From NCBI GenBank assembly GCA_963847625.1, contig CAWKAR010000050.1:78074-142073 (forward strand): a stretch of 64,000 nucleotides of DNA, given 5' to 3'. This DNA comes from a candidate division FCPU426 bacterium (lineage in GTDB: Bacteria > Oederibacteriota > Muellerivitia > Muellerivitales > Muellerivitaceae). A model generated the notes under the pieces. The model did no database searches, was not told where the DNA came from, and worked only from the letters and a program-made list of their open reading frames with translations. Every line of letters begins with the position of its first letter. The first letter of the stretch is position 1. Shown here piece by piece: positions 1 through 64,000 of the stretch. A program made the translations under genes and the position numbers.

Positions 1-1
1 C

Positions 2-241
2 GGGGAAAAGGACGACATCCTGGATTATCTCTGCTCCGAGGCGCGACATTGTAAAGTACATTATCTTTGGAGGCCATGCTTAAAGGACCCGGGAGATGAC
101 ATGGTCCTGGAATTGGCCGTGGCTTCCGGAGCAAGTGGGATAGTTACTTTTAACAGACGGGATTTCAAAGGAATTGAGGCTTGGGGTTTAAAAATTTACA
201 CGCCCCAGAAAATATTGACGTTTTTGGGAGGACTAAAATGA
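2..241 (+). CDS. PIN-domain toxin, 3' part (truncated by window edge)
   Basis: Frame 2 reads ...YLWRPCLKDPGDDMVLELAVASGASGIVTFNRRDFKG...GLK*, with the D-P-x-D-D and T-x-N-x-x-D-F motifs of PIN toxins. Its stop overlaps the next start (ATGA). Confidence 0.8.
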   Translation, partial: GEKDDILDYLCSEARHCKVHYLWRPCLKDPGDDMVLELAVASGASGIVTFNRRDFKGIEAWGLKIYTPQKILTFLGGLK

Positions 242-477
242 GTGCTATCAGTTTGAGGTTGCCGAATACCCTTCACCGTTCCGTTCGTGAAATGGCTGAT
301 AAGGAGCATGTTTCCATCAATCAAATGATCACATTGGCCCTCGCGGAAAAAGTTTCAGCCTTGATGGCTGATGAATATTTAGGAAGCCGCGCAAGAAGTG
401 GAAGCCGGGCGAAATTCCTGAAGGCCATGGGCCGGGTAGGAAAAACAGAACCTGAGCCGAAGGACAAACTTCGTTAA
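238..477 (+). CDS. Ribbon-helix-helix (HicB-like) antitoxin
   Basis: ATG at 238 after GGAGG. SLRLPNTLH...VSINQMI is an RHH pattern. Translationally coupled to the PIN gene. Confidence 0.8.
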   Translation: MSAISLRLPNTLHRSVREMADKEHVSINQMITLALAEKVSALMADEYLGSRARSGSRAKFLKAMGRVGKTEPEPKDKLR

Positions 478-558
478 CTGTCCCCGATAAGCCTGGATGG
501 GTCAGTCTGGGCCAATAGGTCATCCATAGGCTGTCCACAGCGGGGACTCGCCGCGGGC

Positions 559-2406
559 TTAATCAGCGCGGGGCAGGGAACTGGCGGATCGCAGGACTTC
601 CAGGAAAGCGGGCCCGTAGCGCTTCAACTTGGTTTCACCCACGCCGGAGATTTGGGTGAACTCATTCAGGTTGGAGGGCCGCTGGGCGGCCATTTCGCGA
701 AGGGTGCTGTCGTGAAAAACGACGTAGGGCGGAAGGTTTTGCTCCTTGGCCAGGCTCGCCCGCAGGGAACGCAAGGCCTCAAAAAGGGAAGATTCCCGGC
801 CGTCCCAGGCGGCAGGCGGCCTTGCCGGGGATTTGCCCTTCCGAGAATCCCGTTTGGCCTTGCGGGGAGCCGGGTCTTCCCTCAACCACACCTTTTGTCC
901 CTCCTTCAAGACGGACCAGGATTTTGGATTCAGCTTAAAGGTGCCGTAGCCATCCAAGTCCACTTCGATATAATCCCCCGCGACCAATTGGCGGAATACC
1001 GAGTCCCAATTCCTTTTTTCCAATTCCTTGCCCACGCCGAAAACGCTCAACCAGGTATGGCCGAACTGGGCGGCCTTTTCCGTCTCCTTCCCCATCAGCA
1101 GGTCGATCAAGTGGCCGGCGCCGAAGCGCTGGCCCGTGCGGTAAATGCAGGAGAGGGCTTTTTGCGCGGCGACGGTGGCGTCCCAGGTCTTGGGGGGCTG
1201 AAGGCAGTTGTCGCAGCCGCCGCAGTTTCCCGGATGCTCCTCGCCGAAATAGGCCAGCAGGGACTGGCGGCGGCAGCGCACGGTCTCGCAAAGGCCCAGC
1301 ATGGCGTTGAGCTTTTGCCCGGCCAGGCGCTTGTAGGCTTCCTCCCCCTCCCCGCCCTGGATCATCCGCCGGAGCTTCACCACGTCGTCCAGGGAATAGG
1401 CCATCCAAGCCGAGGCGGGTTCTCCGTCGCGCCCCGCGCGGCCGGTTTCCTGGTAATAGGACTCCACGCTCTTGGGGATTCCCAAGTGGGCCACGAAGCG
1501 CACGTTGGGCTTGTCGATGCCCATTCCGAAAGCGATGGTCGCCACCATGACTAGCCCGTCCTCCCGGAGGAACCTGGCCTGGTGGCGGCGCCGCGCATCC
1601 GCCTCCATTCCGGCGTGGTAGGGCAGGGCTGGGACGCCCCTTTCCGAGAGCCAGGCGGCCGTTTCCTCGGTATTGGTCCGGCTCAGGACATAGACGATGC
1701 CGGCTTGGCCCGGATGGTTGGAACGGATGAAATCCAGCAACTGCTCCCGGCCCGCGCCCTTGACCGTGATTTGGTAGCGGATATTGGGCCGGTCGAAGCT
1801 GGAGGAGAAAACGGGGTCTTGCGCCAACCCCAACCGCTCGCGGATTTCTTTTTGCGTTTGGGGGTCCGCGGTGGCCGTCATGGCCACCAGGGGCACGGAG
1901 GCGAAATGCTCCCGCAGGCGGGCGATTTGGAGGTAATCGGGCCGGAAGTCATGCCCCCATTGGGAAACGCAGTGGGCCTCATCCACGGCGATGAGGCTTA
2001 AGGGAAGGCCGTGGATGAAATCCTGGAATCCGGGGGTGATGAGGGTCTCGGGAGCGGCGTAAAGCAGGTCCAATTCCCCCCGAAAGGCTCGTTCGCGGAT
2101 TTCGCCTTTTTGGCGGCCATCCAGGGTGGAGTTGTAAAAGGCGGCCGCCACCCCGTTCTGGACCAAGGCGTCGACCTGGTCCTGCATCAGGGCGATGAGG
2201 GGGGAAATGACCAGCCCCAATCCGGGCCTCAACATGGCTGGGATCTGGAAGCAGAGGCTTTTGCCGCCGCCGGTGGGCATCAGCACCAGGCAGGAACCGC
2301 CGTCCAGGACATGGCGGATGACGGCCTCCTGCCGGCCTCGAAAGGACGGGTATCCGAAGACGCGGTTGAGAAGGGAAAAGGGGGTGGTATTGGTTGAAGG
2401 TTTCAT
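559..2406 (-). CDS. recQ: ATP-dependent DNA helicase RecQ
   Basis: [23 protein letters not shown] and [10 protein letters not shown] motifs, Zn-binding cysteines, RQC and HRDC regions. Confidence 0.97.
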
Positions 2407-2478
2407 AGGGGGCGGTTACCGTCGGTTCGATTTCAAACCCCGACATGATAACGCCCCGTTGGAGGCGGTTCTAGCGAT

Positions 2479-2573
2479 CTGCCAGTAGGAGCCGTGGAAC
2501 CTGCCAGTAGGAAGCCCGATCTGCCAGTAGAACCTCCGAAACCTGCCAGTAGGAGGCCGGATTCTGCCAGTAG
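2479..2573. repeat. Five copies of CTGCCAGTAG at 20-22 bp spacing
   Basis: Exact decamer starts at 2479, 2501, 2521, 2543 and 2564. Confidence 0.9.
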
Positions 2574-2636
2574 GTTCCTGCTGAATGTGGGCGGGTTATC
2601 TCCACAGATTTCTTATAAATCTGCACTGGCAATCAT

Positions 2637-2661
2637 TGCCCTCGGCTTGAAGCCTCGGGCA
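2637..2661. repeat. REP-like hairpin TGCCC-TC-GGCT-TGA-AGCC-TC-GGGCA
   Basis: Imperfect palindrome; 18/19 nt of its core recur at 4574-4592. Confidence 0.7.
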
Positions 2662-2677
2662 GCCAGCCCCTACCGGT

Positions 2678-2965
2678 AAATGACACTGGGTTTATGGGCG
2701 GGTTATCTCCCCTGCCGGCAAATGATACTGGGTTTGCGGGCGGGTTATCCCCCCTGTCGGCAAATGACACCGGGTTTGTGGGCGGGTTATCCCCCCTGTC
2801 GGCAAATGACACTGGGTTTGTGGGCGGGTTATCCTCCCTGCCGGTAAATGACACTGGGTTTGTGGACGGGTTATCTCCCCCTGCCGACAAATGACACTGG
2901 GAATGTGGGCGGTTTATCCTCCCTTCCGGCAGATGACACTGGGAATGTGGGCGGGTTATCCCCCC
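2678..2965. repeat. Seven tandem ~42-bp repeats (AAATGACACTGGGTTTGTGGGCGGGTTATCCCCCCTGYCGGC)
   Basis: Units start at 2678, 2720, 2762, 2804, 2846, 2889 and 2931. Confidence 0.95.
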
Positions 2966-2967
2966 AT

Positions 2968-3176
2968 ACTGGGTTACTCGCCTTTTATACTGGGTTGCTG
3001 GCTTCCAATAAAGGGTTCGCGGCTTCCAGCACTGGGTTCGCGGTTTCCAGCACTGGGTTCGCGGCTTCCAGCACTGGGTTCGCGGCTTCCAGCACTGGGT
3101 TCGCGGTTTCCAGCACTGGGTTCGCGGCTTCCAGCACTGGGTTCGCGGCCTCCAGCACTGGGTTCGCGGCCCTGTG
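2968..3176. repeat. Ten tandem 21-bp repeats (ACTGGGTTCGCGGCTTCCAGC); array resumes at 4540 beyond the IS
   Basis: Exact 21-bp period from 2968 to 3157; the first three units are degenerate. Confidence 0.95.
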
Positions 3177-4530
3177 GGTAGTGTATTTTTGGGGGGTGTA
3201 AAAAGAAGCGGGCGTAACATGGTGTTTGTCTAGAACGCCATATCCTTTTTGTGAAAGGAAGTTACGCCCATGAAGAATATACACCTAGCCTTACAGGCCT
3301 TGGCAAGAGAGAAAACTCAAGCCTGGGTGAAATCTGTGGTTGGAAGCCGTGAGGTCGGCGAATGGGTAGGAGAAGCCCTGAATCAACAACTTTCGGAGGC
3401 TTTCAACGCCCAGTTGAGGAAAGAACGGGATGAAGCGTTGAATCGCCAGCCATATGAAAGGCAGGAAGGAAGCCGGTATCGCAATGGGTTCAAGCGGATC
3501 CTAGTTGCTGGATTTCTGGGACCTTTGGTGCTGAAAAAGCCAGTTTTGAGGAAAGGCGGATTTGTTTCGGAAACTCTGACGGCATTGAGAGCTGGAAGCC
3601 AAGCCTTGGTGGGATTTCTGGGAATGAAGTTCTGGCTAAAGGGGGCTTCCACCCGGTCGGTGGCGGCAGGGCTAAACGAGGCCTTTGGAACTAAGCTGAC
3701 AGCCAATCACGTTAGCCAGATGACCAATGCCTTAAAACCTACCCTGGAAGCCTGGGCTAAACGGCTATTACCCACCGGGATTCAATACTTGTACTTGGAT
3801 GCCCTTTACCTGACGGTCAGGCGACAGGAAGCCGGTGTGAAACAAGCTTTGCTGGTGGCCATCGGGGTGGATGGGAACCTGAAGAGGCATTTTCTGGGGT
3901 ACATGGTGGGAGACCGTGAAAGTGAGTCGGCCTGGGAAGCCATGTTGGAAGACTTGTTGAACAGAGGCTTAGACAGAAAAAGCTTACGAATGGTGGTATC
4001 CGACGCCCACGGTGGAATTGTCGCGGCGGTGAAAAATCGTCTTGGAATCCCCCATCAATTATGCTTGGTACACAAGATGGAAAACGTCCGGTGTCGAGTG
4101 GCCCAGAAGGACAGAAAGGCATTCATGGCTGATTTCAAAGCGGTGTATTGGGCCGAAAGTCGAGAGAACGCCTTGGTGGCACTAGGAAGTCTCAAGGCTA
4201 AGTGGGCCAAAACCTATCCCAAAGCAGTGGAGATGGCAGAGGAAAAATTCGACTCCTATACGCAGTTTTTCCAGGAAGACCGGAAGTTTTGGAAGATTAC
4301 CCGCACCAGCAACCTAATCGAACGGCTTAACGAGGAGTTAAGGAAAAGGCTGAGGCCAGCGGGGATGATGCAGAACGAGCTGGAGATCGCCAAGTTGGTG
4401 TGGGGGGTAACCGAAACCCAACAACAAAATTGGAACAAGACTAAAGCCTACACCTCAAGAAGGGAGGCGGAGGTTCAAGCTGCTTGATTAAGACGCCCGT
4501 GGAAATTTACACCCAAAATATTGACGCAGG
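3177..4530 (+). mobile_element. IS256-family insertion sequence, ~1354 bp
   Basis: Transposase ORF; imperfect terminal IRs sharing GGGTGTAAA-N6-CGGGCGT; GGCCCTGTG duplicated at 3168-3176 and 4531-4539. Confidence 0.92.
3270..4487 (+). CDS. IS256/Mutator-family DDE transposase
   Basis: YRNG, YLYLDA, VVSDAH, QLCLVH and TSNLIERLNEE motifs. Confidence 0.95.
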   Translation: MKNIHLALQALAREKTQAWVKSVVGSREVGEWVGEALNQQLSEAFNAQLRKERDEALNRQPYERQEGSRYRNGFKRILVAGFLGPLVLKKPVLRKGGFVSETLTALRAGSQALVGFLGMKFWLKGASTRSVAAGLNEAFGTKLTANHVSQMTNALKPTLEAWAKRLLPTGIQYLYLDALYLTVRRQEAGVKQALLVAIGVDGNLKRHFLGYMVGDRESESAWEAMLEDLLNRGLDRKSLRMVVSDAHGGIVAAVKNRLGIPHQLCLVHKMENVRCRVAQKDRKAFMADFKAVYWAESRENALVALGSLKAKWAKTYPKAVEMAEEKFDSYTQFFQEDRKFWKITRTSNLIERLNEELRKRLRPAGMMQNELEIAKLVWGVTETQQQNWNKTKAYTSRREAEVQAA

Positions 4531-4573
4531 GGCCCTGTGCACTGGGTCCGGGAGTCCTGCCCCAAAACGGGAA

Positions 4574-4592
4574 CCTCGGCTTGAAACCTCGG
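4574..4592. repeat. Second, degenerate copy of the REP-like hairpin core
   Basis: CCTCGGCTTGAAACCTCGG versus CCTCGGCTTGAAGCCTCGG at 2640-2658. Confidence 0.7.
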
Positions 4593-4628
4593 ACCAGAGG
4601 AAGAAGAAGGAAGATTCCAAATAAACGG

Positions 4629-5090
4629 TTAGAGGTCCTCGGGTTGGATAACCCAAAGCAGTGCGTTCTTTTCCCCGGTCCTTTCCAGGGCGACGACGCC
4701 GGCAGCGGGAAAATCAAAAGCCTCCGGATGGTCCTGGAAATCCAAGAAGTGGGCCAACAGGGTTTTTATAAAAGGGAGGTGGCTGACCAGCATCAAGTCG
4801 CCTGAGAACTTGTAGATTTCCCGGAAGATTTCCGTGTCGCTTCCCTCGGGGACCAGTCCTTTCTTCACAACCAGGGCCTCGGGGGGAAGTCCCAGCAATC
4901 CCTGGATGATCCCGGCGGTCTGGGCCGCCCTGGGCAGGGGGCTGTGCCAAATCGTGAGGGGGGTCATTTTTTTCTTCTTCAGGGATAACCCCACCTTGGC
5001 CACATTTTTCTCGCCTTTGGGGGTCAAGACCGAGGGTTTCCCCTCGCCGGGGGACGCGGCGTTTCCGTGGCGCATCAAATAGAGTTTCAT
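4629..5090 (-). CDS. sixA: Phosphohistidine phosphatase SixA
   Basis: LYLMRHG, SPLPRAAQTA and LVSHLP motifs. Confidence 0.9.
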   Translation of the reverse strand: MKLYLMRHGNAASPGEGKPSVLTPKGEKNVAKVGLSLKKKKMTPLTIWHSPLPRAAQTAGIIQGLLGLPPEALVVKKGLVPEGSDTEIFREIYKFSGDLMLVSHLPFIKTLLAHFLDFQDHPEAFDFPAAGVVALERTGEKNALLWVIQPEDL

Positions 5091-5617
5091 TTATTTACTT
5101 TCCTTCCCACGAACTCCTCCAGGTGCACGAAATTGCGTAAATGGGGCATCCGGTCGATGTAGAAGTTCCCGTTCAAGTGGTCCACCTCGTGCTGGAGGAC
5201 CCTGGCCTCGAATCCTTTCAGCGTCTTGCGCACTTTATTGCCTCCCAAAGTCAGGGCCTCGAAGGTGACACTGTAAGAACGGGGAACCAGGCCCCGATAG
5301 CCGGGAATGCTCAAACATCCTTCCCAGTCCTCCTGGGTCTTTTTTGAGTATTTTACGATGCGCGCGTTCAAGTAGACCTGGAGCGGGAAGTGGGGCTGGC
5401 CCGGATAGCGTTTGTTGCCCCGGCACTCCATCACCAGGATCCGGCGGCCGTCCCCCACCTGGTTGGCGGCGAGCCCGACGCCCTGGGCCTGGCGCATGGT
5501 CACGGCCATTATCGCCGCGAAGGTTTTAACCTTGGCTGAAACCGCCTCGCGGGGTGATACATCCCGGGATCTTTTCCGCAAGACGGGCCGCCCGATTTTA
5601 ACGATGATTTGCCGCAT
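5087..5617 (-). CDS. def: Peptide deformylase
   Basis: GVGLAANQ, EGCLS and HEVDH motifs. Start placed at ATG 5617 after AAGGA. Confidence 0.95.
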   Translation of the reverse strand: MRQIIVKIGRPVLRKRSRDVSPREAVSAKVKTFAAIMAVTMRQAQGVGLAANQVGDGRRILVMECRGNKRYPGQPHFPLQVYLNARIVKYSKKTQEDWEGCLSIPGYRGLVPRSYSVTFEALTLGGNKVRKTLKGFEARVLQHEVDHLNGNFYIDRMPHLRNFVHLEEFVGRKVNK

Positions 5618-5946
5618 AAAAAAAGTTTCCTTATGCTTTATCTTTTTCCGAGCCCTTACACCCATCACCTTCTTAATTTACCACGACGGGAGAGAAGTCC
5701 GAATTCCAGCTTCATTTTATTTCATTTTCCTAAAAAGACCTAAAAGGGATGGGGCTTTTGACGATGGGAACCAATGGCAAGGGATGAAGTGAAGGATGAA
5801 ATAAGACCCGATTTTCATCCGAAAGTCCTAAAATATATTGTAAGGGTTTGGTAATTTTATCGGATTTTTAAATGCTGAATGGAATAAAGACCTTTTTTAA
5901 CACGCTATTAAATAAAGGAACCCTGCAGCCAAAGGGATAAGTTGAT

Positions 5947-7275
5947 ATGAAAACCCGGGTTATTTTGTTTTTTCAATTTTTAGCGGCATTTATTGCCATG
6001 AGTTTAGCCGCTCAAGGTTGGGCCCAAAACATCATCGAGACGGATCTCGGGACACAACCACCCTCGATATTGGTCCAAAATCTCATGGGCGGCGGAATAG
6101 CCTTCAGCAACGTGATCTACCAGGGTACGGTGGAGTCGGCCGGCACCTTCACCGGGGGGAACGGCATCATCGGGTTTGATTCGGGAATCATCCTCAGTAC
6201 AGGACTTGCCGCCAGCGTCGTGGGCCCCAACGATCCGGGCGAGTGGTCCAACGATAACGGGGTGGCCGGTGACCCGGATTTAACAGCCCTTGCGGGTGGT
6301 GTTGACACCTATGACGCGACGGTCCTTTCCTTTGATTTTGTCCCGACTTACAACACGATTTCCTTTCAATACGTATTCGCCTCGGAAGAATATAACGCGT
6401 TCGTGGACTCGAGTTACAACGATGTTTTCGGTTTTTTCCTCAACGGGACCAACGTGGCCCTCATCCCCGGCACCACCACGATCGTGTCGGTCAACAATGT
6501 CAACGACTGCGTCAATTCCTCCTATTACATCGACAACGTCGGGAGTTCGCAGAACGGCGGATGCGCATTAAACGTCGCCTCGGCGAACCTGAACACCGCC
6601 ATGAACGGGTTAACCACGGTAATAACCGTGAACGCGCCCGTGAATCCGGGCGTGAACAATCATATCAAACTGGCCATCGCGGATGTGGCAGACGCATATT
6701 TGGACTCGAATGTCTTCATCCGCTCCAACAGTTTCGCCAGCGTCCTCACAAACACGCCAACGGCCACACCAACGGCAACCACCTCTCCCGCCCCGTCACC
6801 GACCCCGACCGATACACCCACGTTTACTTTTACGCCAACCGATACACCCACGTTTACTATTACGCCAACCGATACACCGACTTTCACTTCGACTCTTTCT
6901 TTTACCCCCACAGATTCTTTCACGCCGACGGCTTCTTTCACGCCGACAGCTTCTTTTACGCCCACTTCTTCTTTCACTCCAACAGTTACGCCCACGCCCA
7001 CTTGCGAAGTCCTTGTTTGGCCCGATCCCTATAACCCGGGCCGCGCGGTGGGAGGGGTGTTCAAGGTCAGTTGCATGCCCCCAGGCGCGGTCGTGAGCAT
7101 CTATACGCTCTCGGGCGAATACGTGAACCAGGCCGGGGAGTTGCGCGGAATGGTTGTTTGGGATGGCCGGAGCCAGTACGGTTCATACGTGTCATCCGGT
7201 GTCTATTATTATGTAGCCCAGCAAGGCGGAAAAACCCTCAAGAAGGGCAAGTTCCTGGTGACGAACGGTTATTGA
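5947..7275 (+). CDS. Secreted protein: choice-of-anchor-L-like domain, short Thr-rich stalk, FlgD/T9SS-like C-terminal domain
   Basis: Signal peptide; [23 protein letters not shown] and IKLAIAD motifs; (T-X)n for ~85 aa; ends WPDPYNP...IYTLSGE...WDG...SGVYYY...KFLV. Confidence 0.85.
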
Positions 7276-7407
7276 ACGGATAAGCCCGATATTTTATATT
7301 TGCAAGCATTGTTGTCCAAATAAAACAAAATCCAATGAACAAAGATAAATAAAATCAGTAATTCTTTAGTCTAAAAGACGTTAAGCAAAACCTAGTTCTA
7401 CGCCACA

Positions 7408-7481
7408 TGCCAATCTTCCATGAAGCTTATAAAGAGATTGGTATAGTACTGATCACATTATATTTTTATGGATGATCAGCA
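7408..7481 (+). mobile_element. 74-bp double-hairpin MITE-like element, copy 1
   Basis: TGCC..GGTA-TAG-TACT..AGCA, flanked by CA on both sides. Confidence 0.7.
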
Positions 7482-7496
7482 CAGATTCAGGGGATG

Positions 7497-7574
7497 TGCC
7501 GATTCACCCCCAAAGCAGTTAAGGAAATCGGTACTATACCGAACTTTCATTGAAAGCTTTAATGAGGTTCGGCA
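7497..7574 (-). mobile_element. 78-bp double-hairpin MITE-like element, copy 2 (inverted)
   Basis: TGCC..GGTA-CTA-TACC..GGCA, flanked by TG on both sides. The AAGCTT-containing hairpin is on the opposite side relative to copies 1 and 3. Confidence 0.7.
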
Positions 7575-7644
7575 TGAACTCGGATTGGCCAAAGAAAAAA
7601 GGCTTTAAATATTTATGTTTATTAAATCCCATGAATCCCATGTA

Positions 7645-7718
7645 TGCCAGCCTTCTATAAAGCTTTTAATGGGGCTGGTATCATACCGATCTCATTATGT
7701 TTTTATGGATGATCGGCA
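7645..7718 (+). mobile_element. 74-bp double-hairpin MITE-like element, copy 3
   Basis: TGCC..GGTA-TCA-TACC..GGCA, flanked by TA on both sides; 59/74 identical to copy 1 by hand alignment. Confidence 0.7.
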
Positions 7719-7818
7719 TATCCGTGGCTAGGTGTATTTTGGACAGGTGTGATTCGTAAGAGCAAACCGGAAGATTAAGCCAGCCGTAAATACCGAATTT
7801 ATTCCCCAAAGGATCAAC

Positions 7819-8283
7819 GTGAAGATTGAAATCAGGCCTTTTCGCCCTAAAGATGAAAAAGCGGTCATTGGCTTGTGGCGGGAATGCCGCCTAGTAGTGC
7901 CCGAGAACGACCCGGCGAAGGATATCCGGCGGAAAAAGAACGAACACCCTGAGCTATTCCTGGTCGCCCTGGCGGACGGCGAACTGGTGGGAAGCGTCAT
8001 GGGCGGATACGATGGGCACCGGGGGGCCGTCAATTACCTGGCGGTGAAGCCGGCCATGCAGAGGCAGGGAATCGGCCGGAAGCTGATGGCCGAATTGGAA
8101 GCTAAATTGAATAAACTCGGTTGTGCCAAGATCAACCTTTTCGTGCGCGTGGGAAACGCCGGAGTCGGCGCCTTTTACGGGAAAATCGGGTTCGGGAAGA
8201 ACAAGACCGCCATTGCCTATGAAAAAAGACTCATTAACGACGGTCTGAAAAATAAAAAAACCGGCCGGACGGCGGCCGTCTGA
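7819..8283 (+). CDS. GNAT acetyltransferase (YpeA-like)
   Basis: GSVMGGYDGHRG, QRQGIG and GCAKINL motifs. Confidence 0.9.
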   Translation: MKIEIRPFRPKDEKAVIGLWRECRLVVPENDPAKDIRRKKNEHPELFLVALADGELVGSVMGGYDGHRGAVNYLAVKPAMQRQGIGRKLMAELEAKLNKLGCAKINLFVRVGNAGVGAFYGKIGFGKNKTAIAYEKRLINDGLKNKKTGRTAAV

Positions 8284-8320
8284 AATGATTTTTAGGACCT
8301 CCGCCCGGGCTGGGACCGTG

Positions 8321-8488
8321 CTATTTTTTTGGACCCGCAAAATACCAGATGATCAATCCGATTAAAGGCAACACCAGAACCACCAACACCCACAAAACCT
8401 TCGCTCCAACAGAAACCTTGCTCTTGACTATATTGATTATGGCCCATATGTCGGCTATGAGAATCAAAATTCCAATGATACTTCTCAT
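8321..8488 (-). CDS. 55-aa two-TM protein of the PLDc N-terminal type (not in the ORF track)
   Basis: MRSIIGILILIADIWAIINIVKSKVSVGAKVLWVLVVLVLPLIGLIIWYFAGPKK, preceded by an AAGGAG Shine-Dalgarno. Confidence 0.85.
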   Translation of the reverse strand: MRSIIGILILIADIWAIINIVKSKVSVGAKVLWVLVVLVLPLIGLIIWYFAGPKK

Positions 8489-8815
8489 AAATTAAATCTC
8501 CTTGGTTCCTGAACGAATACCTAAAAATCCGGCTGGCGTATCTTGCCGGGAGTTGCCTGTTCAGGGTTTATATTGCTGAAGCCGCCACCATCAGAAAGAG
8601 TTTATAGGCCGCGCGGGTTTGAATCAATCGCCTAAATTGCCTTGCGGAAAAGGGTTTGGACATCAAAAACAGGAGACATTTTTGATGTATCCATTTTTCC
8701 GGATTTTAGGCAATTAAGGCTGGAACTTTAATGGGGAAAGGTTAGAAACTCGGGGAATTCAAGCCATCACTAGACGAACCTATTATTCCTTAATGAATAA
8801 CGGTTCTCCGGTTCT

Positions 8816-9670
8816 TCATCCGAAATTTCCCGTTTGGTAATCCAGGAAGGCCTGCTTCAACTCGCCGGGGGTGTTCATGACGAAGGGGCCTCCCCGGGCG
8901 ATGGGTTCCCCGATTTTTTGGGCCGCAGCGAACAAGAAGTGAGCTTTATCTCCGCTTGAAGCCATGAGATGAACCTCGTCTCCCTCGCCTAATACCCCCA
9001 AATACCCGGCTTTTACCGTAATTAATTTTTTATCCACCATCGTTTCGACTTGCCCCTCGATGACATAGACAAAGGCGTTTTGATTTATTGGAACCGGATG
9101 TTTGAATTCCGCGCCAGGATCCAATGTCACGTCAAAATAACTGAAGGGGATGCGGCTTCGGGCCGGGCTTTTCTTGCCGCCGTATTCTCCGGCAAGTATT
9201 TTCACTCGCACCCCGTCCCGCTGGACCACCGGCAAAGCCTCCGAAGGGATGTCCTGGTAATAGGGATCGATCATTTTCAACTTGGCGGGCAGGTTCAGCC
9301 AAAGCTGGTAGCCCCAGGAAAGGCCGTCGGTTTGCTCGGGCATCTCGCTGTGGATGATCCCCTTGCCCGCGGTCATCCATTGGATGGCCCCGGTTTTCAA
9401 ATGTCCCTCATGACCCCGGGAGTCCCGGTGGGTGAAGTTGCCGGCCATAAGGTAAGTCACTGTCTCGAAACCCCGGTGGGGGTGGTCGGGAAAGCCCGCC
9501 TGGTAATCCTCCGGGTCATCATTCTTGAACTCATCCAAGAGAAGAAAGGGATCCAAATGGTCCAGTTCCGGCGAAGCGATGATTCGCTTGAGCTTCACCC
9601 CGGCACCGTCGGAAGTGTCCCTTCCCCGGATGATTTTCACGATCGGTCGTAAGATTGCGGTCTGGTTCAT
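8816..9670 (-). CDS. Pirin family protein
   Basis: DPFLLLD, HPHRGFETVTY, WMTAGKGIIHSE and GPFVMN motifs. Confidence 0.95.
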   Translation of the reverse strand: MNQTAILRPIVKIIRGRDTSDGAGVKLKRIIASPELDHLDPFLLLDEFKNDDPEDYQAGFPDHPHRGFETVTYLMAGNFTHRDSRGHEGHLKTGAIQWMTAGKGIIHSEMPEQTDGLSWGYQLWLNLPAKLKMIDPYYQDIPSEALPVVQRDGVRVKILAGEYGGKKSPARSRIPFSYFDVTLDPGAEFKHPVPINQNAFVYVIEGQVETMVDKKLITVKAGYLGVLGEGDEVHLMASSGDKAHFLFAAAQKIGEPIARGGPFVMNTPGELKQAFLDYQTGNFG

Positions 9671-9787
9671 GACAACCTCCCCTTTTCATTACCTTTATGA
9701 ATTTTGGGGATGAAAAACCAGTAGTTACTTCGGGGAGAGTGGGTAGATTAAAAGAGATACAGCCAACACATCTTAAAAAATAATCAC

Positions 9788-9911
9788 TAGCCACAGATGC
9801 ATGGGATTAATGGGATCTATTTAAAATTCAAAATTAAGAATTTAAAATTCATTCATGTGGTTTCCATGAATGTATTGGTTTATCTAAATGCATCCCCTGA
9901 ATCCGTGGCTA
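9788..9911. repeat. Uninterrupted copy of the palindromic host repeat, with internal heptamer tract
   Basis: TAGCCACAGAT...ATCCGTGGCTA terminal IR; AAAATTC-like 7-mers at 9821-9850; inner hairpin CATTCATG/CATGAATG. Confidence 0.8.
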
Positions 9912-9934
9912 AGCCATTGCTTTATTTTGATGAT

Positions 9935-10792
9935 TTAACTTCTCGCCTGGACCAGCCAGACCAGCACCGACGCGGCAAGGCAGTAGAATCCAAAATAGTT
10001 CCAACGGCCCTTTTCCAGCCAACTGGAGAGCCATCCTAGCGCCAGGAGGCCCGCGGCGAAGCTCAGGCAGGTTCCCAGGAGGCTCGGAAGAAACAAGTGG
10101 CCCAGGTTTCCCGACGCGGCGCCCCATGCCGACTGGGCTTTCCAAAAACGAAGAATCTCCTTGCCCAAGGCAAAGGGCGTGATGGCCAGGGCCAGGGCAA
10201 AACTGAATTCCTCGGCTTTCCTGCGGGTCAAGCCCAAGAGGAGCCCGGTGGAGATGGTCGCGCCGGAGCGGGAAAATCCACGGAAAGGAAGGCAAAGCCC
10301 CTGGGCCAGTCCGATCCAGGAGGACTCCGAGGGGCCCAGTTTTTTTTCTTCCTTTTTCCCGGCATCTTTCCGGGAGGAAACGAGAATGAGGATTCCCGCG
10401 GCGGCCAAGGCGATGGAAATGAGCCGGAGATTGCCGAAGAGCATCTCCACTTCCGCGTTAGGCGTCCCCCGGAGCGCCACCTTTTCGATCAATTTCATCA
10501 GGATAAAACCCGCCCCGAGCGTCACCAGGGTCGCCAATAAGACTTGTTTCAGGAACGCGATGGCCCTTTCGCGGGAGTCGAAGTAATTGTTTTTCCAGTC
10601 CTCCCAGAAATAAACCAAAACCGCGAGCATGGTTCCGGTGTGGAGCGCCACGAGAAAAAGGGTCATGGAGGGGTCGGTGGGGTCCAGCCCCAGCAGTTTT
10701 TCGGCCAGGATCACGTGGGCGGAACTGGAGACGGGGAGAAGCTCGGCCAGGCCCTGGACCACGGCCAAGAAGGCGATTTGAAAAAGGTTCAA
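9935..10792 (-). CDS. uppP: Undecaprenyl-diphosphate phosphatase
   Basis: QGLAELLPVSSSAH and GFSRSGATI motifs; multiple TM segments. Confidence 0.93.
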   Translation of the reverse strand: MNLFQIAFLAVVQGLAELLPVSSSAHVILAEKLLGLDPTDPSMTLFLVALHTGTMLAVLVYFWEDWKNNYFDSRERAIAFLKQVLLATLVTLGAGFILMKLIEKVALRGTPNAEVEMLFGNLRLISIALAAAGILILVSSRKDAGKKEEKKLGPSESSWIGLAQGLCLPFRGFSRSGATISTGLLLGLTRRKAEEFSFALALAITPFALGKEILRFWKAQSAWGAASGNLGHLFLPSLLGTCLSFAAGLLALGWLSSWLEKGRWNYFGFYCLAASVLVWLVQARS

Positions 10793-11025
10793 GTGGGGTT
10801 CCTTTCCCGACCCGAGGGGTCGTCCCTTGACGGCGGATAAGATACCCTAAAGTTCCCGGGAACGCTTCAGGAAAGGTGGGCGATCGGAAAAATATTGTGC
10901 CGGGCTGGTCGCTCGTAGGCAATGGCTTGATGGAATGTCCCTTGACTCAGGCGAATTTCGGACTCAATACTTATACCAAAGGGTTGAAAAGAGATGATCT
11001 TGCCAACACATTCGGGAGGAAACCT

Positions 11026-11409
11026 ATGATGGGTCTTTTTCTTTTAATCGGCGTGGCGGCGGGCGTGGCGGCGGGTTTTTTCGGCGTGGGAGGAGGCATC
11101 CTCATCGTCCCGGCCCTGACTTTCCTGGCGGGTTTCACCCAGGAGAAGGCCACGGGGACCAGCCTGGCGGTGCTTCTACCGCCCGTGGGGCTGATGGCGG
11201 TGCTGGAGTATTACCGGCACGGCAACGTGGACTTGAAAGCGGGCCTGATCATCGCTTGCGGATTGGTGCTGGGAGCCTGGATGGGCGCGATGGGGGCCCA
11301 CAAGATCGGGGAGGCGTGGTTGAAAATGTACTTCGGATTGTTTTTAACCCTGATTGGGGTTTGGGTCATCGTATCGGCCCTCAAGGGATTGCCGGTCAAA
11401 TCGTTGTGA
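11026..11409 (+). CDS. TauE/SafE (TSUP) family membrane protein, half-size
   Basis: AGFFGVGGG..VP and ATGTSL motifs; GGAGG before ATG 11026. Confidence 0.88.
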   Translation: MMGLFLLIGVAAGVAAGFFGVGGGILIVPALTFLAGFTQEKATGTSLAVLLPPVGLMAVLEYYRHGNVDLKAGLIIACGLVLGAWMGAMGAHKIGEAWLKMYFGLFLTLIGVWVIVSALKGLPVKSL

Positions 11410-11440
11410 ACAACTATGATTCAACTAAATTATATTTAAT

Positions 11441-11593
11441 CTGTCATCGCGAGGAGCAGCCCCAATCGGGGTGGTTTGCGACGTGGCGACCCCAGTTCGC
11501 CGTATGATTTGGGTTTGTTTGTGAGCTTATTTATACTGAGGTTGCTTCCTCGTTATCGTCCGCCTATTCGGCGGCCACTCGTCGCAATGACAG
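11441..11593. repeat. Palindromic REP-like element (CTGTCATCGCGA...TCGCAATGACAG)
   Basis: 12-bp terminal IR with one mismatch plus internal hairpins; lies between convergent genes. Confidence 0.8.
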
Positions 11594-11645
11594 TCAAACA
11601 AAGCTTAAAAATTTTTCATCAGCAAAAATCAAAAAGAAAAGATTT

Positions 11646-12269
11646 TCAGGGGTTTTTGTATTTGACGCCACAGCCGTAGGGAACCGTCGTCTTGACGGAA
11701 ACCTCCCGACCCGACATGGCTTCCCGCAGGGCTTGGTCCGCGTAATTCAGGTAGGGTTTCCCATCCTTGGTGCTTTCGGAAAAATCATCCTCCAGGGGGG
11801 CGTTGTCCACCGCGCCGTCGTAAATCAGGACGCCCTTGGGATCGATGACGAACAGATGGGGCGTGGTTTTGGCCCCGTATGCGTGCCCGATCACCCCGGA
11901 TGGGTCCAGGAGGGTCGCGGTGGGGACGGCGCCGTTGCGGCTCACGTCCAAATTGGCTTTCCTCGCCGTCACATAACCGTCTTTGCCGGGCGCTGAGGAA
12001 ATGACCTGGAACCAAATCACGCCCTTTTTGGTCCATTCCTGCTGGAGCTTTTGCATTTTTCCCTTGTACTGGCTTTGGGTGAAGGGGCAGTCATGATTGT
12101 GCCACTCCAGGACCACGAACTTTCCTCTGTATTCGGACAGTTTCCTTATTTTTCCATGGCTGTCCTTGCCCGTGAATTCCGGCGCCTTTTCTCCCACCCT
12201 TGCCGCCTGGACATTGGTAGCTGCGAACCCCAAGGCCAGCATTCCCAGAATGAAGATTGTTTTTTTCAC
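11646..12269 (-). CDS. Exported redoxin / AhpC-TSA family protein
   Basis: Signal peptide; APEFT, VVLEWHNHDCPF, YGAKTTPH and PYGCGVKY motifs. GTG start inferred. Confidence 0.9.
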   Translation of the reverse strand: MKKTIFILGMLALGFAATNVQAARVGEKAPEFTGKDSHGKIRKLSEYRGKFVVLEWHNHDCPFTQSQYKGKMQKLQQEWTKKGVIWFQVISSAPGKDGYVTARKANLDVSRNGAVPTATLLDPSGVIGHAYGAKTTPHLFVIDPKGVLIYDGAVDNAPLEDDFSESTKDGKPYLNYADQALREAMSGREVSVKTTVPYGCGVKYKNP

Positions 12270-12292
12270 TGAGGTCTTCCTTAAAATCCGTT

Positions 12293-12844
12293 CTATTTGG
12301 TTAAAACCGCCGCTCGGCTGCGCCAAATCCGGGGGCGGCCCGATTCCCGGAACCCGGCGGCCTTGGCCAGGCCGAGGGACTCCTCGAAAGCCGCCGCATT
12401 GACGTGGCCCGAGGGTTCGGCGAACAAAAGACGCCCGCCCGGCTTGAGGACACCCGACATTTCCGCCCAGAATTTTTTTTGGTCCGGAAGTTCATGCACG
12501 ACCGCGAAGGCCAGGGCGAAATCCGCCTGATGATTCAAGTCCCGCAGGCCCATTTCCCCCGTGGCTGGCGCGAGGCGGGTTTCAAGGCGTCCGGACAATC
12601 CGGCTTTCACCGCCCTGGACTTCAGGGTTTCCAGCATTTTGGACTGGACGTCCACCGCGACCACACGGCCTTTTTCCCCGACCCTCCGGGCGAGTTCCAA
12701 GGTGAAATAACCCATGCCCGGCCCCGGCTCCACGACCGTCATGCCTTCGCTTACGAAGGGTTCCAAGATCCGCGCGGGGTCCTGGACCCACTTTCGGAAA
12801 GGGATTAAAAGGAAGTAACCCAACCACCAGGGACAAATATGCAT
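12293..12844 (-). CDS. Class I SAM-dependent methyltransferase
   Basis: VVEPGPGMGYF, VVAVD and LKPGG motifs. Confidence 0.9.
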   Translation of the reverse strand: MHICPWWLGYFLLIPFRKWVQDPARILEPFVSEGMTVVEPGPGMGYFTLELARRVGEKGRVVAVDVQSKMLETLKSRAVKAGLSGRLETRLAPATGEMGLRDLNHQADFALAFAVVHELPDQKKFWAEMSGVLKPGGRLLFAEPSGHVNAAAFEESLGLAKAAGFRESGRPRIWRSRAAVLTK

Positions 12845-12860
12845 CTGTTCTCCTTGTTGT

Positions 12861-13502
12861 TTAACCGCGCTCGCCCTTTTGCCACATCTCATAGCTGAGG
12901 CGGGGGATATTCATGAAGGCGTCCCGGGTGCGCACATAGTTGCCGGTGCCATTCATCCGGCCCAAGGCATGGAGTTCCTGGGCGAGGATGTACGGGCCCT
13001 GGGGGTCGATGAACCGGTCCTCCACAAAAACCGCCACGACTTCCCCCAGGATGATGCGCGACCGGCCCGGTTTCAAAGTCTCATAGGTCCGGCACTCCAG
13101 CGCGGCATGGGACTCCTTGACGCGGGGAACGGTCACTATCGAGGAGGCCTCCGCCGTCAGGCCCGCCATTTCCAGCTCACTCACTTCGGGAGGAAACTCC
13201 ACCCCGCAGATGTTCATCTGCCGGGCGATGTCCTCGGTAACGATGTTGACTACGAACTCGCCCGAAAGCTCGATGTTGCGGGCCGTGTCCTTGACTCCAT
13301 CCCCCTCTCCCGATTTCCCCGCGATCCCCAAACCCACGATGGGGGGGTCCAGGCAGAGGTAGTTGTAGGCGCTGAAAGGGGCGGCGTTGAGCCGTCCGCC
13401 GGGGCCGAGGGTCGTGACCAGGGCGATGGGGCGCGGGGCGATCAAGCCCATCATGAGATTATAAACCTCGCGCAGGGGGGATTTTTTCAGGTCAAAGTTC
13501 AT
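12861..13502 (-). CDS. Flavin reductase-like (DIM6/NTAB) family protein
   Basis: PRPIALVTT, NAAPFS and KDTARNI..GEFVVN motifs. Confidence 0.9.
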   Translation of the reverse strand: MNFDLKKSPLREVYNLMMGLIAPRPIALVTTLGPGGRLNAAPFSAYNYLCLDPPIVGLGIAGKSGEGDGVKDTARNIELSGEFVVNIVTEDIARQMNICGVEFPPEVSELEMAGLTAEASSIVTVPRVKESHAALECRTYETLKPGRSRIILGEVVAVFVEDRFIDPQGPYILAQELHALGRMNGTGNYVRTRDAFMNIPRLSYEMWQKGERG

Positions 13503-13608
13503 TTTTGTAACTCCCAATTTGATTGGATTGCGGTTTCTTTGGTTCAAGCAAACCCATGAAAAGGATATGAATTGTTACCGGAATAATAAAGGGAATATGG
13601 TTTTTTGT

Positions 13609-13635
13609 TAAAGGGCGTTGAAATTATGCCGTTAG
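13609..13635 (+). promoter_or_regulatory. Putative sigma-28 (FliA) promoter
   Basis: TAAA-N15-GCCGTTAG versus consensus TAAA-N15-GCCGATAA, 54 bp upstream of the ATG. Confidence 0.6.
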
Positions 13636-13689
13636 GATGGTTATAAACCGAAGCCTCTCAACCGGGGCCAACCTTTAGAGGAATTCATC

Positions 13690-14043
13690 ATGACTTCTAT
13701 CCCGAACATCAGCCCGAATATTCAGGCCGCCCTAAGCCGGGATACTTCCTTGAAGTCCATTACCGTGGCGGACCCATTCGCCAACCTGGTCAACGATCTC
13801 CTGGCCCAAAATTCCCCATCAGCCCAACCAGGCGAAAACGCTATTCAAGCCCAGGAGCGGATCGCCGATTTCCAGCGGAAACTGGCGCTTCTCTCTGGAA
13901 TAGCCCAACAGGCCCAGGAAGCCCTAAGCGGTCAAAAACCCATTCCGGGCGGATTTACCACTCCCGAGGAACAGGAATATTATTTCGCGGAATCCCAGCT
14001 CCGGCAAGTCGGACTTCCAGGAGCCGTCCTCGACGTGGTTTGA
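13690..14043 (+). CDS. Hypothetical protein, possibly motility-related
   Basis: GAGGA Shine-Dalgarno, its own promoter and terminator; ends GAVLDVV. Confidence 0.65.
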   Translation: MTSIPNISPNIQAALSRDTSLKSITVADPFANLVNDLLAQNSPSAQPGENAIQAQERIADFQRKLALLSGIAQQAQEALSGQKPIPGGFTTPEEQEYYFAESQLRQVGLPGAVLDVV

Positions 14044-14062
14044 GGGCGCATAGCTAAAAAAC

Positions 14063-14097
14063 AAAAAGGCCCCAGGAGATTTCCTGGAGCCTTTTTT
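14063..14097. terminator. Bidirectional rho-independent terminator
   Basis: AAAAAGGCCCCAGGA-GATT-TCCTGGAGCCTTTTTT between convergent genes. Confidence 0.85.
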
Positions 14098-14110
14098 ATC
14101 CTCTTGAGGA

Positions 14111-15571
14111 TTAAAAGAAAGCCGATATCTGCAAGCCTCCGAAAGGACCGCTCAGGTCCAACTGAAAGGGCTTGGAGTTGGCCGGCGAGCTGGTGGAGGG
14201 GGTCAGAAGCGTCACGCTGGGAGCATAAGTAATCATTTGCAGGGAGTAGGAACTGTTTTTAAAGGAATTGGCTGTCGCCGTTTCGTATCCCCCGTAAAGC
14301 GCGACCCCGGCTGAATCCCCAAGCTTGAGATCCAAACCCACCTGCCCCTGGCCGCCGGCGCCCATGCACGAATAGGTTCCGGCCGCACCCGTGGAGGGAG
14401 TGCTCGTGTAATCTATGCTCATGGGCATCACGAATCCGCCCAGGCAGATGAAAGGCCTTAAATCGCCATCGCCGATCAAGTACCTGATGTTCAATCCCGC
14501 GGAAAAAGCGCTGATGTCCAATGACCTGGTTCCCGTAACCAAGGGAGTTAAAGTTGATGGCGAGGAAAGGGCGCCAGTTTCAGTGAATTTCCCGACCGGC
14601 AAGTAAGCCAGGGGAATTCCGATTTCCAGGTTGCTTCCGATACTCACAACGGGTTCCAGGCCCACTTGTAGGGTGCTGGTTGGTATCTTGGCGTCGTAGT
14701 TGTCCGAACCATTCCCGGCCAGTTGGGAAATGGCCACGAGGGTTTGCACTGATTGCGCGTGGGTGACCAAGTCGGCAAGGTTGATCGAGACGACGGAAGG
14801 TTCCAATCGAATTCCGAACGCGGTTCCCTTGTGGACTTTAGGCGGTTTCGCGGCCGCGGCCACTTGGGCGTCCACCCACTGTTGGTCGGCGGGTGAGAGC
14901 CTGGCCTTCACCTGGGCGAGATAATTCTGGACGGTGGGGTTGGGCTGTTTTTGGTTGGACAGGGTCAAGGCCACCGCGCCGTTCTTCATGTCGCCGGACA
15001 CGACCTGACAGATGCCCAGGTAATAATAGGCCATCCCATCGTTCGGGTTTTGCTGGACAGCGGCCTGGAATTGGGGAATGGCCTGGGCATACTGCTTTTG
15101 CTGGTAGAGGGCGACCCCTTGGCTGAACGCGGTGGATGCCGCGGGTATCGCCGCCGGAGCCGCGGCCGCCGCCGCGGGGGCCGCTGTTGCCGCCGCAGGC
15201 TGTGCCGCCGCCGGAGAAGCCGCGGCCGGGACGCCAGCCGTGACGACCTTCGCCTGAAGGGTTTGTACGAAGGTGGCCAACTGGGTGTTGTTGGGCGTGA
15301 GAGCGAGGGTCTTTTGGTAATCGGCCAAGGCGTTCTGGTAATCCCCTTGCTGGTAATAACAATTGCCCCGGCTTTGCAGGGCGCCCGCGTTATTGGGGTC
15401 CATGTTCAGGGCCGCCGTGAAATACTGGATGGCTTGCGCGTAGTTCTTGGCGGTGTAGAACTGGAGTCCGGCGTTGTAATAATCGACCGCGGTAGCGGCC
15501 AAAGCCGCCGATGAAGCCAAGAATAAAACCGCGACCAACCCGAAACGGCGGAATAATTGAATGGGACCCAT
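14111..15571 (-). CDS. Exported TPR protein with probable C-terminal outer-membrane beta-barrel
   Basis: Signal peptide; two TPR blocks joined by an Ala/Pro linker; amphipathic beta-strands; terminal Phe. Confidence 0.75.
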   Translation of the reverse strand: MGPIQLFRRFGLVAVLFLASSAALAATAVDYYNAGLQFYTAKNYAQAIQYFTAALNMDPNNAGALQSRGNCYYQQGDYQNALADYQKTLALTPNNTQLATFVQTLQAKVVTAGVPAAASPAAAQPAAATAAPAAAAAAPAAIPAASTAFSQGVALYQQKQYAQAIPQFQAAVQQNPNDGMAYYYLGICQVVSGDMKNGAVALTLSNQKQPNPTVQNYLAQVKARLSPADQQWVDAQVAAAAKPPKVHKGTAFGIRLEPSVVSINLADLVTHAQSVQTLVAISQLAGNGSDNYDAKIPTSTLQVGLEPVVSIGSNLEIGIPLAYLPVGKFTETGALSSPSTLTPLVTGTRSLDISAFSAGLNIRYLIGDGDLRPFICLGGFVMPMSIDYTSTPSTGAAGTYSCMGAGGQGQVGLDLKLGDSAGVALYGGYETATANSFKNSSYSLQMITYAPSVTLLTPSTSSPANSKPFQLDLSGPFGGLQISAFF

Positions 15572-15715
15572 GAGACCTTCCTTTAAAACGAAATTTATTC
15601 CTGCAAACAGCGTATCCAAATGGAACAAAATAGGGTCTCCCCAGGCCCTGTTATAGGGAGAGATTTTACCAAGATTAACCGTTTTGGGTTAGGGAAAATC
15701 GGTTACCCGGGGGAT

Positions 15716-17731
15716 TTAGTCCTTTTTCCCGGCCCGCCGCCGGGCATCCTTCCATTTCCTGAAAAAATCGGGATTTTGAGGCTGGAGGCCCTCCGCTGTT
15801 TGGAAATTTTGGGCCGCTTCAGGGTATTTTCCTTGAAGCATGTCAATATCGCCCAACCGCCCATAAAAAAGGGCTTCCTTGGGCATCAACATGATTCCTT
15901 TTTTATACCAGGAGACCGCCTCCGCGAATTTCCGGCTTTTCATGTAAAGCGAACCCAGATTGTCCAGGTACTCGGCATTGAAAGGATCGAGCGAATAGGC
16001 GTTTTTAAACGCCTCCTCGGATTCCTTTAAACGCTTCAAGTTCCAGTAGGTGATACCCAGGTCCCGGTAAGCATCCCCGTAGCCGGGATTGATTTTGATG
16101 ACCTGCTGGATCGCCGATAAGGCTTCCAAATGCCGGTTCTTCAGTTCGTAGGCGTACCAGAGATGGTGGTATAAATCAGAAGGAGCCGCCTCTTGGTATA
16201 GGGCGAGGGCCTGGTTGAATTCCCCGATGGCCTCCTCCGGCCGGTTGATGGTCAGGAGGACCGTCCCTTTTTCCTCGTGGATATGGCCGCTGGTGGGGGG
16301 CAGAGCCAGGGCCAGGTCGTATTCCCGCAGGGCGTCGGCATGCCGGCCCGCCAATTCGTAAGACCGGGCCAGGTTGGCGTGGGGAACCTGGATGCCTTCC
16401 GGAAATAACCTCATGTCTTCCTCCCAAAGCGAGACCGAATTTCTCCAAATTGAAAGTTGCCGAAGGGTTCCCGCTCCCAGTCCGACCGTCAGGATGAAAC
16501 AGAGCAGCGCCAGGAGGGCTGTTTTTTTCGATAGGAGGGAAGAGAGATAAGTTGCGGCCACCAGGAAAATCCCAAGGCTGGGAAGGTAGGTGTACCGGTC
16601 GGCGGCCGCCTGGAGCCCTACCTGCGGGAAACCCAGGACTGGCACGAGGGTGATGAGGTAATAAACCCAGGCGGTGGCCAGGTAGGGCTTCTTTTTCATC
16701 AGGAGCAAGCAAGCCAGGAAAATCGCGAAAACCGCCAGAGCCGCGGCCCAATGGGAGAAAGTGTAAGTCTCCAGGTTGGGGTCCATCGGGTAAAAAGGCG
16801 CCAGGTGATAGGGCACTCCCATCTTCCAAAGGTAAAACCCCAGGGAATGGAAAGCGTTCATGATCCGGAAATCCAAGGGGAGTTTCTCCAGGGGCGTGAA
16901 TGCCCCCGCCTGGTATTGGGCGGTGGCGGTGACGATGCATACGCCCAAGGCCGCGAGAAAAAAAAGTATTTTCTCCGATATAAGTTTGGATAGGCCGGTC
17001 CGGAACCTCTCCAGGGGCCAGGCGTCCAGGAGAAGCAGAACCAGGGGCAGGGTGACGGCCATGGGTTTGGACATCAGGGCCATCAGGAACAGTCCCAGGC
17101 AGGCATAAAATTTCCAGGTTTTGGAAGGGAACTGGGAGGTGTGCTCGACATACATGAGAAGGCTGCCCAGGTAAAAGAAAGCGCACAGGACATCCCTGCG
17201 CTCCGCGGCCCAGGCCACCGATTCCACATGGAGGGGGTGGAGGCCGAATAAAAGCGCGCTCAACAGGGCGGCGGGAGCCAGGGGAAAGGCCGCTTGGAAC
17301 GTTGGTCCGCTGGGAGTCATTTGTTTTTGGGCCAATGCCAAGATACGGGCGGAAAGGAAAAATACCAGAAGGGTGTTGAGCGTGTGGAGGATCAGGTTAT
17401 GAAGATGGTAGACCCAGGGGTGAAAGCCGGCCAGCTGGCAGTCCAACGCCAGGGAAATCCAGGTAAGGGGAATCCAATTCCCGGTTTGGGAGGTGGACCA
17501 AATCCATTGGAAAAAAGTCAGGCCCATGGCCCGGATGTGTGGATTGTCGAAGATGAAGACCTGGTCATCCCAGATCACGAAATCATGGCGGACGATGGGC
17601 AGGTAAAAAAGAAAGGTGGCCAAGGCCGGTATCCAGGCCAGGATCCAAAGCTCTTTCTTGCCGGCCCAGGCGTTTAAAAAATCATTCCGGACCGGGGTAA
17701 CGGCGGCTTGATTTCCTGTTTCAGGCGGCAT
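15716..17731 (-). CDS. TMTC-like GT-C membrane glycosyltransferase with TPR tail
   Basis: FVIWDD, HPLHVESVAWAAERRD, SKPMAVTLP and ADRYTYLP motifs; many TM segments followed by TPRs. Confidence 0.85.
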   Translation of the reverse strand: MPPETGNQAAVTPVRNDFLNAWAGKKELWILAWIPALATFLFYLPIVRHDFVIWDDQVFIFDNPHIRAMGLTFFQWIWSTSQTGNWIPLTWISLALDCQLAGFHPWVYHLHNLILHTLNTLLVFFLSARILALAQKQMTPSGPTFQAAFPLAPAALLSALLFGLHPLHVESVAWAAERRDVLCAFFYLGSLLMYVEHTSQFPSKTWKFYACLGLFLMALMSKPMAVTLPLVLLLLDAWPLERFRTGLSKLISEKILFFLAALGVCIVTATAQYQAGAFTPLEKLPLDFRIMNAFHSLGFYLWKMGVPYHLAPFYPMDPNLETYTFSHWAAALAVFAIFLACLLLMKKKPYLATAWVYYLITLVPVLGFPQVGLQAAADRYTYLPSLGIFLVAATYLSSLLSKKTALLALLCFILTVGLGAGTLRQLSIWRNSVSLWEEDMRLFPEGIQVPHANLARSYELAGRHADALREYDLALALPPTSGHIHEEKGTVLLTINRPEEAIGEFNQALALYQEAAPSDLYHHLWYAYELKNRHLEALSAIQQVIKINPGYGDAYRDLGITYWNLKRLKESEEAFKNAYSLDPFNAEYLDNLGSLYMKSRKFAEAVSWYKKGIMLMPKEALFYGRLGDIDMLQGKYPEAAQNFQTAEGLQPQNPDFFRKWKDARRRAGKKD

Positions 17732-17895
17732 TTCATTCCTTAATTATTGGGGGAAATAACGCATTCTATCAGATGGCACTCATTGCAAAAAGCCGGGTTT
17801 CTTTAGAGCCATCCACTGCGCTTCCTGATATTCCCCTCCCGTTATTTAAAAAACAGGTGCGGTTTAACCGGTTTCATTTGACCCCCGCAGCCATT

Positions 17896-17911
17896 TGGCA
17901 CAGATTCTGCA
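17896..17911 (+). promoter_or_regulatory. Putative sigma-54 promoter
   Basis: TGGCACAGATTCTGCA has GG-N10-GC spacing and lies 29 bp before the ATG. Confidence 0.6.
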
Positions 17912-17939
17912 GGTATATAGGGCAAGGCAGGTGAGAGCC

Positions 17940-18119
17940 ATGGAAATCAGCTGCGAGGATGTAAGAAAAAGCCTTGAGGATTATCGGGAACACCGTTTGG
18001 GGCCGCCGCAAAAGGGACAAATCGAGAGGCATCTTTTCTATTGTCCCGAATGTATATTTCACTTGGCTCTGGTGACCGCCCGGAGCCTTGATCAGCAGGA
18101 GGTTTCGGCGGGAACTTGA
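17940..18119 (+). CDS. Small zf-HC2 (ZAS anti-sigma-like) zinc-finger protein
   Basis: ISCEDVR...HLFYCPEC gives an N-terminal Cys plus HxxxCxxC. Confidence 0.75.
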   Translation: MEISCEDVRKSLEDYREHRLGPPQKGQIERHLFYCPECIFHLALVTARSLDQQEVSAGT

Positions 18120-18140
18120 AAAGGAAGTTCTGTATAGCTT

Positions 18141-18176
18141 AAAGGCCCGGGTTTTCAATGGAAACCGGGCCTTTTT
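18141..18176. terminator. Rho-independent terminator, probably bidirectional
   Basis: AAAGGCCCGG...CCGGGCCTTTTT. Confidence 0.8.
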
Positions 18177-18226
18177 GTTTGAGGTGAAAAAAGCGGAGAA
18201 AATCCCCGGCTCCCTCGAATTATATT

Positions 18227-19723
18227 TTAGAAATGGATGTCCCGTTCGCCGCTTTTGACCCTCTCGTAGGCCTTGAGGAACTGCGGATAAAGGCGGGGAA
18301 GCTTATCCCGGATCTCGCCGATTTCCTTATCTATAAGTTCCTCTCCCCTGGGTTTGAAGTCCTGATCCCCGAAGTCGTCCAGCCATTCCCGGAAGGTCAA
18401 GACCGCGTTCAACTTGCAGAACTCCGCCTCTTTCCCGGTTTCCAACGAGGTTCGTATGCGATTTCCGGTGCGGCCGCAGCGGTAGCCCTGGGTGCAAAAG
18501 GAAGTAATGGTGCCGTTCCCGGCCAGGTCCCGGACGAGGTCTTTCAGGCTCCGGGTATCGCCCAGGAAGAACTGCTGTTTCTCGCCCACCTGCTCGGTCA
18601 CGGAGCGCTGGTAGGCCCCCACGCCGATGTTGGAGGAGGCATCCTCCTGGGTGATACCCAGGTTCAGGGCCTCCCGCCTGACGGCCGCCTTTTCCCGGGC
18701 CGTCACCACCATTCCTGCCGTTGGCATGGAAAGGCGGGTGATGGCCAGGGTCCGCATGAAATCAGAGTCCGAGACGCGCCAGGGGGATTTCTCGGCGAAT
18801 GGCGTGTTCACGGCCGGTTCCAGCCGCGGGAAAGAAACCGTATGGGGGCCCACCCCGAACCTGCGTTCCAACTCCCGGGCGTGGTGAACCAGAGCCAGGA
18901 TCTCGAAGCGCCAGTCGTAGAGGCCGAACAAGGCCCCGATGCTCACGTCCTCGATGCCCGCCTCCAGGGCCCGGTGCATGGTGAAAAGCCTCCAACGGTA
19001 ATGGGACTTGACCGTGTTCTTGGGGTGGATCTTCCGGTAGGTGCCCCGGTGGTAGGTTTCCTGGAAGACCTGGTAGGTGGCGATATCCGCCCCGTGCAGG
19101 CACTTCAGTTCCTCAATGGGCATGGGCGCCGCGTTGATGCTGACCCGGCGGATGCGGCCCGAGCCGGGCTCCGGGCCCGCGTCCACTTCGTACACGGTCT
19201 TGATGCAATCCAAGATGTAATCGATGCCGGTCTCGGGGTGCTCGCCGAAAACCAGGATCAGGCGCTTGTGGCCGATCCTGCCCGCCAGGATCTCCACCTC
19301 CCGGCGGATTTCCTCCCGCGTCAGGACAGAGCGGTGGATGGCGGGGTTACCGCTTCGGAATCCGCAATAAAGGCAGTTGTTCACGCAAAGGTTGCCGGCG
19401 TAAAGGGGGGCGAAGGTGACGATACGGTTGTCGTAAACCTTCTTTTTCACCGCGAGGGCCGCGGCCTTCATCGTCTCCAGCGAACCCGGGTCCGTGACCC
19501 TCAGGAGCTCGGCGGTTTCGGAGGGGTCCAGGGTCTGGATGGAAAGGGATTTGGAAAGGATTTCCCGCACCCGCGCGGGACCGGGGGGAGGGGCGGGACA
19601 AAGTAATCGTTCGATATCGGCGTCTGGGATGAAATCCCGGTCGCCATCCATGTACTTCGTGATTTCCTCTTCCCGTACCCGGTTTTTCGACCACTGGTCG
19701 ATATCAACCGTGGAAATGGACAT
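18227..19723 (-). CDS. hydG: Radical SAM [FeFe]-hydrogenase maturase HydG-type tyrosine lyase
   Basis: FAPLY..NLCVNNCLYCGF, FQETYH and PHTVSFPR motifs; C-terminal Cx5Cx19C extension that ThiH lacks. Confidence 0.85.
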   Translation of the reverse strand: MSISTVDIDQWSKNRVREEEITKYMDGDRDFIPDADIERLLCPAPPPGPARVREILSKSLSIQTLDPSETAELLRVTDPGSLETMKAAALAVKKKVYDNRIVTFAPLYAGNLCVNNCLYCGFRSGNPAIHRSVLTREEIRREVEILAGRIGHKRLILVFGEHPETGIDYILDCIKTVYEVDAGPEPGSGRIRRVSINAAPMPIEELKCLHGADIATYQVFQETYHRGTYRKIHPKNTVKSHYRWRLFTMHRALEAGIEDVSIGALFGLYDWRFEILALVHHARELERRFGVGPHTVSFPRLEPAVNTPFAEKSPWRVSDSDFMRTLAITRLSMPTAGMVVTAREKAAVRREALNLGITQEDASSNIGVGAYQRSVTEQVGEKQQFFLGDTRSLKDLVRDLAGNGTITSFCTQGYRCGRTGNRIRTSLETGKEAEFCKLNAVLTFREWLDDFGDQDFKPRGEELIDKEIGEIRDKLPRLYPQFLKAYERVKSGERDIHF

Positions 19724-19893
19724 GATGAATGGACTCCTCTGAAAACAAAAGGTCTTCCCCCAAGCGAGTGGGTATAAGAGGGGAAGACTTTTGAATGCAT
19801 TGTGTCACAAGAGTTTTAGCTTGTGAAGGGTATTGAAGGCATGGCAGCGAAAGGCCGTTCCATAAACCGAAACAAGAAAGCTGTGTTCTTTCC

Positions 19894-20391
19894 TCAAAGG
19901 CTTAATTCCATCCTGTAATCATCCATAACATAACCCTCTCCGATGTCCGTCATAACGGGGCCGGTGACGATGAAACCCAACTTCTTGTAGATTCCCACGC
20001 TCGGGTTGCGCTTATGGACGGTCAGAGTGATTTTAGGAAGATTTTTATTGCGGGCCAAGTCCAGGATGAATCCCATGGCTTCCCGGCCATAACCCTTTCC
20101 CCGGAATTCCAAGGAAATGTAGAACTTGCTCAAGAATAATTCATCTTCCCTGGGAAGGACGGACAGGTAACCGATAAGCCGGCCCTGCTCCTCCATCAAC
20201 AAATGATAAAGGTAACCTTCCTGGAGTTGTTCCAGGATTGACTCTCGGGACTGGAATTTATCCACCATGTATCGGATCTGGTTTCCGCCGATAATGGGAG
20301 TGTAATGCTCCGTCCAGATTTTTTTCGCGAGGGATTCGATCAGACGAATCGAAGGTCCGTCGATCGGGGTAATGGGTTTGTGTTGAATCAT
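19894..20391 (-). CDS. GNAT acetyltransferase
   Basis: IWTEHYTPIIG, LSKFY, RGKGYG and YVMDDY motifs. Confidence 0.88.
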   Translation of the reverse strand: MIQHKPITPIDGPSIRLIESLAKKIWTEHYTPIIGGNQIRYMVDKFQSRESILEQLQEGYLYHLLMEEQGRLIGYLSVLPREDELFLSKFYISLEFRGKGYGREAMGFILDLARNKNLPKITLTVHKRNPSVGIYKKLGFIVTGPVMTDIGEGYVMDDYRMELSL

Positions 20392-20741
20392 GCTTCCATC
20401 CGGAATCCTAATTTGGGCGGATATTGTATGCCCTTGGGACGGTCTTCCCGCCCCTGGAAGGGTAAAAGGGTGTTTTTAATATTTTTCATGGGTTCCAGAT
20501 AAGTCAAAAAACATCCTTTTTCAGCAAAAAAACTGACATTTTTAGCCCTTTTTTTTGGTTGTGGAATGATTTTGAAATAAAAAACATGTTTGATTAACAA
20601 ATTTTTATAGGGCATTTGTGCCGGATTCTTCAACCATAAACGGTTTAAAAATTGTTTTATTGCTTGATTTAACGTTAATGGGGTTGTGTTGGCGTTTATC
20701 TGGTTGGTTTTTAGATGATTTTTGATTGTGGACCTAAAATT

Positions 20742-20756
20742 TGGAATAGTTTATGC
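20742..20756 (+). promoter_or_regulatory. Possible sigma-54 promoter
   Basis: TGGAATAGTTTATGC has GG-N10-GC spacing but is a weaker consensus match; long AT-rich region upstream. Confidence 0.35.
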
Positions 20757-20822
20757 GATATATCCTTAAATAAAGCGGTTTAACCTTAGTTGTAATTTTG
20801 TATTGGACGAAAGACGATAACG

Positions 20823-23800
20823 ATGGCTAACCAAATGTTTAAAAAAGAGTTCTTTTCATTTTCACGGTCCTTTTCCCGGGCGCTCGAGATTTCTTTGGCG
20901 CTTCTGGGTCTTTTACTGTTATGGGAATTTCCTTCGCAGTCCTGGGCCCAATGCACGCCGAGTTCCGCCAAGATTTGCGTTTCCAGCGACGACTGGTCGC
21001 AGGTCTATGTCGGCGGCGTTTACCTGGGGCAAGTGGCTTATTGCAACTGGGATGGTAGCGGCAGTTGTCCCCCGGGTTGTCTTACTGTTGCCACATCCCT
21101 TTTGACAGGGTCCGAGGTTTACATCAGCGTTTACACCCAAAACACCGCCTGCAACAACCTTTACGCTTCCTGGGATCTGGACATCACCTGTTCCAACGGC
21201 CAGCATTCCGAGATCACCAGCGGAAGCGGCGGCGTCCATATGGATTACATCAGCTCGGGGAACCCCACCACTCCCCCCGCCACCAACTGGTACGCGACCG
21301 ACTACAGCACCAGCGGCTGGGGCAGCCCGACCCAGGTCAGTGCCACTTCGGCGGATTGCTGTTGGGGCCAGGGCATCTGGAACCCCGTGAGCGGCGCAAG
21401 AGTTCCTTATTTATCGACGGACGCCAATGGGGATTACAGCACCAGCAACTGCAACGGGGCCCTGTTTTTCTCCCAAGGCGTCGCGATCCCGGCGTCAGGA
21501 ACGACCCTGGGCCCTCCGGCATTCACGGTCGGAAAAGCCATCTGCAGCGCGGCGAGCACCCAGTCCGGAAGCAACAACATCTCAATCGGGTTCTGCCTGA
21601 CCGTTTGCAACACAGGGGGTCCTGCCACGACCTCAGTCACCCTGGTAGACACGATCAGCCAGGGCTATTGGCAATCCACGTCGCTTCTGAGCGGCGGGGC
21701 TTCGGTGCAAAACGGGAATTACATCGCCACCGAGCCCTATGTCAACGGCGTTGGGGGGAACCAGATTTCCGTCATCTGGGGGGAGGGGTTTGCGGGAAAC
21801 TCCTGCGTCACCTTTACGGAAGACGCTTATGACAACAACGGGTTGGTCAACAACCAATGCACGACGGCCACCAACAACTTTACCATGGGGGGGAAGACCT
21901 CCAACACGGTGACCTTCAACATCCCTTGCTACACCAATACTTTCACACCCACCCATACCTTTACCTATACCCCAACACCCACCTATACGCTTACTCACAC
22001 CTATACCCCGACGGTCGCCATGACTCCCACCTTCACCCACACCAACACTTTCACCAATACCTTTACGGCCACCTTTACACATACTTTCACCTACACTCCG
22101 ACGATCGCCGTCACGCCAACCTTCACCCATACCAACACTTATACCTATACCTATACTCCCACTCCCACTAACACCAATACCTATACTCCGACCCCAGCCG
22201 TCACGCCCACCTTTACCCATACCAACACATACACCTATACCTATACTTACACCCCCACGCTCACTCCAACTCCCACGAGGAGCCCGACCCCGACCAACAC
22301 TCCCACAGTGTCGCCAACCCCGACCCCGACGAATACACCCACGAACACCCCGACCCGGACTCCCACCCCCACTCCCACAGTGTCGCCAACCCCGACCCCG
22401 ACGAATACATCCACGAACACCCCGACCCGGACCCCTACCCCCACTCCCACAGTGTCGCCAACCCCGACCCCGACGAATACACCCACGAACACCCCGACCC
22501 GGACTCCCACCCCCACGCCCACAGTGTCGCCAACCCCGACCCCGACGAATACACCGACGAACACCCCCACGCACACACTTACGCCGACCCCGACGGTAAG
22601 CCCCACACCTACGCCGACGAATACGCCGACGAACACCCCGACCCGGACTCCCACCCCCACGCCCACAGTGTCGCCAACCCCGACCCCGACGAATACGCCC
22701 ACGAACACCCCGACCCGGACCCCCACCCCCACTCCCACAGTGTCGCCAACCCCAACCCCGACCAATACGCCGACGAACACCCCCACGCACACACCTACGC
22801 CGACCCCGACGGTAAGCCCCACACCTACGCCGACGAATACGCCCACGAACACCCCGACCCGGACCCCCACCCCCACGCCCACAGTGTCGCCAACCCCGAC
22901 CCCAACGAATACACCGACGAACACCCCGACCCGGACCCTGACACCGACCCCGACCACAACGCCCACGTTTACGCCGACCAATACCCCCACCCTGACGCCC
23001 ACTAACACACTGACTTCTACTCCAACCCGCACGCCTACCTTCACGCCCACGAACACGCTGACCAACACACCGACTCCTACGCCCACGCCGACCCCGACGG
23101 TAAGCCCCACACCTACGCCGACGAATACCCCCACGAACACCTCGACCCGGACCCCGACACCGACCCCGACCACAACGCCCACGTTTACGCCGACGAACAC
23201 GCCGACAAGGACGCCCACGCCAACCCCGACCTATACGCCTACCATCACCCCTTCGCCAACCCCAACGAACACGCCGACGAACAGCCCCACCCCTACCCAC
23301 ACGCCGACCGGGACTCAGTCACCCACTCCCACGTCGACTAACACGTTCACTCCCACTCGGACCCCGACACCCACGAATACGCCAACGATTACGCCTACGT
23401 TCACACCGACGAATACCCCGACTTCCACCCCGACCCGGACCCTGACCCCGACCGTGACGATAACGCCATCGCTTACGCCGACAAATACCCCGACTTCCAC
23501 TCCCACCCGGACCCCGACGCTGACCGTGACGATCACACCTTCGTTCACGCCGACGAATACCCCCACCTCCACGCCCACGAACACCCCCACGCCAACGGTG
23601 ACGATCACACCTTCATTCACGCCGACGAATACCCCCACCTCCACCCCGACGCGGACCCCGACGCCAACCTTGACGATCACACCTTCGTTCACGCCGACGA
23701 ATACCCAGACTCCCACGCCCACGAACACCCCCACGCCGACCGTGACGATAACGCCATCGCTTACGCCGACGAATACACCCACGAATACGCCGACCCGGAC

Positions 23801-26189
23801 CCCGACGCCGACCGTGACAATAACGCCCTCGTATACGCCGACGAACACCCCGACAAAGACATCAACACCTACCCCTACCAATTCGCCTACCATCACCCCT
23901 TCGCCAACCCCGACGAACACGCCGACGAACAGCCCCACGGCGACCCTTACATCAACCGGGACTCAGTCACCCACTCCCACGTCGACCAACACGCTCACTC
24001 CCACTCGGACCCCGACACCCACGAATACGCCAACAATCACGCCTTCGTTTACGCTGACAAATACGCTAACGAATACGTCAACTCCGACTCCGACTAACAC
24101 GGCTACTTTGACACCAACTTTGACTCAAACCGATACGTCGACCCGCACTCCGACGCCAACTTTTACGAATACCCCTACCATGACGCTGACAACGACTCCA
24201 ACCAGCACCTCAACCGACACTCCCACCTCGACTGACACCCCCAAATTCACGCTAACATTCACCTTCACCCCGACGATTACCAATACGCCGACGAATACAT
24301 CGACGGAAACCGCAACCCTCACCCCGACAAACACGCCGATCGATACCTTCACGCCGACGCCGAGCAACACAGCGACGAATACCAACACTCCCACCCCGAC
24401 TCCGACCAACACGTTCACCTCGACGCCCACCCCGACTCCAACCAGCACTTCCACCGCCACACCCACTTCGACCAACACCCCTCCCTTCACGTATACGTTC
24501 ACCCCAACCCCGACGAACACGCCGACGCCTACGAACACGCCGACGCCTACGAATACTTCTACCAATACCTACACGTCGACCCCAACCGCCACGTTCACCG
24601 ACACCTCCACACCGACCAATACCAGCACCCCCACGAATACGCCCACCGTCACTTCGACTTCCACGCTGACAAACACTCCCACCAACACCTACACGCCGAC
24701 TTCCACATCCACAGCCACGAACACCTACACGGCGACCAACACGAGGACTAACACCAATACGCCGACTTCGACCAACACCCTCACCAATACCTACACCTCG
24801 ACACCCACCCGGACGCCCAGCAACACGCCGACTTCGACCAATACCCCGACCTCCACGTCCACATTCACTCCCACCAACACAATGACGCCGACTTTCACGA
24901 ACACGGCGACGCCGACTCCCACCCCCGCGGCGGTGGTGACGCTGCAAAAGCAGGAATCGGAGTCGACTGGCACGTCAGGGGACCAGGTGACCTACACGCT
25001 GATGCTAAACGTGAGTAATAACACTGCGACTGGGCTGGTGGTGCAGGATGCCCTCCCTGCCAACTGCAGTTTCGTGACGTTCGGGGCCTCCCCGGCCAAC
25101 ACGTCAGCCTCGCTGAATGTGACAGGAGGCGTGACAGTGATGAACTGGGCTCTGCCCACCCTGGCACCAGGGAACTACCTTCTGACCTACATAGTTTCGA
25201 TCAACAACTTCACGCAGGCGGGGCCGATCACGAACTGCGCGGTGTGGACGTACCCGGGGACCGCACCCCAGACGGCCTGCGCGATACTGCAGGTGACGGG
25301 GAACTACACGGTGAAAGTGGGGGTGTACAACGAGGCGGGGGAACTGGTGAAGGAACTGCTGGTGACGCAGTATTCCCAGCCTTTGGTGGACCTGCTATTG
25401 CAGAACGGGAACCTGATCAGCGGGTTGAACGACCCGGTATCGATCTACGACCTGAACCATGAGATCGGGGCCTGGAACGGGACGGACCAGAACGGGAACC
25501 CGGTGCCCAACGGGGATTACTACGTGAAAGTGGACAATATCGACTCGTTCGGGGTGGACAAGAGCGTGGTGTTGAACGTGGTGGTGAGCCGTTCGCTGGA
25601 GAAAGTGACGATCGACATCTACAACGAGGCAGGGGAGATCGTGCAGACGCTGTACAGCGTGGTGGAGGACCCGCAGGGGACGGTGATCACGGGGGTGAAG
25701 CTGTCAAGTACGGTATTGGAGCCCGGGTCGCCGACGGACGGGACGCTGGTGATCGCGACGAACAACGGGGTGACGACGGTATGGGACGGGCACGGGTCGG
25801 GGGGGACGGTGGTGCCCAACGGGAAATACTTCATCGAGGTGCACTCCACGGACGGGAAGGGCGGGGAGACGGTGATCATTACGTCGGTGGTGGTGGTGAA
25901 CGGGGTGAAACAGGCGGCGCCGAGGGTGTGGGCATATCCGAACCCGGTGACGGGCGGAACGAGGCTGGTGACATTCCAGGGATCGGCGGCAGGGGTGAAG
26001 CTGACGGTAAAGATCTACGACGTGGCGGGCAAGCTGGTGACTGAACTCAATGGAGCGGGCGGGACGAGCCAGGCGACCTGGAACGCGGCGGGGATCGCCA
26101 GTGGCTTATACATCGCCAAGACCGAGCAGAGGGACGCCAACGGGTACCTGGTCGCCAGGCAGACCCTCAAGATCCTAGTGGAGCAGTGA
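20823..26189 (+). CDS. 1788-aa secreted protein: Cys-rich N-domain, ~1000-aa Thr-X stalk, DUF11-like domain, two FlgD-Ig-like repeats, T9SS-like CTD
   Basis: Signal peptide ending WAQ; stalk ~21930-24925; two YNEAGE...W(N/D)G...VPNGxY repeats; final AYPNP...IYDVAGKLV...ASGLY. Confidence 0.85.
22290..22950 (+). repeat. 72-bp (24-aa) coding tandem repeats in the stalk
   Basis: [24 protein letters not shown] recurs about nine times. Confidence 0.9.
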
Positions 26190-26280
26190 GAGCAGACGAG
26201 CTCGTTCAATACAGCTTCGTTTATCCGATTGAACCCTATAAAGGAATAAACATCAAAATCGTTTCACGGTGGCTTGTATC

Positions 26281-27582
26281 ATGAATAAAAAAGACCGGTT
26301 TTACGGAATCCTGGCCTTGGCGGCATCCGGCCTTCTTCTTTACGGAGGCTGCAGCCGGAACCTCCCCACGGCAGGCCCAACCTCCACCCCGCCTCCCGTA
26401 ATTACCAGCAAAGCCACAAACTGCACGGTCTCCCAGGCGAACAACTGCCTGTCCTCCAACCTTTACAATTTTTACCAGTCCCAGTCCGGCAACATCTTTT
26501 TCTCACCCTTCAGCATCATCACGGCCCTGGCCATGGCCCAGGAAGGGGCGGTAGGCAACACCGCCACCCAGATGCAGAACGTGTTGAACTTAAGCAGCAA
26601 CGCCGCCGTCCGGCAACAGGGTTTCCAGCAGTTGATCAGCGAGATCAACGCCCCGGGCAAGCATTACACCCTCGACACGGCCGATAACCTCTGGATCCAG
26701 CAGGGATTTCCCATCCTGGCTTCCTATATCAATACCTGCCAAACCTATTACGACGCGGGGGTTACTAACGTGGATTTCGCGGGGAATCCCTCGTCGGCCC
26801 TGCAGACGATCAACGGCGCCGTTTCGCAGGAGACGAAAGGGTACATCCCGGACCTATTAGGCGCCATTAGCCCGGATACAAGACTTGTCCTGACCAACGC
26901 GATCTATTTCAAGGGCACTTGGCTAAACCAGTTTCCGGTGCCGGGAACCCTGCCGCAAACCTTCTATCTCACCTCGACGGCCACCGAATCCGTCAACATG
27001 ATGCACGAGACCTTGTACGCCAACGTCGGGAGTTACAACGGGGCCGCCAGCGTGCTCGCCATCCCCTACCAGAACAACGAGGCTTCCATGTACGTTTTCC
27101 TCCCCCCGCAAGGGGGGATGGCGGCCCTGGAGGGGGCTTTGAGCGGGGACAACCTCAACTCCTGGCTGGCGGCCAACTCGGCGGCCATGACCGGCACCAC
27201 GAACCAAAAAGTGGACTTGGCCCTACCCAAGTTCTCCTTCAAAACCAGTTATGACTTGACCGCCACCTTGTCGCAATTGGGGATGCCCTTGGCCTTCGCG
27301 CGCCCCGGTGGCGGAGCCGGGGCCGATTTCTCGGGGATCGACGGGAATAAGGATTTGTATATTACGGACGTCGTCCACAAAGCCTATGTCGACGTGGATG
27401 AAACCGGCACGATCGCCGTCGCGGCGACCGGGGTAGGGATTGGAGTAACATCGGTGGTGGTCTATCAACCGCCGCCCATACCCTTCATCGTCGACCATCC
27501 CTTCATTTTCATGCTCATCGAGAACACCACGAACACGATCCTGTTCATGGGAAGGGTGAACGACCCGCTTTCCGCGAATTGA
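26281..27582 (+). CDS. Serpin family lipoprotein
   Basis: Lipobox LYGGC; NIFFSPFSI, NAIYFKGTW, hinge VDETGT and DHPFIF..FMGRV motifs. Confidence 0.95.
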   Translation: MNKKDRFYGILALAASGLLLYGGCSRNLPTAGPTSTPPPVITSKATNCTVSQANNCLSSNLYNFYQSQSGNIFFSPFSIITALAMAQEGAVGNTATQMQNVLNLSSNAAVRQQGFQQLISEINAPGKHYTLDTADNLWIQQGFPILASYINTCQTYYDAGVTNVDFAGNPSSALQTINGAVSQETKGYIPDLLGAISPDTRLVLTNAIYFKGTWLNQFPVPGTLPQTFYLTSTATESVNMMHETLYANVGSYNGAASVLAIPYQNNEASMYVFLPPQGGMAALEGALSGDNLNSWLAANSAAMTGTTNQKVDLALPKFSFKTSYDLTATLSQLGMPLAFARPGGGAGADFSGIDGNKDLYITDVVHKAYVDVDETGTIAVAATGVGIGVTSVVVYQPPPIPFIVDHPFIFMLIENTTNTILFMGRVNDPLSAN

Positions 27583-27635
27583 CAGGCTTGGGAATTTTTT
27601 TCCCGGATGGATTCACCGCTGGGTAAAGTTCAGAG

Positions 27636-27983
27636 TTATTTCCGGATTGCGTGCATTTTCAATTCGGCCATTTTTACGGCGAAGGGTTCCCGGCCAATTT
27701 CCCGGATTTGACGGATACAAGCCGCCCGGTCGGAACGCGTGATGAGCCCGATCATCCGGGAAATGAAACTGTTGAATTTCTTGCAAAGCATCGGATCGGT
27801 GAACTCCCCGCACTCGGCGCAGGTGGAGATGCCCTTCTCCCCGCAGCATGCCCTCACTTTGCACCAGGAACGGCTCTCGGATTTTCCGCAACCCTGGCAT
27901 TTTTCCCTCAAGTAGGCCCCGCAGGCACCGCAGTAAAGCCCGCAACAAGCCACTAGCTCGGAACTCGCCGTCACTTTCCGCAT
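27636..27983 (-). CDS. Cys-rich DUF3795-like protein
   Basis: ACCGLYCGAC, CQGC, CKVRAC and CAEC motifs. Confidence 0.8.
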   Translation of the reverse strand: MRKVTASSELVACCGLYCGACGAYLREKCQGCGKSESRSWCKVRACCGEKGISTCAECGEFTDPMLCKKFNSFISRMIGLITRSDRAACIRQIREIGREPFAVKMAELKMHAIRK

Positions 27984-28178
27984 TGAGTCGCGCCTTTCAG
28001 GGGTTATACCCGTTTCACCCATAGGTCCAAGGATTCATCTTGGTTCGCCCTCGCCCTAGACGCATCTATTTTCTTGACCTGTTCAATGATAGGCGCTCAG
28101 GGCTGGAAAGGCCAAAGTAAAACACTTCAAAATCCAACGAACAGTTTGTGATCCGTTAAAACGTTCTTAGCTGGAAAT

Positions 28179-28212
28179 AAAAAAAGCCCCCAAACCTTGC
28201 GGTCCAGGGGCT
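28179..28212 (-). terminator. Rho-independent terminator, preceded by a second hairpin at 28216-28239
   Basis: Minus strand reads AGCCCCTGGACC-GCAA-GGTTTGGGGGCTTTTTTT. Confidence 0.85.
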
Positions 28213-28256
28213 GATAGGCCGCCGTTATTGGGGCGGCCTGGTTTTAGAAAGAGAGG

Positions 28257-28472
28257 TTACTTCGCGGCAGGTGTGGCTGGAGCCGCTGCTGGCTTTGCGG
28301 CTTCCTTTTTCGCTTTCTTAACGGCTTTCTTGATTTTCTTGACGTGTGTCTTGTGCATCTTTAACGTCTTTACCGCCGGGGCGGGTGTAGAAGCAGCGGG
28401 TGTGTCGGCCAGAACCAATCCGGTGCTTCCCAAGAACAACACGGTCATCAAAGTCAGAACGATCTTTTTCAT
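28257..28472 (-). CDS. Small secreted Lys/Ala/Pro-rich basic protein
   Basis: GGAGG Shine-Dalgarno, signal peptide and strong terminator. Confidence 0.75.
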   Translation of the reverse strand: MKKIVLTLMTVLFLGSTGLVLADTPAASTPAPAVKTLKMHKTHVKKIKKAVKKAKKEAAKPAAAPATPAAK

Positions 28473-28745
28473 CTAAGTCCTCCAGAACCTTTCGGTTTAT
28501 TTTTGGGTTGAATTACTTCCCGTCATATAAGACGAGGGGGTGGGATAAAAAGTTTCAGCCGAAACAAGGGGTTTTTGGGGTTTTCTTTGTTTGGTTGAAA
28601 ACGGAGGCTGTGGGAAGCTGTTAAAATCGAAAAACGGATGAGGACTTATTTTCAATGCACTCATGAAATACCGTAAATAAAATAAGATCACAGACCCATT
28701 TTGTGTTTACTTATAATGGAAATAAATCCATTCAAAGAGTCCCTC

Positions 28746-30047
28746 GTGCCTGAAGAAAACATCCAGCGCAAACTTACCGCCATCATGTTCACGGATATCG
28801 TGGGCTACAGCAAAATGATGGGGGAGGACGAGGCCGGCTCCCTCGCCTTCCTGAGATTCCATAACAGCCTTCTCCAGGGGGAAATCGAAAGAAATGGCGG
28901 CCGGGTCATCAAGACCGTGGGGGACGCCTTCCTGGCCGACTTCGGAAGCGCGGTCAACGCCGTGCGCTGCGCGGTTTCCATCCAAAAACAACTCCACGAA
29001 TACAACCTGGATTTCACCCGCTCCAGCGGCAAGAACCGGCAGGTGCGCATCGGCATCCACATCGGCGATGTGGTCATGAGGGACAACGACATCTTCGGGG
29101 ACGGGGTCAACATCGCGGCGCGCCTCCAACCCATCGCCGAGCCCGGCGGCATATGCATTTCCCAGGATGTCTATAACCACATCAAAAACCAGGTGGAATT
29201 CCACGCGGTTGCCTTGGGGCCCCACGAACTCAAGAACATCTCCCAAAAGATCGAGATTTATAAAATCGTCATGGAGGTCATGGGGGGTTCGCGTTTCGTC
29301 GCGCCGCCCGCCCCGGTGGAAGAAAAAATCCCAGCGGCCCGGAACGTGCCCGTCGCGTGGATTTTGGTCGGGATACTCCTGGGAGCCCTGGCGGCCGTCG
29401 CCTGGTTTTCCTTCCGGCCGGGGCAAGCCGTTCCTCAGGCAAGAGCCGGGATCCATCCCTTCTATGTGCCCAACCAACCCGGCGGCCGTTACGACCCCGG
29501 AGGAAGCCCTGGTAACCAGATTGATCGAGCCGCGAACGGCACACTCACCTTTCATTACGACACGGGCACGGCAGGAAGCGGAGTCACGATCTATCCCAAC
29601 CGGGGCCCTTTTGTCGGGGATAAATATGTGGACGCCGGGACTTGCGACATGGTGAGGTTCCTCGTTTGGGCGCCTTCGGGGCTTCAGTTCCAGTTTTCTG
29701 TTAACGAAGCGGGCGTGGGAGCCCCCGGCTCACCCTCCTACCCGGGGGTGAACGGTTCCGATGGGGAGCAATACAGGAGCCCCACCCAGTCCGGAACCGG
29801 AGGTTGGCGGATGTATGATCTCAAACTGTCTGATTTCTCGCCCAGCACCGTTTGGGGAAACCAATCCGGAAACAAGGTGTTGGATTTGAAGGGCATCGAA
29901 TCCGTGGAGATGGATTTGATAGGGAACCAGGGGACAGGGGATATCCGGATCAGGAATATCCTGTTTTCCTTGTACTCCAAAAGGGGCGAGGTCCACCCGG
30001 TGTCGCGAGGGGAGGGACAACGGTATATTCCGGCCAGAAGCCGGTAA
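28746..30047 (+). CDS. Class III adenylate cyclase with one TM and an extracytoplasmic CBM11-like domain
   Basis: MFTDIVGYS, KTVGDAF and DIFGDGVNIAARL motifs; TM segment; beta-sandwich tail GWRMYDLKLSDF...LDL. Start uncertain. Confidence 0.85.
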   Translation: MPEENIQRKLTAIMFTDIVGYSKMMGEDEAGSLAFLRFHNSLLQGEIERNGGRVIKTVGDAFLADFGSAVNAVRCAVSIQKQLHEYNLDFTRSSGKNRQVRIGIHIGDVVMRDNDIFGDGVNIAARLQPIAEPGGICISQDVYNHIKNQVEFHAVALGPHELKNISQKIEIYKIVMEVMGGSRFVAPPAPVEEKIPAARNVPVAWILVGILLGALAAVAWFSFRPGQAVPQARAGIHPFYVPNQPGGRYDPGGSPGNQIDRAANGTLTFHYDTGTAGSGVTIYPNRGPFVGDKYVDAGTCDMVRFLVWAPSGLQFQFSVNEAGVGAPGSPSYPGVNGSDGEQYRSPTQSGTGGWRMYDLKLSDFSPSTVWGNQSGNKVLDLKGIESVEMDLIGNQGTGDIRIRNILFSLYSKRGEVHPVSRGEGQRYIPARSR

Positions 30048-30227
30048 AATCCGGGACTTTCCTGTTTTCTCGAAAAAACCTTCCAAAATCCTTAACCGCT
30101 GCGATTAGAAATAACCCATTCTCGTCATTATCAAACACACAACCATGGGCAACTAACTAAAAAGCCCGCCCATTCAATAGTATTATTCCCGGGGCATGGG
30201 CCGGAATGACGGTAAAAGAGAAGCCGG

Positions 30228-30602
30228 TCAGCTGGGGGTTTTAGGACTCGCGGGAGTGGAAGCAGGCGTGGCGGCGGCGGTGGGGGGAGCATTGGTGGTA
30301 CGGGTCATCACCAACTGGTGGGTTTCGAACTGTTTGGTGTTTTCCACCATGATCTCAACGGAATCGATGGAGGTCCAGGGAGCGAAATACAGGCGATGAT
30401 CGGTGTCTTTTTCCCTCGGGACTTCCCGGAGAGAGATCGTGTCGGCTTTTTCCGTGAAGAACCGGCCCCAAAGCCAAAGACCGGTTTCATCGCGTTGAAG
30501 AACCTGGCCCCGAAAAATAGGTGTTTCCGCCTTGCCTCCGCCGGGCCTAGCTTCCTTCCAAATCACCCGGACGTGATGGCCGACCAACTGGTAATCCGAC
30601 AT
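30228..30602 (-). CDS. Hypothetical protein (possible Sm/SH3-like barrel)
   Basis: AAGGAG Shine-Dalgarno; beta-rich pattern with a Pro/Thr tail. Confidence 0.6.
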   Translation of the reverse strand: MSDYQLVGHHVRVIWKEARPGGGKAETPIFRGQVLQRDETGLWLWGRFFTEKADTISLREVPREKDTDHRLYFAPWTSIDSVEIMVENTKQFETHQLVMTRTTNAPPTAAATPASTPASPKTPS

Positions 30603-30936
30603 GGATTCTCCTTGGAATACAGGGATTTAAATTCTTGGTTTTGAATGCCTGATGACATTCAGGATAGGCGCTTCACCTTGAATTGACAACGTGTAAGCTT
30701 TCAGGGTGTCGTTGCTGATGGAAAAAAACGGGGTTGTCGTTCCCATAAGGAAACAAACCCTTAACCTTGTGACATTGTCATAAATGATCCCGGCTCTTCT
30801 GCCGAGAATTTGACTACCGGCGGGTGTTTTGGCCCGTTATCCACGCTTTCCGGAAAATCCAGGCTATAATCCGGAATGATTGAAAACTTGCCAATCCGGT
30901 CTTAAATTTTCTTAACCCATTTAAACCGGGTGAGTT

Positions 30937-32103
30937 ATGAAGGTAAACATGGCCTCAAAAAAAGATTATTACGATTTATTGGGCGTTTCACGAAACGCCA
31001 GTGCGGATGAGATTAAGAAAGCGTTCAGGGCCCTCGCCAAGAAATATCATCCAGACGCCAATCCCAATAACAAAGACGCCGAGGAAAAGTTCAAGGAAAT
31101 CAACGAGGCTTATGAGGTGTTGTCCGACCCCAAAAAGAAATCGGCTTACGACCAGTTTGGGCACGCCGGGGCAGGGGGTTTTTCCGGCGGTTACGGAGGC
31201 GGTTATCGCCCGCAAGATCCCGGAAACGCCGCCGATGCCGAGGATATATTCGGCGATGTTTTCAGTAGTTTTTTCGGCGGGGGCGGGGGCGTCCGCGCGG
31301 GTCCATCCCGGAGCCGAGCTGAAGCGGGGGAGGACCTTCGCTTTGACTTGGGGCTTACCTTTGAGGAAGCGGCTTTTGGAACCACCCGCGAGATCAAAAT
31401 CCGCAAATTGGCGGCATGCGACGTTTGCCATGGTTCCGGGGCGACGGCCGGTTCTGGGCGCGTGGTTTGCCCGGATTGCAAAGGGACAGGCCAGATCCGC
31501 CAATCCCAGGGGTTTTTCACTACCGCCAGGACTTGCGGCCGCTGCGGGGGCCAAGGGGAGACGCCGGGAACCCCTTGCCCGAACTGCCGGGGACAGGGGC
31601 GGCTGGAAAAAGACCGGGTGGTTACGGTGAAAGTCCCCGCGGGGGTGGAAGAGGGCGCCCGCCTCAGGATTCGCGGCGAGGGGGAAGCGGGCCAAAACGG
31701 CGGCCCGGCAGGGGATCTTTTCGTGTATCTTCATATCCAAAAGCATGATTTCTTCACAAGGGATGGAAGCGACCTTCATTGTGAAATCCCCATTACTTTT
31801 ATCCAGGCTGCGTTGGGCACTGAAATAGAAGTCCCCACCTTGGAAGGGCCGGTCAAAATGGTGATACCGGCGGGGACCCAATCCGGCAAAATCTTCCGCT
31901 TGAGGGAAAAAGGATTGAGGAATCCGCAAGACCACGGCTTGGGGAATTTATACGTGAAGGTCATGATGGAGGTGCCGACGAACCTGAATCCCGAGCAAAG
32001 GAAACAGTTGGAGACATTTGGGGCCATGACCAACGAAAGCAATACGCCCCTGATTGCCGGATTCATGAATAAAATGAAGAGGTTTTTTTACCGCAATAAT
32101 TGA
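30937..32103 (+). CDS. dnaJ: Chaperone DnaJ
   Basis: J-domain HPD, G/F region and four CxxCxGxG motifs. Start may be 30949. Confidence 0.97.
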
Positions 32104-32218
32104 ATTTAGTTCCTCCGACCTGTTGCTTCAATAATTCATATCGAACTTTTGTAAAGGGTTATTCCTCGTTTAAAATACAGACGCGGGTTTGATCCTAACT
32201 TTTTGTCCTGGAGGCCTT

Positions 32219-32895
32219 ATGAAAATCCTGCGCTTCTTCCTATGGTTATTTCTCTTATTCCCGGCGGTTGCCGCCAGGCCCGCTTCGGCGGCGGACGGGG
32301 CCGTGGTCGCCCTGCCCGCGCCCAAGACCGACGGCAAGGTTTCACTTGAGAAGGCGCTCCAAAAACGCCGGTCGCTGAGGGAATTCTCAGCGGCGCCGCT
32401 CTCGCTCTCGGAAATCGGCCAGCTTTGCTGGGCCGCGCAGGGCACCACCGATTCCCAGGGCCACCGCACCGCGCCCTCGGCCAGGGCCCTCTACCCGCTC
32501 GAGCTTTACGTCATCGCGGCCTCGGTGAATGGCTTCCCCCCGGCCTCTACCGTTACGAGACCGCCGGGCATTCCCTCCGGGCGGTTAAAACCGGCGATAT
32601 CCGGGATGAATTCGTGAATAAGGCCATTGGGCAGGATTGGATCACTCAGGCTCCGGCCGTCTTCGTTATTACGGGCAAGGCCGCGAAAATGGCGGGGATG
32701 AAGGAACGAGGGAAACAATTCATGGCTGTGGAGACAGGGCTTGCTGCGCAGGGATTGCTCCTGGAGGAAACGGCCCTGGGGCTCGGCGGCACTTTTGTCG
32801 GCGGCTTCGACCCCTCCAAGGCGCGCGCGGTGCTCGGCCTCCCGGCGGAGGAAGAGGTGTTGGCCGTGCTTCCGGTGGGGAACAGGCCCAAGTAA
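32219..32895 (+). pseudogene. SagB/ThcOx-like nitroreductase, frameshifted at the C6 run 32536-32541
   Basis: RRSLREF and [13 protein letters not shown] are in one frame; GLYRY and ETG..AQ..L.ETALGLG are in another. Adding one C restores a 225-aa ORF. Confidence 0.8.
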
Positions 32896-32968
32896 GGAGA
32901 AGTCCCAGGTGTTTTCGATTTAAAGTGGGATGACCGTCTTGAAACAATCCATTAAAGAGGTAGGTCTT

Positions 32969-33334
32969 ATGCCAAAACTCTTGAAATCCCCGGCTGTGGT
33001 TCAATCGGTTGGGAACAAACCTAAACGGATCGAGGAATTCGTCGGCCGGGTCAATAACGGCACTCCGCAAGTCAGCATCGCCCGCATGGTAAGCCCCGGC
33101 GGCTGGGCCGAGCCAGGGCAAACCCCTGAATTCAACGAGTACACCCTGGTGCTGAAAGGCGGCTTAAGGTTGGAGACGAAGACGGGAACTTTGGAAGTGG
33201 GCCCGGGACAGGCCGTGATGGTGGAAAAGGGGGAGTGGGTCCGTTACAGCACGCCTAACCCCGAAGGAGCCGAGTATGTCTCGGTCTGCCTGCCGGCTTT
33301 CGGACCTGATCTAGTCCACCGCGATCCAGTCTAG
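32969..33334 (+). CDS. Cupin domain protein
   Basis: GWAEPGQTPEFNEYT and EWVRYSTP motifs. Confidence 0.88.
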   Translation: MPKLLKSPAVVQSVGNKPKRIEEFVGRVNNGTPQVSIARMVSPGGWAEPGQTPEFNEYTLVLKGGLRLETKTGTLEVGPGQAVMVEKGEWVRYSTPNPEGAEYVSVCLPAFGPDLVHRDPV

Positions 33335-33469
33335 GATCCCTTAAGTTATAGAGTCGGCAAGGAATTAAGAATAAAAGGATTGTCCAATCCGGGAACCCGC
33401 GTTGGACAAAGGTACAGCACATAAGAAAACTTAACATTCTAAGAATCTTCAATTTGGACGGAATTTCTA

Positions 33470-34162
33470 ATGGCCCTTAAAGCCGTTATCTTTGATTTAT
33501 TCGGGACATTGGTTTTCGATAAATTCTCCGGTAAGAAGTTCCCGCTTTTCCTTTCTCGTCAGGCGGCCCTATTAAATTTAAAAGAAGCTGAATTCTCATC
33601 CCTTTGGCTGGCCTCTTACCAGGATAGGGCCCTTGGAAAATTTGAAACCCTTCAGGACAACTTGCGGTGGATTGGGAACCAGCTGGGGCAGCCCTTGGAT
33701 CCTCCGGCTGTTGAAGATTCGGCTACGGCCATCGTGGAATTAACCCGGCAAGCATTGGCACCCCGCGCCCAGGCTGTTGAAGTCCTCTACCAAATACGGC
33801 TTATGGGGTTCAAAACAGGCTTGATCTCGGATTGCGGACCGGCTGTCCCCCTTGTCTGGAAAGAAACGTCTTTCGCGGGACTATTCGACGCCACCGTTTT
33901 TTCCTGCCGGGAAGGGCTGAAAAAACCCGACCCAAAGTTTTATCAAATTATCCTGGAACGCCTGGGTGTTCCGGCCCGAGAATGTCTTTACGTTGGGGAT
34001 GGTCACAGCGGGGAATTGGAAGGCGCGAAGGGAATGGGGATGAAGCCCGCCCTCATTTGGAGCGCCATCGACCCCGGCGAATCAGAACGGTTGATAGTGA
34101 AAGATTGGCAAGGGGCCACTTTGGTATCCTTGCCGGAAGTGGTATCTCTTCTGGGCTCGTAA
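33470..34162 (+). CDS. HAD-superfamily hydrolase
   Basis: IFDLFGTL, KPDP and YVGD motifs. Confidence 0.92.
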   Translation: MALKAVIFDLFGTLVFDKFSGKKFPLFLSRQAALLNLKEAEFSSLWLASYQDRALGKFETLQDNLRWIGNQLGQPLDPPAVEDSATAIVELTRQALAPRAQAVEVLYQIRLMGFKTGLISDCGPAVPLVWKETSFAGLFDATVFSCREGLKKPDPKFYQIILERLGVPARECLYVGDGHSGELEGAKGMGMKPALIWSAIDPGESERLIVKDWQGATLVSLPEVVSLLGS

Positions 34163-34295
34163 TGACCCGGGGATTTCATGTCCGCGACGGAGACCCATCG
34201 TGGCCAACCCCCAAAGCCAATCCCGAGCGTCAAAAGCTTGATATGCGTTAGAATGTCAATCTTCAACTATCCAGACTTGAGGGAATTGAACCCCC

Positions 34296-35099
34296 ATGGA
34301 ACCCATGATCGAAGTTCGCGGCCTCACCAAGAGCTTTAAGGAAGTCCGCGCCGTTCAAAACGTGAGTTTTGACGTTGCCCGGGGGGAATGTTTCGCCCTT
34401 CTGGGCCCGAACGGCGCCGGAAAAAGCACCACCATCAAGATGCTCATCACCCTGCTTTCCCCGGACTCGGGAGAGGCGCGGGTGAACGGTTTTTCCCTGA
34501 GGCAAGAACCTTCACACGTCCGCGAATCCATCGGTTATGTTCCCCAATCCCTGTCGGTGGACGGCGCCCTGACGGGCAGGGAAAACCTCATGATTTTCGG
34601 CAGGCTTTACGGGCTGGGAAACGCCCAACTGAAAGAAAGGGTCCCGCGCATCCTGGCCATGATGGACTTAACCGAGGCGGCCAACCGGCCCGTGGCCCAC
34701 TATTCTGGCGGTATGGTGCGGCGCCTGGAAATCGGCCAGTCCATTTTGCACCGTCCGGCGGTGGTGTTTTTGGACGAACCCACCGTGGGCCTGGACCCGG
34801 TGGCCCGCAACACCCTCTGGGGGCACATCCGGGAACTGCGCAAGGAATACGGAACAACCATATTGATGACCACCCATTACATGGAGGAAGCCCAGGAATT
34901 GTGCGACCGCATCGCCATCATGAACCGGGGGCGCATCGAGGTGATGGGCACGCTGAATGAATTACGCCGGAAGGCCCGTATGCCCCGGGCTTCCATGGAC
35001 GATCTGTTCGTGCATTTCGTGGGGTCGTTCGAATCCGACGAGCAAGGAGGCTTGGCCCATGTCAAACGCAGCCGCCGTATCGCCAAAAGACTCGGTTAA
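34296..35099 (+). CDS. ABC exporter ATP-binding subunit (DrrA-like)
   Basis: GPNGAGKS, YSGGM and LDEPT motifs. Confidence 0.95.
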   Translation: MEPMIEVRGLTKSFKEVRAVQNVSFDVARGECFALLGPNGAGKSTTIKMLITLLSPDSGEARVNGFSLRQEPSHVRESIGYVPQSLSVDGALTGRENLMIFGRLYGLGNAQLKERVPRILAMMDLTEAANRPVAHYSGGMVRRLEIGQSILHRPAVVFLDEPTVGLDPVARNTLWGHIRELRKEYGTTILMTTHYMEEAQELCDRIAIMNRGRIEVMGTLNELRRKARMPRASMDDLFVHFVGSFESDEQGGLAHVKRSRRIAKRLG

Positions 35100-35877
35100 G
35101 CGCCGTTCAGCTCCACTTCTTTATCTTTACCATGTGAGTGTCATCATCGAATTGGAAACCCTCAAAATCACGAAAGACCCCACGGAAGTCCTTTCCCGGA
35201 GCATCCAGCCGGTCATTTGGCTCCTGTTATTCGGAGAGGCTTTCAGCCGCATGAAAGCCGTACCGGTGGCGGGGGGGGATTACATGGCCTTCCTCACCCC
35301 GGGCATCCTGGCCCAGTCCATCACTTTCGTTTCCATCTTCAATGGATTGTCCATCATCTGGGAAAGGGACATGGGGCTGTTGCAGAAAATCCTTACCACG
35401 CCGATTGAGCGTTCCGCGCTGGTCCTGGGAAAGATGCTGGCTTCCACCGTCCGGTCCCTGTGCCAGTTGGTGGTGGTGCTGATCGTGGCCTTTTTCCTGG
35501 GCATCCACCTGCAATGGAGCCCGGGCCGGGTCGCCGGTCTTTTGGGGTTTGTCATCCTGGGGTCGGCCTTTTTTTCCGGGCTCTCCATGGTGATCGCGTC
35601 GATCGTGAAGACCCGGGACCGCATGATGGGCATCGGCCAGTTGGTGACCATGCCGCTTTTTTTCGCCTCCAGCGCCCTCTATCCCATTTCCATCATGCCG
35701 GGCTGGCTCCAGATTTTCGCCAAGGCCAACCCCATGAGTTACCTCGTGGACGGCCTCAGGGGCCTTTTGTTGGACCCTTCTTACGCTCATGGTTTGCTGG
35801 ACGGAATGGTCCTGCTGGCCGCGTCGCTATTGGTCTGGGCCTTGGCCACGCATAAATACCCGAGTCTTTTGACTTAA
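35059..35877 (+). CDS. ABC-2 type permease
   Basis: Six TM segments; WERDMG and NPMSY motifs; GGAGG before ATG 35059. Confidence 0.92.
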   Translation: MSNAAAVSPKDSVKRRSAPLLYLYHVSVIIELETLKITKDPTEVLSRSIQPVIWLLLFGEAFSRMKAVPVAGGDYMAFLTPGILAQSITFVSIFNGLSIIWERDMGLLQKILTTPIERSALVLGKMLASTVRSLCQLVVVLIVAFFLGIHLQWSPGRVAGLLGFVILGSAFFSGLSMVIASIVKTRDRMMGIGQLVTMPLFFASSALYPISIMPGWLQIFAKANPMSYLVDGLRGLLLDPSYAHGLLDGMVLLAASLLVWALATHKYPSLLT

Positions 35878-35903
35878 CCCGCATTAAATTCAAGGAGGGA
35901 AGT

Positions 35904-36578
35904 ATGGCACAAGAAATCAAGACCATCGATTTAGGCATGGTGAATTGTTACCTGGTGAAAACCGACAGGGGTTTTATCCTGATCGACACGGGGATGGCTA
36001 ATCACCGCGCTGCGCTGGAGAAAGCGCTGGCGGAAGCGGGGTGCGCCGAGGGGAACCTCCAACTGATCATTCTCACGCACGGGGACATGGATCACACCGG
36101 CAACGGCGCCTATCTTCGGGGGAAATATAAAACGAAGACCGCCATGCATCCGGGCGACGCCCAGATGTGCTCCAGCGGGCAGATGCGGTGGAACCGGAAG
36201 ATCACGTCCCTTTTCCACAGGGTCTTTTTCGGGGTGATGTTCAAACTGGTGATGGGGCCTCGTTTGAAGAAGAATCCATTTGAGACTTTCACGCCGGACC
36301 TGTTGCTGAAAGACGGGCAGAGCCTGGCCGAGTACGGTTTTGACGCCAAGGTGCTTCACGTGCCGGGGCACACCCAGGGTTCGATCGTGATTTTGACGGC
36401 GGACGGCCGGATGATCTGCGGGGATACCTTCCAGGCCCGGGAAAAACCATCCATCACTTATATCGTCGAAAACGAGGCTGAATTGGCGGCCAGCGTTGAA
36501 AGACTCAAAAAGCTGGAGGTCAAGACCGTCTATCCGGGGCACGGGAAACAGTTTCAAATGGTTGAGTTGTTCAAATAA
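35904..36578 (+). CDS. Metallo-beta-lactamase-fold hydrolase
   Basis: THGDMDH, PGHTQG, GD and PGHG motifs. Confidence 0.92.
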   Translation: MAQEIKTIDLGMVNCYLVKTDRGFILIDTGMANHRAALEKALAEAGCAEGNLQLIILTHGDMDHTGNGAYLRGKYKTKTAMHPGDAQMCSSGQMRWNRKITSLFHRVFFGVMFKLVMGPRLKKNPFETFTPDLLLKDGQSLAEYGFDAKVLHVPGHTQGSIVILTADGRMICGDTFQAREKPSITYIVENEAELAASVERLKKLEVKTVYPGHGKQFQMVELFK

Positions 36579-36639
36579 AATGCCGGTAACGTAAAACGGG
36601 TTTTGAATTGAAACCTCATTTTAAAAAAAGGAGTCTCCC

Positions 36640-37611
36640 ATGGAATATACCCGATTAGGCCGCGCCAGGCTCTCTGTGAGCCGCCTCTGCCTGGGAACGA
36701 TGAATTTCGGTCCCGTCACGCCCGAATCCGACAGCTTCGCCATCATGGACAGGGCACAGGATCTCGGCATCAATTTCTTCGACTCGGCCAATGTTTACGG
36801 CTGGAAGAAGGGGGAGGGCGTGACCGAGCAGATCCTCGGGCGGTGGTTCGCCCAGGGCGGCGGCCGCAGGGAAAAAACGGTGCTCGCCACCAAAGTCTAC
36901 GGGGACATGGGCGACTGGCCCAACACTTCCCGCCTGTCGGCCCTCCACATCACCAAGGCCTGCGAGGACAGCCTTAAGCGCCTGAAGACCGACTACATCG
37001 ACCTCTACCAGATGCACCACGTGGACCTGGAGGCGCCCTGGGAGGAAGTCTGGCAGGCCATAGAAAACCTAGTCCGGGCGGGCAAGGTGCTCTACGTGGG
37101 GAGCAGTAATTTCGCGGCGTGGAACATCGTGCAGGCCAACGAGGCGGCGAGGAACAGGCATTTCATGGGTCTTATCTCGGAACAAAGCCACTACAACCTC
37201 AAGACCCGCATGGTCGAGCTCGAGGTTCTGCCCGCCTGCCGCGCCTACGGTTTGGGCGTCATCCCCTGGAGCCCCCTGGCCGGCGGTTTGCTGGGAGGCG
37301 TCCTGAAAAAAGCCAATGAAGGGCGGCGCAAGGACCCGAGGGTGCAAAACGAGTTGAAGGCGAACCATGCCAAGTACGCGGCCTGGGAAAAGCTGTGCGC
37401 GCGCCTGCATGAGGAACCCGCGAACGTGGCCCTGGCCTGGCTTCTGCATCAGGAGGGTGTGACCGCGTCCATTATCGGGCCGCGCACCATGGCCCAGCTC
37501 GAAGGGAGCCAGCGGGCGCTCAAGATCAAGCTCTCCCCCGACACGCTGAAGAAAATCGACGCAATTTTTCCGGGCCCGGGAGGCGCGGCGCCTAAAGCGT
37601 ACGCGTGGTAA
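36640..37611 (+). CDS. Aldo/keto reductase
   Basis: LCLGTMNFG, DSANVY, LATK, DYIDLYQMH and PWSPLAGG motifs. Confidence 0.95.
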   Translation: MEYTRLGRARLSVSRLCLGTMNFGPVTPESDSFAIMDRAQDLGINFFDSANVYGWKKGEGVTEQILGRWFAQGGGRREKTVLATKVYGDMGDWPNTSRLSALHITKACEDSLKRLKTDYIDLYQMHHVDLEAPWEEVWQAIENLVRAGKVLYVGSSNFAAWNIVQANEAARNRHFMGLISEQSHYNLKTRMVELEVLPACRAYGLGVIPWSPLAGGLLGGVLKKANEGRRKDPRVQNELKANHAKYAAWEKLCARLHEEPANVALAWLLHQEGVTASIIGPRTMAQLEGSQRALKIKLSPDTLKKIDAIFPGPGGAAPKAYAW

Positions 37612-37885
37612 AAATAACCTTTGATGTCGTTTAGTGAGACCGGGGGAAAACTAAGTCACTCAGCGATGTGAGGTTTTAATAACGAGGATGACATCCGGGA
37701 ACCCCGAAAAGTCCATAAAAAGGGTCTTTTTCAACGGTCTGTTATTGTTTTTTCCCGTTATTTTCACGAGAATTTTGTCGTAAAATACTCGCCTGTTTTT
37801 CACAATCCAATTCGATTCCGACAACACCTTTCTCCTCCCCCTCCGGAATAATGAGTTTGTTATTTTCACTTTGAACGGGTAATCC

Positions 37886-39778
37886 ATGAGCCTTCGTTCG
37901 ATGTTTAGCGCTGTTTCAGGCCTCCAATCCGACAGCAACTGGTTGGACGTGATTGGGAACAACATCTCGAACACGAACACCGTCGGGTATAAATCCAGCC
38001 GGGTGGGGTTCGCCGACCAATACAGCCAGAGCCTGTTCGGGGGGTCGGGGGATAACACTTCCAACGGCTTAGGGGGGGTCAATCCGATGGAAGTCGGATT
38101 GGGCACGAGATTGGAGTCCATTGAAACCCTCTTTACCCAAGGGGTGACCCAATCCACAGGGAATCCCTTGGATGTTTCCATCCAAGGGAATGGTTTCCTC
38201 CTGGCCAAGCAGGACGGCAACACCTACCTGACCCGGTCGGGCGTTCTCAGTTTCGACAGCCAGGGGTACCTGACCGACCAGAACGGGGGGCTGATCCAGG
38301 GTTATAGCTCTTCCCTCCAAGAACAAACGACAGTCATCAACTCATTCTCCAACATCCCCGGATCGCCCGCGGTGACCATCAGTTCTTCCCTGGTAGTCGA
38401 TAGCAGCAATCCCACCAGCATCTCGAATATTCAGATCAGTAACAACTTGGTTTTACCTGCCAAACCCACGACCGAGATTGATTTCCAGGGGAACCTGGAC
38501 TCTTTACAACAGGCCGCCAATCCCGGAGGAATCCTGGACATGGCCCCCGGGGGACAGCCGGTTCTTCCAATCGCGTGGAACGCCTACTTTTTTCCGCCGG
38601 GAATCGCGATGGACTCCACCCGTTTGGTGCCGACAGTCATTCCAGGCGGGGGATACCCCAACTTTGGCCAGGATTTCGCCTTCCAGCAAGTCAGTAATCT
38701 TTCCGCGACCGTGGCCTTTCCCATCTTGAACGGGGGCATTGACTTGGCCGGGATGATTGGATTGGGCGGTAATTACGCCTGGGAACAGCAACCCCCCATG
38801 CCTCCCGCCGACCAGGCTGCGATCCAGGTTTACGATTCCCTGGGAAATCCCCGGCAGATCACCCTGCAGTTCTACCAGATCGACGATCTTGGGGGAGGGG
38901 GCGTCAATAATCCCGCCGGCCCCAACCAGGTCTGTTACGCCTGGTACGCCTTCGATACGACCGGCGGAGTCCCGGTCAAGACATCGAACCTTTTGGGAGG
39001 AACGGGTATCGTCGAAGGCGAGCAATTGCCGCCCTTCAACAGTTGGGTTTACGACCGTGGGATCCCAAACAACATCTACATGGGGGATTTCGTTTGGTTC
39101 AACACCGACGGCTCCCTGGCTACCACCGGAGGAAGCGGGGGGCCGGACAATACCCCGCCGGGCGTTCCCAATTTCATGACGGTTCCGCGCCTGTACCTGC
39201 CGCCATTCAACACCAACCCGGCCACTTCCCCCCTGCCCACCCAGGGCGCGGGAATCGATGCCATCAGTCTTAATTTCGGTGCTTTCGGTGTTTTAGGCAC
39301 GGGGCGGCGCAACGGCCTCTATAGCGACGCGGAGGGAAGCTACCAGATCGTCAACGGGATCAGTACTTATGTCCCCAAGTCGACCGCCGCGGCCGTCTCG
39401 CAAAACGGGTATCCGGACGGGCTCCTTCAAAGCATGGATTTCCAGGAGGACGGGGTCCTGATGGGCAGTTTCTCGAACGGGCAAAAAACCGCCCTCGCCC
39501 AAGTGGCCCTGGCCAACGTCGAGAATGCCGAAGGGCTTGATAAGGTGGGGAGCAATTATTTTTCAACCTCGACCAATACCGGGGAATTCATCTTGGGCGT
39601 GGCGGGGAAGAACGGGTTCGGGTTGGTGCAAGGCGGGACCCTGGAAAGGTCCAACGTCGACCTTTCCACCGAAATGGTCAGCCTGATCCAGGCTCAACGG
39701 AGTTTCAACTCCAACGCCCGGGCGATGGCGTCTACGGTGGAAACCATGAGCACCCAGGAAAAGCTGGGCCAGCAATAA
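37886..39778 (+). CDS. flgE: Flagellar hook protein FlgE-like with large central insert
   Basis: AVSGL..DVIGNNISNTNTVGYK, F.QG..TGNPLDVSIQG.GF and LERSNVDL..QAQR motifs. Confidence 0.85.
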   Translation: MSLRSMFSAVSGLQSDSNWLDVIGNNISNTNTVGYKSSRVGFADQYSQSLFGGSGDNTSNGLGGVNPMEVGLGTRLESIETLFTQGVTQSTGNPLDVSIQGNGFLLAKQDGNTYLTRSGVLSFDSQGYLTDQNGGLIQGYSSSLQEQTTVINSFSNIPGSPAVTISSSLVVDSSNPTSISNIQISNNLVLPAKPTTEIDFQGNLDSLQQAANPGGILDMAPGGQPVLPIAWNAYFFPPGIAMDSTRLVPTVIPGGGYPNFGQDFAFQQVSNLSATVAFPILNGGIDLAGMIGLGGNYAWEQQPPMPPADQAAIQVYDSLGNPRQITLQFYQIDDLGGGGVNNPAGPNQVCYAWYAFDTTGGVPVKTSNLLGGTGIVEGEQLPPFNSWVYDRGIPNNIYMGDFVWFNTDGSLATTGGSGGPDNTPPGVPNFMTVPRLYLPPFNTNPATSPLPTQGAGIDAISLNFGAFGVLGTGRRNGLYSDAEGSYQIVNGISTYVPKSTAAAVSQNGYPDGLLQSMDFQEDGVLMGSFSNGQKTALAQVALANVENAEGLDKVGSNYFSTSTNTGEFILGVAGKNGFGLVQGGTLERSNVDLSTEMVSLIQAQRSFNSNARAMASTVETMSTQEKLGQQ

Positions 39779-40129
39779 AGCTTACCCTATCATAGTGCCA
39801 CCTATCCACATCCCGTTAATACCTAGGTTTTCCACTGCTATCACCTGTCTAAACCCCGTAACCCAGTTCACGTGGCCGTTGACCTGCCCGCATTTGCCGG
39901 AAACACTGCCCGCAGGTGCCGGGTTGCCTGTCGCTCTTGAACTCGAGAAAGTGCCATTGTTTGTTTACGGCACATCCGGGTTAAAGTGATGCATGATGCA
40001 CCTCTGGTTCAGAGCGGCCGTGGGCCCTGGCGCGGGGCTGACTGGTCTTTCTTCTGGGTGTGTCATTGCTTCAAGGGCTGGGCTCCGATATCCTTAGAGC
40101 GCTTGATAAATCCATGAGGGGGGAAAATC

Positions 40130-40744
40130 ATGAACATTCCAAACAAAGGACGGATAAGCCTTTTGGTTTTGTTTTCACTGGGCGCCTTGTTTTTTTCCGG
40201 CTGCGCCCCTGCGGTGAAGCAGATCAAAGAATTAGTCGCTTTTTCCAAGTGTCAGTTCAGGATGGTCTCGGTGGAAAAAACGACCTTGGCCGCCTTCGCC
40301 CTCCAAGGCGGCCAAATTATCGACATCGAACCCTACACCCTGATGAACCTCCAGCAGGCCTATACAGCGGGCTCCTTGCCGCTCCAATTCACGCTCAACC
40401 TGGAGGTGAAGAACCCGAACGCCTTCCCGGCAGGCATGAACCGCATGGATTGGATCCTCTTGCTGGACAACAACCAAGTGGCTTCCGGCATGTTGGAGCC
40501 ATCCATGGAAATCCCCCCCAACAACGGGACCAAGACCTTTCCCCTCGTCGTCAGCTTTGACCTGGTCAAGGCGCTTTCGGGGAAAACCTTGGATTCAATG
40601 GTCAACCTGGCCATGAACATAGCCGGGAAGGGAACCTGGCCGTCCCAGGTGACTTTCCAGGTTAAACCCGGCATCTTGATCGAGGGCCAAATGTTGGAAT
40701 ATCCCGGCTATGTCACAGTCAGCCAAGATTTCCCCGCGCAATAA
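40130..40744 (+). CDS. LEA_2/WHy-like lipoprotein
   Basis: Lipobox FFSGC; EVKNPN motif. Confidence 0.75.
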   Translation: MNIPNKGRISLLVLFSLGALFFSGCAPAVKQIKELVAFSKCQFRMVSVEKTTLAAFALQGGQIIDIEPYTLMNLQQAYTAGSLPLQFTLNLEVKNPNAFPAGMNRMDWILLLDNNQVASGMLEPSMEIPPNNGTKTFPLVVSFDLVKALSGKTLDSMVNLAMNIAGKGTWPSQVTFQVKPGILIEGQMLEYPGYVTVSQDFPAQ

Positions 40745-41276
40745 AGCTGAAAAGACGGGAAATTTTTCCCGCGGGAAAAATTTAAAAAAGCACTTCTTCA
40801 TTTTTTCTGCCGGGATCATAGCTGTCTAAATTAGCCGAAATCGAAGACGGCTTGTTTGGGGATTGGGAAGCCGTCCCATGAGACCCTGAAGGGCTGGTTG
40901 AGCCAATCACCTACTGCCTTGGCGGGCTTTTTCATAGGCGACCCCTTGTTCCCACCCATCAACAGCCAAGCGAGTGAGCCCATTCAGCCTTCCATCACCG
41001 TTTCTTCGTCCCCGGAGCAAGCGCAAATCCCCCGAAAGAAACCTGGCCCTCCGGCCTGAAAAACCTGTTCAAGAAGCTGATTGAAGACTAAGGGAATGGG
41101 TTTACCGGACCCCAACCGGGGTTCCTAGAGCCCCCATGGGAAATCAAACAGTTACCGGCGAATCGGGTTAAAGATTCGTAGGATTAGGCAAGTATTTTAA
41201 CGCCCCATTTCCTATCATTCTCCCATGACGCTAAGGAAATCCTCGAAGCCATAACGTTAGAAAAGGAAAGCCGGCA

Positions 41277-41786
41277 ATGAATAGAACTCCATCGCAGACA
41301 AATCCAAGCGCAAAGAAGATCCTTGTGGCTTATTTCTCCCGTTCGGGAAACACCCGTGAAATCGCCAAACAAATCCACGGTTTGGTGGGAGGCGAGATAT
41401 TTGAAATCGTAAACGCCAATCCTTATCCGACAGACTATGACGCGACCGTAGAGCGTGCACGGAAAGAACTGGAGGAGTCTTATAGGCCAAAACTCAAGTT
41501 CAAACTGGAAAATGCGAAGTCATACGACATCATCTTTCTCGGCTATCCGGACTGGTGGAGCACGTTTCCAATGCCCGTAGCAACATTCCTGGCGGAAAAT
41601 GATTTTTCCGGAAAGGCCATCGCCCCTTTTTGCACGCATGAAGGGAGCCAATTGGGCAGAAGCATCGCGGATATCGCCAAGTTATGCCCGAGATCGAAAA
41701 TCCTGGATGGACTTGCCATTCGGGGCGGAAGAGTTAAAAACGCCCAGGATGACGTGGCTAAATGGGTCAAGAGGCTGGGGCTATAG
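41277..41786 (+). CDS. Flavodoxin (Flavodoxin_4 type)
   Basis: AYFSRSGNT, GYPDWW and PFCTHEGS motifs. Confidence 0.92.
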   Translation: MNRTPSQTNPSAKKILVAYFSRSGNTREIAKQIHGLVGGEIFEIVNANPYPTDYDATVERARKELEESYRPKLKFKLENAKSYDIIFLGYPDWWSTFPMPVATFLAENDFSGKAIAPFCTHEGSQLGRSIADIAKLCPRSKILDGLAIRGGRVKNAQDDVAKWVKRLGL

Positions 41787-41953
41787 AGAACGGCCGGTTC
41801 TTCGGCGGCGCGACCACCAAGGACATCGCCAAGTTGCGCGAACAAATGGTTGGAGTGGGTGAAGTTTAAGGAGCGTTGGATTGTTTTGGAACATGGCGAA
41901 GACGCGGGTTCATGGCTATACTTCTAGCCGCCTATTCCTCAACGGAGGTTTAT

Positions 41954-43243
41954 ATGCGGAAATTCCCCTTATTTATTCTCGCGGCGGCTGTCCTGCTATG
42001 TTTCGGCGGATGCTTTCCAAACTTTCGCCCCAAGCCCATGCGGCTGGCCGTCTATACCTCCGATCCCGCGATCCTGAAAATCCTCAACGACAACCTGCGG
42101 GCCATCGAGGGCCGGCATCCGGGCATGAAGGTCGAGTTGGTGAACATCCCCTACAACAACTTCCAGGACAAGATCACCACCATGATGGCTGGCGGAAACG
42201 CGCCGGACGTCATCAGCCTGGACGTCAACAACTTCGTGGAACTGTACCTCCGGGGCGTCCTGGAGGACCTGACGCCCTACTTCAAAAAGGACGGCATGGA
42301 CGCGAAGGCTTTTTATCCCACGGTCCTCAACCGCTTCAGCCCCGGCGGCAAGCTTTACGCCCTGCCGAGCGACCTGGCGCCCTTCGGGCTGGTGTACTAC
42401 AACAAGAAAATATTCGACGAGGCGGGGGTGCCTTACCCCACCTCCAAGTGGTCCTGGCCGGAGCCATTCCTTTCCATCTGCAAGAAGCTGGTGAAAAAGG
42501 ACGCCAACGGCAAGATCGTGCGGTGGGCCTGGGGCGATCCCTACGGCACCGAGGCCAACCCCTTTTTCCTGAGCGACGGCGGCTATTTCACCGACAGCGA
42601 AACCAACCCCACCCGCCTGGCCTTGGACAGCCCCCAGGCCCTGGAGTCCTTCGGCTTCCGCTGGGACCTGATCTGGACCTACCATGTTTCCCCGGAGCCC
42701 GCCCAAATCCAGGCCTTTAATTTCGGGCCCGGCGCGGAGAGCATGTTCGTCAACGGCCAGGTCGCCATGATGCCTTCCGGCATCTGGCACACCCCCAATT
42801 TCCTTTTGCACAAGGACCTGTCCTTCGACGTGGTGGAATTTCCCTGGGGCCCCCACCATACCCGCGGCTGGGGCTGCGGCGGGGCGGGATATGCCGTGTG
42901 GTTGGGCGCCAAGGACAAGGAAAAGGCCTGGATCCTGGTGAAGGAGATGGCGGGGGAGGAGACCTTGGCCAGGCTGGCCAACACCGGCTTGATCCAGCCC
43001 GCCCTGGTCCAGGTGGCCAAGTCGGACGCTTTCCTGAAGAGCCCAGGCCCGGCGCACAAGAGCATCCTCCTGGACATGCCCCCCTACGCGCATTTTGCCC
43101 CCTTCATCAAGAACTGGGGGGAAATCTGGTACGGCTCGGTGGGACCGGCCCTGGACCCCTGCTGGCTGGGGGAGAAAAAGCCGTCGGAAGTCCTGCCCAA
43201 GCTGACAGCGGATATAAATAAGAAGTTCTTTTCAAAACAATAG
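41954..43243 (+). CDS. Sugar ABC transporter solute-binding lipoprotein
   Basis: Lipobox FGGC; AGGNAPDV, GKLYALP, YYNKKIFDEAGV and F..GQVAM motifs. Confidence 0.9.
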   Translation: MRKFPLFILAAAVLLCFGGCFPNFRPKPMRLAVYTSDPAILKILNDNLRAIEGRHPGMKVELVNIPYNNFQDKITTMMAGGNAPDVISLDVNNFVELYLRGVLEDLTPYFKKDGMDAKAFYPTVLNRFSPGGKLYALPSDLAPFGLVYYNKKIFDEAGVPYPTSKWSWPEPFLSICKKLVKKDANGKIVRWAWGDPYGTEANPFFLSDGGYFTDSETNPTRLALDSPQALESFGFRWDLIWTYHVSPEPAQIQAFNFGPGAESMFVNGQVAMMPSGIWHTPNFLLHKDLSFDVVEFPWGPHHTRGWGCGGAGYAVWLGAKDKEKAWILVKEMAGEETLARLANTGLIQPALVQVAKSDAFLKSPGPAHKSILLDMPPYAHFAPFIKNWGEIWYGSVGPALDPCWLGEKKPSEVLPKLTADINKKFFSKQ

Positions 43244-43307
43244 GCAACCAATAGCATTTAAAATCAACTTTTTCTTTTCAAATATGTATTTTGGGCGATA
43301 GCCAGAG

Positions 43308-43742
43308 GTGGGGACCATTTCAAAATATTTCAGTGATTTAATTAACATTCTAAAATTTTTCTTGGAAAGTTCAGGACCGTTTTGGATCAAGTTTTCACCT
43401 TTCATTGTTCCTTTTATATTGCCTGCGTGGGGTATTTATCTGGCGAGAAAAAATAAAAAAGTTTTCAATATTCCAGGGAAATTGATTTTGACACTTACCA
43501 TATTAGGAATGTTTATTTGGGTTTATTTATTTCTTCATATGGGGAATTATTATTATCACCCATCTTCCTTGAAAGCAATTCAAGATATGCCGTATTTCAT
43601 CGTTCCGATTGCTTTTTTTTATTTGGGAATATATTCAGTTTTAGAGAAAAAAGTTTGGCTTAAAATTGCAGGTGTGGCAGTGGCATTATTTGGTTTTATG
43701 GGTTTCATTACTCTTTATTATGTAGGTATCCCCCCGGGGTGA
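43308..43742 (+). CDS. AT-rich four-TM hypothetical membrane protein
   Basis: Open hydrophobic ORF with visibly lower GC than its neighbours. Confidence 0.6.
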   Translation: MGTISKYFSDLINILKFFLESSGPFWIKFSPFIVPFILPAWGIYLARKNKKVFNIPGKLILTLTILGMFIWVYLFLHMGNYYYHPSSLKAIQDMPYFIVPIAFFYLGIYSVLEKKVWLKIAGVAVALFGFMGFITLYYVGIPPG

Positions 43743-43826
43743 CTCTTCTCGTGATGATGAATTAAAAAATTATATCTATTAACCAGTGTGGGCCGCAGTT
43801 CGCGGCTCGCGGACAGGGTGGCGACG

Positions 43827-44900
43827 ATGAAGGCACTGATGCTGTTGACCGCGCTGGCGGGGGCGAGCGTCTGCTCCGCGCAGACCCAATACGTGAAGGA
43901 CATGGACGGGAAAGATTATTTCCCGATCGGCGTGAACTACGCCTGGAAGGATTGGGGCGTGGATTTCGCGGACCAGGGCTGGGAGGCGCGGTTCCAGAAG
44001 ATCCAGGCGGACTTCGACCTGATGAAGGCGCGGGGTGTTCGCACCCTGCGCTGGTGGATCTTCACCGATTTCGTGACCTCCCCCCTGTGGGAAGGAGAGG
44101 GGACGGATCGCCGTTGTGCGGGCCTGCCCGAGGGCTGGGTGAAGAATTTCATGAAGGCGGTGGAGGCGGCCCATGCGAGGGGCATCCGGCTTTATCCCGT
44201 ATTCTCGTCCTTTGACTTGGGGCGCAAGGGCTTCATGGAAGTGGTTTCGGACAAGGCCGTGCGCAAGAGTTTCATCGAGAACGCGGTGCGGCCCCTGCTT
44301 AAGGCCGCGGGCAACAACGAGGGCATTTTCGCCTGGGACATCATCAACGAGCCGGAATGGCTGGTGCGCCATGAGGATGGCGGCGACCCGAACAAGGAAC
44401 TCACCCACGCGCCGGCTAAGCTCGCCGAGTTGCGCGAATACATCAAGGACATGGCCAAGGAGGTCCACACGCGGGCCAAACAGCCCGTGAGCGTGGGCAG
44501 CGCGGGCCTGAAATGGTGCGGCTGGCAGTACGACTTCTACTCGGGCCTGGGGCTCGACTTCTTCGACGCGCACTATTACGACTGGATGACCCCCTGGTTC
44601 GACGTCACGACCATCCCCAAAGCGAGCCTGGCGAAATTGAACGCCGAGTACGGCGCCAAGCCGATCATCGTGGGGGAGTGCATTTCCCAGCCCGAGACCC
44701 AGTACACGGGCAAGAACAAGCCCACGGATCATTTCCGAATGTTGCAGAACATTATTCAGATGGGCTACGCGGGCTACCTTCCCTGGGCCTGGGACGAGAA
44801 GCCGGAGGGGGACTGTTCCAAGTCCATCGACCCCCACCTCAACCGCGCGCTGAAGGAACTGAAGCTTCCCGGCCAGGCCCCAAACATGAATGAATTATAA
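43827..44900 (+). CDS. Secreted GH5 (clan A) glycoside hydrolase, mannanase-like
   Basis: GVNYAW, WDIINEPE (acid/base), HYY and IIVGE (nucleophile) motifs. Confidence 0.85.
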   Translation: MKALMLLTALAGASVCSAQTQYVKDMDGKDYFPIGVNYAWKDWGVDFADQGWEARFQKIQADFDLMKARGVRTLRWWIFTDFVTSPLWEGEGTDRRCAGLPEGWVKNFMKAVEAAHARGIRLYPVFSSFDLGRKGFMEVVSDKAVRKSFIENAVRPLLKAAGNNEGIFAWDIINEPEWLVRHEDGGDPNKELTHAPAKLAELREYIKDMAKEVHTRAKQPVSVGSAGLKWCGWQYDFYSGLGLDFFDAHYYDWMTPWFDVTTIPKASLAKLNAEYGAKPIIVGECISQPETQYTGKNKPTDHFRMLQNIIQMGYAGYLPWAWDEKPEGDCSKSIDPHLNRALKELKLPGQAPNMNEL

Positions 44901-44947
44901 ATTCTCAATTTTAAATTTTGAATTTCAGGTAAATCCAATGCATCTGT
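44884..44947. repeat. Partial third copy of the host repeat (heptamer tract plus right arm)
   Basis: CATGAATGAATTATAAATTCTCAATTTTAAATTTTGAAT...AATCCAATGCATCTGT aligns to the reverse complement of ~9793-9857. Confidence 0.7.
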
Positions 44948-45042
44948 CCCCCCCTTTGGCCCAAAGGGCAAAAGATTATATTGGACAGGTGTAAGTTTTT
45001 TATTCCATAACCAGTTTTAACGTCCAGTCCGGGGAGCAAATT

Positions 45043-46098
45043 GTGAAACAGTGGGGTTGGGACGAATATTTTGAGAACTTATGGAAGGAGTTGGCCCCGT
45101 CCGAGGGGATGGTTCCCGCGCGGGTCGTCGCCGAACACCGGGACCTGTATGGGCTCGTAACGCCGTATGGGGAACACTCGGCGCGCTTGTCGGGCCGTTT
45201 CCGGCATGAAACCAAGTTTCGTTCCGAGATGCCCGCGGTGGGCGATTGGGTGGCCGTTGAACTGGCGGATGGCGGCAGGCAGTTGGCCATCTACGCGGTC
45301 TTGCCGCGCAAGTCGAAATTCTCCCGGAAAGTGGCCGGCCGCCGGGTCGAGGAGCAGGTGGTCGCCGCCAATGTGGACACGGCTTTCCTGGTGACGGGGC
45401 TCGACGGCGATTTCAACCTCCGCCGCATCGAGCGCTACCTGGTGCTTGAGCACGCGAGCGGCGCCGAACCCGTGATCGTCCTCACCAAATCCGACCTGCA
45501 TCAGGATTACGCGCCTTTCGTCGCGGAGGTCGAAGCGATCGCGTCGGGCGCGCCGGTCCTGGCGCTCAGCAATGTGACCGGCGCCGGCTTCGCGAGAATG
45601 GAACAACACCTCATTCCGGGGCGCACGGTCACGCTCCTGGGTTCCTCGGGAGCGGGAAAATCCAGCATCATCAACCGGCTATTGGGCCACGAGAAACAGG
45701 CGGTGCTGCCAGTCCGGGTGAACGATTCGCGCGGTAGGCACGCCACCACGCACCGGGAGCTTTTCATGCTGCCCAATGGCGCCCTGATGATCGACAATCC
45801 CGGCATGCGGGAACTCCAATTGTGGGGGTCCGAGGGGCTGAGTGACGCTTTTCCCGATATAAGCGATTTGGCGGAAAAATGCGGGTTCAGCAATTGCCTT
45901 CATGAGAAGGAACCCGAATGCGCGGTCCGGGAGGCCCTGAAAATCGGAAAACTGCCGAAAGACCGTTACCTGGGTTATTTGAAGTTGAGGAAAGAACAGG
46001 CTTATGTCGAGCGGAGGACGGACAAGAAGGCCATGCAGGAACATAAGAAACATTGGAAGGATATGACCCGCCTAGCCAAGGACAACAAGCGTTTTTAA
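45043..46098 (+). CDS. rsgA: Ribosome small subunit-dependent GTPase RsgA
   Basis: AVGDWV, AANVD, TKSD, GSSGAGKS, DNPG and C-x4-C-x-H-x5-C motifs. Confidence 0.96.
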   Translation: MKQWGWDEYFENLWKELAPSEGMVPARVVAEHRDLYGLVTPYGEHSARLSGRFRHETKFRSEMPAVGDWVAVELADGGRQLAIYAVLPRKSKFSRKVAGRRVEEQVVAANVDTAFLVTGLDGDFNLRRIERYLVLEHASGAEPVIVLTKSDLHQDYAPFVAEVEAIASGAPVLALSNVTGAGFARMEQHLIPGRTVTLLGSSGAGKSSIINRLLGHEKQAVLPVRVNDSRGRHATTHRELFMLPNGALMIDNPGMRELQLWGSEGLSDAFPDISDLAEKCGFSNCLHEKEPECAVREALKIGKLPKDRYLGYLKLRKEQAYVERRTDKKAMQEHKKHWKDMTRLAKDNKRF

Positions 46099-46208
46099 AA
46101 AAAACCGCTGAACCCGATTTTGATTATGGTATTGAATACTGCAAAGGGAACCGAAGATTCCCGGCCAGGCTACACCCTGAGGCGCCCGGCGGACTTCGAG
46201 AGGTGCGC

Positions 46209-48683
46209 ATGAAAGTTTTTTGTTTTTTACCGGCCATGGCTTTGGTGGGTGCCGGTTTTACGGTTTGCGCGGCCCCCGCGGGCGTGCCACCAGCTCAAAC
46301 ACAGATGAGAAACGCCGAAAACACTGAAAAGCAGGTGGAACCCATGGTGAAAATGAAAGCTTTTCCTTTTAAGGTCGGGGATGTCCGGCTGTTGCCGGGG
46401 CCCTTCCAACACGCGCAGGAGATGGACCGCCGGTACCTGCTTTCCCTCGACCCGGACCGCCTGCTGGCTCCCTTTTACGAGGCGGCGGGTTTAAAACCCA
46501 AAAAACCGCGTTACGGCGGGTGGGAATCCAAGACGATCAGCGGTCATATCCTGGGGCACTGGCTTTCGGGCGCCTCACGGATGGCCGCCGTCACCGACGA
46601 CGAGGAATTGAGGCGGCGGGTGGACTACGCCGTTTCCGAGTTGTCCTCCTTGCAGGAAAAATCACCCGATGGATACGTTTGCGGTTTTGCGGAGACGCCG
46701 TTTCAAACGGTCTTTACGGGCGATTTCACGGTGAACGATTATGAGCTGGCGGGTCATTGGGTGCCCTGGTACACCCTGCATAAGGTTCTGGCGGGGCTTT
46801 TGGACGCTTATGAAGTTTCCGGCAACCGCCAAGCCTTGGAAGTGGCGAAGAAGCTGGCCGACTGGGCCAAAAGGGGCACGGACCACCTGAACGAGAGACA
46901 ATTCCAACGCATGCTTCGCTGTGAGCACGGGGGAATGGCCGAAAGCCTCGCGGAGCTTTACTCGGTGACGGGGGAACGCCGGTATCTCGCCCTGGCCAAA
47001 CGGTTCACCGACCGCCGCATCCTGGACCCCCTCTCGAAGTCAAAAGACAAGCTGACCGGCCTTCACGCCAACACCCAGGTGCCCAAACTGGTCGGCGCGG
47101 CCCGGATTTACGAACTGACGGGGGACCGTTATTACCGGGACGCGGCAATGTTTTTTTGGAAGGAAGTCACCGGGAAGCGCTCCTACGTCTTCGGCGGAAA
47201 CAGCATCGGGGAGCATTTTTCTCCCTTAGGTGCGGAACCCCTGGGGGCGACCACGGCGTAGACTTGCAATACGCACAACATGCTGCGCTTGACCAAGAAA
47301 CTAATGGGCTGGTCCGAGGATTCCGCCCTGGCGGACTATTACGAACTCGCCCTCTATAACCATATCCTGGCCTCGCAGGACCCGGATACCGGCATGACCA
47401 CGTACTTCTTTTCCACGAGGCCCGGCCACTTCAAGGTCTATTGCACGCCCTTTGATTCCATGTGGTGCTGTACGGGAACGGGCATGGAGAATCCGGCCCG
47501 AACCACCGAGGCGGTTTATTTCCACAATGACAGGACCCTCTGGGTGAACCTTTATCTGGCCTCCGAATTGCGATGGGACGACAAGGGCCTGGTCCTACGG
47601 CAGGAAACGTCCTTTCCGGAAGCCCCGGAAAGCCGGTTGAAGGTCGTGAAGGCCGGAGGGGAGGAATTGGAATTCAAGTTCCGCGTGCCGGCTTGGGCGG
47701 CCGAGCCCGTCGTGGTCAGCGTCAACGGCAAGCGGATGCAAGAAGGCAAGAAGCCCGGTTGGATCACGCTCAAGCGCCCCTGGAAAAAGGGCGATGTCGT
47801 GGAAATTTCCCTGCCGATGGGGTTCCACCTGCGCCGGGCCCCCGACGATCCGGCCAAAATCGCCGTGCTGTACGGTCCCATCGTGCTGGCGGCGGAAGTC
47901 GGCCGGAAGGATTTCCCTTCGAGCGACCAGTTCAAGGAACAGAACGATCCCAACGATTATCCGGCCCCCCTGGTTCCGGTGATGGTGAGCGCGGATGAAG
48001 ACCCCGCTGCTTGGCTTAAGCCCCTGAAGGGAAAAAAGCACACGTTCAAGACGGCGGGGGTGGGCCGGCCCGCCGACGTGGAGTTGATCCCGCTCTACCG
48101 GTTGCACCACCAGCGCTATACGGTTTACCTCCACCTGGTGACGCCGCAACAATGGGAAACAGAAAAAAGGTCTTGGGGCGGCGAGTCGGCGGCGCTGGCC
48201 TCGTGGATCGCGCCGCCGGCGGGTTCCCCCTCGGCCACCTGGCGCGTGCGCGCCGGCGGGGACGCCTACCGGGATAAGGACAGGAAACTATGGGCGGCGG
48301 AAAAGGGATTCCTGGGTGGAACCCCCACCTACACCGACCGGCCCCTGGAGGGAATAAGGGACGCCGAACTTTACCGGGGTGAGCGCTGGGGCGCCGATTT
48401 CAGCTATGTCTTTCCGGTGCCGCCTGGCTCGTACCGCGTCCGGCTCAAGTTCATGGAAAACTACGTGAAGAAGCGTGGGGAACGGTTGTTCGACGTGTTT
48501 ATCAACGGCCAAAAAAGGCTGGAGAATTTCGACATTCTCGCCGAGGCGGGGGGCTTTGATAAGGCTGTCGACAGGGCTTTTAAGGGAATCGCGCCGGACT
48601 CCGACGGTTTGATCAAAATCAGGTTCGTTGGAAAAACGCAAAACGCGAAGGTCTGCGCCATCGAGGTGGTGAGGGGGCATTGA
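46209..48683 (+). pseudogene. GH127/GH146 beta-L-arabinofuranosidase with C-terminal malectin domain; in-frame TAG at 47259-47261
   Basis: YGGWE, EHGGMAE, HANTQVP, A*TCNTHNML and WCCTGTG all lie in one frame; malectin LKFMENY..GERLFDV. Confidence 0.88.
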
Positions 48684-48692
48684 GGAAATGTT

Positions 48693-48713
48693 ATGCTGGC
48701 GCTTTATTCGAAT
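48693..48713 (+). promoter_or_regulatory. Conserved 21-nt leader element, copy 1
   Basis: ATGCTGGCGCTTTATTCGAAT is identical to 63953-63973 and overlaps an extended -10 (TGnTATGCT). Confidence 0.65.
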
Positions 48714-48727
48714 TGGGTAAGGAGCTT

Positions 48728-50601
48728 ATGAAAAAGCTAACACTGGGGGCCATGTGAGTCCCGCTGGCCGTCCCTCACCCGGTCTCTCGGCCCCCCTTGG
48801 CGCCGACCAAGGCCTGCGCCTCACTATCTATGTGCGCATTCACAACCTCTTTGCCACCTACTTGAACTTGAATTGTTTCTACGTGTCTGCCGAGAATCCC
48901 TCCAATTGGTTGCCCCTCTTCTACAGCAGCAACATTCTCCACAACCCCACCCACTACGAATCCCTCTTCGGTAAGAACCGGGACCGCCAACACTTCAACG
49001 CGATGAACTTTGAACGATTGCGGAAGGAACGGAAGACCTTCGCCGCGAAACACCGGGGTTTCTTCGACCTCTACACGCCGGTGGTCATGGAGGGGGCCTT
49101 CCTCGGCTTTCTCGCCACAGGGTCTTTCGTGAGGGATCCCTTTACGGAAGGCGAGATCGGCCGGCGATGGGCCGACCTGTCCGGGCGCCGCGCCGATGCG
49201 CCCGACCCGGACTTCCTGGGTTACGCGCGCATGGCACTCGATACGGTCGTGTTGTCCCCGTCCGTCCTGGAAGGGTTCAAGGAAGTGCTGGAAATGCTCG
49301 CGGACTTCCTTTGCGGCCGGGCGGACAAACGCATGGCGGAACGGCTGGAGGTCCTGCGCAAGGGATGCATTTCCCACGGTTTGCCCCATGCCAACTGGAT
49401 GGACTTCATGTTGGGCTTGAACCAGTTCCACCCGCGGGTGACCTTGGACGGCGCCCCCAATTGGTGGGAAAGGGAAGAACTCGGGATTACGCGATACCCC
49501 ACGACGGTCCTGGCCGTCACCCAACCGACCCCGGCCCTGGAACGGTGGTCCACGTTGGGGTCCATGGCCGGCGCCACTCGGCTTCAGTGGGAAGCCCTTC
49601 GGGTGGCCCGCGAGTTCCCCGAGACAGTGGGCGGCCGGTTGGAGGATTATGGCGCGCTGTTCGTTACCTCGGTCTCGCCCTCGAAGGGGAAGGTTCAGGC
49701 CAAACTGGAGATCCATGATCGCATGGAGGCCATCCGCCAGCGCCTGGAGAGGCGAACCGGTTTGAAACTAGTGGCAGGGATCGGGTCCACCCTAGCGTCC
49801 GGAGTGAAACTCGTGGAATCCCGCCTGCAAGCCGTGCTGGCTATGAACCTCGCCGCCTCGACCGGCCGCTCCGCGGTCTTTTACGATGAAGATGCCGAAA
49901 AGATTCTGCGGGGTAGGGGCCGGGGCCTTCGCCCGGCGCTCGCCTGGCTGAGGAAGGCCTACCGGAGCGGCTCACCAAAGGACCGGGCGGCGGCCCGGGC
50001 GGAATTTGTCCGACAGGCGCTCCTCTACTCCCACGAGCGCCACGAGAGCGTCCGGGCCCACCTCCTGGAGGTCAGCTACATGCTGACCGATTCCCTGCGA
50101 GAAGGCACCCTCGACCCGGCCCAGGCCGAGGGACTGGCTGGCCTGCTAGAAGAACATCTGCTCCAGGCTTCCACGGTGCAAGACATGCTATCGGTCTTCC
50201 AGGATGGGTTGGACCGCATTGGGAAGACGGGGGACCGGCCCGCCGAAGGGAGGCGCCTGGCTCGCATGGAGGAAATGAAACAGTATGTGGATCGACATTT
50301 CACCGAAACCCTCCGGCTCAAGGACCTGGCGGCGCGGGCGGGTCTTTCCAACCCCGCCTTACTGAAGGGATTCCGCCGGACGACCGGGCAAGGGTTCTCG
50401 AAGTATTTACAGGGCCTGCGGATGGATGAGGCCAAGCGCCTGCTCCGGGCCACCTCCCTTTCGGTCGTGCGCGTGGCCCAGGAAAGCGGGTTCAATTCGG
50501 CCAGTTATTTCGTCCAGGCGTTCAAACGGTCCACCGGCCAACCTCCAGGGGCCTTCCGGGACAAGGACCGCCCCGGCGCCCCAGGTAAAAAATATAAATA
50601 G
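48728..50601 (+). CDS. AraC-family regulator with PocR-like sensor domain
   Basis: HRGFFDLYTPVV..G..LG PocR-like motif; C-terminal AraC HTH. The AAGGAG-preceded ATG 48728 is one base out of frame; the open frame begins at GTG 48754. Confidence 0.85.
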
Positions 50602-50690
50602 AAAGTTTGTTATTTATAAATCACCCGCCTTCCCCTTGGGGTATCCTTTCGAAGAAATCCGGTTTTCCAGGCTGACACCTCCGAGGAACT

Positions 50691-53600
50691 ATGCGGTTGA
50701 TTCGAGTTAAAAACGTTTTTCATTCCAGGCCCGCTCTTGAAAGGGTTTTCAGGTCCCTTGCCGCCGCCACGCTCCTCCTTTTCGGTTTTCAGGGATTGGC
50801 CGGCGCCCAAACCTACACCTGGAAGAACGTTGTCGTACCCGCGGGCGGTACCATCACGGGAATCGCCTACAGCCGGGCCTTGCAGGGCCTTATCTATGCC
50901 CGCACGGACATGGGCGGGGCCTATCGTTGGGATAACACCAACAGTATCTGGGTCCCCTTGACCGACTGGTTGGGCGATTGGAACCTCTACGGCATCGAGA
51001 GCATCGCGCCCGATCCCGTCAACTCCAACGTGGTCTATGCGGCCATCGGCCAGACCTACTCGGGGACGACCGGCTACGTCATCGTGTCCTCCGACCAGGG
51101 CGCTAGTTGGACCCAATATTCCATCCCGGTTTCCATCGGCGCCAACAACGCCGGCAACGACGCGGGGGAAAGGCTGGCGGTCGACCCCAACTTGACCTCC
51201 GTCCTATTCTTTGGGACGCGGTACAACGGGCTTTGGAAGAGCACCAACTCGGCCGCCAGTTGGTCCCAAGTGACCTCCTTCCCGGTGAACGGCGACTCGG
51301 GCTACGGGCTTTCCTGGGTCCTCTTCGACACCCACGGCACTTCGGGCTCGGCCTCGGCGACGGTTTACGTGGGGGTCGAATCGACCAGTTCCGGCAACAG
51401 CAACGTTTATCGTTCCACGAACGGCGGGACCAGTTGGGCCGTTATTCCGGGCGGGCCGACCAACATGATCACCGTCCAGGGCTCCCTGGGGACCGACGGG
51501 AACCTTTGGATGAGCTACGACGACAGCAACAATTACGGAACCGGCCAGATATGGAAGCTCAACACCAGCACGCTGGCCTGGACCAATGTGACCCCCTCTA
51601 ACGGTCCCGGGAGCGGCAGCGGCGGTTACAGCGGGGTCTGCGTGGACGCCGAGAACGCGAACCACGCGGTGGTCTCCACCATGGATTGGTGGGGCGGGCC
51701 CGACAAGGGATTCCAAACCACCAACGGCGGGACTTCCTGGAACGTCATTACAAACGTGCAAAACAGTTGGGATGCGGGCCCCTACGCCAACTACAACAAC
51801 AATGGGGTAACTTGGACCCGCTTTTGCACCACCTACGACGGGGGCGCCTGGTACATGAACTGCATCAGGATCGACCCCTTCAATTCCAACAACGCCGTCT
51901 ATACGACGGGGGGAGGCCTCTGGACCACGACGAATGTCGAAGCCTCGTCCCAACCGGCGGGCGTCACCTGGACCTTCACGGACTACGGCATTGAGCAGAC
52001 CGCGGTCCTGTTCCTCAACGCATCCTCCATGCCCGGGACCTTCTTCAGCGCCTTGGGAGATATCACCGGTATGCGGTATACCGACCTCACCAAGCCCGCC
52101 AGCAACATGTACTGCAACCCCCATTTCGGGAATTCCAACTGCCTCGACTTCGCCGAGTTGAACGTGAACGACGTGGTGCGGGTGGGGGCCAGCGGAGCGG
52201 TGACAACCGACGCGGCCTATTCCACCAACAACGGGCAATCCTGGACGCCCTGGACCAACACCCCCCCGGGTTACACCACCGACAACGAGATGGGGTCCGT
52301 GGCGATTTCCGCCGACGGTTCCCATGTGGTCGTGTCGCCCCAAAGCGGGTACGGGTCCCCGGCCTACGCCTCCTCCCTCGGCGGCTCCTGGACCACCTGT
52401 TCCGGCCTTCCCAGCGGAGCCATGTTGGCCTCCGACCGGGCCAACGCCTCCACGATCTACGCCACCAGTGGAAGCACCCTCTACGTCAGCACCAATTACG
52501 GGGCCAGCTTCAGCACGGTCAACAGCTTCTCAGGGAGTGGTGCCCCCCGGGCGGTTTTCGGGGTGGCCGGGGAAGTCTGGGTGGCCACGGGCAGCGGCCT
52601 TTACCGCTTTACCAACGCGGGGTCCACCATGACCACCATTTCCAACGTCACTTCCTCCAACTCGGTGGGGTTCGGCAAGGCGGCCAGCGGCCAGACCCAT
52701 CCGGCGGTCTACCTGACGGGCACCTACAATGGGACCTACGGGTTTTACCGCTGTGACGACGGGGCAGGGACCACTTGGGTGAGGATCAACGACAACAACC
52801 ACCAATACGGTTATGGCGCCTGGTGCGAAGGGGACGAGGCCATCTATGGCCGGGTCTATGTCGGAACGAACGGCCGCGGCGTTGTCTATGGCGACATGGT
52901 GGCGACCACGCCGACCAACACCCCCACAATGACCCGGACGTTCACCCCCGCCAATACGCCGACGCCAACCTCCACCGCGACCCGGACGAATACTTTTACC
53001 AGCACAGTCACAAGTACCGCGACGGCCACTCTTACGCCGACCAGGACGAATACATTAACTTATACGGCCACGAATACGGCGACCTATACATCCACCGCCA
53101 CCCGAACGAACTCACCCACCAATACCATCACGGTTACACTCACGAATACCTCGACTAGCACTTCCACGAGTACGGCGACGTCTACGGCAAGCCCGACTAG
53201 GACGAATTCACCCACTTATACAGTTACGCTTATACCCACGAATACCTCGACTAGCACTCCCACGAATACGGCGACGGCCACATCAACCCCAACCAGGACG
53301 AATTCGCCCACCTATACAGTTACACTTACACCCACGAATACCCCGACAAGCACTTCCACGAGTACGTCTACGCCTACGGTAACCCCGACTAGGACGAATT
53401 CGCCCACCAATACAGTCACACTTACCCCCACGAATACATCGACTAGCACTCCCACGAGTACGGCTACACCCTCAGCAACTCCAACTAGGACAAATTCGCC
53501 CACCTATACAGTCACACTTACACCCACCAATACAATGACCAGCACCCCCACGAGCACATCTACGCCCACGGCAACCCCGACTAGGACGAATTCACCCACC

Positions 53601-56600
53601 TATACAGTCACATTTACACCCACGAATACCTCGACTAGCACTCCCACGAGTACTGCGACGCCCACGCCAACCCCAACCAGAACGAACTCACCCACTAATA
53701 CCACCACGTTTACACCCACTAACACCTCGACCAGCACTCCCACGAGTACGGCTACGACTACGGCAACTCCAACCAGAACGAATTCGCCCACCTATACAGT
53801 CACACTTACACCCACGAATACACCGACTAACAACCCCACGAGCACATCTACGCCCACGGCAACCCCGACCAGGACGAATTCGCCCACCTATACAGTTACA
53901 CTTACACCCACGAATACCCCAACCAACACGGCCACGAGTACCGCTACAGCCACTTCAACTCCTACCAGAACGAACACCCAAACCAATACACCCACTTCAA
54001 CGCTCACCAACAGTGCGACAGCCTCCCAGACTCCTACGGCTTCCTTAACATCAACTGGGACACCCACGAATACTTCCACCTATACCAGGACAAATACGCC
54101 GACAGCTTCGGCTACAGCGACAAATACCCAGACGTTTACTTTCACGAATACCCCGACTAACACAGTTACGAACACGGCAACTTCCACGCCAACCCCAACC
54201 AGAACCTATACCACGACCAATACGGTCACCAGCACCTCCACGAACACCCTCACCAACTCACCGACCCCCACGGCGACCAGGACGAATACCCCGACCAATA
54301 CCTTGACGGCAACCTCGACGAATACGCAGACAGCAACCTCCACGAATACATTTACCCCGACCATGACGCCAACTAGAAGCTATACCCCGACCAATACTGC
54401 GACTTATACACTCACCAATACATCCACCAACACGGTTACGAATACAGCGACTTTCACATCAACCGCAACCAGGACCAATACGCCTACAGTGACCTCTTCT
54501 GCTACCAATACCCCCACTGGAACCACTTCACCCACGTCAACATTCACAAACACCTTAACCCGCACACAGACTCCCACATCGACGAACACCTCGACCTTTA
54601 CCCCGACCCCGACGGTGACGAACACGTCCACCAGCACGCCTACGGCCACGCCGACTAGGACATCGACCCCTACATCCACGAATACCCCGTCAATTACGGC
54701 CACATCCACGCCGACCAATACCCTCACCAATACAGTAACGAACACCTCAACCCTAACCCGGACATCTACGCCTACGAATACGTCAACTTCCACGTTCACC
54801 TATACTTCGACGAACACCTCCACGCTCATACCGTCGAATACATTAACCAGCACCAGAACGAATACCCCGACTGTTACGTCCACGTTAACCAATACCAGCA
54901 CAGGAACCACTTCACCCACGTCAACTTTCACGAACACCTTCACGAGAACGCAAACGCCGACTTCAACGAACACAGGAACTTTTACCGCAACCTCGACCAA
55001 CACATCCACCAACACTTTAACTTTGACCCAGACATCAACACCCACCTTCACCAACACGCCTACGGCGACGAATACCGCGACATCCACATCGACCTATACT
55101 TCCACCAACACAAGGACCAACACGCCGACCAGCACATTGACCCCAACAGTGACGTCCACGGCCACCAATACCCCCACAGGAACCGCGCCACCCACGTCGA
55201 CCTACACGAACACCTTAACCAGAACCCAGACTCCTACATCGACGAATACGGCGACCTTGACCTCGACCCCGACGGCGACAAACACGTCCACCAACACTTT
55301 AACTTTGACCCGGACATCAACACCCACCTTCACGAACACGCCTACGGCGACGAATACTGCGACTTCCACGTCGACCTTTACTTCGACGAATACTTTTACG
55401 CCCACGATGACTTCCACCAGCACCAGGACCAACACGCCGACGGCTTCGACTACAGCGACTCCTACGTCGTCGCCTACGCTCACCGCTTCGCCTTCGGCTA
55501 CGCCAACTCCGACCGTCACGTCCACGGCAACCGATACTCCCACTGGGACTCAGTCGCCCACGAGCACGCCGACCAACACCTTCACAACCACCCATACTCC
55601 GACCAATACCCTGACCGGGACCTTTACCAGTACGCCGACAAGGACTTCCACCCCAACGCCCACGAACACGTTCACCCCGACCCGCACCATGACCGACACA
55701 CCGACGTCCACCCCCACCAATAGCGAAACGTTCACACTTACTCCCACCTTGACCAGCACCTCGACCAGCACGAGGACCCATACTCCCACTAGCACAGCCA
55801 CCAATACCGAAACGAATACCTTGTCTATGACGCCCACGCTGACAAATACCTATACCAGTACCCCATCCAACACCCCGACTGACACCCTCACGCCGACTGT
55901 GACACCTACTGCCACCGATACCCCCACGGGGACCCAGTCACCCACGAGCACCCCGACGAACACCTTTACACCCACGAATACTCAGACTTTAACCTTAACC
56001 CCGACTCCTACCCCTTCACTTACCCTGACCAACACTTATAGTCCCACTCCCACCTCGACCAAGACCTTTACTCCAACCTTTACAAACACGCCTACGGCGA
56101 CGGGTACAATGACTTCCACGTCAACATCCACCCCCACGCCCAGCGCGACGAACTCTCTCACACCCATCTTGACCAGTACTTCGACTGCTACTAGGACCAG
56201 CACTTCCACCAACACGGCAACTCCCACGGCAACCCCTACACCGACGGATACTCCGACAGCCACTTCCATCAGCACGTCCACCTATACGAATACGCCCTCG
56301 TCTACGTCGACATACACGGTCACCCCAACTTCTACCCCAACGGGCACATCGACGAACACCCCTATGGCCACATTGACAAAAACCGCGACTCCGGTCGGGA
56401 AAACTGGAGTGGTTGTTTATCCAAACCCGGTGGACGGTCCGGGTCCAGTGACCATAAAAATCACCTTGGCCCAAAAGGAAGCGTCCGTTAAGGTCGAGAT
56501 CTTCACGCTGGCTTTCCGGAAGGTGAATGAGATTGATCGCTCCCAAGTGCCTGCGGGGACGTTGTTTGTTTACTTCCCCCTGACGGACAAATCCGGGAGG

Positions 56601-56681
56601 CCCCTGGCCAACGGCCTTTATTACGTGGTGATCCAAACACCCCAGGGGCGCCTCGTAGCAAAATTTCTCGTTTTGAGATAA
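50691..56681 (+). CDS. GH74 xyloglucanase with ~1160-aa Thr-X stalk and T9SS-like CTD
   Basis: [34 protein letters not shown] and [13 protein letters not shown] motifs; ends YPNP...LANGLYY...KFLVLR. Confidence 0.93.
53090..53980 (+). repeat. 96-bp (32-aa) coding tandem repeats in the GH74 stalk
   Basis: [17 protein letters not shown] recurs at a 96-bp period. Confidence 0.85.
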
Positions 56682-56825
56682 GCTAATAAATATACTGACA
56701 ATAATTTGGTTGCTTATGAAATCAGAGGGTCCGGGGAGCGGATCAATAAAATATTTTGGTTCCATTAAATAAATCTCCAATACATTTTTCACCGCCAAAA
56801 CACAGGAGAGCCGACAGGAGAGCCG

Positions 56826-59800
56826 ATGTTCCGCTATTTTTCTGAAACCGGTTTAAATCGTTTTCAACTCTCATGGTTAAACCGGTTTTGCGCCGTTTTT
56901 TTGTTAGCGGTCCTTGGTTGGATGTCCCCATCCTTCATAAAGGCACAATGCACCGTAACGAGCGCCACTCTGGACACCAGCGTCGACGACGACATCATCA
57001 TCTACCTGAACGGCAATGTGATTGTTTCCCAGCCTAACGACTGCAACTGGTGGACGTCCGTCCATTCCTACTCCGTCACCAACCTTTCCTGGATCAATAC
57101 CTCGGGTGAGAACATACTGGCGGTATACGCCACCGACCAGTGCTGTAACACGGCGTTTGCAACGTGGCTACTGACCATCAACTATTCCAACTGCCCAACT
57201 CAGTACATCGCCAGCGACGGCTGGTGCACGCGGACGGTCAATTCGGGGATCACTTACACGGGCTCAGGAATGCCGCCCACAGGACTGCCTTCCGGATGGA
57301 CGGGTTCGGGATTCTCCGACAGCGCCTGGGGGGGCGTTTACACCGGGAATATCCAAGTCATCCGTAATTGTTCCAACTGCGCCGCCATCACGAATACTGG
57401 GACGGGGTTGGTCGTTCCGGCCATTTGGGGCGACAATGCCTTCGCGCCTTCCTACTGCGGAGAGGGTTACCTCTTCCGCCAGCACTTTTTAACGGGTTCG
57501 GCCGCGTGCACCGTCACGCCGGCCCCAAGCCCCACCTTCCCTCCGACCAACACGATCACCCCTACGCCGACGGTCGGCTCACCCACCCCGACCTTCACCC
57601 CTTGGCCGGGCTGCAACAGCCCCGGGATCACCTCCCCCATGCTGAACCTGCAAACGTCCTGTTATAACCAGAACAACCAATACATGGACTACAGCTTACG
57701 GGTTTACAACTGGGGGACAACACCCGTCACCATCGCCAACCTTTGCGTCAAGGCCTGGGCCTACGAATCCCAAACCATCAACATGGCGCAGCTCAACAAC
57801 TCGGCCGGAACCACCTGCACCGCCGGGGGGGCTTCCTGCGGAAACATCGGCATCACTGGCACGGTTTCCGTGGCTTCCTACGGCCCCTGCTCCCAGGTGG
57901 CCAACCACTTCGCTAACCAGATGATCACATATTGTTTTTCACCCACTTCCTCGGCTTATGTCATCCCGCCCAACGGGGGGTATTGGTACGTCCAATACGA
58001 CATGCTCCGGTACGGGCGCAACAATACGCAAATGGATAACGGCAATTTCGCCGACGACTGGTCGCATTTCGGGACCGGCAACGGCGATTGTTCCTCCAAT
58101 TCCTCATACCAGGAAAACCCATTTTTCGCGCTTTATTACAACGGAACACTGGTGCGCGAGCAGTTGGACGGCTCAGGGACCAACTTTGACACCGCCACCG
58201 GCATGGAGCCGTGCTCGTCTCTTTTGACTTGCACCCCGACCCCGGGAATAACCAATACCCCGACCCGGACCCCCACGCCTACACCCACGAACACGCCCAC
58301 CAACACCCCGACGAGGACGCCGACTCCCACGCCCACGGTTACCTCCACCAATACGCCTACGAATACACCCACCAATACTCCGACCAAGACCAATACTCCA
58401 ACTCCCACGAACACTCCCACCAACACTCCCACACCTACACCGACCCCAACACCTACCAACACACCGACGCGCACGCCCACCCCAAGCAATACGCCTACCA
58501 ACACGCCCACGAACACTCCCACCAACACCCCGACCCGGACGCCCACGCCAACCCCAACCATCACCCCCACCTCGACCCCCACGCCGTCCCCAACTCCGTC
58601 GCCTACCCCTACTCCGACCCGGACCCCAACCCCCACGCCGACCAACACATCCACCCCCTCTCCAACACCTTCCCCCACCCCCACGAATACGCCGACCCGG
58701 ACCCCGACTCCCACGCCGACAAACACTCCCACTCCAACAGCCTCACCTACCCCGACGCCCACACCCACGAATACGCCGACCCGGACCCCGACCCCCACGC
58801 CCACGAACACTCCCACGCCCACCCCGACCAACACACCGACTCCTACGCCGACCAATACTCCCACGAATACACCGACCCGGACACCGACTCCCACACCCAC
58901 AACCACCCCCACGCCAACCCCCACGAACACACCGACGAATACCCCGACCCGAACCCCGACCCCCACTCCTACCACGACCCCTTCTCCTACCCCGACCAAT
59001 ACTCCCACTCCGACGCCCACCCATACACCTACCCCCACCCCCACGACAACACCCACGCCCACACCCACAAGCACTCCAACGAGGACGCCCACGCCTACAC
59101 CCACCCCGACTCCTACCACCACCCCCACGCCTACCCCCACCAACACGCCAACGAATACTCCCACGCGCACGCCCACTCCAACGCCTACCACCACCCCCAC
59201 GCCCACTCCGACCAACACGCCGACGAGGACGCCCACACTCACCCCAACCCCAACCCCTACCATTACCCCCACCCCGACTCCAACCAATACGCCCACGAAC
59301 ACCCCCTCGCCGACGCCCAGCCCGACCGGGACGACATCGCCCACGAACACCCCGACCAACACCCCCACGCGCACAAACACACCCACGCCTACGCCGACCC
59401 CAACGATTACACCCACACCCACCCCGACGAACACACCGACGAGGACGCCTACCTCTACCCCGACCCCCACACCGACGACGACACCCTCTCCCACCCCGAC
59501 GAATACGCCAACCCACACACCCACGAACACTCCCACGCCGACCCCGACCACAACGCCTACGCCGACTCCGACGAACACGCCGACGAGGACGCCGACCAAT
59601 ACCCCCACGCTGACCCCGACCACGACGCCTACGCCCACTCCGACCAACACGCCGACGAGGACGCCTACCTCTACCCCGACCCCCACGAATACAATTACTC
59701 CCACGCCCACCCCGACCAACACGCCCACGAATACGCTTACCCCGACACTTAGCCCGACTGGGACTACATCGCCCACGAACACCCCCACCAACACCCCGAC

Positions 59801-62800
59801 GCGCACTTCCACTGCCACTCCGACTTCCACGCCTACCATTACCCCCACGCTGACCCCGACCACGACTCCCACGCCAACCCCGACGAATACCCCCACGAGG
59901 ACGCCTACCTCTACCCCGACCCCCACGCCTACAACCACTCCCACGCCAACGCCAACCAACACGCCCACGAATACGCTTAGCCCGACCCCCAGCCCTACTG
60001 GGACGACATCACCCACGAACACCCCCACCAACACCCCGACCCGCACATCCACTGCCACTCCGACTTCCACGCCTACCATTACCCCCACGCCCACCCCGAC
60101 CAACACGCTTACAAGAACGCCGACATCCACCCCCACGCCGACCCCGACCACGACGCCCACGCCTACGCCTACTAATACCCCAACGAACACGTCCATAAAC
60201 ACACCCACGTCCACCCCAACCACCACACCCACACCGACCCCGACGAACACCCTAACTAGGACCTCTACTCATACCCCGACTCCCACGCCTACTATCACCC
60301 CCACGCCGACGCCAACCAACACGCCGACGAACACGCCTACCCCGACCCTCAGCCCGACTGGGACCACATCGCCCACTAACACCCCCACCAACACGCCGAC
60401 CCGCACGTCTACTTCCACACCCACTCTCACGCAGACGATCACCCCCACCCTCACCCCTACCAATACACCTACTCTGACGCCTACGATGACCCCCACGAAC
60501 ACGGCGACGGTCGTGCCTTCGTTGACGCCAACCCATACGCCTACTTTGACACCCACGCTGACTCCTACAAACACAGTGACATCTGTACCTACCTTGACGC
60601 CCACGAACACCTTGACGGTGACTCCAACGACGACTCCCACGAACACGGCGACGGTTCAACCTACCTTGACTCCCACAAACACCTTGACGGTGTCTCCAAC
60701 GACGACTCCCACGAACACGGCGACGATTCAGCCTACCTTGACACCCACGAACACCTTGACGGTGACTCCCATCCGTGACGCCGACGAATACCGCGACGAT
60801 CCAACCTACCTTAACGCCCACGAACACATTGACGCTGTCCCCGTCCGTGACGCCGACGAATACCGCGACGATCCAGCCCACTTTGACGCCCACGAACACC
60901 TTGACGTTGTCCCCGTCCGTGACGCCGACGAATACCGCGACGATCCAGCCTACCTTGACGCCCACGAACACATTGACCTTGTCCCCATCCGTGACCCCGA
61001 CGAACACGGCGACGGTGCAGCCTACCTTGACGCCCACGAACACATTGACGCTGTCCCCGACCCTGACGTACACACCCACCATTACCAACACGCCTAGCAA
61101 CACCCCGACAGTGACGATAACCTACACGCCCACGAACACGTTCACAGTGACCAACACATTCACGGTGACCGACACGCGGACCCAGACGAACACTCCCACT
61201 ATTACCAACACGCCTAGCAACACCCCGACGGTGACTATTACTTACACACCGACGAACACGCGCACAGTGACCAACACGCCTACAGTGACCAACACCCTAA
61301 CCATAACGTACACATCCACCATTACGAACACGCCAAGCAATACCCCGACGGTGACGATTACTTACACTCCGACAAACACCTGCACAGTGACCAACACGTT
61401 CACGGTGACCAATACGAAGACTCAGACGAACACTCCCACCATTACCAACACGCCCACCAACACCCCGACGGTGACGAATACCTATACTCCGACAAACACC
61501 TGCACAGTGACCAACACGTTCACGGTGACCAATACGAAGACTCAGACGAACACTCCCACCATTACCAACACACCTAGCAACACACCTACAGTGACGAATA
61601 CCTACACTCCGACCAACACATTCACGGTGACCAACACTTTCACTATTACCGATACGAAGACCCAGACAAACACGCCTACTATTACCAACACGCCCACCAA
61701 CACCCCGACGGTGACGAATACCTACACGCCGACAAACACGTTCACTGTGACTAACACGTTCACTATTACCGACACGAAGACCCAGACGAACACTCCCACC
61801 ATTACCAACACGCCCACCAGCACCCCGACGGTGACGAATACCTACACGCCGACAAACACGTTCACTGTGACTAACACGTTCACTATTACCGACACGAAGA
61901 CCCAGACGAACACTCCCACCATTACCAACACGCCCACCAGCACCCCGACGGTAACGAATACTTACACGCCGACGAATACGTTCACTGTGACCAACACGTT
62001 CACTATTACCGATACGAAGACTCAGACAAATACGCCTACTATTACCAACACCCCCACCAGCACCCCGACAGTTACAAATACCTACACTCCGACAAACACG
62101 TTCACTGTGACCAACACTTTCACTATTACCGATACGAAGACCCAGACGAACACACCCACCATTACCAACACGCCCACCAACACCCCGACGGTGACGAATA
62201 CCTACACTCCGACGAATACGTTCACTGTGACCAACACGTTCACGGTTACCAACACGTGGACCCAGACGAACACTCCCACCATTACCAACACGCTCACCAA
62301 CACCTCGACGGTAACGAATACCTATACTCCGACAAACACGTTTACTGTGACTAACACATTCACGGTTACTGATACGAAGACCCAGACGAATACACCTACC
62401 ATTACCAACACGCCCACCAACACCCCGACGGTAACGAATACCTACACACCGACCAACACGTTCACGGTTACCAATACGAAGACCCAGACGGACACTCCTA
62501 CTATTACCAATACTCCCACCAACACCCCGACGGTGACGAATACCTACACTCCGACGAATACATTCACTGTGACCAACACGTTCACGGTTACCAATACGAA
62601 GACCCAGACGAACACCCCTACCATTACCAACACCCCCACCAGCACCCCGACGGTAACGAATACCTATACTCCGACGAATACATTCACTGTGACCAACACG
62701 TTCACTATTACCGATACGATGACCCAGACGAGTACATCCACCGACACCTCAACAGTAACGAATACCTACACGCCGACCAACACGTTCACAGTCACCAATA

Positions 62801-63741
62801 GCTGGACCCAGACAAACACGCCTACTATTACTAACACGCCCACCAGCACCCCGACGGTGACGAATACCTACACCCCGACCAACACGTTCACAGTCACCAA
62901 CACCTGGACCCAGACGAATACATCCACCATTACCAATACACCTACCAACACCCCGACGGTAACAAATACCTACACTCCGACTAACACGTCAACTGTGACC
63001 AACACACGGACCCAAACGTTCACCCCGACAGTGACGAACACCCCCACCAGCACCCCGACGGTGACGGATACTTACACTCCGACTCCCACACACACCGTGA
63101 CTAGCACGCCCACGGTTACCAAAACGCCAACCTTGACCTCCACACTGACCGCCACCCCTACGGTCACGAACACCCCTACCGCCACCTCGACCCCGACGGT
63201 GACCAGGACCCCTACCACCACCTACACGAGGACCCAGACGAATACGCCGACCATCACGCGAACCCCGACATGGACCCGCACTCCGACGCACACATACACG
63301 CCCACTTCCACCCGGACGGCCACACCCACCCCCACTCCCACGAAAACCTGGACCCCGACGGCGACGGCCACACCCACGGCGACGCTTCTCAACACCCCGA
63401 CGGTGACCCCGACGCCTTCCTCCACAAACACGCCGGGGCCGACCTGGACGCCGGAAACCGACATCTTCACGGTCACCAAGAACGTGTTCCAGCAGGGGGA
63501 GACGGTGTCGATTACGGTGGGGACAAGCCAATACCCGGGGAGCCTGGAATTGACCGTGTACAACTCAGCCGGGGAGCACATCAAGACCTTGGGAAGCCGG
63601 TACCTGACGGCGACTTCTCAGATCACCTTTTATTGGGACGGGACCAACAAATACGGGGACATGGTCGCTAGCGGGGTCTACATTTTCTACCTGACCGAAC
63701 CCATGGACCGTAAAACCAAACGGATTATTTTTATCAGGTAA
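56826..63741 (+). CDS. ~2304-aa secreted protein: Cys-rich N-domain, CBM3-like domain, ~1740-aa Thr-X stalk, FlgD/T9SS-like CTD; +1 frameshift at ~60768-60770
   Basis: ORFs 56826-61097 and 60775-63741 join if one C is removed. [30 protein letters not shown] is CBM3-like; tail VYNSAGE..WDGTN..VASGVY. Confidence 0.8.
61081..62520 (+). repeat. About 12 tandem 120-bp (40-aa) coding repeats
   Basis: ATTAC(C/G)AACA recurs every 120 bp from 61081 to 62401. Confidence 0.92.
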
Positions 63742-63952
63742 TACAAATTATTTTGGGAAAACGCGGATAAACTTATGAAGCTGAATTCAACCAGTAAGGC
63801 AACGCCAAATCTAAGGCCAATAAACCAACAAACACTCCAACCAATACATTGCCAATACGCTGTCCCGCTATTACAAAACGCCAAATAGCGCCCAGGTATT
63901 TGTTTTAGACGGTTTGGCTGAAGATTCCGTCGAAGGTGGGGATTGGACTAAG

Positions 63953-63973
63953 ATGCTGGCGCTTTATTCGAAT
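63953..63973 (+). promoter_or_regulatory. Conserved 21-nt leader element, copy 2
   Basis: Identical to 48693-48713 and followed by GGTAGGGGCGT-ATGAAAAAA. Confidence 0.65.
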
Positions 63974-63986
63974 AAGGTAGGGGCGT

Positions 63987-64000
63987 ATGAAAAAACAGAC
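63987..64000 (+). CDS. Start of next gene (MKKQ...), truncated; possibly an AraC paralogue
   Basis: Same leader element and ATGAAAAA start as at 48728. Confidence 0.35.

Follow-up and report, generated by a model that had tools for sequence, protein, structure and literature searches.

The window, by which we mean the entire 64,000-nucleotide stretch of DNA analysed here, comes from a genome that we designate G000 (other G numbers denote other genomes and L numbers denote extracted loci). It encodes an IS256/Mutator transposase (3270-4487 and 2633-3284) preceded by short tandem repeats, and a 442-amino acid secreted protein with Thr/Pro repeats (5947-7275) that has a weak match, below the cut-off, to CHU_C (type IX secretion signal-like). 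Beyond these genes, an inner palindromic repeat on the forward strand (7402-7730) is broken up by three small elements, each made of two hairpins separated by a 3-nt spacer.

The original prediction had placed three elements here with the flanking dinucleotides CA/CA, TG/TG and TA/TA, and we confirmed both the coordinates and the flanks. We refer to the flanking dinucleotide as the core and to the spacer as the guide. Element 1 (7408-7481, forward strand, 74 nt) comprises hairpin 1 (7408-7443), the guide TAG (7444-7446) and hairpin 2 (7447-7481), lies between CA cores at 7406-7407 (left) and 7482-7483 (right), and matches our covariance model with an E-value of 2.7e-20. Element 2 (7497-7574, 78 nt), also matched by the model, is inverted. 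On the minus strand it reads hairpin 1 (7574-7537), guide TAG (7536-7534) and hairpin 2 (7533-7497), with the left core at 7575-7576 and the right core at 7495-7496; its TG flanks are thus CA when read on that strand. Element 3 (7645-7718, forward strand, 74 nt) is a retargeted variant in which hairpin 1 (7645-7680) and hairpin 2 (7684-7718) enclose the guide TCA (7681-7683). Its left core, TA at 7643-7644, fits a T-N-A guide, and its right core is TA at 7719-7720.

When the elements are removed with one dinucleotide each, the two remaining arms align, as predicted, with the reverse complement of an empty copy of the palindrome (9788-9911, minus strand); the AT-rich middles differ. A metagenome contig skips exactly 76 nt at the right core of element 1, although its 15 differences in 87 nt mark it as a paralog. 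The host was correctly described as a palindrome, but its extent was not, as the palindrome sits inside a 445-bp block (7307-7751, forward strand) that measures ~210 bp without inserts and has CA...TG ends and ~15-bp terminal repeats. The block is flanked by a 9-bp duplication (7298-7306 and 7752-7760) that matches at 7 of 9 positions here, and it is missing in its entirety from the orthologous site of the sister genome G001. Among ten full copies of the ~210-bp host, the 9-bp flanking repeats match at 8-9 of 9 positions in seven and at 7 of 9 in three. Examples in G000 are at C49:15735 and on C38, C27, C33 and C25, and the left-arm motif of the inner palindrome is present 91 times in this genome. 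With its 9-bp duplication, the outer host looks like a separate DDE-like MITE, presumably IS4-like; no autonomous partner was found within 3.2 kb forms.

A family of paired hairpins

A strict pattern matched 62 times in the 4.43-Mb G000 assembly and not once in the reversed or the complemented genome, so the matches are not due to chance. A weight-matrix census identified 106 paired copies, a structure parser blind to core and spacer found 107 intact copies, and a profile search retrieved 148 loci, including degenerate, partial and long forms. The expectation of many copies was thus borne out, with at least 107 intact in G000. The family had not been recognized from the sequence, and there were no matches in Rfam; we found no description of it in the published literature, a comparison that did not extend to the consensus figures and supplements of REP surveys.

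In orientation, the unit reads core, hairpin 1, 3-nt spacer, hairpin 2, core, and is ~75 nt long. Hairpin 1 (35-38 nt) has the form TGCC...GGTA and hairpin 2 (mostly 35-37 nt) the form TACCGAT...ATCGGCA; over the family, hairpin lengths range from 34 to 43 nt. Each has an 8-bp stem, a one-base bulge on the outer arm and a variable AT-rich loop. We oriented 92 copies by the spacer and 14 by hairpin type. GAT occurs at stem positions 5-7 in ~90 of 106 copies of hairpin 2 and in none of hairpin 1, so that hairpin type confirms the orientation. The element is polar: read with hairpin 1 first, the core is CA/CA in 85 copies, CG/CG in 8, TA/TA in 4 and mixed in 9 (n = 106), and is never TG. Of the proposed targeting of YR dinucleotides, the matching 2-nt flanks stand (96 of 107 copies), but the notion that any YR will do does not.

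Pairing is local to each hairpin in 283/295 and 289/295 distinct sequences. Because the parser demands 7 of 8 pairs, this percentage is not itself evidence for the stems; covariation is. Stem positions covary (GC/AT, AT/GC/CG and CG/TA/AT), and in 68 diverse copies 90.6% of cells are paired compared with 83.5% after shuffling, with none of 500 shuffles reaching the score. Two-sided changes affect 15 of 22 pairs in the same set; kinship between sequences inflates these figures. Position 2 is G.T in hairpin 1 (284/295) and A.C in hairpin 2 (259/295); as A.C is G.T on the opposite strand, the design is two-fold symmetric and has no RNA polarity. In contrast to the local stems, the would-be terminal inverted repeat is paired at position 5 in 195/295 sequences, at position 7 in 23/295 and at position 8 in 94/295. 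The repeat fails after ~6 bp, which makes a DDE MITE unlikely, and terminal inverted repeats of 10 bp or more were not found.

Only 3 of 107 copies lie inside long ORFs. G001 carries perfect tandem arrays of up to eight identical units with one core per unit. In G000 we detected no autonomous version whose hairpins enclose a gene; unpaired halves there proved to be divergent or 139-143-nt branched forms. In these long forms (G000 C21:16261, 19641 and 25000; C40:94678; C57:103087; C63:92910; L092:5390-5574), hairpin 1 is swapped for a branched structure while the TGC...GTA base, the guide and hairpin 2 are kept. One HicA-like gene has a C-guide copy (G000 C3:40978-41052) within its 5' end that provides a new start codon.

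The spacer predicts the insertion site

The first spacer base is complementary to the second core base and the third to the first, with the middle base free. T-N-G spacers accompany CA, C-N-G spacers CG, and T-N-A spacers mostly TA. The earlier account of site choice did not include this rule. In G000, a C at spacer base 1 occurs with a G in the core at 9/9 left and 9/9 right flanks, as against 1/98 left and 4/98 right flanks otherwise, and the same association holds in regions fetched from G001 and G016 (6/6 versus 1/64); the copies in these counts are not independent. An A at spacer base 3 occurs with a T in the core at 4/5 left and 5/5 right flanks in G000, mostly at one host site, and in 0/2 cases in the fetched regions. 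The combination of C-guide and CG is found in 5 of 85 site families and in tandem contexts. Copies elsewhere include CG/CTG/CG with an unrelated hairpin 1 in another genus (L276), TA/TTA/TA in a further genus (L281) and, weakly, C-guide/CG outside the bacterial family (G048). The test was confined to genome loci because the pattern used to search metagenomes fixed CA at both ends.

The alleles of the host sites follow the rule. Among 95 empty alleles of host site 1, 78 have CG and 13 have CA; T-guide copies sit in the minority CA allele (9 CA/CA and 2 CA/CG) and C-guide copies in CG (3/3). Empty alleles of host site 3 comprise 3 TA, 48 CA and 42 AA. AA is never used, and A-guide copies occupy the rare TA allele. 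The TA/TA flanks at site 3 had been read as those expected of true target duplication, but they do not prove it, as empty TA alleles exist and the TCA spacer of element 3 predicts TA. The rule has exceptions (T-N-A with CA/CA and A-N-G with CA/CA, three each; G-A-G and T-C-C in old copies at the ftsE site described below; and CG/TAG/TA in L260), of a kind that mutation would produce in copies no longer active. We found no extension of guide pairing to target position -1 (p 0.74).

Adding the final base of hairpin 1 to the spacer gives a tetranucleotide, A-T-N-G, that stands at the 5' foot of hairpin 2 (A-T-A-G, A-T-C-G, A-T-T-G and A-T-G-G were seen, as were C/A variants). On the bottom strand, hairpin 1 is preceded by A-C-N-A, so that a single spacer would program both strands for the same base step. 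For the Marinomonas RAYT transposase, in vitro work describes how CA is selected by two bases, T2 and G4, of a tetranucleotide that precedes the hairpin on its 5' side, the third base being changeable and GTAC retargeting the enzyme to GA (PMC8266576); in E. coli, the break is reported to fall inside the dinucleotide (PMC3479197, PMC3333891). As a pattern in the sequences, the guide rule seen here is the T2/G4 rule shown in vitro for the RAYT transposase.

The guide rule also bears on the IS30-type reading offered in the original prediction. A classical DDE MITE (IS30/IS3-like) with a 2-bp target duplication would have the observed TG...CA ends and identical flanks, and the right end of an IS30-like element in G000 begins with GCCGAATT, resembling the element arms. 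The polar core, an internal spacer that predicts the target, and a terminal repeat that fails at positions 5-9 while the local stems hold all argue against it. The IS30-like element (37 copies, for example C13:137370-138422, with a 326-amino acid transposase and ends CCCGAG.../...TTCGGC) was rejected as a partner, since it makes a 3-bp duplication (31 of 37) at AT-rich targets. The rule largely refutes a DDE MITE, which we regard as very improbable. Two copies of the IS30-like element are inserted in the host MITE.

Empty sites, targets and predicted fold

The proposal of a non-autonomous mobile element is upheld by the many copies, the matching flanks and the presence of empty sites with one dinucleotide. 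We recovered empty look-alikes of 61 among the 99 target contexts, and most gap classes (102 of 120) measure 2 nt. An empty site has a single core, and an insert is bordered by one at either end. Near-identical copies occupy unrelated sites (C21:37909 and C3:6639 differ at four positions). Among copies with mixed flanks, wobble-type changes are about as frequent as other changes; such flanks are compatible with a carried core or with duplication followed by mutation.

The distribution of copies does not support the original proposal that the element homes to a single repeat family. Only 34 of 107 lie in the three sites of the host palindrome, so the small element is not specific to the host MITE, and the loci examined represent 85 site families. 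These families have no long target motif; what they share is the core and a weak Y-N-CA-N-R bias (pyrimidine at -2 in 64 of 85, 43 expected; purine at +2 in 58, 44 expected). Targets are structured, repeat-rich intergenic DNA. We rejected the idea that they lie in stems: the core is predicted to be paired in 21 of 105 targets compared with 78 of 210 background sites, though target neighbourhoods are more structured. Copies show a mild bias towards pointing at the downstream gene (66 of 104). Clusters of elements occur in L001 (G000 C3:25901-45900), L092, L099 and L101, amid small genes of toxin-antitoxin and accessory types (ParE, PIN, DUF433, DUF5615, HicAB, HepT, Fic, ORF6N and DUF4143) with several further palindromic repeat families at their borders.

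A miniature element of the IS110 family, with a 2-nt core and a bridge RNA supplied in trans, was the other affinity raised in the original prediction. The polarity of the unit, the core at either end, the insertion into palindromes and the three IS110 families of G000 would suit it. The element has no ends in common with those families (a/b/c; IS3-like ends did not match either), no long target motif, and a specificity that follows its own spacer, and we consider this the least credible of the explanations weighed here.

Folding with DNA energies predicts that a circle made of one unit and its core adopts a rod shape, with the core paired to the guide. Both core-guide pairs exceed p = 0.5 in 63 of 102 predicted circles for the top strand; the bottom strand gives 46 of 102 (median z about -4.5). 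The tandem arrays fit the copying of such a circle, as well as unequal recombination.

Distribution and an orthologous filled and empty site

Beyond G000, the covariance model matches 28 of 30 genomes in the bacterial family and, weakly, 2 of 68 genomes outside it in the same phylum. A 27-genome clade carries the element, which is absent or weak in the basal clade of G008, G012 and G017. Exact patterns matched 113 metagenome stretches and at least 21 genome loci, of which five without stems (L021, L025, L034, L038 and L039) were treated as chance; one genome-locus match is a Ca. Firestonebacteria record. The exact patterns had no matches in viral contigs. Outside the family, L264 (G048:C173) contains a divergent CG/CAG variant that recurs inside a longer spacer repeat; these repeats lie between short membrane/MORN-like genes in a cassette-array-like arrangement, and the contig may be mis-binned or transferred.

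Loci L307-L336 cover the start of a single-copy ftsE-like gene in 30 genomes. At the CA before its start codon, 7 of the 30 genomes, from five genera, have a full element. Relics occur in G005, G009 and G023, and probably in G011, G010, G006 and G074, while others (including G000, G001, G019, G075, G014 and G013) have one clean core. The anticipated empty alleles therefore exist, with an orthologous site filled in some lineages and reduced to a single clean core in sisters. On an FtsE+FtsX tree (30 rows, midpoint root, labels assigned by pattern and no monophyly test), at least five clades contain filled lineages interspersed with empty ones. Copies at this site have rare features in common, GACT (7/9 versus 20/316 elsewhere) and a GGAG end (9/9 versus 13/316), which favours one old insertion with repeated exact loss. 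Clean loss could also be due to replication slippage, as CATG is repeated there. In all nine copies seen, the element puts GGAG 9-12 nt before the ATG, possibly a co-opted ribosome site. The guide has decayed in three ftsE-site copies.

Such copies raise the question of whether the hairpins are kept for a role in the host, as RNA or DNA structure or as a ribosome site, with gene conversion and slippage spreading them passively along with the repeats that contain them. In favour are the persistence of stems despite highly diverse loops, the stems retained across genera at the ftsE site, where all nine copies close with GGAG ahead of the start codon, the residence of roughly one third of copies in a single host repeat, and the bias towards downstream genes. 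A host role leaves unexplained the joint change of spacer and both flanks, the choice of minority alleles and the 85 unrelated site families, and one G.T wobble per strand means that there is no RNA polarity. We find it improbable.

Search for the mobilizing enzyme

We did not find a cognate enzyme in the 31 family genomes examined, whose assemblies are 63-99% complete, nor a tnpAREP gene flanked by element hairpins, a search limited by the same incompleteness. G000 has only three Y1 genes (C39:22936, C24:100248 and C22:5162), which encode proteins of 311-349 amino acids with a C-terminal HTH and have their own GGGGTCAG repeats. They match descriptions of subclass 2.1/TIRYT (PMC6006769, PMC3733652) and were the only plausible candidates in a scan of G000 ORFs for HUH motifs. 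We rejected them as movers given their own repeats and a mismatched distribution; one adjoins an array in G001. TIRYT genes with GGGGTCAG terminal repeats have many copies in G001 and G072, and an IS110 family adjoins the repeats. Y1/RAYT models had no match in the element-rich genomes G021 (98% complete), G004 and G019 (99%) and did match the element-free G017 and G008. No element hairpins adjoin the IS200-type tnpA loci L062-L066 and L091, and the G000 assembly contains no IS200-type tnpA.

Integron integrase exceeded the TIGR02249 cut-off in 0/31 genomes, and reverse transcriptase is absent from the element-rich G001, G016, G006 and G021. A Y2 search matched 0/31 genomes; as its control gave no signal either, this result carries no information. 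Pfam annotation of 150 of 285 representatives revealed no recurrent enzyme among neighbouring genes, which are ordinary or of toxin-antitoxin type. No autonomous insertion sequence with the ends and duplication length of the element was found among multi-copy rve and IS110 families.

Integron integrase and XerC, in the case of CTX phage, are tyrosine recombinases that act on folded single strands. An enzyme of this kind could recombine the rod-shaped circle at a junction CGG-CACATG-CCG with mismatches and one extrahelical base. The rod fold, the 6-nt spacer between inverted CGG/CCG arms, the weak symmetric target bias at -2/+2 and the occurrence of tyrosine recombinases in 30 of 31 genomes are consistent with it. 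The junctions, by contrast, fall at the central dinucleotide and not at the spacer edge, attC boxes are lacking alongside the integron integrase, and the TTATGCCG arms of the G000 RIT element are spaced differently. We think such a recombinase unlikely. The RIT element and tRNA-type integrases were rejected as candidates because of wrong geometry and lack of linkage (one of eight tRNA-type integrases is near an element). The RIT element (G000 C20:38660-42150) encodes three tyrosine recombinases and has TTATGCCG ends; in its flank, a TTATGCCG...CGGCATAA palindrome forms a site with a 6-bp spacer. G000 has 18 tyrosine-recombinase matches, none a typical ~300-amino acid XerC/XerD pair, and a 345-amino acid Xer-like protein at C60:99931.

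A further explanation is that the mover belongs to an undescribed protein family, unrelated to Y1 and to known recombinases, and was acquired where the 27-genome clade arose. This agrees with the presence of the element in 28 of 30 family genomes and its absence or weakness in the basal clade, and with the finding that Y1, reverse transcriptase and IntI do not track it. The argument is one of absence of evidence, drawn from incomplete assemblies and, for Y2, a silent control, and the enzyme may be transient or lost, as described for tnpAREP in some E. coli (PMC3333891). We rate this as quite unlikely.

A guide-directed model and its relation to known systems

We favour, with moderate confidence, a non-autonomous element of folded single-stranded DNA whose DNA guide is part of its own sequence and whose movement relies on HUH-like chemistry. 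The mobile unit would be hairpin 1, the 3-nt spacer, hairpin 2 and one core dinucleotide. Each strand would present a REP-like hairpin with a 5'-foot tetranucleotide, A-T-N-G on top and its overlapping complement on the bottom, an arrangement that may amount to a tail-to-tail REP dimer with overlapping guides. A Y1/RAYT-like HUH enzyme acting in trans would nick single-stranded DNA at the dinucleotide set by guide bases 2 and 4, release a ~76-nt single-stranded circle and reseal the donor. The circle would then insert at another accessible CA, or at CG or TA for guide variants, and the 2-bp repeat would be a common core and not a filled-in duplication. Copies on the G-rich strand (55 of 107) show no bias, as expected from published accounts if both strands are substrates (PMC3333891). 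Against the HUH reading stand the failure to find a cognate enzyme, a tag other than GT[AG]G and Y1 genes that do not track the element. More tentatively, the element may be a self-guided ~76-nt circle parasite with a rod fold, in which the 3-nt guide programs its own ends and its target on either strand. Natural reprogramming from CA to CG or TA, precise excision and an enzyme not recognizable as Y1, Y2, IntI or reverse transcriptase would then point to a new class of DNA-guided recombinase.

The family offers natural evidence that the internal guide and the insertion site of a repeat change together. PMC8266576 and PMC3733652 describe the spread of REP/BIME-type repeats as unresolved, and guide-directed site choice is described there for one RAYT, in vitro only (PMC8266576). 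The exact unit boundaries, the predicted circle and the filled and empty orthologous alleles make a model of excision, circularization and insertion directly testable. If the missing enzyme is new, this would be a very small DNA-guided insertion system.

Like DDE MITEs (IS30, IS3), the element is short and non-coding, with TG...CA ends and a 2-nt flanking repeat; unlike them, it has no real terminal inverted repeat and its internal spacer sets the target. With integron attC sites and other folded Xer substrates it has in common structure conserved over sequence, an extrahelical base and a core completed by flanking DNA. The attC boxes are RYYYAAC/GTTRRRY, whereas the element consensus has no R boxes, IntI is found in 0/31 genomes and the unit contains no gene. 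PATEs are non-autonomous IS200/IS605 derivatives, and as in IS200/IS605 ends and derivatives a guide 5' of the hairpin would select the site. The element appears to differ in its 2-nt core (a 4-5-nt site in IS200/IS605) and in one guide that would serve both ends; no strand specificity was seen, and the IS200 tnpA genes of the bacterial family have no such hairpins alongside. In IS200/IS605, the DNA guide 5' of the hairpin is described as picking the cut site, with precise excision via a single-stranded circle (PMC3333891, PMC5027513).

The closest likeness is to REP/BIME (REPIN) sequences and RAYT/TnpA-REP, in particular the Marinomonas Mb system (PMC8266576) and tail-to-tail REP dimers (PMC3733652). 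Common to both are imperfect, bulged hairpins within 20-50 nt with a conserved mismatch or bulge, a 5'-foot tetranucleotide whose bases 2 and 4 predict a CA site, and two inverted hairpins, so that each strand carries one, as in a dimer of REP and inverted REP. Many intergenic copies, tandem arrays and insertion into other palindromes are also common to both. A REP is defined by GT[AG]G as its 5'-foot tetranucleotide (PMC6006769), whereas the tag of the element is A-T-N-G and varies naturally with the target. The two guides of the element overlap in one 3-nt spacer, the unit ends precisely at the hairpin feet, and no adjoining tnpAREP was found. Although the lack of a GT[AG]G tag and of a flanking tnpAREP means that the element is not a member by definition, it is best read as working like a RAYT-type REP dimer.
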